A stretch of 42,578 nucleotides of DNA from Candidatus Omnitrophota bacterium (lineage in GTDB: Bacteria; Omnitrophota; Gorgyraeia; Tantalellales; Tantalellaceae): positions 1 through 42,578 of the forward strand of contig JADFYD010000003.1 of NCBI GenBank assembly GCA_015233235.1, written 5' to 3'. Within the stretch, counting starts at the first letter, position 1. Each line of letters starts with the position of its first letter. This document shows positions 1 through 42,578 of this stretch, in pieces. Position numbers and translations under genes: made by a program. Under the pieces are notes generated by a model that did no database searches, was not told the origin of the DNA, and saw only the letters and a program-made list of their open reading frames with translations.

Positions 1-75
1 ATCCTGCCGTTCCGTTTTTGTGAGCCTCAAAGAGAACGACGAAACTACTAAATTAAGCGCGGGGAGATAAGTCAC

Positions 76-555
76 ATGAAACTAACCGATTTGATCCAAC
101 TTGACACAATCTCAGTGGACCTGGAAGCGGACAAAAAAGAGGGTGTAATAAGCGAAATGGTTGACCTTTTAGTGAACTCCGGGAACATCAAAAAGAAAGA
201 CAGGGATGAAATACTGGAAAAGGTCAAGGAAAGAGAGCAGCTTGGTTCTACGGGAATAGGAAAAGGCATAGGTATACCGCATGCTAAAACGAGCGTAACC
301 AAAAAGATGGTGGCTGCGATCGGCATATCAAAAAAAGGCGTGGATTTTAAGTCCCTTGACGGGGAGCCCACGTACATTTTCTTCCTATTGGCGGCTCCGG
401 GGGATAACCCTGGTCCGCATCTTAAGGTGCTGTCCAGGATCTCAAGGCTTCTGGATGACAAATTCATACGAGAAAGACTTCGAGCGGCGAAGAACGGCAA
501 GGAAATTTTGGGTATAATAAGGGATGAGGAACAGAAGAACACGTTAATTATTTAA
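76..555 (+). CDS. ptsN: PTS EIIA(Ntr)-type regulatory protein (PtsN-like)
   Basis: 159-aa ORF with a PTS EIIA type-2 look, including a putative phospho-His in GIGIPHAK. An SD-like GGGGAG lies about 9 nt upstream of the ATG. It is followed by yvcK, ptsH and ptsI. Confidence 0.85.
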   Translation: MKLTDLIQLDTISVDLEADKKEGVISEMVDLLVNSGNIKKKDRDEILEKVKEREQLGSTGIGKGIGIPHAKTSVTKKMVAAIGISKKGVDFKSLDGEPTYIFFLLAAPGDNPGPHLKVLSRISRLLDDKFIRERLRAAKNGKEILGIIRDEEQKNTLII

Positions 556-586
556 CGAGTTTTTGCTGCTGAGTTAGGACAGTTTT

Positions 587-1828
587 ATGCAAAGATTGAA
601 GTGGCTTTATCCTGGCATGTTCGTGAAACGGTGGATCTCGCTTTCTGTTTTCGGGATCATCATGGTTTCAATGGGCTTTGTGATGATGATCTCCGAACCG
701 CGGTCCGGGAATAAAGCCATCGCAGGTGTCATTATCATACTTGGCATAATGGGTATGGTGTATGCCGTTAAGAGGATACTTAAGTCGTTCATGGCAGCGG
801 TATTGCCGGAGGAGCTTGATAGCGGTCTTCTCGACAGGATATACAAAAAAAGAGTTCTTGATAAAGGGCAGAAAATAGTCGTTGTCGGCGGCGGGACGGG
901 GCTCTCGACGCTTTTGAGCGGACTTAAGCATCACACGAGCAATTTGACCGCAATTGTAACGGTTTCCGATGATGGCGGTTCTTCCGGGAGACTGCGGGAA
1001 CAATTCGATGTTCCTCCGCCGGGAGATATAAGGAACTGTTTGGTTGCGTTGTCGGATTCAGAAGATCTCTTGAGGTCGCTTTTTCAGTTTCGTTTCCAGA
1101 ACGGTAAAGAGCTGGAAGGGCATAACTTCGGCAATTTGTTCATAACTGCGCTGTCTCAGATCACAGGAGATTTTGCCAAGGCCATTAAAGAATCGAGTAA
1201 GGTCCTTGCGATAAGAGGAAGAGTTTTTCCGGCCACTTTAGAGAAGATAAAACTAGTGGCGTTCAGGGAAGACGGGCGTTCTACGGTGGGAGAAAGCCGT
1301 ATACGGGAAGAAAAGGGCAGCCCAATCGATAGGATGCGGCTGATCCCGGAAGATTGTGAAGCCACACCGGAAACAGTGGAAGCGATAAAGCAGGCGGACA
1401 TGATAGTTTTAGGTCCGGGTAGCCTGTATTCAAGTGTTATGCCGAATCTATTGATCAAAGGTATCAGGGAAGAGATCATAAAGTCCAAGGCGTTTAAGGT
1501 GTATGTAGGCAATGTGATGACGGAAAACGGCGAAACCGACGGTTATACCATAAGCGACCACGCTAGGGCCATACTGAAACATACAGGCCCCGGGATACTG
1601 GATTTTTGCATCGCTAATATCACGCCCATACCTCAGCACCTGTATTCTAAATACAAGATGAAAGAGCAGTATCCGGTAGAGTTGGGGGCGCGGGACGTGG
1701 AATGGTTCAGACAGGAAAAAATAACGCTTATCAAAGCGCATATCGCGAGTATGGAAGAATTTGTCAGGCATGACCCGGTAAAATTGGCTAATGCCGTAGT
1801 GGATGTGTTTAATATTACGGGAAGATAA
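587..1828 (+). CDS. yvcK: YvcK/CofD-like gluconeogenesis-morphogenesis factor (UPF0052) with an N-terminal membrane anchor
   Basis: 413 aa. The VVVGGGTGLSTLLSGLK dinucleotide-binding-like motif, DDGGSSGRLR and GPGSLYSSV are typical of the YvcK/CofD family. The first ~65 aa contain two hydrophobic helices (ISLSVFGIIMVSMGFVMMI, AIAGVIIILGIMGMVYAV). Confidence 0.8.
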   Translation: MQRLKWLYPGMFVKRWISLSVFGIIMVSMGFVMMISEPRSGNKAIAGVIIILGIMGMVYAVKRILKSFMAAVLPEELDSGLLDRIYKKRVLDKGQKIVVVGGGTGLSTLLSGLKHHTSNLTAIVTVSDDGGSSGRLREQFDVPPPGDIRNCLVALSDSEDLLRSLFQFRFQNGKELEGHNFGNLFITALSQITGDFAKAIKESSKVLAIRGRVFPATLEKIKLVAFREDGRSTVGESRIREEKGSPIDRMRLIPEDCEATPETVEAIKQADMIVLGPGSLYSSVMPNLLIKGIREEIIKSKAFKVYVGNVMTENGETDGYTISDHARAILKHTGPGILDFCIANITPIPQHLYSKYKMKEQYPVELGARDVEWFRQEKITLIKAHIASMEEFVRHDPVKLANAVVDVFNITGR

Positions 1829-1829
1829 T

Positions 1830-2120
1830 ATGGTCATAAAAAAAGAAGTCACTATCAAGAATAAGTCCGGCCTTCATGCCAGACCGGCCGCGCTTTTTGT
1901 CCAGGCGGCGAATAAGTTCACGAGCGGGATACTCATAATAAAAGACGATCAGCAGGTCAACGGTAAATCCATTATGGGGATATTGATGCTTGCCGCGGAG
2001 AAAGGTTCTAAAATAACAATCGTGGCGGAAGGCGACGACGCCTTGAGGGCGGCAGAGGAACTATCGGCCATATTGGCCGGGGACATAGACACACTGGGTA
2101 TGACTGCTAAGACCGTATAA
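1830..2120 (+). CDS. ptsH: Phosphocarrier protein HPr
   Basis: MVIKKEVTIKNKSGLHARPAALFV carries the His15 motif GLHARPA. The Ser46-region-like NGKSIMGIL is also present. I placed the start at the internal ATG 1830, just after the yvcK stop, rather than the track start 1803. Confidence 0.9.
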   Translation: MVIKKEVTIKNKSGLHARPAALFVQAANKFTSGILIIKDDQQVNGKSIMGILMLAAEKGSKITIVAEGDDALRAAEELSAILAGDIDTLGMTAKTV

Positions 2121-2156
2121 GCGACAAAATTTAGCGTACGTTTAAAGGGTAGAGTT

Positions 2157-3938
2157 ATGGACAAAAAAACCGTAAAAAAACAATTGCAGCTTAAAGGTAT
2201 ACCGGCGGCGCCCGGGATAGTGATAGGCAAGGCGTTTATTTTTGGCGGGAACGATCTTGTACCCATCGAAAGAAAAATAGCCGACAAGGATATCCCCAGG
2301 GAAATAGAAAAATATAACAGTGTTATCCTTAAGACAAAGAAGGAAATACTTGAGATAGAGAAGAAAATTTCCGAGGAGTTGGGCGTAGAACACGGCAAGA
2401 TCTTCAGCGCGCATCTATTGGTTTTGGAAGATCCGGTTTTGATAGAAGAAGTGATAGCGCGTTTGAAAAAGCAGAAAAAGAACATCGAGATCATCTTTCA
2501 TGAGGTGCTGAATAAATACATCGACGTTTTGTCGGAGGCGAAAGACGAATATTTGAGGGACAGGATATCCGATATCATTGACGTCGGCAACAGGATCTTG
2601 CGCAATCTCATGGGCGCAGAAGGCAAAGGGCTTGATAGTCTGTCGGAGGAATCCGTCGTTATCGCGTATGACCTTTCCCCGTCAGATACAGCCATGATGC
2701 ACCGCGGGAAAGTACTGGGCTTCGCCACCGATATCGGCGGCAGGACGTCCCACACCGCGATCATGGCCAAATCTCTCGAAATACCGGCTGTTGTCGGTCT
2801 TGAAAACGTTACCGATGCCGTGCAGGACGGAGACACGATCATCGTTGACGGTAACCACGGCATAGTCATAGTGAACCCCACAAAAGCTTTCCTGGCGAAA
2901 TACCAGAAAGATAAGAAAAAATATGATCACATGGAAGAGGGACTGATAGAACTAAAGTTCCTGCCGAGCGAGACCAAAGACGGGAAAAAAATAAAACTTG
3001 CGGCTAATATAGAACTTGCCGAGGACGTTTCAAGCGTTCTTTTTCACGGCGCCGAAGGGATCGGCCTCTACAGGACCGAATATCTCTTCATGAATAGGAA
3101 CACTCTTCCCAGCGAAGAGGAACAGTTCAAAGCTTATAAACTTGTCGCGCAAAGGATGAAACCCAGCTATGTAACCATACGCACGCTTGACGTCGGCGGG
3201 GATAAATTTTTGTCGCAGCTGGATGTCCCAAGAGAAATGAACCCCTTTTTAGGGTGGAGAGCGATACGTTTTTGTCTGGCGAGGCCCGATATTTTCAAAA
3301 CACAGTTCAGGGCTATTTTGCGTGCGTCAGCTTTCGGAAAAATACGCCTGATGTATCCCATGATCTCGGGTGTAGGCGAGTTTGTGCAGGCCGGGGCTAT
3401 ACTCGAAGAGACAAAAAAAGAGCTCAGGAAGAAGCAGATATCGTTCGATGAAAATATCGAGGTCGGGGCCATGATAGAGGTTCCCTCGGCGGCTCTTACG
3501 AGCGGCATAATAGCGAGGGAAGCCGATTTCTTCTCAATAGGCACGAATGATCTGATACAATATTCCCTCGCGATAGACAGAGTGAACGAGAAGATCGCTT
3601 ATTTGTACGAGCCCGCGCACCCGGCCATACTGAACCTTATAAAAACGGTAATTGACAATGGACACAAAGAGGGTATTTCGGTCGGTCTTTGCGGTGAAAT
3701 GGGTAGCGATATAACTTTGACGATAGTGCTTCTGGGACTAGGGCTTGACGAACTTAGTGTTTCACCGATCGCCATACCGGAGATAAAGAAAGTTATTCGT
3801 TCCGTCAATTTCAGTGTCGCCAGGCAAATAGCCGACGAAATAATAAGAATGTCGACGGGTGAAGAGATACATAAATTCGCGACAAATAAGATGAAAGAGC
3901 TTGTGCCAGAGATAGCGACGGAGCTGGGGATCGAGTAA
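2157..3938 (+). CDS. ptsI: Phosphoenolpyruvate-protein phosphotransferase (PTS Enzyme I)
   Basis: 593 aa. It has the active-site His region GGRTSHTAIMAKSLEIPAVVG. The C-terminal PEP-utilising TIM barrel shows RTLDVGGDK and FFSIGTNDLIQY. Confidence 0.95.
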   Translation: MDKKTVKKQLQLKGIPAAPGIVIGKAFIFGGNDLVPIERKIADKDIPREIEKYNSVILKTKKEILEIEKKISEELGVEHGKIFSAHLLVLEDPVLIEEVIARLKKQKKNIEIIFHEVLNKYIDVLSEAKDEYLRDRISDIIDVGNRILRNLMGAEGKGLDSLSEESVVIAYDLSPSDTAMMHRGKVLGFATDIGGRTSHTAIMAKSLEIPAVVGLENVTDAVQDGDTIIVDGNHGIVIVNPTKAFLAKYQKDKKKYDHMEEGLIELKFLPSETKDGKKIKLAANIELAEDVSSVLFHGAEGIGLYRTEYLFMNRNTLPSEEEQFKAYKLVAQRMKPSYVTIRTLDVGGDKFLSQLDVPREMNPFLGWRAIRFCLARPDIFKTQFRAILRASAFGKIRLMYPMISGVGEFVQAGAILEETKKELRKKQISFDENIEVGAMIEVPSAALTSGIIAREADFFSIGTNDLIQYSLAIDRVNEKIAYLYEPAHPAILNLIKTVIDNGHKEGISVGLCGEMGSDITLTIVLLGLGLDELSVSPIAIPEIKKVIRSVNFSVARQIADEIIRMSTGEEIHKFATNKMKELVPEIATELGIE

Positions 3939-3950
3939 TATGTGCAGAAA

Positions 3951-3964
3951 GTCGTAAGTCGAAA
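3951..3964 (+). repeat. Two-copy heptamer repeat GTCGTAA GTCGAAA in the ptsI / nucleotidyltransferase spacer
   Basis: Read directly. The unit resembles the GTCGTTR units at 36183-36277. Confidence 0.5.
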
Positions 3965-3987
3965 ATCTATTAAATAAAGGTGATTAG

Positions 3988-4731
3988 ATGAAAGGACTGA
4001 TACTTGCTGGCGGATACGGTACGAGGTTATATCCCCTGACTATCGACATTCCTAAGCCTCTCTTGGAAGTTGCGGGGAAAAGCATACTTACCAGGCTTTT
4101 AGAAAAATTGGAACAGGTTCCTTCGTGCAATGAGATATACATCGTCACTAACGCGAAATTTTATGAAAAGCTCGAATCGTGGAGAATTAAGAGCAAATTT
4201 CGCTTTCCGGTGTCGATAGTGAACGATATGACTACTTCTAACGATGACAGATTAGGCGCGATAGGGGACATAAATCTTGTTCTAGGGGCGAAAAAACCTC
4301 ATGAGGATATTGTGATCATGGCGGGGGACAATCTTTTTGAATTCGATATCAGGGATTTTGTAAAATTTTCCGAAGAGAAAAAGGGCCTTTCTGTGGCCTT
4401 ATTCGACGTTTCAGATAAAGAGCTTGCCAAACGATACGGTATCGTTTCCGTGGATAAAAATTCGAAAATAACTAATTTTCAGGAAAAGCCCGCTTTACCG
4501 CAATCCACGCTCGCCTCGACCGGCATTTATTACCTGCCTGGGAGCAAGATCACCAGAATAGGCGAGTACATGAAAACGAGTAATTCCAAGGACGCTCCCG
4601 GCAATTTCGTCAGATGGATGTCTGAGACCGAAGGCGCTTTTGGGTTTGTTTTTACCCAAGGCTGGTACGATATCGGGGACATTCTCTCTTATGAAAGGGC
4701 GAATGCCGAGTATAAAACAAAAAAAATATAA
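3988..4731 (+). CDS. Sugar-phosphate nucleotidyltransferase (NDP-sugar pyrophosphorylase family)
   Basis: 247 aa. The N-terminal MKGLILAGGYGTRLYPLT...PKPLL signature matches the NTP_transferase family. Sugar specificity cannot be read from the sequence. Confidence 0.75.
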   Translation: MKGLILAGGYGTRLYPLTIDIPKPLLEVAGKSILTRLLEKLEQVPSCNEIYIVTNAKFYEKLESWRIKSKFRFPVSIVNDMTTSNDDRLGAIGDINLVLGAKKPHEDIVIMAGDNLFEFDIRDFVKFSEEKKGLSVALFDVSDKELAKRYGIVSVDKNSKITNFQEKPALPQSTLASTGIYYLPGSKITRIGEYMKTSNSKDAPGNFVRWMSETEGAFGFVFTQGWYDIGDILSYERANAEYKTKKI

Positions 4732-4774
4732 CGCGGGCGTTTTAATCTAAACTAAACAAGGAGAAAGGACTAAC

Positions 4775-7257
<2,483 letters not shown>

Positions 7258-7262
7258 GTTTT

Positions 7263-8360
7263 ATGAGAACGTTTGACAGATATATACTGAAAGAGTTGGC
7301 GGGACCTTTCTTTTCTTCTCTTTTGGTATCTTCCCTTATTCTTGCAGCCGGCAATATTATTCAGACGATCGATATGATCATCAACAAAGGCGTAGAGCCG
7401 ATGTATGTCATTAAGATCTTCCTGTATTTCCTGCCGTATGTGCTTATTTTCACTATACCCATTTCGGTGCTTTCGGCTGTTTTATTAGGTTTCGGAAGGC
7501 TCTCCGGCGATAACGAAGTGACGGCGATCAGGACCAGCGGCACAAGCTTGAAGAACATTCTGGTCCCGGTCATCGTTTGCGGTTTTGTGATCAGCCTTCT
7601 GAATATTCCCCTCAACGATAAGATCCTTCCGCAGTCCGAATATGGAGCCAGAAAACTGCTACGCCGGATGACTGTGAAACATCCCGCGGCGCTTTTAGAA
7701 CCCGGTGTTTTTATAAAAGGCTTCAAGGATTATGTGGTTTTCGTACACGGCGTATCCGGCAATAAACTTTCGGATATACGCATTTATAAGCCTTCCGAGG
7801 GTGAGGGCCCGACAAGAACGGTGATCGCCAGGAAAGGGGAGATAATATCCATACCGGATAGGAATAGCATAAAACTGAGGTTGGAAAACGGTAGCGCGGA
7901 TGAGATCGACCCGAAAAAACCGGAAGAATTTTATAAAGTCGCTTTCGCGGAATATCAGATGACACTTTCGCTGGATGACGCTCCTGGAACTAAGACGATC
8001 GACAAAAAAACCCGGGAAAAAAGCGTAAAAGAGCTGTTATCCGAGATAAAGACCATGAAAGGCATGGAAGGAGCGGATGTCCCGCTAAAAATAGAATTGC
8101 ATAAGAAATTCGCCCTGGCGTTCTCGAACCTTGTCTTTGTTCTGGTAGGCATACCGCTCGCCATAAAAACACATCGCCGTGAAAAATTCATAGGTTTTGG
8201 TTTTGCTATGGGACTTTTCCTTCTCTACTGGGGAATAATGCTGACGGGGATAGCTTTTGCCATACGTTCGGTTGTTGCGCCATGGCTGGGCGTGTGGTCG
8301 GCGAACATAATACTTGTATGTTTCGCGGCAGTGTTGTATCGAAAATTCATTTTAGAGTGA
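7263..8360 (+). CDS. LptF/LptG-family (YjgP/YjgQ) LPS export permease
   Basis: The N-terminal MRTFDRYILKEL motif, six predicted TM segments and a central periplasmic beta-jellyroll-like region fit the family. I chose ATG 7263, 6 nt after the ahcY stop. It is paired with a second family member downstream. Confidence 0.75.
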   Translation: MRTFDRYILKELAGPFFSSLLVSSLILAAGNIIQTIDMIINKGVEPMYVIKIFLYFLPYVLIFTIPISVLSAVLLGFGRLSGDNEVTAIRTSGTSLKNILVPVIVCGFVISLLNIPLNDKILPQSEYGARKLLRRMTVKHPAALLEPGVFIKGFKDYVVFVHGVSGNKLSDIRIYKPSEGEGPTRTVIARKGEIISIPDRNSIKLRLENGSADEIDPKKPEEFYKVAFAEYQMTLSLDDAPGTKTIDKKTREKSVKELLSEIKTMKGMEGADVPLKIELHKKFALAFSNLVFVLVGIPLAIKTHRREKFIGFGFAMGLFLLYWGIMLTGIAFAIRSVVAPWLGVWSANIILVCFAAVLYRKFILE

Positions 8361-8364
8361 TATT

Positions 8365-9459
8365 ATGCGAATATTGCAAAAATCGGTATTTTGGGAATAT
8401 TTCACCGCTTTTATATTTTCGGCGATGCTCCTCATAGTTCTTGGCATCATCGGCGATGTTTTGGGTTTTCTGGACGATATTTTTAAGAACAATATCCCGC
8501 TTGCCAGTGTTTTCAGCTTCTACCTGAATTTTTTGCCGTTTGCTTTTGTGAATATGGTACCGTTCGCGTGTCTTCTGGCTGGCGTGTTCGTTTTTAGTAA
8601 CCTCAGCAAAAATCATGAAGTGGTGGCTATTATCACTAACGGCATAAGCATTTGGTCGGTGGTCAGGCCCATCATGTTCCTGACCTTTATCATATGCCTG
8701 GTAACTTTTATTGTGAACGAAAAAGTCGTACCGTCCACGCTGGATAAAGCCGAACAGATAAAACATCAGGAACTGGAATCGGTGAAATACAAAGCTTCAA
8801 AGACCGTAATACGCAATTTTTCCATTTACGGCGAGGGGGATCTCCTTATTTTCGCGAAAAAATATTATCCTTACGAAAATAAATTGGAAGACGTTATCAT
8901 ATACAAACAAAATGAGCAACAGGTCGTGACATCTAAGATAAACGCGAGAATTTCAGAATGGAACAGGAAGGGGCATTTTTGGATGGCTTTCGATTGTCTG
9001 GTATTCAACCTTGACGAGAACGGCAAATTCGTTGGGGAACCTCAAACTCTGAAAACCATGAAATTACCGGTCAAGGAAACCCCGCTCGAATTTCTTAGGG
9101 GCAAACATGACCCGAAACTCATGAACTACGCGGACTTGAAAAGATACATCATGCTTTTAAGCAAGAATTCCCCTTCTTCCGCAACGCGGCTTATTGTGGA
9201 CCTGAACTATAAAATAGCTTTCCCCTTTACGGCCCTTGTTACGGTTATGATGGGCATACCTTTTTGCATTTCAGTGGGCAGAGTGAACACGCTTGTCGGA
9301 ATGGCAAAAGGCATAGTCTGCGCTTTTACGTATGTTCCCGTCATGGCGGTATGCCTCGCGTTGGGTAAAAGCGGGGTCTTGAACCCGTATCTCGCGTCCT
9401 GGCTTGCCATGGCGGTTTTCGGTCTCGCCGGTATAATACTCATCAGCCGTGTAAGTTAA
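8365..9459 (+). CDS. LptF/LptG-family (YjgP/YjgQ) LPS export permease, second subunit
   Basis: 364 aa with the same architecture as the upstream gene. The start lies 5 nt after the previous stop. Confidence 0.75.
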   Translation: MRILQKSVFWEYFTAFIFSAMLLIVLGIIGDVLGFLDDIFKNNIPLASVFSFYLNFLPFAFVNMVPFACLLAGVFVFSNLSKNHEVVAIITNGISIWSVVRPIMFLTFIICLVTFIVNEKVVPSTLDKAEQIKHQELESVKYKASKTVIRNFSIYGEGDLLIFAKKYYPYENKLEDVIIYKQNEQQVVTSKINARISEWNRKGHFWMAFDCLVFNLDENGKFVGEPQTLKTMKLPVKETPLEFLRGKHDPKLMNYADLKRYIMLLSKNSPSSATRLIVDLNYKIAFPFTALVTVMMGIPFCISVGRVNTLVGMAKGIVCAFTYVPVMAVCLALGKSGVLNPYLASWLAMAVFGLAGIILISRVS

Positions 9460-10127
9460 GTTATTTGGTCTCTTCGGAAAGTTTTTGCGAGCGTTAAACC
9501 GTATACTTTTGTGGCGCCGTTCGTGATGAGCGTTTCGGCGCATGCTTCAAGGGTTGAGCCAGTGGTTATGACGTCATCCACGAGAAGTATGCTTTTGCCG
9601 TCGATGGCACTTCTATCCGGTATTCCAAAACTTCTTTTTAGGTTTTCCATTCTTTCTTTTTTGTTGAGGTACTTTTGGGAGTGTGTGTGCCTTGTCTTTA
9701 TTAAAACTCCGGCAAGAAGCGGCTGTTTAATGATCTCCCGCACTATCCGGGCGAGTATTTCTGCCTGATTAAACCCTCTCTCGAGTAATTGCGCTCGTGA
9801 AATAGGGATAGGAACTATCGCGTCAAAATGCTCAAAGGCCAACGGATGGGCGTCGAGGTTTTGAGTTATAATATGTTCGAAAAAATAGCGGATGGATGCT
9901 TTATTTCGATCCTTCATCTGCAGCACATATTTTTTTATGGGATTCTCATATGGGCAGCATGAACGCACGCTTTCCAGGTTTTCCAAACCTCGTGTTTCGA
10001 TAAAAGTTCTAAAGTCTATTTTCTCCACGCATCCGGCGCAGATGGGGAACGGATTGTCATAAACCGACATTCCGCAACCTCCGCATCTTGATGGAAGAAT
10101 GAAATTTAGCAATTGAGCGACTGTCAT
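9456..10127 (-). CDS. comF: ComF-family protein (amidophosphoribosyltransferase-like, ComFC)
   Basis: 223 aa. N-terminal Cys4 zinc-finger-like CGGCG...CAGC and the C-terminal PRTase motif ILLVDDVITTGST are present. SD GGAGG lies upstream of the ATG. Confidence 0.8.
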   Translation of the reverse strand: MTVAQLLNFILPSRCGGCGMSVYDNPFPICAGCVEKIDFRTFIETRGLENLESVRSCCPYENPIKKYVLQMKDRNKASIRYFFEHIITQNLDAHPLAFEHFDAIVPIPISRAQLLERGFNQAEILARIVREIIKQPLLAGVLIKTRHTHSQKYLNKKERMENLKRSFGIPDRSAIDGKSILLVDDVITTGSTLEACAETLITNGATKVYGLTLAKTFRRDQIT

Positions 10128-10142
10128 GCTACCTCCATTGTA

Positions 10143-10164
10143 CTTTGAACTCTGAACTTTGAAC
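10143..10164 (-). repeat. Heptamer tandem array (GTTCAAA GTTCAGA GTTCAAA on the minus strand) in the comF leader
   Basis: The plus strand reads CTTTGAA CTCTGAA CTTTGAA. The unit and sense orientation relative to the downstream gene match the ahcY array. Confidence 0.8.
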
Positions 10165-10177
10165 TAAACCCCCTACT

Positions 10178-10215
10178 TATATAGACAAAAAAACCGCCCT
10201 GTTTCGTTCAAAAAA
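10178..10215 (-). promoter_or_regulatory. Conserved bipartite motif, copy A (TATATAGACAA-N12-GTTTCGTTCAAAAAA on the plus strand)
   Basis: See copy B. This copy lies in the comF / doxX divergent intergenic region. Confidence 0.55.
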
Positions 10216-10238
10216 TCTGCAAAAAACTCAAAATACCT

Positions 10239-10266
10239 TTGCATTTGAAGTTCAATGGGTTAGAAT
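10239..10266 (+). promoter_or_regulatory. Sigma70-type promoter for doxX
   Basis: TTGCAT (10239-10244), a 16-nt spacer, then TAGAAT (10261-10266). This lies ~30 nt upstream of ATG 10296. Confidence 0.5.
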
Positions 10267-10295
10267 TATAACTGCAAGTGTGGAGGCTACATATC

Positions 10296-10703
10296 ATGAA
10301 AGAAAAAACGGCGAAAGATCTTTCCCTTTTTGTGCTGAGGCTGGGGTTGGGGGCTATTTTTCTGGCCCATGGGGCGCAGAATCTTTTTGGTATGTTCGGA
10401 GGCGTGGGGATAGAGGGCACCACCAAAATGATGGAAAGCTTGGGTTTTTCTTATCCCTACTATTCCGCTATCGTGTGGTCTTGCGCGGAATTTTTCGGCG
10501 GAATGTTTCTTATTATGGGATTTTTCGCCAGAATATCGGCGATTCTTATCGCAGCCCTTCTCGTAGTCAGCATATATAAAATAAATTTTTCCAACGGGTT
10601 TTTTATACAGAACGGAGGTTATGAATTTGATCTTCTTATGATCATAGGTTGCGCCCAGATCGCCTTCATGGGCGGAGGCAACTGGTCGCTTTGGGATCTA
10701 TAA
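10296..10703 (+). CDS. DoxX-family membrane protein
   Basis: LRLGLGAIFLAHGAQNLFG plus four hydrophobic helices typify DoxX. I chose ATG 10296, 9 nt after SD GGAGG (10282-10286). Confidence 0.8.
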   Translation: MKEKTAKDLSLFVLRLGLGAIFLAHGAQNLFGMFGGVGIEGTTKMMESLGFSYPYYSAIVWSCAEFFGGMFLIMGFFARISAILIAALLVVSIYKINFSNGFFIQNGGYEFDLLMIIGCAQIAFMGGGNWSLWDL

Positions 10704-10733
10704 CCCGGGTACGCAAGAGACAGAGGACACAAA

Positions 10734-11591
10734 ATGACGGATAAGACCGATACACGAAGGATTTTCGGCGCGAAAGTGATCATTGGCGTTTTAGCGGCGC
10801 TTGTTCTTGTCATAGGGGTTTTGGCCGCTTTTGTACTGCCCGAAAGAACGACCCCGATACTCATGTACCACTCGATCTCGGGATTCGGGAACGCATCAAC
10901 CACCGTGTCTCCCGAAAACTTCAAAAAGCAGATGGAATTCCTGTATTATCACGATTACAGGGTCATATCCCTGGAGAGCCTTGTGGCGGAGATAAAAAAA
11001 GGACACAGGTACCTGCCGAAGGTGGTCGTGATAACCTTCGACGACGGATACGAGGATAATTTTACCAATGCTTTTCCCGTGCTGGCGAAATACAACATGC
11101 CGGCCACGATATTCATCATAACGGGTTTTGTCGGTACCGATAATGCCGCTCTTGAATGGGATCCGGATAGACAATTCAATGTCCGTAAAAGATATCTGAC
11201 ATGGGAACAGGTCTCACTGATGCACAGGAACGGCCTTACGTTCGGGGCGCATTCGCGGGAGCATGCGTATCTTCCGTCCATTACCGACGACAAAAAACTT
11301 CTGCAGGAAATATTAGGGCCCAAAGCCGACATCAAACTAAAAGTGGGGCTGGACGCGGAATTTTTCTGTTATCCGCTGGGAGGATTTACCGAGAAGGTAA
11401 AAAAAGCCGTTAAAGGCGCAGGGTACACGGCGGCTTTTACCACTAACCGTGGGTATGACCGCACCAATGCGGACCTATATGAACTTAAACGGATAAAAGT
11501 GACTAATTCCGACATGAATAGTCCGTTGCATTTCAGGGCGAAGCTGTCAGGTTTTTATAATTTATTTCGCAGTTCAAAAAAAGGGTCCTAG
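10734..11591 (+). CDS. Polysaccharide deacetylase (NodB homology domain) with N-terminal TM anchor
   Basis: The NodB motifs ITFDDGYEDN and GAHSREH are present. The N-terminal hydrophobic segment is VIIGVLAALVLVIGVLAAFVL. Confidence 0.8.
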   Translation: MTDKTDTRRIFGAKVIIGVLAALVLVIGVLAAFVLPERTTPILMYHSISGFGNASTTVSPENFKKQMEFLYYHDYRVISLESLVAEIKKGHRYLPKVVVITFDDGYEDNFTNAFPVLAKYNMPATIFIITGFVGTDNAALEWDPDRQFNVRKRYLTWEQVSLMHRNGLTFGAHSREHAYLPSITDDKKLLQEILGPKADIKLKVGLDAEFFCYPLGGFTEKVKKAVKGAGYTAAFTTNRGYDRTNADLYELKRIKVTNSDMNSPLHFRAKLSGFYNLFRSSKKGS

Positions 11592-11600
11592 GAGACGTAT

Positions 11601-12890
11601 ATGGAAGGAACGCTGAAAATAGATACGCGTTTTTTGGAAGGTTTCGTTTCGCAAAAAGATCTCGGTGATATTTCTCCGCTTTTGAACGACGCGGAAAAAC
11701 TTCTCGCCGGCGGCAAGGGGCCGGGCAGCGATTTTCTGGGGTGGATGGACCTTCCGGAAAGGCTTTCGGATCGGGAAATAACCGGCGTAGAGAACTCCGC
11801 GAAAAGATTGTCGGGCCAGTCGGACGTTATCGTCGTGATCGGCATCGGCGGATCATATCTGGGAGCTAAAGCCGTGACGGAAATGCTTCTGCCGGATTTC
11901 AAGGATAAAAAAATAGTATTCGCCGGACACCAGATCTCCGGTGAGTATCACAGGGATCTTTTGGATTATCTTAAAGACAGGGAAGTCAGCGTCAATGTGA
12001 TATCAAAATCCGGAACGACGACAGAACCGGCGATAGCCTTCAGGGCCATTATGGACCTCATGAAGAAAAAGTACGGCGAAAATGGGATAAAGGACAGAAT
12101 CGTTTGTACCACCGACAGATCAAAAGGCGCCTTGAGATCGCTCGCCTCCGAGAAGGGCTTTGAAACTTTCATTGTTCCCGATGATGTGGGTGGGCGTTTT
12201 TCAGTGCTTACGCCTGTAGGGCTTTTGCCTATAGCGTGTGCCGGAATAAATATAAAGGATCTCGTGGCGGGTGCCAGGGAGATGCGCCAATTAGTTTCGT
12301 CCGGCCGTGTCGACGGAAATTTGAGCGCCGAATACGCCGCTGTGAGAAATATCCTTTACAGGAAAGGTAAAAAAATAGAGATCATGTCGAATTTTGACCC
12401 GAAAATGCATTTTGTCTCAGAGTGGTGGAAACAGCTTTACGGCGAAAGCGAAGGTAAAAATAAAAAGGGTATATTCCCGGCGGCATGTGATTTCACGACC
12501 GATCTGCATTCCATGGGACAATGGATACAGGACGGAGAAAGGGATATTTTTGAGACATTTTTGATCGAAGAGGTCGAGGATAAAGCGCTTGCCGTCCCAT
12601 CCGACGCGGATGACCTTGATGGCCTGAATTATCTGGCGGGTAAACAGTTTTCTTTTATCAATAAAAAGGCTTACTTGGCCACGGCCGAAGCCCATTTTGA
12701 GGGAGGCGTCCCTAATATCTCGATCTTATTCCCGGAAAAAAGCGCTTTTTTTGCCGGAGAGCTCATATATTTCTTTGAAAAGGCCGTCGCGCTTTCGGCA
12801 TACGCGCTCGGGTCAAACCCGTTCGATCAGCCCGGGGTAGAGTCTTACAAGAAAAAAATGTTCAAACTTTTAGGGAAGGGTCTGTCATAA
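11601..12890 (+). CDS. pgi: Glucose-6-phosphate isomerase (short bacterial type)
   Basis: 429 aa. Motifs present: GIGGSYLGAKA, ISKSGTTTEP, VGGRFSVLTPVGLLP, GESEGK. Confidence 0.9.
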   Translation: MEGTLKIDTRFLEGFVSQKDLGDISPLLNDAEKLLAGGKGPGSDFLGWMDLPERLSDREITGVENSAKRLSGQSDVIVVIGIGGSYLGAKAVTEMLLPDFKDKKIVFAGHQISGEYHRDLLDYLKDREVSVNVISKSGTTTEPAIAFRAIMDLMKKKYGENGIKDRIVCTTDRSKGALRSLASEKGFETFIVPDDVGGRFSVLTPVGLLPIACAGINIKDLVAGAREMRQLVSSGRVDGNLSAEYAAVRNILYRKGKKIEIMSNFDPKMHFVSEWWKQLYGESEGKNKKGIFPAACDFTTDLHSMGQWIQDGERDIFETFLIEEVEDKALAVPSDADDLDGLNYLAGKQFSFINKKAYLATAEAHFEGGVPNISILFPEKSAFFAGELIYFFEKAVALSAYALGSNPFDQPGVESYKKKMFKLLGKGLS

Positions 12891-12946
12891 GTTCATCTAT
12901 CGTAAAACTTATTATTCTCGCAGTAATAGGCTCGGCGCTGGTCGAG

Positions 12947-13822
12947 TTGAAACTCATGGACAAGCATTTTGTCGACAAACTCGGCAAACTGCTGGTGGTT
13001 CTTATCTTCCCGTGCCTCATTGCCCACAGGATAACTTCATCTTTCAGTTTTACCGAGCTTTATTACTGGTGGGCACTGCCGATAGCGGCTGTTGCTTTTT
13101 CGGCGCTGGGTTTATTGTTAGGTTTTTTGTTTTATGGTTTCAGTAAGGACAAAGAAGGGAAAAGGGAATTTTTATGCGCCGCGGCTTTCCAGAACTGCGG
13201 GTACCTTCCGATGAGCGTAATTTTTTTTATGTTCGACGGAGCGGTGCGCGACAAATTCCTCATTATGGTGTTTTTGTATATAATCGGGTTTGACCTTATC
13301 ATGTGGTCGTTCGTGCCGATATTTCTGTCCGGCGGAACAAAATTGAAAGAAGGTTTTAAAAATATATTCAGTCCGCCTGTCGTGGTCACTATTGTTTCAC
13401 TTTTATGGGTATTCTTTTTCGGGAAAGGGCATGTGCCGGATATCGTTATGGACCCCGTCGCGAAGATAGGCGACACCGCCTTTCCCTTGGTTATGATAGT
13501 ACTCGGAGCTTACCTGTCTATTTACAGAGGACATCTTCCGGAAAAGAAAACAGACGTGTTCCTGGTTTTGGTCGTGAGGTTCTTAGCTTTTCCGGCGCTG
13601 GTCTTGCTGGCGATGAAAGTTTTTCCGATGGACGCACATTTGAGGTTTTTTTTGTTCCTTCAGTCGATCATGCCGGTCGCCGTATCGCTTATCATCATCG
13701 GCGCATATACCAACGCGCGCAACAGGTTTTTGAGCAGCGTTATATTCTATTCGCATCTGCTGGGGATATTTCTGATCCCCTTGTGGCTGGAGATCTTTAA
13801 GTGCGCATTTAAGATGAAATAA
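12947..13822 (+). CDS. AEC-family (auxin efflux carrier-like) membrane transporter; the true start is probably upstream of the track start
   Basis: A polytopic membrane protein of AEC length and hydrophobicity pattern. The in-frame upstream extension encodes an apparent TM1 (IVKLIILAVIGSALV) but has no ATG/GTG/TTG (see finding). Confidence 0.7.
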   Translation: MKLMDKHFVDKLGKLLVVLIFPCLIAHRITSSFSFTELYYWWALPIAAVAFSALGLLLGFLFYGFSKDKEGKREFLCAAAFQNCGYLPMSVIFFMFDGAVRDKFLIMVFLYIIGFDLIMWSFVPIFLSGGTKLKEGFKNIFSPPVVVTIVSLLWVFFFGKGHVPDIVMDPVAKIGDTAFPLVMIVLGAYLSIYRGHLPEKKTDVFLVLVVRFLAFPALVLLAMKVFPMDAHLRFFLFLQSIMPVAVSLIIIGAYTNARNRFLSSVIFYSHLLGIFLIPLWLEIFKCAFKMK

Positions 13823-13831
13823 AGGAGAAAT

Positions 13832-16231
13832 ATGGCCAAAAAAAAACTTAAACCGAAGGAACTTAAGAATGTCTGTGACCCGTCGGTTTTTAAGTTCAAG
13901 ACCACCGAGAATTTCAATTTTGGCGTTGAGCCTTTGCATCAGGAACGGGGTGTGAGTTCTATCGATTTCGGGCTGGATATAAAATCGAAAGGCTTCAATG
14001 TTTTCGTATCGGGTCCTTCCGGTACCGGCAGAAATACGCAGGTAAAGAAAGCTGTATACCGCCTGGCTGAAAAACAGAAAACCCCCGATGACTGGGTGTA
14101 TGTGTACAATTTTATACACGAGGACGAACCGATCGCGGTCAGCCTTCCGTCCGGCATGGGAAAAGTGTTCAGGCGTGACATGGAGGAGCTGATATCGGAA
14201 CTTAAGAACGATATACCTAAAGCTTTTGAAAGCGACGATTATGAAAAAAGGAAACACGCGCTCTTGAAAGACTACAAGATGAAAAGGGACCGTGTCCTTC
14301 AGGATGTCGAGGATATCGCGTTCAAAAAAGGTTTTGTGCTTAAGCAGACCGCGACAGGGGTCATCCTTGTGCCTAGGATAAAAGACAGAGCGATGACCAA
14401 CGAGGAGTTTGAGGACCTTCCGGCGGCCGAAAGCGAAAGAATAGAAAAGAAAAAACATAACCTTCACATACAGATCGACCAGGTGCTCGCGGAAATAAGG
14501 GCAATGGAGAAGGACATTAAGGTGAAAGTTAAAGAACTTGAGAAGGCAGTCACTCTTTTTTCGGTCAAGCATACCATCGATGAACTGCGCAAAAAATACA
14601 GATTTTCCGGTGATGTGCTCTTGCACCTGAATCGTGTGCAGGAAGATATCCTTTCCAACATAGACGTGTTCAAGCCCGAAGAAGAAGCGCCGATGCTGCC
14701 GGTACTGGGGGCAAAACCCGCTCAGAGGGAAGATACTTTCAAGAAATATAAAGTGAACCTTCTTGTCGACCGGAGCTTTTCGGAAGGCGCGCCCGTGGTA
14801 ATAGAGTCGAACCCGACTTATTATAATCTGGTCGGCAGGATAGAGTACGTCGCCCAGTTCGGTGCGATGACCACCGATTTTACCATGATCGCTTCCGGGT
14901 CGCTTCACAAAGCGAATGGCGGATACCTGATTCTTCAGGCTGCGGATGTTATGACATCATTTATGGCGTGGGATGCGCTGAAAAGAGTGATACGCAATCA
15001 CCAAATAAAGGTCGAGGACATAAACGAACAGTTCCGCCTTATCTCTACGACGAGCCTGAAGCCCCGTCCCATACCGTGCGATATCAAGATCATCATGGTC
15101 GGTCCCGCATGGATGTACCGGCTGCTCTACATGTATGATGACGATTTTAAGAAAATGTTCAAGGTAAAGGCCGATTTTGAGAATGAGATCGACCGGACGA
15201 GCGAGAAAATAATGAAGTACGCGGCGTTCATAAAGGTCAGGTGCGACGAGGAAAAATTGAGGCATTTTGAAAAAAAGGCGGTCGCGCGCATTGTCGATTA
15301 CGGTTCGCGGTTGGTCGATGATCAAAACAAACTGAGCGCCCGCTTCATGCCAGTTGCGGATATTCTGCGCGAGGCCGACTATTGGGCCGAAAAAGAGGGC
15401 GCGAAATACGTCAGATACGAACATGTGGAAAAAGCTCTGAAGGAAAAGGTGTACCGCTCGGACCTTGTGGACCAGAAAATAACCGAGCTTATCGAAGAGA
15501 ACGTGATAATGATAGATGTGGAAGGTGCCGCGGTGGGACAGATTAACGGTTTGGCCGTATACAATATGGGCGATTTTTCTTTCGGTAAGCCATCGAGAAT
15601 AACCGTATCAAGTTTCATGGGAAAATCCGGTGTTATCGATATCGAACGGCAGGTTAAATTGGGCGGGAGCCTCCATTCTAAAGGCGTACTGATCCTCGGA
15701 GGGTATATGGGTGAAAAATACGCGCAGGAATATCCCTTATCCCTGAGCGCGCATATTTGTTTTGAACAAACCTACGACGGCGTTGACGGGGACTCCGCCT
15801 CAAGTACCGAAGCGTACTGTTTGATCTCTTCGCTCGCGGGTGTTCCGCTCAATCAGGGCATTGCCGTGACAGGTTCGATGAATCAGCACGGCGGCATACA
15901 GCCCATAGGCGGAGTTAACGAAAAGATAGAGGGATTTTACCATGTTTGCAAGGTAAAAGGTCTTACCGGGAAACAGGGAGTTATAATACCGTATCAAAAT
16001 ACCAGGCATCTGATGCTTAAAGATGAAGTGGTCGAAGCAGTGAAGGACGGTAAATTCCATATTTGGTCGGTTTCGACGGTGGATGAGGGCATTGAAATAC
16101 TGACAAGTAAAAAAGCCGGAACAAAAGGGAAGAACGGTAAATACCCCAAAGGCAGTATTAACTATCTGGTGAGCAAAAAATTGCAGGCATATGCCGAGTA
16201 TGAGTCAAAATCAAAAAAAACTAAAAAGTAA
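13832..16231 (+). CDS. Lon-like protease with AAA-like domain carrying a long helical insertion (LonC/AAA_32-like)
   Basis: 799 aa. The P-loop-like motif is GPSGTGRNT, with Arg where the Walker A Lys is expected. A coiled-coil-rich insertion is present. The C-terminal Lon protease domain carries DGDSASSTEAYCLISSLAG (Ser) and IGGVNEKIEGF (Lys). Confidence 0.85.
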   Translation: MAKKKLKPKELKNVCDPSVFKFKTTENFNFGVEPLHQERGVSSIDFGLDIKSKGFNVFVSGPSGTGRNTQVKKAVYRLAEKQKTPDDWVYVYNFIHEDEPIAVSLPSGMGKVFRRDMEELISELKNDIPKAFESDDYEKRKHALLKDYKMKRDRVLQDVEDIAFKKGFVLKQTATGVILVPRIKDRAMTNEEFEDLPAAESERIEKKKHNLHIQIDQVLAEIRAMEKDIKVKVKELEKAVTLFSVKHTIDELRKKYRFSGDVLLHLNRVQEDILSNIDVFKPEEEAPMLPVLGAKPAQREDTFKKYKVNLLVDRSFSEGAPVVIESNPTYYNLVGRIEYVAQFGAMTTDFTMIASGSLHKANGGYLILQAADVMTSFMAWDALKRVIRNHQIKVEDINEQFRLISTTSLKPRPIPCDIKIIMVGPAWMYRLLYMYDDDFKKMFKVKADFENEIDRTSEKIMKYAAFIKVRCDEEKLRHFEKKAVARIVDYGSRLVDDQNKLSARFMPVADILREADYWAEKEGAKYVRYEHVEKALKEKVYRSDLVDQKITELIEENVIMIDVEGAAVGQINGLAVYNMGDFSFGKPSRITVSSFMGKSGVIDIERQVKLGGSLHSKGVLILGGYMGEKYAQEYPLSLSAHICFEQTYDGVDGDSASSTEAYCLISSLAGVPLNQGIAVTGSMNQHGGIQPIGGVNEKIEGFYHVCKVKGLTGKQGVIIPYQNTRHLMLKDEVVEAVKDGKFHIWSVSTVDEGIEILTSKKAGTKGKNGKYPKGSINYLVSKKLQAYAEYESKSKKTKK

Positions 16232-16256
16232 AAAAATAAAAAGCGGAGAATAAAAA

Positions 16257-16928
16257 ATGGCGGGCAAAGATTATTATGGGGTGCTTGGGGTAGCGGAAAG
16301 CGCGAGTGAGGACGAAATTAAGAAGGCGTATAGAAAATTAGCGCTTAAGTACCATCCGGATAAAAATCCCGGCGATAAGAAAGCCGAGGAGCAGTTCAAA
16401 AAAATATCCGAAGCGTATTACACGCTGGGGGAGGCGCGCCGGCGCAAGGAATATGATAATCTGAGGAAAATGGGGGCTTATACAGATGATTATTCCGAGT
16501 CTCACGGTTTTGATCCTTCAGATTTCTTCAGCAATTTTTCACGGGGCGGAGGAAAAAGCCGCGCGTCAAGTCACGATTTCAGCGATATTTTTGCCGAAAT
16601 TTTCGGTAATGCCAACTTTGGTAACGCAGCGAGGGGCGGGGCAAGAAGCTATTACTATTCGCCGGGTGATTCCGGCGAGGGAGAACCGTATGAACAGGAA
16701 GAAAAAGAAGTGGATACGGATGTAACTGCCATGCTGCCTATCCCCGGTGCGATCGCCAATAAGGGCGGCGAAGCGAAATTCAAATTATCCGGGGGCAGTA
16801 CGATCAAATTGAAAGTTCCGGCGGACACGAAAGACGGAAGAAAATTCAGGTTAAGGGGCCAGGGTAAAAAGTGTCCCTGTTGCGGGCATAACGGGGATCT
16901 CATAGTAACGATCAAGGTAAAGGGCTAA
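16257..16928 (+). CDS. J-domain co-chaperone (short DnaJ/CbpA-like)
   Basis: The J domain DYYGVLGV...[16 protein letters not shown] contains HPD. A G/F-rich linker follows, and only a truncated C-terminal substrate-binding segment. Confidence 0.85.
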
Positions 16929-16929
16929 A

Positions 16930-17424
16930 GTGGTTACGTTAGTTGTTGACGCATATAACGCGATATATGCCATTCCGGAGATCAGAGCTCTTCTTAAGGA
17001 CAACCTCAAAAAAGCCAGAGATAAGGTCACCGCTCTCAGCAAAGAGTATGCACGCTCAAGCGGGTATATCAGCCACGTGAAAGTTGTTTTCGACGGCGAT
17101 GATAGGTATGCCTGGCTGAACAAGTATAGTAACAGCGATGGCACACAAATTTTCTCCGGCACGGACAAGGGGGACCGCACTATCATAGAGGCGGTGCGCA
17201 TTTGTTCATCGAAAGGAAGGGTCGTGTTGGCGTCCAATGACAATTATGTACGCAATAACGCCAGAGGATATGGCGCGACGGTCATCAATTCCGAAGAATT
17301 GATCAAGACCGTTACGAAAAAGTCTATCCGGGAAAAACAGGACGAAAAAGAATATAATAACGGCGTATATAAAGCTATCACCGATATGTATAGAAAGAAA
17401 CTTTTCGGGGAAGACAAAGCATGA
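16930..17424 (+). CDS. NYN/YacP-like predicted RNA-binding nuclease domain protein
   Basis: 164 aa. It has a GTG start 2 nt after the J-protein stop. LVVDAYNAIYAIPE...VVFDG...GTDKGDRTII resembles the YacP-like NYN family. It overlaps the next gene by 4 nt (ATGA). Confidence 0.65.
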   Translation: MVTLVVDAYNAIYAIPEIRALLKDNLKKARDKVTALSKEYARSSGYISHVKVVFDGDDRYAWLNKYSNSDGTQIFSGTDKGDRTIIEAVRICSSKGRVVLASNDNYVRNNARGYGATVINSEELIKTVTKKSIREKQDEKEYNNGVYKAITDMYRKKLFGEDKA

Positions 17425-18440
17425 TGAATAAAACGATATCCGGCGATCCGATACGAACGATAATAGAGTCAAAGATCATGCTGGCGCCGATGTCGGGTAT
17501 TACCGACGCCCCGTTCAGGATAATCGCCAGAAAATACGGATGCCGTTTTGCCTTCACCGAAATGATAGACGTGAGCGCGGTCTATTTTAAAAGCCGCAGA
17601 AATGCCCGCATGGTCGATTGGTCGAATGAAGATACCCCGCTTGCCATACAAATAGTCGGACAGGATATCGAAAAGATCTTATACGCGGCGAATTACGCGG
17701 AAGAGAAAGGCTATAGCCTGATAGATTTTAACGCGGCATGTCCCGCGCGTAAGGTCGTGAAAGGAGGTAAAGGTTCGGCATTGATGAGGGAAACACTTCG
17801 GTTCGCTAAGATAATCGAGACGCTCGCCGGCAGGGTAAAAGTCCCGATCACGGTGAAGATACGCAGCGGATGGGACGATCTTGACAAGAACTATCTTCAA
17901 GTGGCGAAAATAGCGGAATCATCCGGCGCTAAGGCCGTTTCAATACACCCCAGAACAAAAGAACAAATGTATAAAGGTAAGCCGGACTATAGCGTGATCA
18001 GGGAAATAAAGGAGAACCTGAAAATACCTGTATTCGGAAGCGGTAATATTTTTAGCTCCTTGGACGTTGAGAACATCATTAAGGAAACCGGATGTGACGC
18101 TGTTCACATCGCACGCGGCGCACTGGGAAAACCGTGGATATTTGAGGACACATATAATTATTTTAAGACGGGAGAAGCCCCGCGCAAAAGGACGTTTGAC
18201 GAGATAAAAAAAGCCATGGGTGAACACATGGCGCTCAACCTGCGTTACAACGGTATCTTCAGGAATAAGTGCTCGAGGGCATACAAGAACATCGCCTGGT
18301 ATCTTAAGGGGTACAAGAATCTCGATGAAGTCATGAAAGCGTACATAAAAATTGATTCCGAGGAAACTTTCGCCGAGTTTTTGCGGCAGCTTAGGATAGA
18401 TGAAAACAATCGGTTGCGATTTGATGATGGGCGGGTTTAA
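17421..18440 (+). CDS. dus: tRNA-dihydrouridine synthase
   Basis: 339 aa. LAPMSGITDAPFR, IDFNAACPARKV and SIHPRT typify Dus-family FMN enzymes. Confidence 0.9.
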   Translation: MMNKTISGDPIRTIIESKIMLAPMSGITDAPFRIIARKYGCRFAFTEMIDVSAVYFKSRRNARMVDWSNEDTPLAIQIVGQDIEKILYAANYAEEKGYSLIDFNAACPARKVVKGGKGSALMRETLRFAKIIETLAGRVKVPITVKIRSGWDDLDKNYLQVAKIAESSGAKAVSIHPRTKEQMYKGKPDYSVIREIKENLKIPVFGSGNIFSSLDVENIIKETGCDAVHIARGALGKPWIFEDTYNYFKTGEAPRKRTFDEIKKAMGEHMALNLRYNGIFRNKCSRAYKNIAWYLKGYKNLDEVMKAYIKIDSEETFAEFLRQLRIDENNRLRFDDGRV

Positions 18441-18572
18441 CGGCATATTCTGCGCGCCTTGGTCGGCAGCCGAGTCCATTATTATCAAGCAGGAGAAGAT
18501 CTTCGCTGTAGAGTATGTTAATAAAGGCCTCGGCGCCGACTCTGCGGTGCTCGAATATGCCGTTAAACCCGC
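18431..18572. repeat. 142-nt palindromic element with perfect 20-bp terminal inverted repeats (MITE-like or structured RNA)
   Basis: GCGGGTTTAACGGCATATTC (18431-18450) is the exact reverse complement of 18553-18572. Nested inner pairings are GTCGGCAGCCGAG (18462-18474) with CTCGGCGCCGAC (18529-18540, one bulge) and CCATTATTA (18476-18484) with TAATAAAGG (18519-18527, one mismatch). A central 10-nt palindrome GAAGATCTTC is also present. Confidence 0.7.
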
Positions 18573-18611
18573 GCTTTTGATGCGCTTCTGAAAAATATTT
18601 GGAGAAAATAT

Positions 18612-19202
18612 ATGAAAAAAATCATATTAGCGTCGGCGTCGAAGAGACGTTCCGAGATACTCAAAAGTTGCGGGATCGCACATGAATGTGTAGTGAGCCA
18701 TGTCAAAGAGATAGAATCGGGTAATCTGACAGTTAGAAAAATAGTCCTCAAGAATGCCGTCATGAAAGCCGAAAAAGTGTGCGAGCTCAGCCGGAAAGAA
18801 GTAATTATTTCAGCCGATACTCTGGTCGTTTCGGGCGGTAAAATAATCGGCAAACCCCGCGATGCGAAGCACGCCAAGAAAATGCTATTGGGTTTTTCAG
18901 GAAGATCAATAAAGGTTTATACCGGTATGTGTGTGATAAACGCTCTTACCGGCAAGAAAGCGCAAGCGGTTGACGTAAGCGGTATTAAAGTCATAAAAAT
19001 GGATGAAAAATTTGTCGCGGAAGTATTCGCGCACCTTGGACCGTATGACAAGGCCGGAGGGTTCTCCATAGAGGGCGTAGGATCGATGATCTTTGATGAT
19101 GTCACCGGCTCTTACTTCAACATTCTCGGCCTTTCCATGATGAAATTACGGGAACTGTTTGAGCGTGTCGGGCTGGATATTCTGGATTTTGTGAAATTGT
19201 GA
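18612..19202 (+). CDS. maf: Maf-family nucleoside triphosphate pyrophosphatase / septum formation protein
   Basis: 196 aa. IILASASKRRSEIL, ISADTLV and GGFSIEG are typical Maf motifs. Confidence 0.9.
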   Translation: MKKIILASASKRRSEILKSCGIAHECVVSHVKEIESGNLTVRKIVLKNAVMKAEKVCELSRKEVIISADTLVVSGGKIIGKPRDAKHAKKMLLGFSGRSIKVYTGMCVINALTGKKAQAVDVSGIKVIKMDEKFVAEVFAHLGPYDKAGGFSIEGVGSMIFDDVTGSYFNILGLSMMKLRELFERVGLDILDFVKL

Positions 19203-20203
19203 AAAAACATTATACGATTCCATTATTTGTCCTCCATAAGGGATGTCCGCATAAATGCGTGTACTGCGATCAGCGGGCTATTACGTCGCAGGAAGGTATT
19301 TCGCCTGAGGATGTTAAGCCTATTGTCGAGAAACACCTTGCGACCATTAACAGGGACGGCGCGGTCATCGAGGCCGGGTTTTTCGGCGGGACTTTTACGG
19401 CGCTGGATAAAACGGTGCAAACAAAGTTTCTTGAGCCGCTGCAGGAATTCATGGCCAATAACAGTATCTCCGGCATCAGACTTTCAACCAGGCCGGATTG
19501 CATTAGCGAAGATGTTTTAACTTTTTTGAAAGGATATGGCGTTAAAACCATAGAACTTGGGGTCCAATCCATGTCAGATACGGTTCTGGCTGCCGTTAAG
19601 CGAGGGTACACCGCAGAGGATGTTCGTCGTTCTTCTGAATCGATCGTTCGGCGCGGATTCACTCTTGTGCATCAGATGATGGTGGGTTTGCCGGAAAGCA
19701 CTTTTGATGACGAATATTGCACGGTAAAAGAGGCCGCACTGCTTGGCGCGGGTGAAATAAGAATATACCCGACGATCGTGGTTAAAAACACGGAACTGGC
19801 CAAATCTTGGGAGGAGGGCAAATATCACCCTTTACCGGAAGGTGAGGCTGTGAAAAGGTGCGTGAAACTCATGTTGTTCCTTAACGAAAAGAATATAAGA
19901 GTGATAAGGTGCGGGTTGCATCCGTCAGAAAATTTGATCAGCCATGAGGGCTATCTGGCCGGGCCGTTCCATCCGGCTTTCAGGCAGAAGGTGGATAGTG
20001 GAATCTTTGCGCTTGTGATGGAGAAGATATTGGCCTCATCCGGAGAAGTAACATCTCTTGCGATAAATCCTGAAGACGAATGCGCGTTTTACGGGTATGG
20101 CGGCAGCAATGTCGCGGCTCTCGATAAAATATTCAGCAACAAAAAACGGGTTATTGTAAAGGATACCTCGGTCGCACGCGGAGTGATTAATATTAAATGG
20201 TAA
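19199..20203 (+). CDS. Radical SAM protein, ELP3-like catalytic domain without acetyltransferase domain
   Basis: 334 aa. It has a GTG start overlapping the maf stop (GTGA). The CxxxCxxC cluster is CPHKCVYC. GGTFT and the TIELGVQS TIM-barrel motifs are also present. Confidence 0.8.
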   Translation: MKKHYTIPLFVLHKGCPHKCVYCDQRAITSQEGISPEDVKPIVEKHLATINRDGAVIEAGFFGGTFTALDKTVQTKFLEPLQEFMANNSISGIRLSTRPDCISEDVLTFLKGYGVKTIELGVQSMSDTVLAAVKRGYTAEDVRRSSESIVRRGFTLVHQMMVGLPESTFDDEYCTVKEAALLGAGEIRIYPTIVVKNTELAKSWEEGKYHPLPEGEAVKRCVKLMLFLNEKNIRVIRCGLHPSENLISHEGYLAGPFHPAFRQKVDSGIFALVMEKILASSGEVTSLAINPEDECAFYGYGGSNVAALDKIFSNKKRVIVKDTSVARGVINIKW

Positions 20204-20249
20204 TAGATTTTTCGGGTGACAATAGAGTGGGTACGCTGCAAAGGATTTC

Positions 20250-20966
20250 ATGATCATCATACACGACCATAGGATACCCGGGAAATACCTCGATATTCTG
20301 AAGTGCAAGATTTCAGGTGCCGTATGGTGTCCTTTTGAGTGTCCCGCCTCAAGGACCTATGAGTCGATCAAATCCCATCCGGACATACATTTTTTTAAAC
20401 TTGATAAAAATTCCGTCGTGTATTCGCCATCGGTCGGCGACGAGACTTTGCGTTTACTGGCGCGCGCCGGTATTAATCTCTTCCCCGGCCTCGAGACGCC
20501 CGGGGCGGAATACCCCGCGTCGTCAAAATATAATGCCGTGCGGGTGGGGCGGAAGGTGTTTCATAATTTTAAGCATACCGATAAGTCGGTGCTTGAACAG
20601 ATAGACGCGCTGAAATTGGAGAAGATCGGTGTAAAGCAGGGTTATACTAAGTGCGCCGTGCTTCTGGTCGGAGATAGTGCGATGATAACTTCTGACACGG
20701 GCATTTCAAAGGCGGGAATCGCTTCAGGTATTGATGTATTGAAAGTGGGGCCGGGTGGCGTCACGCTTGAAGGCGAAAAATGCGGATTTATAGGAGGGGC
20801 TTCCGGAAACTTGCCGTCTGGTGCCACTATCGTCCTGGGGGACTTAAAATATCATACGGACTGCCTGAAAATAACAAGTTTCTTTTCCAGGCAAAAGATT
20901 GATCTCATTTGTTGCGATGGTTTGCCGATTTATGATGCGGGAAGCCTTCTTGTTTTGGATAATTGA
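20250..20966 (+). CDS. Hypothetical protein (possibly a pentein/GME-fold DUF)
   Basis: 238-aa ORF in the same operon-like chain. The motifs SHPDIHFF, GYTKCAVLLVGD, CGFIGGASG and YDAGSLLVL remind me of a guanidino-modifying-enzyme-fold DUF family. That assignment is from memory only. Confidence 0.55.
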   Translation: MIIIHDHRIPGKYLDILKCKISGAVWCPFECPASRTYESIKSHPDIHFFKLDKNSVVYSPSVGDETLRLLARAGINLFPGLETPGAEYPASSKYNAVRVGRKVFHNFKHTDKSVLEQIDALKLEKIGVKQGYTKCAVLLVGDSAMITSDTGISKAGIASGIDVLKVGPGGVTLEGEKCGFIGGASGNLPSGATIVLGDLKYHTDCLKITSFFSRQKIDLICCDGLPIYDAGSLLVLDN

Positions 20967-20976
20967 TGATATACTT

Positions 20977-20997
20977 GATTGCGGTTCTGCCGCAATC
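20977..20997 (+). terminator. Stem-loop after the DUF gene (possible terminator, no T-tract)
   Basis: GATTGCGG-TTCTG-CCGCAATC forms a perfect 8-bp stem 11 nt after the stop codon. It is not followed by a U-run. Confidence 0.3.
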
Positions 20998-21035
20998 GGA
21001 CGGACCTCTACAACAGATAGAACACGGTGAGATGA

Positions 21036-21377
21036 ATGCAGATCAAACATGAAAAAAGGAACGGCGCTATCATTTGCCGCATCGAAGGGCAGATAAACAT
21101 CAATACGTCCGAGGCACTTTCCGTATTTTTTGACAATTTTGCGGGTTTTTCCGGGCAAAAAGTGCTTTTGAATTTTTCAAAAGTTGAATACATAGACAGC
21201 ATGGGGATGGCCACGGTCATAAAGATCCATAAGAAATGCCTTGCTTCCGGTTCCTCGCTCGTCTTGTCAGATGTACCGCCTAAAATAGGCAGTATTTTTA
21301 AGATCACAAAAGTTGACAGAGTATTCAGCATCTTTCCGACTGAGCAGGAAGCGCTGAACAGTTTTATTAAAGCGTAA
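21036..21377 (+). CDS. STAS-domain anti-sigma-factor antagonist (SpoIIAA/RsbV-like)
   Basis: 113 aa. A typical STAS pattern, with the phosphorylatable Ser in VEYIDSMGMATV. Confidence 0.85.
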   Translation: MQIKHEKRNGAIICRIEGQININTSEALSVFFDNFAGFSGQKVLLNFSKVEYIDSMGMATVIKIHKKCLASGSSLVLSDVPPKIGSIFKITKVDRVFSIFPTEQEALNSFIKA

Positions 21378-21380
21378 AAA

Positions 21381-22073
21381 ATGATACGTAAATATTTAAA
21401 TTTTTCTTCCAGACTTAGGACCGCCTATAAGAACCTTAAGAAGTCTTATAAGGAAGTCAAAGATTCATATGCGGAGATGATATTCCGTATGGCCCTTGTG
21501 GCTGAGCTTAAGGACGATACGACAGGAACACACCTTGTCAGGATCGCGGATTACAGCACGGAACTAGCCGCGGGGCTGGGTCTCGCTCATAAGACCATCG
21601 AATTGATCAAATATGCCAGCCCTATGCACGACATAGGTAAACTGGTTATTACCGATAACATTCTCAAAAAACCCGGCAAACTTACTTCGGAAGAAAGAAT
21701 GATCATGGAGAAACACACCATTTTTGGTGCGGATATTTTTGAAGGGAGTAAGGCGGAACTGCTTATAATGGCGCAAGATATCTGCATTACGCATCATGAG
21801 AAATATGACGGCAGCGGGTATCCCTACAAAAAAAAGGGCGAGGAGATATCTCTTGCAGGCAGGATCGTTGCTGTCGCCGACGTATTTGACGCACTTACAA
21901 ACGCCAGGCCATACAAGAATTCCATTGATTTTGATGTTGCGGTGGATATGCTTAGTGAAGAGTCCGGAAAACATTTTGATCCTAAAGTTATTGCTGCCTT
22001 TATGAAGAACATCCCAAAGATCCGCAAAATATGGCAAGCCACAAAGGACATAGATAGCTTTGTAAATACATGA
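21381..22073 (+). CDS. HD-GYP domain protein (predicted c-di-GMP phosphodiesterase), stand-alone
   Basis: 230 aa. HD motifs GTHLVRIADY and PMHDIGK, and the GYP motif HHEKYDGSGYPYK, are present. There is no receiver or sensor domain. The start lies 4 nt after the STAS stop. Confidence 0.85.
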   Translation: MIRKYLNFSSRLRTAYKNLKKSYKEVKDSYAEMIFRMALVAELKDDTTGTHLVRIADYSTELAAGLGLAHKTIELIKYASPMHDIGKLVITDNILKKPGKLTSEERMIMEKHTIFGADIFEGSKAELLIMAQDICITHHEKYDGSGYPYKKKGEEISLAGRIVAVADVFDALTNARPYKNSIDFDVAVDMLSEESGKHFDPKVIAAFMKNIPKIRKIWQATKDIDSFVNT

Positions 22074-22081
22074 AAAAATAA

Positions 22082-22110
22082 TTGACAAAAAACAAAAGTA
22101 ATACTATGAT
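22082..22110 (+). promoter_or_regulatory. Sigma70-type promoter for the ECF sigma operon
   Basis: TTGACA (22082-22087), an exact 17-nt spacer, then TATGAT (22105-22110). Confidence 0.6.
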
Positions 22111-22111
22111 A

Positions 22112-22163
22112 CTCCTGCTGGGGCGGCGGTGCCGCAAGGGATCCCGGCGAGGAGCGGGTTTTT
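22112..22163 (+). promoter_or_regulatory. GC-rich structured leader that can sequester the SD of the ECF sigma gene
   Basis: CUCCUGCUGGG (22112-22122) pairs with CCCGGCGAGGAG (22143-22154, one bulge), which covers the SD GAGGAG (22149-22154). An inner hairpin GCGGC-GGU-GCCGC sits at 22123-22135. The structure is followed by CGGGUUUUU and the GTG start at 22164. Confidence 0.45.
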
Positions 22164-22796
22164 GTGGTCGATAGAACAGAACTCATAAACAGATGTGTTG
22201 CCGGAGACAGGGAGGCGTGGGGTTCTTTTCACGCAGTTTATAAAGGCCTGGTTGAAAAGAGCGTGGAATACAAGCTGAATAAGATGAAAGTCAGGTTCCG
22301 GCTGGATATGCACGCGGATATAGTGCAGGAAATATTTCTGGATATCTGGGAGAAAAACAAGTTGGCGCGACTTGAGAACATTGCTACTCTTGAATGCTGG
22401 CTGTCTATGATTTCGGTCAATGCCACGATAAATTACTGCAAAAAAAACCTTTTCAAGCGAAGCGGGTCAATTATTTCGCTTGAAGAGGAAGTTACGGACA
22501 GAGGACTTGACGGATCGAAAACTTTGCTTAAGCAGATATTGCCGGGCAGCTCTTTTACCGCGGAAGATGAGAGCATCGCCAGTGAAATGAAATGTTTTAT
22601 CGAAGAGGAAATAGGTAATTTGGACGCGAAGAAGAAATTGGCGTTCAAACTCAATGCGTATCACGGTAAGACTTTTAAGGACATCGGAGAGATGATGAAT
22701 ATTCCGACAAATACCGTAGCGACATTGGTCCGGAGAGTAAAAGGAGACTTGTCAGAAAAAATCTCAAAATATTTTGAACTAAAGTGCCTCGAATAA
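22164..22796 (+). CDS. ECF-type RNA polymerase sigma factor (sigma-70 family, regions 2 and 4)
   Basis: 210 aa with a GTG start. Region 2-like segments are DIVQEIFLDIWEK and WLSMISVNATINYCKK. The region 4 HTH is GKTFKDIGEMMNIPTNTVATLVRRVK. Confidence 0.8.
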   Translation: MVDRTELINRCVAGDREAWGSFHAVYKGLVEKSVEYKLNKMKVRFRLDMHADIVQEIFLDIWEKNKLARLENIATLECWLSMISVNATINYCKKNLFKRSGSIISLEEEVTDRGLDGSKTLLKQILPGSSFTAEDESIASEMKCFIEEEIGNLDAKKKLAFKLNAYHGKTFKDIGEMMNIPTNTVATLVRRVKGDLSEKISKYFELKCLE

Positions 22797-22824
22797 TTGT
22801 CTATATTAGTAGGGGGTGAGTGCT

Positions 22825-23262
22825 ATGAAAAGTAGATTGTGTTTATCCGAAGAGGTGCTGAGCGGATATATGGCCGGCTGCGGGGATAAGGAAGAAAGGG
22901 CGAGAATAGAGGAACATCTTGCTGATTGCATTTCCTGCCGTGAACTCGTCCTGGACGCCCATGAGATACTAAAAAAGAATAAAACTTCCGCTTTTTGGAA
23001 GGATTTGGCGTTTGCCCTGATACTTCACAGGTGGTTTTTTGTTTCGTTTACCTGCTTTATCTTATCGTTCATAATGCGTAAATACTTTATCCAATGCCTG
23101 ATGGCCAGTCTCATAATGGGTATGAAATGGGCGTTGGACCTTAAAACCGTGAAGATGCTCATAACGGTCTACGAAAACTTAAGACAAGAGAGAACAACCG
23201 ACCCCGCTAAAAAATACGAAGGACATACAAAAGTACCTACGCCTCCCGATATCCGGCCTTGA
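22825..23262 (+). CDS. Zinc-binding (ZAS-type) anti-sigma factor, membrane-anchored
   Basis: The H-x3-C-x2-C motif HLADCISC is followed by hydrophobic segments. The gene lies immediately downstream of the ECF sigma. I chose ATG 22825, preceded by AGGGGG. GTG 22816 is an alternative. Confidence 0.7.
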   Translation: MKSRLCLSEEVLSGYMAGCGDKEERARIEEHLADCISCRELVLDAHEILKKNKTSAFWKDLAFALILHRWFFVSFTCFILSFIMRKYFIQCLMASLIMGMKWALDLKTVKMLITVYENLRQERTTDPAKKYEGHTKVPTPPDIRP

Positions 23263-23265
23263 AAC

Positions 23266-23294
23266 TTGCAATAAATAAAACTTGAGGGTAAAAT
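23266..23294 (+). promoter_or_regulatory. Sigma70-type promoter upstream of the PDZ/HAMP/FecR/HD-GYP genes
   Basis: TTGCAA (23266-23271), a 17-nt spacer, then TAAAAT (23289-23294). A small hairpin AACCCAA-CTT-TTGGGTT follows at 23309-23325. Confidence 0.5.
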
Positions 23295-23388
23295 AACAGT
23301 GTGTATTTAACCCAACTTTTGGGTTTATACAATGTTAACGTGATCGTCGCGTGAACTGCTTGAAAGAGTTTTGAAGGCAGGGGGTCAT

Positions 23389-24372
23389 ATGAAGGCTTTT
23401 GGTTTTTTTGCCTTGGTAACTGCTGTAACCGTGTTTATTATACTGGTGTTCAAACTTAACAGTTCAGCTGATACGGTGGTTTTAAAAAACAACGCCAAGG
23501 AAAAGGGTGTGGTCGTTGAGGAATACGGAGACAGGGTGATACTCTCCACGATCGACGGCGAAAAAACCCTTATGAAAAGCGATATACAAGACATAATTTA
23601 CGATCTTGAGGAACAAAACCTTACCAAATTGGGTGATTATTATCAGGACAAGAGAATGTACTCGAAAGCCAGGTACTATTACGAAAAGGCGCTCAAGATA
23701 AATTCTAAATATAAACCGGCGCAAAACGGTATGAATTTTGTCAGTATACATATGCAACAGACTGACAGTTTGAAAAAAATGCAGGATATCAGCCGTTTAA
23801 ATATTGAGGAAGGTTGGACAAAGAACACTAAGAAGGCCGGCGATGATGTCAGCAACGAAGGCATTATCGATAAAGATCTTGGTTTGAAATTTAAGACCGG
23901 TAATGGCACATTTGAGATAAAGGCTGTGCGCGAAGGTTCTCCGGCCTATGCGGCCGAGCTTAGAAAGGGTGATAAGGTCCTGGCCATTTGGGGGAGAGGC
24001 ATAAGCTATATGGAGCCTAAAGAAGTTCTGGAACGACTTGTCAGTATTGGATCTATGGATGTTCAGCTGACATTGGAAAGGAAATGTGAAATAAGCCTTC
24101 CGCGCGAAAAAAAGAACTACAGCGATGCTCTGGGTTTAAAATTCAGTTTTTCGGAGATGGATGGGCTTAAAACTGACGGAGTCAGGGAAGGATCTCTGGC
24201 CGCTAAGACAGGCATTAAAGACGGAGATATTTTGACCGAGATCGAAGGCAAAAAAACGAGGTATATGCCTTTGGATGAGGTAATAGGGATAGTCGGGAAC
24301 TGTGCCGGGAAAAAGGTAACTTTGACGGTAAAGCGTGATGTCTCTGTTTGGAAAAAAATAGTCGCTAAATGA
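23389..24372 (+). CDS. Membrane-anchored TPR + tandem PDZ domain protein (no protease domain)
   Basis: The N-terminal hydrophobic anchor is FGFFALVTAVTVFIILVF. A TPR-like segment is YYQDKRMYSKARYYYEKALKIN. There are two PDZ-like segments (EIKAVREGSPAYAAELRKGDKVLAI; GVREGSLAAKTGIKDGDILTEIEG). I chose ATG 23389 after AGGGGG. Confidence 0.75.
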   Translation: MKAFGFFALVTAVTVFIILVFKLNSSADTVVLKNNAKEKGVVVEEYGDRVILSTIDGEKTLMKSDIQDIIYDLEEQNLTKLGDYYQDKRMYSKARYYYEKALKINSKYKPAQNGMNFVSIHMQQTDSLKKMQDISRLNIEEGWTKNTKKAGDDVSNEGIIDKDLGLKFKTGNGTFEIKAVREGSPAYAAELRKGDKVLAIWGRGISYMEPKEVLERLVSIGSMDVQLTLERKCEISLPREKKNYSDALGLKFSFSEMDGLKTDGVREGSLAAKTGIKDGDILTEIEGKKTRYMPLDEVIGIVGNCAGKKVTLTVKRDVSVWKKIVAK

Positions 24373-24425
24373 TAAGTGTTAAGACATTCACTAACTGAAC
24401 ATTAATTTGCGCAAGGGGGAGTTGT

Positions 24426-24968
24426 ATGCCGGCCGTAAAGTACAGGCGTAAAAATTATCTGATCTTGCTTAAGTTCCAAGCTAAGTACATATTTTATATC
24501 CTCTTTTTCCTATACATCGGTGCGGCCGTCGCCGGATACACCGTGTATTGGACAACATGGGTCACTTTAGGGGAAAAGCTTGCCAACGTGTATCCGCGCG
24601 GCAGGCTGATCTATATATTCCACGCGGCTAATATGACGCTTCTACTCAGGATAGCTCTTCTTACTCCGGTTTTTATTATAATAGGGATCTTGTTGTCGCA
24701 TAGGATCGCCGGGCCTATTTACAGGCTGGGTCTTTACGTAGAAGCGCTAAAGAAAAACGACTTTTCCAGACCTCTTACTCTCAGGAAGAATGACGAATTG
24801 CAGGGTCTTGCCAAGAAAATGACTGAATTGTGTGATTGTATGCGCGAGAAAAAAGAGGCGAGGGATAAAATTATCCAGGAAATAAAATCTTCCGTGGACA
24901 AAAGCGGTGCCTCTCCCGAGCATGTTAAGGATATTTCCGAAAAACTGGAAAAAGTTAAGATTAGCTAG
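24426..24968 (+). CDS. Small two-TM HAMP-domain membrane protein
   Basis: 180 aa. Two hydrophobic helices are followed by a HAMP-like SHRIAGPIYRLGLYVEALKKNDFSRPLTLRKNDELQGLAKKM. Confidence 0.65.
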   Translation: MPAVKYRRKNYLILLKFQAKYIFYILFFLYIGAAVAGYTVYWTTWVTLGEKLANVYPRGRLIYIFHAANMTLLLRIALLTPVFIIIGILLSHRIAGPIYRLGLYVEALKKNDFSRPLTLRKNDELQGLAKKMTELCDCMREKKEARDKIIQEIKSSVDKSGASPEHVKDISEKLEKVKIS

Positions 24969-24969
24969 C

Positions 24970-25845
24970 ATGTTCCCGCGTGACATGATGAAAAACTCAT
25001 TTTTCGGAATATTGGCCTTTCTGTTTTTTATTTCTATCGCTCCAGTCGTTTCGGCAGAGACGACGAGCGCCTTTGTATTCTCATTCAAGGGCGATGTGAA
25101 AATAGTCCCCGTCGGCAGTAACATAGGCGTCAAGTGCGAAAAAGGCATGGTAGTAAACCCCAACGATTGGATCAAGACCGGACCCGCCTCGGAAGTCACA
25201 TTGTCCTTCGATGAAAACGCAGATAATGTTATCAAGGTTCAGGAGAGCAGCCTTATCATACTTAAAATGGACGGCTACGTAAAAATGCAGCTTCTGAAAG
25301 GAGAACTATATGCCATTCTTGAAGACGTGAAAAAAGACGAAGTATTCAGAGTGATGACACCGTCGGTCGTAGCCGAGTCGACAAGCGCGGGTTGGGGTGT
25401 TTCCGGGGACGGTACTTATACAAAAACAGTGGTGATAGACGGCCAGGCGTATGTATGCGGTATTAACAAGGATGGTACGCCGAGTGAGAAAAAATACCAA
25501 GTGGGTTCCGGCTATCAACGGAAAACCGCGCTTTACAAAGACCCCGGGGCCCAGGAAGAGGCGCCGCAGGAAGTTGTGAGCTGGTTTAAAGAGCAGGTCA
25601 TCGCACATCACCTGGAAAAAGAAATTTATAAGAAAACGAAATCGGAAAACTCAGCGAAAGTTTCCGGCGGGGATGTGATCATCGCTGACGGTGAGAAGGT
25701 GAACATAGTGGACTATATCTACAAAAAAAGGCTGGAAAATATGTCTAGGGCCGGAACGTCGGCAGAAGGGAAATCACCGAGTGGCGGTAGCGAGACACCC
25801 GACAAGAGCGGTCAGGAGACTAAAAAGACAACAAAGGCAGTCTAG
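24970..25845 (+). CDS. Secreted FecR-domain protein
   Basis: A signal-peptide-like N-terminus (FFGILAFLFFISIAPVVSA) is followed by a FecR-like beta region (FKGDVKIV...DWIKTGPASEVTLSF). The start is ambiguous among ATG 24970, 24985 and 24988. The track start 24907 overlaps the previous gene. Confidence 0.7.
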   Translation: MFPRDMMKNSFFGILAFLFFISIAPVVSAETTSAFVFSFKGDVKIVPVGSNIGVKCEKGMVVNPNDWIKTGPASEVTLSFDENADNVIKVQESSLIILKMDGYVKMQLLKGELYAILEDVKKDEVFRVMTPSVVAESTSAGWGVSGDGTYTKTVVIDGQAYVCGINKDGTPSEKKYQVGSGYQRKTALYKDPGAQEEAPQEVVSWFKEQVIAHHLEKEIYKKTKSENSAKVSGGDVIIADGEKVNIVDYIYKKRLENMSRAGTSAEGKSPSGGSETPDKSGQETKKTTKAV

Positions 25846-25846
25846 C

Positions 25847-27682
25847 ATGAAAAACAAGAATGTAAGCATACGAATAAAACTTTTGGCGACAACGATATCC
25901 GTACTGTTCCTGGTTGTCGCCGCAACTGCCGCAGTGAATATTACGCAATTCAAGGAAGTCTGCATTGAGGCTCTTTTTGAACGCGCCAGGGCCGATGCTC
26001 AGGATCTACGCGAAGCTGTTCAACAGGGCCTGCAATATTTTTCGTTGGATAGTTTTTCCGATATGACGCAGTTATTAAACCTGCATCTCCATAAAAAATT
26101 CAGCTACTCGTATATCGCCGACAATAAGAACATTATCCTATATCACAGCGACGGAAAAACCAAGGGTGTAAAGCTTGACCCCAGGATATACGAGAAACTT
26201 AAATTCAGCGATAAAGTGAACAGCGTGATCATCCCTACCGGGAAATATTATGAGTGCGTAATACCAATAGTTTCCGACTTTGATGTTAAAGGGACGATAC
26301 ATATCGGCATACAGAATAAGACCGTCGATGACATGGCGCTGGGCCTTATCGTCAAGAATGTGGGGATACTGATAATAGCTCTTCTTGTCGCGGTTATGTG
26401 CCTTTTATATCTTTTGACTAAAAATTTCACAAAACCTATTTCGGAACTGGCGAAAAAAGTTGACTATATCAATTCCAGGTTCAATCTGCAAAAACAGGTT
26501 AAGGAGGCTGCGGGAGATGAGCTCAAGGAGTTTGGTGTTTCATTTGAGCTTATGACAAAGGAGCTCGAGGAAAAAACGGTTTCAAGGGATTATGTGAAGA
26601 ATATTATCGAGAACATGAACGACGCGCTCTTTGTGTTAAGCGTTACGGGAAAAATAATCACTCTCAACAGGGCCGGTAAAGTTTTGCTGAACAGCACCGA
26701 AGAAAAGATCCTCGGTAGATCTTTCGGCGATATTGTTACCGACGGTGAATATATTTTCAAAGAAAAAGGTATAATTGATTTTTCAAGGTCCGGCGAGAGC
26801 AGGAATTTCGAAACAAAAATCAAAGCCGCCGGCGGGCAGCTGGTGCCGGTTCTCCTGAGTACGGCTGAAATATCCGGAGAAAAAACCAGTGAAAAAAACA
26901 TAATTTGCGCGGTGAAGGATATTACGGATATTAAAAAAGCGCAAATGTTGCTGCAAAGGGCACATGATGAGCTCGAAAAAAGAGTTGAAGAGAGAACGGC
27001 TGAACTTGCGGACGCCAACATGAAGTTGAACCTGGATATAATCCAGCGTCAGAGGATAGAAAAACAGCTTCGTAAGAGCTACGAGGAAATGGAAATGACT
27101 TTCAGGGGTAGTGTTCAGGCGCTGGCGAAAGCGGTAGAATCAAGGGACCCGTATACCGCCGGCCACCAGGAAAGGGTAGCTGCGCTTGCCTGTGCCATTG
27201 CGAGAGAAATGAATTTGAAAGAATCCACCGTGAATGAGATCTATATGTCAGGAGTCAGCCATGATATAGGAAAAATAGGGATTCCGATGGAGATCTTGAA
27301 TAAAAAAGAACGGTTGACCGACGAGGAATTCGCGAAGATCAAAACCCATCCGCAAGTCGGTTATGATATTTTGAAGGCGATAGAGTTTCCCTGGCCGTTA
27401 GCCAAAATTGTGCTTCAGCATCACGAGCGTATGGACGGTTCCGGGTATCCTAATGGTTTGGTCAATGAGGACATACTTTTAGAAGCCAAGATCATTGCGG
27501 TGGCGGATGTGGTAGAAGCCATGGCATTTGCAAGACCCTACAGAGGCGCTCTGGGGGTAGACAGAGCCTTAGAAGAGATCATGAAAAATAAAGGCAAACT
27601 CTATGATCAGGCTGTAGCGGACGCATGCGAGGCGGTTATAAAAAATAAAAAGTTTGAATTTAGCATAGAGAAGACGGAGTGA
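25847..27682 (+). CDS. Membrane sensor: periplasmic domain-HAMP-PAS-coiled coil-HD-GYP phosphodiesterase
   Basis: I chose ATG 25847, 2 nt after the previous stop. Two TM segments flank a ~150-aa extracytoplasmic region. The PAS-like segment is IIENMNDALFVLSVTGKIITLNRAGKVLL. HD-GYP motifs are HQERVAALACAIA, SHDIGK and HHERMDGSGYPNG. Confidence 0.85.
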   Translation: MKNKNVSIRIKLLATTISVLFLVVAATAAVNITQFKEVCIEALFERARADAQDLREAVQQGLQYFSLDSFSDMTQLLNLHLHKKFSYSYIADNKNIILYHSDGKTKGVKLDPRIYEKLKFSDKVNSVIIPTGKYYECVIPIVSDFDVKGTIHIGIQNKTVDDMALGLIVKNVGILIIALLVAVMCLLYLLTKNFTKPISELAKKVDYINSRFNLQKQVKEAAGDELKEFGVSFELMTKELEEKTVSRDYVKNIIENMNDALFVLSVTGKIITLNRAGKVLLNSTEEKILGRSFGDIVTDGEYIFKEKGIIDFSRSGESRNFETKIKAAGGQLVPVLLSTAEISGEKTSEKNIICAVKDITDIKKAQMLLQRAHDELEKRVEERTAELADANMKLNLDIIQRQRIEKQLRKSYEEMEMTFRGSVQALAKAVESRDPYTAGHQERVAALACAIAREMNLKESTVNEIYMSGVSHDIGKIGIPMEILNKKERLTDEEFAKIKTHPQVGYDILKAIEFPWPLAKIVLQHHERMDGSGYPNGLVNEDILLEAKIIAVADVVEAMAFARPYRGALGVDRALEEIMKNKGKLYDQAVADACEAVIKNKKFEFSIEKTE

Positions 27683-28157
27683 ATATGGCGGACGGCTTGT
27701 CCGAGAAGAAGTTTGATGAAAGTGCAAAACATGCCGGTGCTCTTCTGGATGAGTCTATAGAGAAGCTCAAAGAGACACGTGATGCTTTGAGAGAGAGCGA
27801 GGAAAGGCATAGGAGACTGGTACAAGCTATCCCCGATATCCTCTTTGAGACCACTATCGAAGGAAAGTTCTCTTTTTTGAATAAGGCGGTTGAAAGGCTG
27901 GGATATAAGCCACATGAGATATGATAGAGATATTCCAGGACATCACACTGAAACGCAAAGCTGAGGAAAATATGTCGCGGCTCTTCAAGAGTTTTGAGCA
28001 GATAAAAGACAGCGGCAGTGCCAAGAGCGGCACGGGACTTGGCCTGGCTATTTCAAAAAAAATAATTGAACAGCACAAAGGAAAGATCTGGGCCGAGTCT
28101 AAGTGGGGAACCGGTTCGGAATTTCAATTTATGGTTCCTCTGAAACATGCTACTTGA
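27679..28157 (+). pseudogene. Decayed sensor histidine kinase remnant (PAS start + PAS end + last third of HATPase_c, split by a frameshift)
   Basis: ORF 27679-27924 encodes a coiled coil plus only the first ~35 aa of a PAS domain (RLVQAIPDILFETTIEGKFSFLNKAVERLGYKPHEI). The overlapping ORF 27921-28157 begins with a PAS C-terminal tag (FQDITLKRKAEE). It then jumps straight to the HATPase_c G2 box region (GTGLGLAISKKIIEQHKGKIWAES..GSEF.F..P). The HisKA/DHp domain and the N and G1 boxes are missing. Confidence 0.6.
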
Positions 28158-28177
28158 TTATTTTATGGTTTTCACGA

Positions 28178-30103
28178 ATGAAACATGGCAATAAATTTTT
28201 TTTTGCGCTACTGACAATCCTCGGATTTGCCGCTTACTCCAATTCCTTTCATAACGGTTTTCAGTTTGATGACAGCTTTTATATACTGGACAATCCGCTT
28301 ATAAGAAATCTCTCGCATCTTTTAGATTTATGGCGTTATAACCGTCCCAGGTTTTTATGTAATTTGACATTCGCGCTCAATTACAGGTTTGGCAGGTTTG
28401 ATGTCCTTGGATATCACGTAGTCAACTTTTTAATACACATGACCGCTTCTCTTTTTTTGTGGAGGATGGCCTACGCTGTGCTTTCGTCCCCAAAAATTAA
28501 AATTGGTGTTGAAAGAGAACATGCCGGGGCATTAGCTTTTTTGATAAGCGCTGTATTCCTCCTCCATCCGATCCAGACCCAGGCTGTAGACTATATCGCC
28601 CAAAGATTTATGTCTCTTGCTTCGGCGTTATACTTAGCAAGTGTTTTCTTTTTCATTAAATCAAGGCTGGCCGAGTCAGAAAAAGGCATCGGTCATATTC
28701 ATCTGTTCATATACGCGCTGTGTGTAGGTATTTTTGCCATGTTCGCAAAAGAGATATCGATAACGCTCCCGATCACTGTAGTTCTTTGTGAAGTATGTTT
28801 TTTACGCGGCATAGGTAAATATGGTTTTAGAAAGAGTATGTTTTTTCTATCGATGCTTTTTGTTATACCATTTATGTACGGTTTCTTTGCCGGTAAGGGG
28901 CTTAAAGATTTGCTGGGCATGTTAAGGATGACAACGAGTTACTCATTACACGATTATTTTCTTACAGAGATTAGGGTCCTTGTAACGTACATGCGGCTTC
29001 TTTTGCTTCCTGTAAACCAGAGTATATGTTATGACTACAGTCTTATCACAACGCCGTTCTGTCCGGCTTTTTTGTTCAGTGCATCCGCCATTCTTATATT
29101 TCTCGCTATGGGAGTGAAGCTTTTCAGCCGATACAGGCTAGTTTCTTTCGGAATATTCTGGTTTTTTATAACAATTCTGCCGCAATCAAGCTTTGTCGTT
29201 CTACAGGACCTTGTCTTTGAACACCGGGTGTATCTGGCAACTGCCGGTTACGCTTTTTTTGGGGTAGGGACCCTGTATTACATCTTTGGCAAAAATAAGA
29301 AGACCGTCATATTGCTTGCTGCATACTTTCTTATCATTTATTCGGTAATGACTTTTCACCGTAATTTCGCGTGGAAAAATTCTTTAACCTTATGGGATGA
29401 CGCGGTCAGAAAATTTCCGCATAGTTATGCGGCATATCAGAATAGGGGGGTCGGCTACAATATGGCCGGATATCCGGATAGAGCGTTTCAGGATTTTAAT
29501 AAGGCTATAGAAATTAACCCTGTAAGCGCGCTTTCCTATCTTAATCGAGGTCTTATTTATTTCCATCGCGGGAATATGGAAAAAGCTCTGGAAGATGACG
29601 ATAAAGCCATAAAATTAGCGGAGCATTACACAATAAAAACTACCGGTCATATAAATCGGGCATTGGTTTGGGAGAAACTCGGAAGAGACGAAAAGGCTTT
29701 GGACGATTACACAAGTGCTATTGCAACTGATAAGAATGACGTTAGGGCCTACAACCTTCGGGCCAGGCTCTATTATAAGGGCAACCATTTAGACGAATCT
29801 TTTGCCGACGCGGACAATGCTATCAAGATTGACCCGCTGAATTTTGAAGCATATGTTACGCGTGGTAACGTGTTTCTCTCCTGGAAAGCTTACGACAAGG
29901 CGATCAACGATTATAATAAAGCGATCTCTTTAAACAAAAATTATGCACATGCCTACAAAGACAGGGCCATTGTGTACTTTCTTCTTGGCCGTTATAATGA
30001 AAGCTGGAATGATGTAAAAAATGCCCAGGCATTAGGCGGCGTGGTGCCTAAGGATTTTCTAACCGAGCTCAAAAAAGCGTCCGGGCAGACTACCGCAATA
30101 TGA
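28178..30103 (+). CDS. Polytopic membrane protein with C-terminal TPR repeats (PMT/TMTC-like, DUF1736-type glycosyltransferase-like)
   Basis: I chose ATG 28178. The N-terminal AYSNSFHNGFQFDD motif and ~10 TM helices are followed by about six TPR units (e.g. AYQNRGVGYNMAGYPDRAFQDFNKAIEINP). Confidence 0.75.
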   Translation: MKHGNKFFFALLTILGFAAYSNSFHNGFQFDDSFYILDNPLIRNLSHLLDLWRYNRPRFLCNLTFALNYRFGRFDVLGYHVVNFLIHMTASLFLWRMAYAVLSSPKIKIGVEREHAGALAFLISAVFLLHPIQTQAVDYIAQRFMSLASALYLASVFFFIKSRLAESEKGIGHIHLFIYALCVGIFAMFAKEISITLPITVVLCEVCFLRGIGKYGFRKSMFFLSMLFVIPFMYGFFAGKGLKDLLGMLRMTTSYSLHDYFLTEIRVLVTYMRLLLLPVNQSICYDYSLITTPFCPAFLFSASAILIFLAMGVKLFSRYRLVSFGIFWFFITILPQSSFVVLQDLVFEHRVYLATAGYAFFGVGTLYYIFGKNKKTVILLAAYFLIIYSVMTFHRNFAWKNSLTLWDDAVRKFPHSYAAYQNRGVGYNMAGYPDRAFQDFNKAIEINPVSALSYLNRGLIYFHRGNMEKALEDDDKAIKLAEHYTIKTTGHINRALVWEKLGRDEKALDDYTSAIATDKNDVRAYNLRARLYYKGNHLDESFADADNAIKIDPLNFEAYVTRGNVFLSWKAYDKAINDYNKAISLNKNYAHAYKDRAIVYFLLGRYNESWNDVKNAQALGGVVPKDFLTELKKASGQTTAI

Positions 30104-30111
30104 CTTTCTTA

Positions 30112-30140
30112 TTGACTAAAAACCTGCAAAGCGATAAAAT
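30112..30140 (+). promoter_or_regulatory. Sigma70-type promoter for the giant acetate-kinase gene
   Basis: TTGACT (30112-30117), an exact 17-nt spacer, then TAAAAT (30135-30140). SD GAAGGA lies 5 nt before ATG 30200. Confidence 0.6.
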
Positions 30141-30199
30141 AACCTAAATTTGTAATGGCTAAACATTAACGCAACATACAAAACTCCAGAAGGAAAAAT

Positions 30200-33100
30200 A
30201 TGTATCGATGTTCTTTTGGTCGTGTGTTTTCAACATTTTTGTTAGTATTACTTTTTTTGTCAAATACCTTTTCAAGTGTTTCTGCTCAGGATTTTCTAGC
30301 GGTACCACTTGCTAGCTCACCGGGTCTTGTTGATAGGGGGACACGCGAGGCTGTTATCCAAACCGGGGACCCCGGCGCCATTGGTAATGGTAAACCGCTG
30401 ATAAATCTCGTAAAAAACGGTAAAAAAGGCCTGCCTAAACGTATACCCGTAAAGTCCGGAAGTAAAAATGTGGCGGATGCTGTACGACAAACCAGGGAGG
30501 CGTTGGATCTTGCCATTAAACTAGCCGTAAAAAAATCCGGCGCAGTCAGACCCGGACAGGCGATACTCGCCAAGGAGGCACTGGATAATCTGTACGAATT
30601 TGAGAGATCCTTCGCGAAAAAACTTTATCTCTACAACGCGGCAGATACCATAACAGGCCCGGAAGACTATTTGCTGGGGTTTAATTATGGCGGCAAAATA
30701 GGTCTTTCAGTAGAACTTATAGACATTTTGTACAATATCTCACCTTTAAGGCTTGCTCAGTATGTTTATCACGAATGTGTACCGGAGAGGTCAATAATAT
30801 TTCCTTCCGATGGTGCCGCTAATCTTGACAGGTTGGAACATCAGCGTATCTATAAGGAATTACAATCCGACATATTCGGCGTAGAAGAGGTCTTGGAGCT
30901 AAAAAAAGATTTAAGAAGCTTTATTGAACCATGTATTCTGATACTCAACTGCGGAAGCTCTACAGTGAAATATCAGGTTCTGAACGCCAGGACCTGGCAA
31001 GTGGTCGTCAAAGGCAATAAAGGTACTGCGGGACGAGGACATGCTGCTGTGCTAAAAGAAATATTGGAATCGCTTAAGGCGCGTCCGATCGCTGTCGGGC
31101 ACAGAGTGGTGCACGGGGGCAACAAGTACAGCAAATCCGTTCTGATAGATGGCGAAGTTGAGGCTGAAATAAAGCGTCTTTTTGAGCTTGCTCCGCTTCA
31201 TAATCCTCCGGCCGATGAGGGGATACAGGCCGCGAAAGCGTGTCTTCCCGGTGTGCCGCAGATCGCCGTTTTTGATACGGCTTTTCACCAAACGATGCCC
31301 ATTGAGGACTTTCTTTACGCAGTACCGCTCAAATTTTGTGAAAAGTATGGTCTTCGAAGATTCGGTTTTCATGGAACAAGTCATAGGTATGTTTACGCGA
31401 AAGCCGTGGATTGGCTTAAAAAAATGAAAAAGGGGCCGTACAAAAACGGTAAAGCAAATCGCTTGCCTAATGTCATAACGGTACACTTAGGTAACGGATC
31501 CAGCATCAGCGCCGTAAGGAACGGCAAGTGCATATTTAACAGTATGGGGCTTACGCCGCTTCAGGGGCTTATCATGGGTACTAGATCCGGGGACATTGAC
31601 CCCGCGCTTTTGACCAAAATAGTGAACGACGGGAAATTCGGACTTACGATACAAGACGTTGACCAGATACTCAACAAGGATAGCGGCATGCTGGGCGTGT
31701 CCGGTATGAATAGTGACTGTTGGACACTGGAATCCGCCGCATACGGGTATAGTGCCAGGTTTTTGCTTAAACAGTTCACCGATTCTTCGGAAAAAGGGAC
31801 TTTCAGGGAAATGCTTGCGGCGCTCAAGGGGCAGGGTCTTGAGGCCCATGATATCAAAACTTGGCGAGATTTTATCGGATATATTGAAAATCAAACATCA
31901 AAAGAAGAAGTTCGAATGCGTACGGTGCGGATGCTTGCGATGGAATATGTGCCGAACATGTTCTTTATTGAGGATCTGGCCTCTCTTGCGGATGGTAAAC
32001 TTAAAAGTTATTTGGATGGATATTTGTCCGGCAATACATATTCGAAGATCAAAAAAGACCTGGGCAAAAATGATATCAAAACGGGTCTGAATTATATGAA
32101 TTTTCTTATTGAAGAAGCGGGAAAAGGCGGATACGCACCAACGGACGTGGTTGACCTTTTCATGGTACTGGCCGCGAACGGGCACAACGTGCAAAAACTT
32201 TACGATAAAATGTTGCTGAGTGCAATGGGAGGGATAAAGACAGCGCTGGAGGAATTCGCGCCTCAGGTCGAAAGTACTAAAATACCAAAAGGGATCTATG
32301 TTTATTTGCTCCAAAACTCGGATCGACTCGGTTATGCACGAGAGGACGTCATGGACATATTTTTTGAGAACATATTTGACGGTGGTAACATGAAAGCTGA
32401 TCTCGCGCTAAGGATGTTTATAAGCAGGGTCATGGATTATATCCACTTGTGTTACGGAAAGCTTGGTACGTGCGACGCGATCGTGCTGACGGGAGGGATA
32501 GGCGAGACTAAGAACAAGGTTAGCGGACGGATAATCGAAAAAATACAGTATTTTATCAGAACTCAGATAAAACCTGACAAGGCTCCGTCTGTCCGGCAAA
32601 TACCCACTAACGAAGAACTTGTTATCGCGCAGGACACTATGAGCATAGTTAGAGCCGAAAAGGATAAAATAACGGCTGAGAAGGTAAAGTTTCGTAAGAG
32701 CTTCGATGTGTATGAGGGCGAAGCAAGGACTAATTTGCTTACCGATACGGATATCGAGTCCGGATGCGCACGGTTCAGGACAAATCTGGAAAATATGCTC
32801 TCGAAGGATCCGGAAAAAATATTTTTGTTTGCTCTTGATACTGACATCGGGTCTTTTGAGGGCGCGGAGATCATAAAATTATTCAAAATAATCGACAGCC
32901 TAGGCAATGCAACAAAAAACGGCGGAGAAAAAATGTACCCCAACCTCAGGGTCGTACGGGGCAGCGCGAGTGACAATACCGACCGGGGGTTAAAATCTGT
33001 TATTGGGAAGATCAAGTCTCGCGAGGGAAATTTTCTGAAAGATGAGAATATATTGTTACTGGTCAACGCTAAAAATATCAGGGAGTTTGACGCATTGTCC

Positions 33101-33385
33101 GGGCGGGCGCTCATTACCGCAATAAACGACTCTGGCCTCGACAATTTCAATTATATCCCTCTGGTGGAAATGGCGGCCATCGCATTTATGTCGGAGATCG
33201 GGACCGATATCGATAGTCTGAAAAATCTTATCGACCTTATATCAAAAGAACCCGTTGATGTCGTCGCCTTACGGGAAATGTTAAAGAATCGCATTATTAC
33301 CATAATCCCAAAACCCGCTCCTCTTGGGTATGAAGGCCTCAGGCAGCTATACGAACGCATGCAAGAGGTCTACTTCCGCGCATAA
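30200..33385 (+). CDS. 1061-aa chimeric acetate/propionate-kinase-family protein
   Basis: Module layout:
- Signal peptide MYRCSFGRVFSTFLLVLLFLSNTFSSVSA/QD.
- Unknown N-domain, aa 30-244.
- Ack core, aa ~245-512 and ~733-818.
- ~220-aa insertion, aa ~513-732.
- Unknown C-domain, aa ~819-1061.
Ack motifs present: ILILNCGSSTVKY, VGHRVVHGG, PLHNP, IAVFDTAFHQTMP, FGFHGTSHRY, VHLGNGSS, MGLTPLQGLIMGTRSGDIDP, IVLTGGIGE, IPTNEELVIA. Confidence 0.85.
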   Translation: MYRCSFGRVFSTFLLVLLFLSNTFSSVSAQDFLAVPLASSPGLVDRGTREAVIQTGDPGAIGNGKPLINLVKNGKKGLPKRIPVKSGSKNVADAVRQTREALDLAIKLAVKKSGAVRPGQAILAKEALDNLYEFERSFAKKLYLYNAADTITGPEDYLLGFNYGGKIGLSVELIDILYNISPLRLAQYVYHECVPERSIIFPSDGAANLDRLEHQRIYKELQSDIFGVEEVLELKKDLRSFIEPCILILNCGSSTVKYQVLNARTWQVVVKGNKGTAGRGHAAVLKEILESLKARPIAVGHRVVHGGNKYSKSVLIDGEVEAEIKRLFELAPLHNPPADEGIQAAKACLPGVPQIAVFDTAFHQTMPIEDFLYAVPLKFCEKYGLRRFGFHGTSHRYVYAKAVDWLKKMKKGPYKNGKANRLPNVITVHLGNGSSISAVRNGKCIFNSMGLTPLQGLIMGTRSGDIDPALLTKIVNDGKFGLTIQDVDQILNKDSGMLGVSGMNSDCWTLESAAYGYSARFLLKQFTDSSEKGTFREMLAALKGQGLEAHDIKTWRDFIGYIENQTSKEEVRMRTVRMLAMEYVPNMFFIEDLASLADGKLKSYLDGYLSGNTYSKIKKDLGKNDIKTGLNYMNFLIEEAGKGGYAPTDVVDLFMVLAANGHNVQKLYDKMLLSAMGGIKTALEEFAPQVESTKIPKGIYVYLLQNSDRLGYAREDVMDIFFENIFDGGNMKADLALRMFISRVMDYIHLCYGKLGTCDAIVLTGGIGETKNKVSGRIIEKIQYFIRTQIKPDKAPSVRQIPTNEELVIAQDTMSIVRAEKDKITAEKVKFRKSFDVYEGEARTNLLTDTDIESGCARFRTNLENMLSKDPEKIFLFALDTDIGSFEGAEIIKLFKIIDSLGNATKNGGEKMYPNLRVVRGSASDNTDRGLKSVIGKIKSREGNFLKDENILLLVNAKNIREFDALSGRALITAINDSGLDNFNYIPLVEMAAIAFMSEIGTDIDSLKNLIDLISKEPVDVVALREMLKNRIITIIPKPAPLGYEGLRQLYERMQEVYFRA

Positions 33386-33407
33386 CAACACTCCACGCAT
33401 AATAACA

Positions 33408-33454
33408 GTAGGGCACCCTTAAGGGTGCCCTACGATTGTTGATAACTCCATAAA
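33408..33454 (+). repeat. REP-like unit 1 (GTAG-headed palindrome + conserved tail)
   Basis: GTAGGGCACCC-TTAA-GGGTGCCCTAC (33408-33433) is followed by GATTGTTGATAACTCCATAAA. Confidence 0.8.
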
Positions 33455-33487
33455 GTAAGTATTTATAACTAGTTATGTGTAATTCTT

Positions 33488-33534
33488 GTAGCGCACCTTT
33501 AAGGGTGCGCTACTATTGTTCATAACTCCATAAA
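33488..33534 (+). repeat. REP-like unit 2
   Basis: GTAGCGCACCT-TTAA-GGGTGCGCTAC (33488-33513, one G-T pair) is followed by TATTGTTCATAACTCCATAAA. Confidence 0.8.
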
Positions 33535-33574
33535 TCGTTGTATCAAAATGAGATATCAAATGTATTGGATTGTT

Positions 33575-34057
33575 TTAAAACTCCAATTTGTCAATATGTA
33601 AAACGGAACAGTTTTTTTTATAATAGTGGTGATAGCTGGAATGCGGATAGTGATTTAAGTCCATGACTAGCTTATGTTTTACTGGATTGTTGTGAATGTA
33701 TTCCATTTTGTTCAATAACATTGTCTCACTTCGAATGCCTTCATCATAAAATCGTTTTTGCCATACAGGACCAATAATATTGTTCATTCTATTAAACCTT
33801 CTTGCAAGATCACCTTTGATCATTTGCATAATATACGATAAGTTATATTTACCGATGGGATGAATCAGAATATGGAGATGTTCCGGTAAAAGGCAATAAG
33901 CATATACTTTGTAGTCTAATGTTATTTTGAAGTACTCAATTGTTAGTAAAAGCAGGTTTACCGCCTTTTCGGAGACAAAAATATTTGTTCTATCGTTTGT
34001 CACGGTTGTTACAAAATAAATCGCTTTATCCTCAAAATGGCGTTTAATAGTACCCAT
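33575..34057 (-). CDS. REP-associated tyrosine transposase (RAYT; IS200/IS605-like Y1 HUH transposase)
   Basis: 160 aa. The HUH motif is in PEHLHILIHP, and the catalytic-Tyr motif is MEYIHNNPVKHKLV. The gene is flanked by GTAG-headed palindromes. By eye it is much more AT-rich than its neighbours. Confidence 0.85.
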   Translation of the reverse strand: MGTIKRHFEDKAIYFVTTVTNDRTNIFVSEKAVNLLLLTIEYFKITLDYKVYAYCLLPEHLHILIHPIGKYNLSYIMQMIKGDLARRFNRMNNIIGPVWQKRFYDEGIRSETMLLNKMEYIHNNPVKHKLVMDLNHYPHSSYHHYYKKNCSVLHIDKLEF

Positions 34058-34109
34058 ATAATTAGCCCCTTCTGTGTTTACATTTAGTATTGTTGTTTCA
34101 CGGAATTTA

Positions 34110-34155
34110 GTAGAGCACCCTTAAGGGTGCTCTACGATTGTTCATAACTTCGTAA
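34110..34155 (+). repeat. REP-like unit 3
   Basis: GTAGAGCACCC-TTAA-GGGTGCTCTAC (34110-34135) is followed by GATTGTTCATAACTTCGTAA. Confidence 0.8.
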
Positions 34156-34212
34156 CGTATATATTTGAAATAACTTGTGGACCATGTTTTAAAGGCAGAT
34201 GTCTATTATGAC

Positions 34213-35745
34213 TTAGCACCAGATGCCACGGTCCAACGAGCGATATCCGATCGCCTCCGATATGTGTTCGGCTTCTATGCCGGGAGATTCGTCCATATCG
34301 GCGATAGTCCTGGCAAGTTTTAAAATCTTATCATAAGCCCGTGCCGAAACACCAAGCTCGATAATGGCAGTTTTTAAGATCTCCTCCGCTTCCGTGGAAA
34401 GCGTGCAATATTTCTCGATCTCTTTGCCATTCATGTAGGCGTTGTAGGCGAGATGCGGTTTTTTGCCGGAAAACCTTTCGGTCTGTATCTTTATAGTTTT
34501 TATCACACGGCTTTTTACGGCCTCTGTTTTCTCGCCTTTTCTTTTTGCGGAAAGTTTTTGATAATCTATTCGGGCGACTTCGAGGTGTATATCTATACGG
34601 TCAAGAATGGGCCCGGATATTTTCGATAGATATCTTTGTATCTGGTACGGTGTGCACCTGCATTCTTTACGCGGATCCGTGAAATTTCCACAGGGGCACG
34701 GATTCATGGCTGAAATAAAAATAAAACGCGCGGGGTATTTTACGGTCTGTTCGACGCGGGCGACGGTTATTTCTCCCGCTTCTATCGGTTGTCGCAGTGT
34801 TTCTATAACGTCGCGACGGAATTCCGGGAATTCGTCCATGAAAAGCACGCCGTTATGAGCTAGGCTTATTTCACCGGGATTAGGGTAAGTGCCTCCGCCG
34901 GCTATGGCCGCATATGATATTGTGTGGTGAGGTGACCTGAATGGCCGTTCGCAAATAAAATCCGAACCCGCGAATTTCCCGGCTACACTGTAAACTTTCG
35001 TGGTTTCAAGCATTTCTTCTTCTGTCATATCCGGCAAAATGTACGGGAACCTTTTTGCCAGCATACTTTTTCCCGAACCGGGCGGACCGATCAAAAGAAC
35101 GTTGTGATTACCGCTTGCCGCGACTTCTAGACCCCGTTTCACGTATTCCTGACCTTTGACGTCTTCAAAGTCAGGCATATCCGAATTGATTTTAGGCTCT
35201 TCGGCGCGAAATTCTTCCGGCGATATTTTAACTGCGCCTGTAAGATGGTTGACGACATCTTTCAAGGATTCCGCTCCGATGACCTGGATGCCGTTATTTA
35301 AGCGGGATAGTTCGTGTACATTTGCTTTGGGGAGAATGAATGTTTTAAAACTGTCTTTTATGGATATAGCCAACGGCAAGGCTCCGTGGAATGGCTTCAG
35401 CTTTCCGTTTAATGAAAGCTCTCCGCAGAAAAGTTTATCACCCAGATCAATTTGCGGGATTATCCCGGTAGCTACCAATATCCCGACCGCAATAGGAAGG
35501 TCGAACCCCGAGCCTTCTTTTTTGATCCCGGCGGGAGAAAGGTTCACCGTGATCTTGTCGCTCGGGAACGGGTAATCCGAATTTTTTATAGCTGAACGTA
35601 TGCGGGCGCGACTTTCTTTTATGGCCACGTCGGGAAGCCCGATAATATTAAATGAGGGCAATTGACTGTAGGTGACGTCTGCCTCGACATCGATCGGATA
35701 TGCCTCGATACCGGCGAGACCGCCTGAAAGTATTTTAGATAACAT
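34213..35745 (-). CDS. comM: ComM/YifB-family Mg-chelatase-like AAA+ ATPase
   Basis: 510 aa. It has an N-terminal ChlI/Lon-like domain (GLAGIEAYPIDVE). Walker A is LLIGPPGSGKSMLAKR and Walker B is VLFMDEFPEF. A C-terminal Mg_chelatase_C-like region is present. Confidence 0.9.
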   Translation of the reverse strand: MLSKILSGGLAGIEAYPIDVEADVTYSQLPSFNIIGLPDVAIKESRARIRSAIKNSDYPFPSDKITVNLSPAGIKKEGSGFDLPIAVGILVATGIIPQIDLGDKLFCGELSLNGKLKPFHGALPLAISIKDSFKTFILPKANVHELSRLNNGIQVIGAESLKDVVNHLTGAVKISPEEFRAEEPKINSDMPDFEDVKGQEYVKRGLEVAASGNHNVLLIGPPGSGKSMLAKRFPYILPDMTEEEMLETTKVYSVAGKFAGSDFICERPFRSPHHTISYAAIAGGGTYPNPGEISLAHNGVLFMDEFPEFRRDVIETLRQPIEAGEITVARVEQTVKYPARFIFISAMNPCPCGNFTDPRKECRCTPYQIQRYLSKISGPILDRIDIHLEVARIDYQKLSAKRKGEKTEAVKSRVIKTIKIQTERFSGKKPHLAYNAYMNGKEIEKYCTLSTEAEEILKTAIIELGVSARAYDKILKLARTIADMDESPGIEAEHISEAIGYRSLDRGIWC

Positions 35746-35761
35746 AATTTTTTCTCCTTAT

Positions 35762-36154
35762 TTAATAATCCAAATAGCTGCCTTCCATATTCACGGCGCC
35801 GCGAATATGTTTGATCATTTTTGCCTTGCCGGATATATCGAGGTTTATTCCTATAGCGTCGATCCGGAACCTTTTGCCGCGGCAGTGCATTTGTTTCATG
35901 TATGAGAGGGCATTTTGTATCAACTTTGTTTTTTTATCTTCGGTAATGGAATAGAGCGGCATGGCGGGCTCGTCCGTAGTGAGGGTTTTTACTTCAATAA
36001 ATACGATCGTAGCGGCATGCCGCGCGATTATATCTATTTCGCCAAAAAATGTGCGAACGTTCCGGCCGATAATTTTGTAACCTCTGAATCTCAGATAATT
36101 TTCTGCAATTCGTTCACCGGTTTGGCCGACGGTTTGTTTATGCAGAGTGGGCAT
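35762..36154 (-). CDS. yraN: YraN-family (UPF0102) predicted endonuclease
   Basis: GERIAENYLRFRGYKIIGRNVRTFFGEIDIIARH...VFIEVKT matches the YraN pattern. I chose the internal ATG (36152-36154) preceded by SD GGAGGA. The track start 36259 would translate the heptamer repeat array. Confidence 0.85.
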   Translation of the reverse strand: MPTLHKQTVGQTGERIAENYLRFRGYKIIGRNVRTFFGEIDIIARHAATIVFIEVKTLTTDEPAMPLYSITEDKKTKLIQNALSYMKQMHCRGKRFRIDAIGINLDISGKAKMIKHIRGAVNMEGSYLDY

Positions 36155-36182
36155 GGATCCTCCTTGATTAACATTGGTGTCA

Positions 36183-36277
36183 GTCGTTAGTCGTTTGTCG
36201 TTAGTCGTTAGTTGAGTCCTTTTGCGTGTGTGTGCCAAACAAATTAAACTAACGACCAACGACTAACGACCAACGAC
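36183..36277. repeat. Two inverted heptamer arrays (GTCGTTR)x4.4 forming a 31-bp imperfect inverted repeat with a 33-nt loop
   Basis: The left arm is GTCGTTAGTCGTTTGTCGTTAGTCGTTAGTT (36183-36213). The reverse complement of the right arm (36247-36277) is GTCGTTGGTCGTTAGTCGTTGGTCGTTAGTT, giving 28/31 matches. The repeat lies between spoVG and yraN. Confidence 0.8.
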
Positions 36278-36282
36278 TAGCA

Positions 36283-36555
36283 CTATTTTTTTATTTCTCG
36301 CTTATACTCCTCCAGGATCGTTTGCTGGAGCTCTTTTCGCTGGTCCTGGGTCGTGGTGTAGAATGTTTCGTACCACTTGCCGTCCTTGCCGAGGTCGGAA
36401 GGCAGCCCCACGAACATCCCCTCCTTGCCGTCGACGATCTTGAACCCTTTCACGATGAAAGTGTCCGCGATCTTCACATCGCAGAACGCTTTCACCGCGC
36501 CGCTTCCGTCGAGTTTGTGCAGTCGTTCGATCACTACAGATTGTTTCTTGTCCAT
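36283..36555 (-). CDS. spoVG: SpoVG-family nucleic-acid-binding regulator
   Basis: 90 aa. GAVKAFCDVKIADTFIVKGFKIVDGKEGMFVGLPS is the classic SpoVG core. SD GGAGG lies upstream. Confidence 0.9.
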   Translation of the reverse strand: MDKKQSVVIERLHKLDGSGAVKAFCDVKIADTFIVKGFKIVDGKEGMFVGLPSDLGKDGKWYETFYTTTQDQRKELQQTILEEYKREIKK

Positions 36556-36580
36556 TTTGTCCTCCTTTTGGTTTTGGTTG

Positions 36581-36609
36581 ATTTTAGTAGCTCACATATA
36601 TATAGACAA
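36581..36609 (-). promoter_or_regulatory. Sigma70-type promoter for spoVG
   Basis: On the minus strand: TTGTCT (plus 36604-36609), a 17-nt spacer, then TAAAAT (plus 36581-36586). This lies ~25 nt upstream of the spoVG ATG. Confidence 0.5.
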
Positions 36610-36638
36610 TTTTCGGAGGCGGTTTCGTTCAAAAAAAA
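36599..36638 (-). promoter_or_regulatory. Conserved bipartite motif, copy B (TATATAGACAA-N12-GTTTCGTTCAAAAAA on the plus strand)
   Basis: Both boxes and the 12-nt spacer length are identical to copy A at 10178-10215. Both copies sit in divergent intergenic regions upstream of a minus-strand gene. Confidence 0.55.
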
Positions 36639-36693
36639 TGAAAAATTTTGCAATATAGGGTAAAATGTTGTTTGATTGTGGATAATATCAGAT

Positions 36694-36737
36694 CCCGGAT
36701 AAAACATCGCCCAGGAAACGGGCGATGTTTTTCCGGG
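36694..36737 (+). promoter_or_regulatory. Long hairpin in the polX-ligA leader
   Basis: CCCGGATAAAACATCGCCC - AGGAAAC - GGGCGATGTTTTTCCGGG forms an 18-bp stem with one bulge, ~25 nt upstream of polX ATG 36763. It sits in a divergent intergenic region, so it is unlikely to be a terminator. Confidence 0.4.
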
Positions 36738-36762
36738 ATGACAACATAAGGGTTGGAGTTAC

Positions 36763-38514
36763 ATGGATAACAGAACGGTCGCCGATATTTTCTTGAGTAT
36801 CGCTGACATATTAGAAGTGAAAGGCGAGAATATTTTTAGAGTGCGGGCATACCGTACCGCCGCGCTTAATTTGAAGGCAATGGCTGAAAGGGTCGAGGAT
36901 ATTGCCAAGAATAATCCCGACGAGTTGTCGAAGATAGAAGGGATTGGTAAAGATCTTAAAGACAAGATACTTGAGATACTTAAGACCGGCCGCTTGAAAT
37001 ATCATGACGATTTGATAAAAGAATTCCCTCAAGGTTTTTTTGACATGCTTAGCCTCTCTGGAATGGGGCCTAAGCGGCTGGCGAAACTTCGCGACGAATT
37101 TGGTATCGCTAATATAGATGATCTGGAGAAAGCCGCGAAAGCCGGTAAGGTATCAAAAATCGAAGGCCTGGGTGAAAAGGTAGAACAAAATCTATTGAGC
37201 TCCATAGAGCTTTATAAAAAACATAAAGATAGGGCCCTTATACAAGAGGCAGAGGTCATCGCTAATCATATAATAGCGTATTTAAAAAAATCTAAACTGT
37301 TTACAAGAATTGAAAAAGCTGGAAGTCTGCGCCGTGGACTGGAAACGATAGGTGACATAGATATATTGGCTTCGAGTAAACATCACGATAAGGCTATGGG
37401 ATATTTCGCCAGTTATCCGGGGCTTGAAAAAATCATCGCCAAAGGCCCGACTAAAACAAGCTTGCTGCTCAAGGGGGAAATGCAGGTGGATCTCAGGATA
37501 GTCGATGACAGCTCGTTCGGGGCGGCGCTACAGTATTTTACTGGTTCAAAGGCACACAACGTGAAACTCAGGACGTTGGCGAAAAACAGGGGTTTGAAGG
37601 TGAACGAGTACGGTGTTTTCGAGATAAGTTCAAGCGGAAAAGATGAGGATGAAAAAGAAGGCAAGCTTGTCGCTTCTAAAACCGAAGAAGAAGTCTATGA
37701 GTGCCTCGGACTTGAATGGATGCCTCCGGAACTCAGGGAAGACAGGGGAGAGATCGAGGCCGCAAAAGATAGCAAACTTCCGCGGAACCTGATAACATTA
37801 AAGCACATAAAAGGCGATTTGCATGTACACTCGACTGCCTCCGACGGGAGAAACTCTATCGAGGAGATGGCCGAAAGGGCCAAAGAATTGGGGCACGAAT
37901 ATCTCGCTTTTTGCGACCATTCTCAGCTGATAAAGATCGCGCACGGACTGGATGAAACAAGACTTTTGAGACACGCGGATAATATACGTAAAATAAGTTC
38001 CAGACTGAAAGGTATAACGCTTTTAGCCGGGGTTGAAGTGGATATTTTGAAGGATGGGAAGCTCGATATAGCCGACAGTGTCCTCAGGGAGCTGGATGTG
38101 GTCGTCGCCGCTATACATTCTAATTTTTCTCTCGAGATGGAGGAACAAACGGCTCGTATCCTGAAGGCGCTGGATAATAAATACGTGAACATTCTCGCGC
38201 ATCCTACGGGCAGACTCATTACTCGCAGAAGTCCGATGGAGATCGATTTCGAACGGATATTTAAACACGCCCAAGAGAATAAAGTTCACATGGAGATAAA
38301 TACGCATGGCGACCGGGTCGACTTGAATGATATACTTGCCAGGCGGGCGAAAAAATCCGATCTCAAATTTTCAATAGATTCCGATTCGCACGGTGTGGAA
38401 AGCCTGGAGACGATCCGGTACGGTGTTACCTCGGCGCGCCGGGCATGGCTCGAGAAGGATGATGTGATAAACACGTATTCGCTGGAGGATTTGAGAAAGC
38501 TTTTGAGGAGATGA
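36763..38514 (+). CDS. polX: Family X DNA polymerase with C-terminal PHP domain (PolX)
   Basis: 583 aa. It has an N-terminal HhH/8-kDa-like region (IFRVRAYRTAA...IEGIGKDLKDKI). The nucleotidyltransferase segment is GSLRRGLETIGDIDIL. The PHP segment is GDLHVHSTASDG...FCDHS. Confidence 0.9.
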   Translation: MDNRTVADIFLSIADILEVKGENIFRVRAYRTAALNLKAMAERVEDIAKNNPDELSKIEGIGKDLKDKILEILKTGRLKYHDDLIKEFPQGFFDMLSLSGMGPKRLAKLRDEFGIANIDDLEKAAKAGKVSKIEGLGEKVEQNLLSSIELYKKHKDRALIQEAEVIANHIIAYLKKSKLFTRIEKAGSLRRGLETIGDIDILASSKHHDKAMGYFASYPGLEKIIAKGPTKTSLLLKGEMQVDLRIVDDSSFGAALQYFTGSKAHNVKLRTLAKNRGLKVNEYGVFEISSSGKDEDEKEGKLVASKTEEEVYECLGLEWMPPELREDRGEIEAAKDSKLPRNLITLKHIKGDLHVHSTASDGRNSIEEMAERAKELGHEYLAFCDHSQLIKIAHGLDETRLLRHADNIRKISSRLKGITLLAGVEVDILKDGKLDIADSVLRELDVVVAAIHSNFSLEMEEQTARILKALDNKYVNILAHPTGRLITRRSPMEIDFERIFKHAQENKVHMEINTHGDRVDLNDILARRAKKSDLKFSIDSDSHGVESLETIRYGVTSARRAWLEKDDVINTYSLEDLRKLLRR

Positions 38515-38515
38515 G

Positions 38516-40510
38516 ATGGGTGACGTTAAGGCAAGAATTGATGAACTACGCGAAGAGATAAAACGGCACAATGACCTGTATTACACGAAGGGCAAGCCGA
38601 TCGTTTCCGATGCCGAGTATGACAAGCGGCTGAAAGAACTCAAAAAGCTTGAGAAAGAGCACCCCGAGTATGCTTCTTCGGATTCTCCGACGCAAAAAGT
38701 AGGCGCTCCGGTGCCTGTGCGTGATAAGTTCAAAAAAGTGAAACACACCTCACCCATGCTTAGTCTCGACAGTATTAACGAGGAGGAAGAATTCGATAAG
38801 TTTGACAAAACCTGTAAAAAAGAACTGGAAGTTGAGGCTATAGAGTACCTCCTAGAGCCCAAGCTTGACGGCCTTAGCGTAGAAATTGTTTATGAAAAAG
38901 GTGAATTTGCAAGAGCTTCAACCCGCGGAGACGGATTAATAGGCGAAGACGTAACTGAAAACGTAAAGACCATCAAAACCCTGCCTAAAAAATTGAAAGG
39001 GGATAAAGTCCCCGATATGCTGGCCCTTCGCGGCGAAGTAATGATGCATATCAGCGCATTTCAGCGTCTCAATAAAAAACAAATAGAGCTCGGGGAAGAG
39101 CCATTCGCTAATCCGCGCAACGCTGCGGCTGGTTCGCTCAGGCAATTGGATGTCGCCATAACGAGCGGAAGAGAGTTAGACGTCTATGTGTACCAGATAC
39201 TGGCCATTTCCGGAAAACTTCCGGACACGCAAAAAGGTTCAGTGGATTTGATTAAAGGTCTGGGGCTGAAAACAGCTCCGGATGTGAGATGTCTCAACTT
39301 GACGGACGACGTGATAAAGTATCATCGCGATATGGAAAAGCGCCGTGATTCCCTTGACTACGAGATTGACGGAGTGGTGATAAAAGTGGATCGTGTTGAT
39401 TTTCAAAATCGGCTCGGTATGCGCACGACCAGTCCGAAATGGGCTGTCGCGTATAAGTTTGAGGCCCGTAAAGAGATGACCAGAGTTGACGATATAGCGG
39501 TGCAGGTCGGCCGTACCGGTATTTTGACCCCGGTCGCGCTTCTTCAGCCGGTTGATGTCGGCGGTGTTACCGTGTCGAGGGCGTCGTTGCACAATATGGA
39601 CGAGGTGGACCGCCTGGGCGTGATGATAGGAGATCAAGTGAGGATAGAAAGGGCCGGAGACGTGATACCTAAAGTCATTGAGGTCATAAAAGATAAACGT
39701 ACCGGCGCGGAAAGGGAATTCAAAATGCCCGAAGTCTGTCCGAGTTGCGGAACAAAGTTGGTTAAAGAAGATGTTTTTTACAGATGTCCCGCCGGGTTCG
39801 CATGCCGGGCCCAGATCAGAGAAGCTATAACGCATTTTGTTTCGAAAGGGGCTTTTGATATAGAAGGTTTCTCTGAAAAAACCGCCGAACAGCTTTTAGA
39901 AAACGGGCTCATAGAGGATGTTGCTGGTATATATAAACTTGAGGCCAATGATCTTATGACGCTCGATGGCTGGAAACAAAAGAAAACAGAAAATATATTG
40001 AACGCCATAGAAAAAGCAAAAAATGTTACGCTTGATAGATTTATTTATGCCCTTGGCATAAGGAACGTAGGCAGTCATATTTCCGCGCTTCTCGCGGAAA
40101 AATTCACCTCACTGGAAAAATTTATGCAGTCGAAAGAAGAAGAGCTTATGGAGATCAAAGAGATAGGCCCTGAAATAGCCGAAAGCATAACATCTTTCTT
40201 TGAAGAAAAAAATAACCGCAATGTGATCCAAAAACTCATCGCGCATGGTGTGAAAATTAAAAAATATGAAAAGGCCGCGGGAAAACTCGAAGGAAAAAAA
40301 TTTGTGTTTACAGGAACCCTTAGTGCTATGTCCCGCGGAGAAGCCGAAAAACGTATCGAATCCATGGGCGGCGAAGCCCAATCCAACGTAACAAAAGATA
40401 CCGACTACGTAGTTGTAGGCGAAAACCCCGGTTCCAAAGCCACCGATGCCCAAAAAAAGGACATAAAAATCCTCAGAGAGGCAGAATTTCTTAAGCTTCT
40501 GTCTAGTTAA
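38516..40510 (+). CDS. ligA: NAD-dependent DNA ligase
   Basis: 664 aa. It has the adenylation motif EPKLDGLS, an OB fold, a Cys4 zinc finger (CPSCGTKL...CRCPAGFAC), HhH repeats and a C-terminal BRCT (KKFVFTGTL). The start lies 2 nt after the polX stop. Confidence 0.97.
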   Translation: MGDVKARIDELREEIKRHNDLYYTKGKPIVSDAEYDKRLKELKKLEKEHPEYASSDSPTQKVGAPVPVRDKFKKVKHTSPMLSLDSINEEEEFDKFDKTCKKELEVEAIEYLLEPKLDGLSVEIVYEKGEFARASTRGDGLIGEDVTENVKTIKTLPKKLKGDKVPDMLALRGEVMMHISAFQRLNKKQIELGEEPFANPRNAAAGSLRQLDVAITSGRELDVYVYQILAISGKLPDTQKGSVDLIKGLGLKTAPDVRCLNLTDDVIKYHRDMEKRRDSLDYEIDGVVIKVDRVDFQNRLGMRTTSPKWAVAYKFEARKEMTRVDDIAVQVGRTGILTPVALLQPVDVGGVTVSRASLHNMDEVDRLGVMIGDQVRIERAGDVIPKVIEVIKDKRTGAEREFKMPEVCPSCGTKLVKEDVFYRCPAGFACRAQIREAITHFVSKGAFDIEGFSEKTAEQLLENGLIEDVAGIYKLEANDLMTLDGWKQKKTENILNAIEKAKNVTLDRFIYALGIRNVGSHISALLAEKFTSLEKFMQSKEEELMEIKEIGPEIAESITSFFEEKNNRNVIQKLIAHGVKIKKYEKAAGKLEGKKFVFTGTLSAMSRGEAEKRIESMGGEAQSNVTKDTDYVVVGENPGSKATDAQKKDIKILREAEFLKLLSS

Positions 40511-40610
40511 AAATAAAAAAGCAAGAAAACATACTTTCTAAAACTGCTAATTATCATGTATACTTATAGGTATAAATAGCAAGAGGCACAACGTTCCTGG
40601 AAGGATGTTT

Positions 40611-42578
40611 ATGGGAGCCATAATTAAAAAGATTAAAAAAGAAGCTAAGAATGTTACAGAAAGTGTCCTGTTTATGCGCTTTTGTCGAAGAATAGTGCGT
40701 ATGGCAGTTGCGGTTGTGTTTTTAGCAAATCAAATCGCATATGGCATGGACATTACCACAAAAAAAGACGATATGACTAAATCGGCGATAGCTGTACAAA
40801 GTATTTTTGACGTGGGAAAACAAGTACAAGCTACCGAGGCAGTTCAAGCGCTTAACGATATTGAGAACTCCGTAGGGCATATCGCAAGCTCCCAAGCGTC
40901 TCATATTGTAGTGACGGAAACTGAAACGACACTCGCAACAGTGGCAGAACCCAGCTCAATTGAAAATGCCGCTACCGAGCAAGAAAAAAACTTTCTATCC
41001 GAGTCGATGAGCACCATTCAAAAATATTTAGGGACTATTAACGATTCTGTTTCCAGCATAGTTACGGCCGTCACGGATTTTTTGACCGATGTGAAGAAGG
41101 AGTATGAGAATAATTACGGAGACGTATCGCTTCAGTCGATTGCGTCCCAGCTGGCGCAGAATAATAGCTCGCTCTTAACGGACGCCGGCATAAGCGCGCT
41201 CAGCTCGTGGCTTGCGACCCAGGGTGAAAAAATAGTGAACTGCGCCGTGAAGGTGGTCTATTCATACCTCAAGGAAAACAATGTTTCGGCTGACGAGAAC
41301 AATATAGCCGGTCTTGCGATAATAAGCGACATTATGCAGGGTGTGATAACTTCATCCACAAAAGGGGATCTCGCGACGTCACTCTATTCGATCAAAAGCG
41401 TACTATCTTCGCGGGGTGTGGATATGAATGGCTACGAAATAACGTCTGATATGCTCGCCGGGATAAACACGCCGTTCTTGGCGGTGCAAATGTCGGGCGA
41501 AAACGGGCATATAGTACTTGTAAAGAACGTGTCGGGAGATGTCGTGACATACGAGGATGCCGGGGTTTCGGCGACCACGACTCTTGAAAATTTTAACAGT
41601 TCTTTTATTAACGTTATTTTGTCTTCGGCGGAGACGGTCAAAGAAATATCCGCGGTCGAAATTAAAGATGAGGTCCTGAAAAAAATCTCGGTTAGCGCTG
41701 ACGCCCCGGTACTATCTCCGGCACATGCCGGCCCCCTAAGCATTAACGAAGTGATGAATTCCCAAATAGCGGGGTTGGTCAGCTATGATATTTATGAGAA
41801 CGGGTCCTGGCAACATGGTCCCTTTTACTCTTTTGATCTGGAATTTCAGTATGAGATCTTTTGGAATAACGGGCATGATCAGGCCGATCCCCACAGGATA
41901 CTTTCCGGTCATGGCAGTCTTTGTCAGGAATTGATTGGTCTTGTAGACGTCGACACGCTGACTCAGCAGTCCGGAACTTTTACTATTTGTGCGAGGAGTT
42001 TAAAATATAATGAAGCCGATCAGACCTATGAGATAAGCCCTTGGTCGTCTGCCGTGGAGCTTAACTATAACGCTCCGGCTACGCCACAGATAGAAATACT
42101 CAGCGAAATTCCCCGGATAACCAACAAAAACAAACTAACGATCGAATATTCGGTGGACGGTGTGACTCATGATCCGATGGAAGTAACGCTTGCCGACGGA
42201 CCGCAATATATCGACATCTACGCTCAAAGCACCGATCCGATGAACCCGCTCTCATATGGACACGCTAAAGTTTATGTAGTCGCCGATCTAGATGTTCCTT
42301 CCGGGAGCGCTTCGTTTACCGGTGATAATGTGATTAATGGGTACACGAAAGATGATACCGCGACGGTCACCATGAACATAGCCGATATTGCGCCCGAGGG
42401 TTTTAAAGAGGGTACGCTTAGATATACCGTAAACGGGGGCGATTGGATCACCGAAGCGTATACTCCGGACGGGAATCCGATAGTGAGGCAGGTTAAACTT
42501 ACCGGGGAAGGGAAGAACACTTTATGTGTCGAGTATGAAGACCAGGCCGGGAATGTTTTTAAAATTACAGATACTGTC
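40611..42578 (+). CDS. Large secreted/surface protein, 5' part only (open to the window end); papain/C39-like peptidase-like segment plus Ig-like repeats
   Basis: My own translation from ATG 40611 (SD GGAAGGA upstream) gives 656 codons with no stop up to base 42578. The ORF is missing from the track because it has no stop. Signal/anchor: RRIVRMAVAVVFLANQIAYG. A possible Cys/His pair is GEKIVNCAVKVVYSYL and GENGHIVLVKNVSGDVVTYEDAG. The C-terminal part is beta-rich and repeat-like. Confidence 0.75.
   Translation, partial: MGAIIKKIKKEAKNVTESVLFMRFCRRIVRMAVAVVFLANQIAYGMDITTKKDDMTKSAIAVQSIFDVGKQVQATEAVQALNDIENSVGHIASSQASHIVVTETETTLATVAEPSSIENAATEQEKNFLSESMSTIQKYLGTINDSVSSIVTAVTDFLTDVKKEYENNYGDVSLQSIASQLAQNNSSLLTDAGISALSSWLATQGEKIVNCAVKVVYSYLKENNVSADENNIAGLAIISDIMQGVITSSTKGDLATSLYSIKSVLSSRGVDMNGYEITSDMLAGINTPFLAVQMSGENGHIVLVKNVSGDVVTYEDAGVSATTTLENFNSSFINVILSSAETVKEISAVEIKDEVLKKISVSADAPVLSPAHAGPLSINEVMNSQIAGLVSYDIYENGSWQHGPFYSFDLEFQYEIFWNNGHDQADPHRILSGHGSLCQELIGLVDVDTLTQQSGTFTICARSLKYNEADQTYEISPWSSAVELNYNAPATPQIEILSEIPRITNKNKLTIEYSVDGVTHDPMEVTLADGPQYIDIYAQSTDPMNPLSYGHAKVYVVADLDVPSGSASFTGDNVINGYTKDDTATVTMNIADIAPEGFKEGTLRYTVNGGDWITEAYTPDGNPIVRQVKLTGEGKNTLCVEYEDQAGNVFKITDTV

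Follow-up and report, generated by a model that had tools for sequence, protein, structure and literature searches.

The 42,578-nt stretch of Omnitrophota DNA that we analyzed (hereafter, the window) encodes a 1061-aa protein that we read, at roughly even odds, as a Sec-exported, catalytically competent ATP/ADP-type acetate (or propionate) kinase within a modular cassette architecture restricted to the Omnitrophota. From the N- to the C-terminus, the cassette would comprise a cleavable Sec signal peptide, a LAxxLxS(D)-like motif, at least one N-domain of ~200 aa, an exchangeable enzyme cargo of cytoplasmic type and a C-domain of ~225 aa (Table 1). The leader would route the unfolded chain through Sec, and the N-terminal motif/N-domain and the C-domain, co-travelling regardless of the cargo, would place, anchor or assemble the enzyme extracytoplasmically, possibly in the periplasm, on the cell surface or where the cell meets its host or prey. 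At such a site, the kinase would interconvert acetyl-phosphate and ADP with acetate and ATP. We infer export, leader cleavage and the enzyme's place of action from these features, and the role of the cassette domains from architecture alone.

Table 1. Features of the acetate kinase gene and its flanks (window positions; aa, residues of the protein).
Feature	Positions	Strand	Basis
Promoter-like TTGACT-17-TAAAAT in 96-bp intergenic gap	30112..30140	+	10/12 positions match
Shine-Dalgarno GAAGGA, 5 nt upstream of ATG	30189..30194	+	Sequence
CDS, 1061 aa, ATG start, stop included	30200..33385	+	ORF read from sequence
Putative Sec-type signal peptide, aa 1-29, MYRCSFGR / VFSTFLLVLLFLSNTF / SSVSA↓Q	30200..30286	+	Sequence, family leaders
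Post-signal linear motif FLAVPLASSP	30293..30322	+	Counterpart of family consensus
N-domain, aa 33-244	30296..30931	+	HMM E=2e-71
Acetate/propionate kinase core, N-terminal part, aa 245-514 (Mt ~2-291)	30932..31741	+	Pfam, TIGR00016, 1G99 alignment
Insertion, 213 aa, aa 515-727, directly after adenosine-pocket loop D506-C507-W508	31742..32380	+	1G99 alignment break
Acetate kinase core, C-terminal part, aa 728-820 (Mt 293-399), with GGIGE ADENOSINE motif and IPTNEE (E384 equivalent)	32381..32659	+	
C-domain, alpha/beta, aa 836-1061, protein terminus ...VYFRA	32705..33382	+	HMM E=7e-83
GC-rich hairpin, 11-bp stem, 23 nt after stop	33408..33433	+	

The product of the ORF matches the database protein P0001 apart from the start codon chosen, the latter gene call (1042 aa) beginning at the TTG of codon 20 and losing the signal peptide. 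We preferred the ATG start because it has the Shine-Dalgarno sequence claimed for the ORF in the initial annotation and because the leader is kept in homologues. The internal TTG once considered as the start of a cytoplasmic isoform (codon 232) has a GAGG just 2 nt upstream, as poor a spacing as had been supposed, and the isoform is therefore not favored. The near-consensus promoter described earlier is present, but such sites are no commoner in the region (5 observed) than in shuffled sequence (7.4 expected), and the match therefore carries no statistical weight. The hairpin after the stop codon may act as a terminator; it is also one among three REP-like palindromes. As previously reported, no pta or other acyl-phosphate gene adjoins the ORF.

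By sequence, the protein is a genuine acetate kinase and appears to be active. The Pfam model Acetate_kinase (PF00871) matched the core in three stretches at 4e-100 (335.6 bits against a cutoff of 22), and TIGR00016 scored 332.4 bits, above its curated cutoff of 293.4 and hence within the family; none of the equivalog models (propionate- or acetate-specific) reached its cutoff. Every motif named in the initial annotation is present, the motif positions being LNCGSS at 249, GHRVVHGG at 300, LHNP at 333, VFDTAFH at 357, FHGTSH at 390, HLGNG at 429, GTRSGD at 460, GGIGE at 765 and IPTNEE at 801. Alignment to the M. thermophila enzyme (1G99) pairs the catalytic residues N7, R91, H123, D148, H180, N211, R241 and E384 with N250, R302, H334, D359, H391, N432, R462 and E805, respectively. 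V93, L122, F179 and P232, which we take to be the acetate pocket of the M. thermophila enzyme, are matched by V304, L333, F390 and P453. D283, G331 and I332 of the adenosine pocket are likewise conserved (D506, G766 and I767), and two residues of the pocket are substituted (R285 by W508 and N335 by T770). With ~47-52% identity to bacterial acetate kinases, the core is, as far as profiles and alignment can tell, an orthodox member of TIGR00016.

The same alignment breaks at Mt 291 (aa 514) and restarts at Mt 293 (aa 728), setting at 213 aa an insertion earlier put at ~220 aa and beginning 6 residues after W508. Of the 4-5 helical repeats proposed for it, one pair (643-665 and 710-727) is significant, scoring 44-48 against shuffled maxima of 27 +/- 4, and the other copies are marginal. 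The codon usage of the insertion resembles that of the remainder of the window; a pattern scan of JGI metagenomes found no relatives. We read this helical insertion, together with R285W and N335T, as a lineage-specific embellishment of the active site on its nucleotide side.

The two flanking domains that had been left unassigned exist as conserved modules. The N-domain carries GAIGNG, EDYLLGFN and RLAQYVYHECVPE, and it keeps the His of the family DHR motif (EHQR here). All of the invariant residues of the family motifs (GAIGNG / EDYLLGFN / RLAQYxYHECVPE / HR) are present. Its AF2 model (pLDDT 82) is mainly helical with a 3-stranded sheet, and no relatives were found in Pfam, PDB sequences or Foldseek (no Foldseek match at E<0.38). 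The invariant H-E-C-x-P-E...H-R brought to mind a zincin-like metallopeptidase, a candidate we rejected given a HECVPE rather than HEXXH signature, no Pfam peptidase family and no Foldseek match below the same E value. The C-domain was modeled with pLDDT 84 and pTM 0.80 as an alpha/beta fold of 5 strands and 8 helices; it has no relatives in Pfam, NCBIfam, PDB sequences or Foldseek, whose top matches had E=0.055 (PDB) and 0.048 (BFVD) with TM ~0.3. A T9SS CTD (TIGR04183/PF18962), an autotransporter beta-barrel and a dockerin were rejected as identities for this domain on the basis of the alpha/beta model and no profile match. Outside the acetate kinase region, there were no Pfam or NCBIfam matches even at E<=1-10. 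Hence, structure prediction and Foldseek linked neither domain to a known fold, and profile and fold searches found no likeness to known sorting, anchoring or secretion domains.

Searches with blastp and HMMs recovered the flanking domains in Omnitrophota proteins without acetate kinase as well, and they are therefore not acetate kinase accessories. In an exhaustive profile search of 1.84 billion protein clusters, the C-domain was present in ~200 (200 representatives at E<=1e-3 and 141 at E<=1e-10), and all of the named family members were from Candidatus Omnitrophota. The domain ended no more than 8 residues from the C-terminus in 143/143 members, with Ala as the final residue in 125 of them, and at least one protein of 3599 aa ends in it. 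Among 113 full-length members, 75 had the N-domain, with 1-4 copies each. The cargo includes glycolytic/gluconeogenic enzymes (TIM, GAPDH, PGK, enolase, the aldolase FBA, FBPase, PFK and phosphoglycerate mutase), PfkB, transaldolase, ELFV dehydrogenase (glutamate dehydrogenase), IMPase, methyltransferases, Macro, HAD, Radical_SAM, DAO and helicases, among others. Some members adjoin giant genes or a T2SS/T4P cluster; across eight genomic contexts, including the window, we saw no conserved neighboring gene (e.g., a dedicated transporter).

The 1061-aa protein has the leader, the motif, the N-domain and the C-terminal C-domain of this family. Thus, what looked at first like a singular oddity belongs to an architecture found across the Omnitrophota, whose modules recur in ~200 clusters. 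Acetate kinase is the cargo in two clusters only (2/150 representatives), and a new ASKHA subfamily, as once suggested, is therefore unsupported: an ordinary TIGR00016 core sits in a generic cassette. The N-ack-C order recurs in P0003, a protein from an independent NCBI MAG with a sister acetate kinase (52% identity) and a shared extra insertion at Mt196/197, indicating that the architecture was inherited. We found no earlier description of the N/C cassette in Pfam, NCBIfam, PDB or the literature, and the initial annotation, which such a description would have refuted, stands on this point. From its predicted proteins, the N/C-terminal cassette around many normally cytoplasmic metabolic enzymes is an undescribed Omnitrophota architecture.

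The case for export starts at the N-terminus, which conforms to the heuristic profile of a putative Sec (SPase I) signal peptide (positive n-region, h-region of 10-16 residues and small residues at -3/-1). The n-region MYRCSFGR has a charge of +2, it is followed by the h-region VFSTFLLVLLFLSNTF, and VSA↓Q obeys the -3/-1 rule, in agreement with the textbook signal peptide described initially. A hydropathy scan of the first ~60 residues identified the N-terminal segment as the sole hydrophobic one. Comparable leaders are present in 101 of 130 M-start family members, most with small-residue -3/-1 sites after the h-region and some with AxA-like cleavage sites (e.g., GYA↓LAPS, SFA↓YENL and VWA↓DPD), and the three long leaderless members that we checked were all truncated by contig ends. 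Nor is the leader a genome-wide artifact of start calling, because PGI, MetK, AhcY and PtsI in the window have none. After the leader, nearly all complete members have a LAPSLVSD-like motif, with the consensus (D/N)xL(A/S)(P/A)SL(V/I)(S/T)D. Its counterpart FLAVPLASSP has an AlphaFold pLDDT below 50, consistent with a disordered stretch bearing a conserved motif.

An exported or compartment-targeted enzyme would be the reading most consistent with the leader conserved across the family. Against it, the cassette cargo enzymes require ATP, NAD(P), SAM, FAD or Fe-S clusters. An ordinary periplasm would not be expected to provide them, and chains pass through Sec unfolded and free of cofactors. 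An exported acetate kinase would also have no obvious supply of ADP or acetyl-phosphate. We suggest only tentatively that the N-motif/N-domain and the C-domain are the address label of an unrecognized Omnitrophota sorting/assembly system that moves much of central carbon and energy metabolism extracytoplasmically. The metabolism moved would then span glycolysis, gluconeogenesis, the acetate kinase step and glutamate dehydrogenase, and the destination could be a periplasmic/surface compartment or the host cell, as a bacterial counterpart of glycosome targeting or as an arsenal of "metabolic effectors". In favor of export itself, glycolytic domains are predicted to be extracellular in giant proteins of the phylum (West-Roberts et al., 2023, 10.1101/2023.11.21.568195), and 94% of long Omnitrophota proteins have a signal peptide or TM helices (10.64898/2026.06.07.730766).

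The leader could instead remain uncleaved and tether the enzyme to the membrane in a cytoplasmic metabolon, with the N- and C-domains oligomerizing cassette enzymes for substrate channeling in glycolysis and fermentation. We consider this arrangement unlikely. The cargo is compatible with it, being made up mostly of central-carbon enzymes whose cofactors (ATP, NAD and others) are cytoplasmic. Further, Ack, Pta and glycolysis are predicted to be the chief ATP source in many Omnitrophota (PMC10066038), and extracellular glycolytic domains may be a topology error, as the authors of the giant protein study warned (10.1101/2023.11.21.568195). However, the mean net charge of the family leaders falls from +2.7 on the N-terminal side of the hydrophobic core to -0.9 on its C-terminal side, a distribution that predicts an N-in/C-out orientation with the bulk of the protein outside. 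The small -3/-1 residues of most members and the leaderless cytoplasmic enzymes of the same window, PGI included, also argue for export over tethering.

More doubtful is that, after Sec, the cassette delivers the enzyme into a host or prey cell by secretion (e.g., by the T2SS/T4P-like systems that abound in the phylum) or surface display. The kinase and its glycolytic counterparts would then act on host metabolites and cofactors, for example making ATP for the parasite to harvest. Such effectors would find their cofactors in the host cytoplasm, Omnitrophota have been proposed to be predators or parasites with ATP/ADP translocases in some classes (PMC10066038), one family member adjoins a T2SSE/T2SSF/pilin cluster and others adjoin giant genes implicated in host attack. 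Yet the linkage to secretion systems is not conserved across the genomic contexts examined, the window has no secretion genes close to the ORF, profile searches detected no known effector-delivery domain and the proposal is wholly inferential.

There is a slim chance that the kinase module lost catalysis through the insertion and the adenosine-pocket changes and, as a pseudoenzyme or scaffold, took on a structural or ligand-binding role. R285W, N335T and the insertion all lie beside the adenine pocket, but stacking on adenine is open to a Trp, the residues for phosphoryl transfer and those of the acetate pocket are all conserved, G331 and I332 are ATP-type residues and the TIGR00016 score exceeds the curated cutoff. 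The Asn337Glu change in the E. coli enzyme increased the ATP Km by a factor of more than 45, whereas R285A/L/K variants of acetate kinase were still active (PMC4390882). An assembly chimera or a mis-called ORF is very unlikely, with next to no weight left to it: although the insertion lacks an independent assembly and the database gene call starts elsewhere, the frame is open through 1061 codons, the kinase alignment picks up exactly past the insertion, the codon usage and GC of each module match those of the window's other genes (cosine 0.82-0.93), the N-ack-C order is found in the independent MAG and ~200 clusters share the N and C modules.

Omnitrophota, bacteria that are uncultured, ultra-small and probably predators or parasites, have giant proteins (10,000 to >100,000 residues) that puzzlingly pair export signals with glycolytic enzymes and are experimentally intractable; the cassette family presents the same paradox at ~0.5-2 kaa and with a single, assayable cargo. 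Its conserved, unannotated N- and C-domains can serve as search handles, and the 1061-aa acetate kinase offers a practical test case, with a simple assay, a reporter-testable leader and separately expressible domains. If export is true, an ATP-forming enzyme would be extracytoplasmic, with bearings on host exploitation by nanobacteria; if false, topology predictions in the phylum would be systematically misleading and a membrane-tethered metabolon would be indicated instead.

As in AckA, TdcD and PduW (TIGR00016, PF00871; M. thermophila ACK, 1G99/1TUY), the kinase has an ASKHA core with the full catalytic set, the acetate-pocket residues and the ATP-type ADENOSINE motif (G331/I332). Unlike these ~400-aa, soluble, cytoplasmic, single-domain enzymes, it has 1061 aa, a signal peptide, two extra domains, the 213-aa insertion after LOOP4, the 10-aa insertion at Mt196/197, R285W and N335T, and no pta, tdc or pdu context. 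The closest kinase cores (48-51% identity) are in Omnitrophota ack fusions with PTA, 2-hydroxyacid dehydrogenase, ELFV dehydrogenase or HATPase (P0008, P0010-P0012 and P0014), which also have N-terminal leaders; P0011 and P0012 further resemble the cassette proteins in the motif after the leader (NLSIWLASD, TLAPY) and end in ...SA. In contrast to the 1061-aa kinase, the fusions have no N-domain, and the C-domain is undetected or marginal (last ~75 residues; HMM E ~0.01-0.04; hhalign probability 4%).

With the giant "Archaeovorins" of the same phylum (West-Roberts et al., 2023, 10.1101/2023.11.21.568195), the protein shares leading signal peptide/TM segments and the unexplained, predicted extracytoplasmic topology of cytoplasm-type enzymes; the giants and a 2026 catalogue of long proteins (10.64898/2026.06.07.730766) also embed TIM, PGI, FBPase, PGM and FBA. 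Neither preprint describes the N-domain/C-domain pair, and the protein has ~1 kaa and a single cargo, so that sizes of 30,000 aa or more are not a requirement. We rejected an Archaeovorin-type giant (tens of thousands of residues, many TM segments and HEAT/GT/TPR arrays) as an identity for the protein, which has 1061 aa and Acetate_kinase as its sole Pfam domain. Cellulosome dockerin/cohesin, T9SS CTD cargo, autotransporters and PTS1/PTS2 likewise attach a terminal module to many enzymes, and an N-terminal export signal combined with a shared terminal module follows the logic of such display/sorting systems. No sequence or fold similarity to them was detected, and in place of a beta-sandwich CTD, a beta-barrel or a dockerin, the cassette has an alpha/beta C-domain of ~225 aa. 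The closest analogy is the glycosome, where glycolytic enzymes carry a common targeting tag (PTS1/PTS2), but the cassette tag is bipartite (N and C), unlike that of any of these systems.

Rather than other acetate kinases, the database proteins nearest to the acetate kinase fusion are Candidatus Omnitrophota entries annotated as "hypothetical proteins", which share with it, by blastp and HMM searches, an N-domain (aa ~33-244, with up to four copies per protein) and a C-domain (aa ~836-1061) on either side of middle regions unrelated from member to member. A C-domain profile run exhaustively with HMMER against 1.84 billion representative proteins returned 200 matches at E<=1e-3, 141 at E<=1e-10 and 105 at E<=1e-30, in proteins of 102 to 4735 aa. 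Among the 150 matches listed, the C-domain ended no more than 8 residues from the C-terminus in all 143 that reach the profile end, the last residue being Ala in 125 of them and Val in 15; at least one N-domain was present in 75 of 113 full-length members; and acetate kinase was the cargo in two clusters only, the studied protein and P0003, a relative with the same N-ack-C order. All organism-named members among the matches listed are Candidatus Omnitrophota/Omnitrophica, the sole other label being "uncultured Planctomycetia" (two GTDB MAGs). Queried with the C-domain alignment, a word-indexed homologue search gave no match where the exhaustive HMM search gave 200 clusters, a discrepancy that we attribute to the limited sensitivity of the word index and not to absence; negatives obtained with alignment queries in that search are thus no proof of absence. 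Pfam, NCBIfam, PDB and the searchable Omnitrophota literature yielded no description of this N/C cassette.

In two Pfam censuses, of 48 and of 26 members, a wide range of cargo appeared between the two domains. Central carbon metabolism is represented by triosephosphate isomerase, GAPDH, phosphoglycerate kinase, a phosphoglycerate mutase-type phosphatase, enolase, class II aldolase, three kinds of FBPase, PFK, PfkB and transaldolase. Other enzymes include Glu/Leu/Phe/Val dehydrogenase, mannitol dehydrogenase, NAD-epimerase, inositol monophosphatase, HAD and ARMT1 phosphatases and SAM methyltransferases, and there are also macro domains, RNA 3'-phosphate cyclase, helicase domains, radical SAM, PAS/HATPase and TPR/HEAT; others are a GH5 cellulase and LmbE with a NagB-like domain (P0038). 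The span from the last N-domain to the C-domain ranges from 29 to 1925 aa, so proteins consisting of little beyond N- and C-domains exist. A CofD domain is the annotated cargo of P0145, a 2150-aa cassette protein of another Omnitrophota MAG, and the window itself encodes a CofD-family protein with two hydrophobic helices N-terminal to the CofD domain.

The leader is a further constant element of the family. A strongly hydrophobic 11-mer lies within the first 60 residues of 101 of the 130 members that have a Met start and at least 400 aa, and mean net charge in the leader-bearing members changes from +2.7 before the 11-mer to -0.9 over the 20 residues after it. Small-residue cleavage-type sites (e.g., GYA|LAPS, SFA|YENL, VYA|G and VWA|DPD) and a conserved post-leader motif, (D/N)xL(A/S)(P/A)SL(V/I)(S/T)D, complete the pattern; a distant subfamily in which no N-domain is detectable carries ...LQPxTL in place of the motif. 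The three leaderless long members that we checked were all truncated by contig ends. In the studied protein the equivalent stretch reads VSA|QDFLAVPLASS. The window's other enzymes (PGI, MetK, AhcY, PtsI and a nucleotidyltransferase) have no leader, which is therefore specific to the acetate kinase gene.

The initial annotation had placed the open reading frame exactly and had rightly noted a Shine-Dalgarno sequence (GAAGGA, 5 nt 5' of the ATG) and the poor spacing of that preceding an internal TTG. The promoter that it proposed, TTGACT-17-TAAAAT, is present, yet promoter-like sites in the region are no commoner than in shuffled sequence and the match therefore adds little. In the public gene call (P0001, 1042 aa) the start is a TTG lying 19 codons past the ATG (window 30257 versus 30200), and the signal peptide is lost; the Shine-Dalgarno sequence and the family favour the ATG. 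Leaders of the cassette family may be systematically hidden by automated annotation.

Judged by its architecture, a constant leader, motif and C-domain around changing cargo is typical of a device for addressing or assembly. From the charge pattern and the cleavage-type sites, export through Sec is predicted, with most of the protein ending up outside; the cassette would then place or assemble the enzyme in the periplasm, at the cell surface or where the cell meets a host. We favour this reading, with a probability of about 0.5; it fits preprint observations that long Omnitrophota proteins overwhelmingly have a signal peptide or transmembrane helices (10.64898/2026.06.07.730766) and contain glycolytic domains with a predicted extracellular location (10.1101/2023.11.21.568195), as well as the predatory or parasitic lifestyle proposed for the phylum (PMC10066038). 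The strongest objection to export is biochemical: the cargo requires ATP, NAD, SAM, FAD or Fe-S clusters. These demands support two rivals. The better placed, a membrane-tethered metabolon facing the cytoplasm, would have the cofactors at hand and is nonetheless improbable and at odds with the positive-inside rule; delivery of the cassette enzyme into a host cell would meet the same needs and appears somewhat less probable still.

The cargo of the studied protein belongs to the acetate/propionate kinase family, as the initial annotation had recognized, although canonical members do not share its size and solubility architecture. Pfam Acetate_kinase matched in three stretches (4e-100) and NCBIfam TIGR00016 (acetate/propionate family kinase) scored 332 bits, above its curated cutoff of 293, whereas no acetate- or propionate-specific NCBIfam equivalog model reached its cutoff. 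A residue-by-residue alignment with the Methanosarcina thermophila enzyme (PDB 1G99) shows the catalytic residues retained; N250, K257, R302, H334, D359, H391, N432, G460, R462, D506, G766/I767 and E805 correspond, in this order, to M. thermophila (Mt) N7, K14, R91, H123, D148, H180, N211, G239, R241, D283, G331/I332 and E384. The hydrophobic acetate pocket, which we take to be Mt V93, L122, F179 and P232, is matched by V304, L333, F390 and P453. The adenosine pocket has two changes, W508 for Mt R285 and T770 for Mt N335. Ala, Leu and Lys variants of R285 have been found to remain active (PMC4390882), and a Trp at this position could preserve stacking; on these grounds we hold the kinase most probably active and of the ATP/ADP type; that the module is a pseudoenzyme, as the adenosine-pocket changes might suggest, is quite unlikely given the retained residues.

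The alignment with 1G99 ends after Mt A291 (aa 514) and restarts at Mt K293 (aa 728), which defines an insertion of 213 aa that starts six residues past W508; a second, 10-aa insertion lies at Mt196/197. The larger one had been described as 4-5 repeats of a helical module: two segments (GGYAPTDVVDLF... and LGYAREDVMDIF...) are indeed significantly alike, scoring 44-48 against shuffled maxima of 27 +/- 4, while the other copies are marginal. A pattern scan of JGI metagenomes returned no relatives of the insertion. Even though a second assembly of it was not found, an assembly chimera or other artefact is very unlikely, because the reading frame is unbroken across the gene, the acetate kinase alignment picks up at the very next residue past the insertion, each module has GC, GC3 and codon usage like the window's other genes, and the N-ack-C order is independently present in P0003 (NCBI MAG GCA_015231715.1). 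In a neighbour-joining tree the studied core and that of P0003 are sisters (52% identity); P0003, too, carries an insertion at Mt196/197 and has a different one elsewhere. The next-closest acetate kinase cores reside in leader-bearing fusions of 1400-1800 aa (P0008, P0010, P0011, P0012 and P0014), with PTA, 2-hydroxyacid dehydrogenase, ELFV dehydrogenase or HATPase/HEAT as partners. Two of them that join acetate kinase to PTA (P0011 and P0012) carry a similar post-leader motif, both end in ...SA, and match the C-domain only marginally (HMM E ~0.01-0.04; hhalign probability 4%).

Genomic surroundings vary (see table). An unrelated membrane/TPR protein precedes the studied gene; downstream are an IS200-like Y1 transposase with REP-like palindromes, an arrangement of the REP/RAYT type, and then ComM, YraN, PolX and LigA. 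The first palindrome also forms a hairpin just past the acetate kinase stop codon. LptF/G elsewhere in the window implies an outer membrane. Further upstream is a signalling-rich stretch with no evident link to the kinase gene, in which two HD-GYP-type (HD_5) proteins within 6 kb, one with sCache and PAS sensor domains, enclose a FecR-domain protein and a TPR and double-PDZ protein. Scans of GTDB and JGI with domain alignments recovered 6 and 9 loci, too few for a neighbourhood census, and eight contexts revealed no conserved neighbour. At the loci of P0006 and P0007, a giant ORF lies upstream (over 11,846 aa long in L008, and over 5,338 aa in L024, where it meets the end of the contig), while the gene downstream encodes 2868 aa that include phosphoglucomutase domains; their covered parts contain neither an N- nor a C-domain. 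Another cassette gene adjoins a T2SS/type IV pilus cluster, and others lie among ordinary genes.

Positions of features in the window and of cassette genes at other Omnitrophota loci
Feature	Position	Strand	Remarks
CofD-family protein	window 587-1828	+	
HD_5 protein	window 21381-22073	+	
HD_5 protein	window 25781-27682	+	
TTGACT-17-TAAAAT	window 30112-30140	+	
Acetate kinase fusion	window 30200-33385	+	ATG start, 1061 codons
26-nt GC-rich palindrome GTAGGGCACCCTTAAGGGTGCCCTAC, three copies	window 33408-33433, 33488-33513, 34110-34135		0-3 mismatches; none expected by chance
IS200-like Y1 transposase gene	window 33575-34057	-	PF01797; flanked by GTAGGGCACCCTTAAGGGTGCCCTAC copies
3599-aa DnaJ-containing protein	L009 1-9940		C-domain at end; NCBI Omnitrophota MAG
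P0002, 1721 aa	L009 10001-15166		four N-domains and one C-domain; tandem, 60 nt after 3599-aa gene
Cassette proteins with two N-domains	L008, L024 (P0006/P0007 loci)		between giant ORF and 2868-aa protein

AlphaFold2, run with family alignments, modelled both flanking domains with confidence. The C-domain model (pLDDT 84, pTM 0.80) is alpha/beta, with five strands alternating with helices; the N-domain model (pLDDT 82, pTM 0.80) combines a long helical hairpin with a three-stranded sheet and four further helices, its first ~32 residues, which carry the motif, being disordered. Foldseek against PDB matched neither model (best E=0.055 for the C-domain and 0.38 for the N-domain, TM ~0.3), and nothing reached E<0.04 or TM>0.35 with both models against PDB and the C-domain against BFVD; the top match, an HGPRT/PRTase fold, was discarded at TM 0.3. 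Searching PDB sequences with a profile of each domain yielded nothing above noise (NusA, E=0.45; eS24, E=0.15), Pfam and NCBIfam scans of the studied protein left the flanking domains unmatched, and permissive Pfam scans run on all aligned N- and C-domain sequences revealed no recurrent family even at E<=10. In the N-domain a cluster of polar residues is invariant (E126, R155, Q158, H162-E163-(C/S)164-x-P-E167 and H185-R186 in domain numbering) and looks like a putative catalytic or metal site, and the Cys/Ser alternation at 164 is suggestive of a possible nucleophile. Conserved elements of the C-domain are PNL, (I/L)DDS, YxPxxE and an Arg. HAD-like, Toprim-like and MIDAS-like readings of the C-domain (motifs hhhD/E-T-D-I-G and hhIDDS) and a zincin reading of the N-domain HECVPE...HR were dropped, these folds being absent among the Foldseek matches.

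The studied protein lacks the defining features of T9SS cargo, autotransporters, dockerin cargo and Archaeovorin. Metabolic enzymes with export signals have already been reported for Omnitrophota in preprints, and what is new here is the N/C cassette; the further idea that the cassette represents a sorting system of a categorically new kind for metabolic enzymes is a tentative proposal, and one we consider doubtful. By analogy, the systems closest to the cassette in their way of working are those for tagged-enzyme display or sorting, which it would most resemble.
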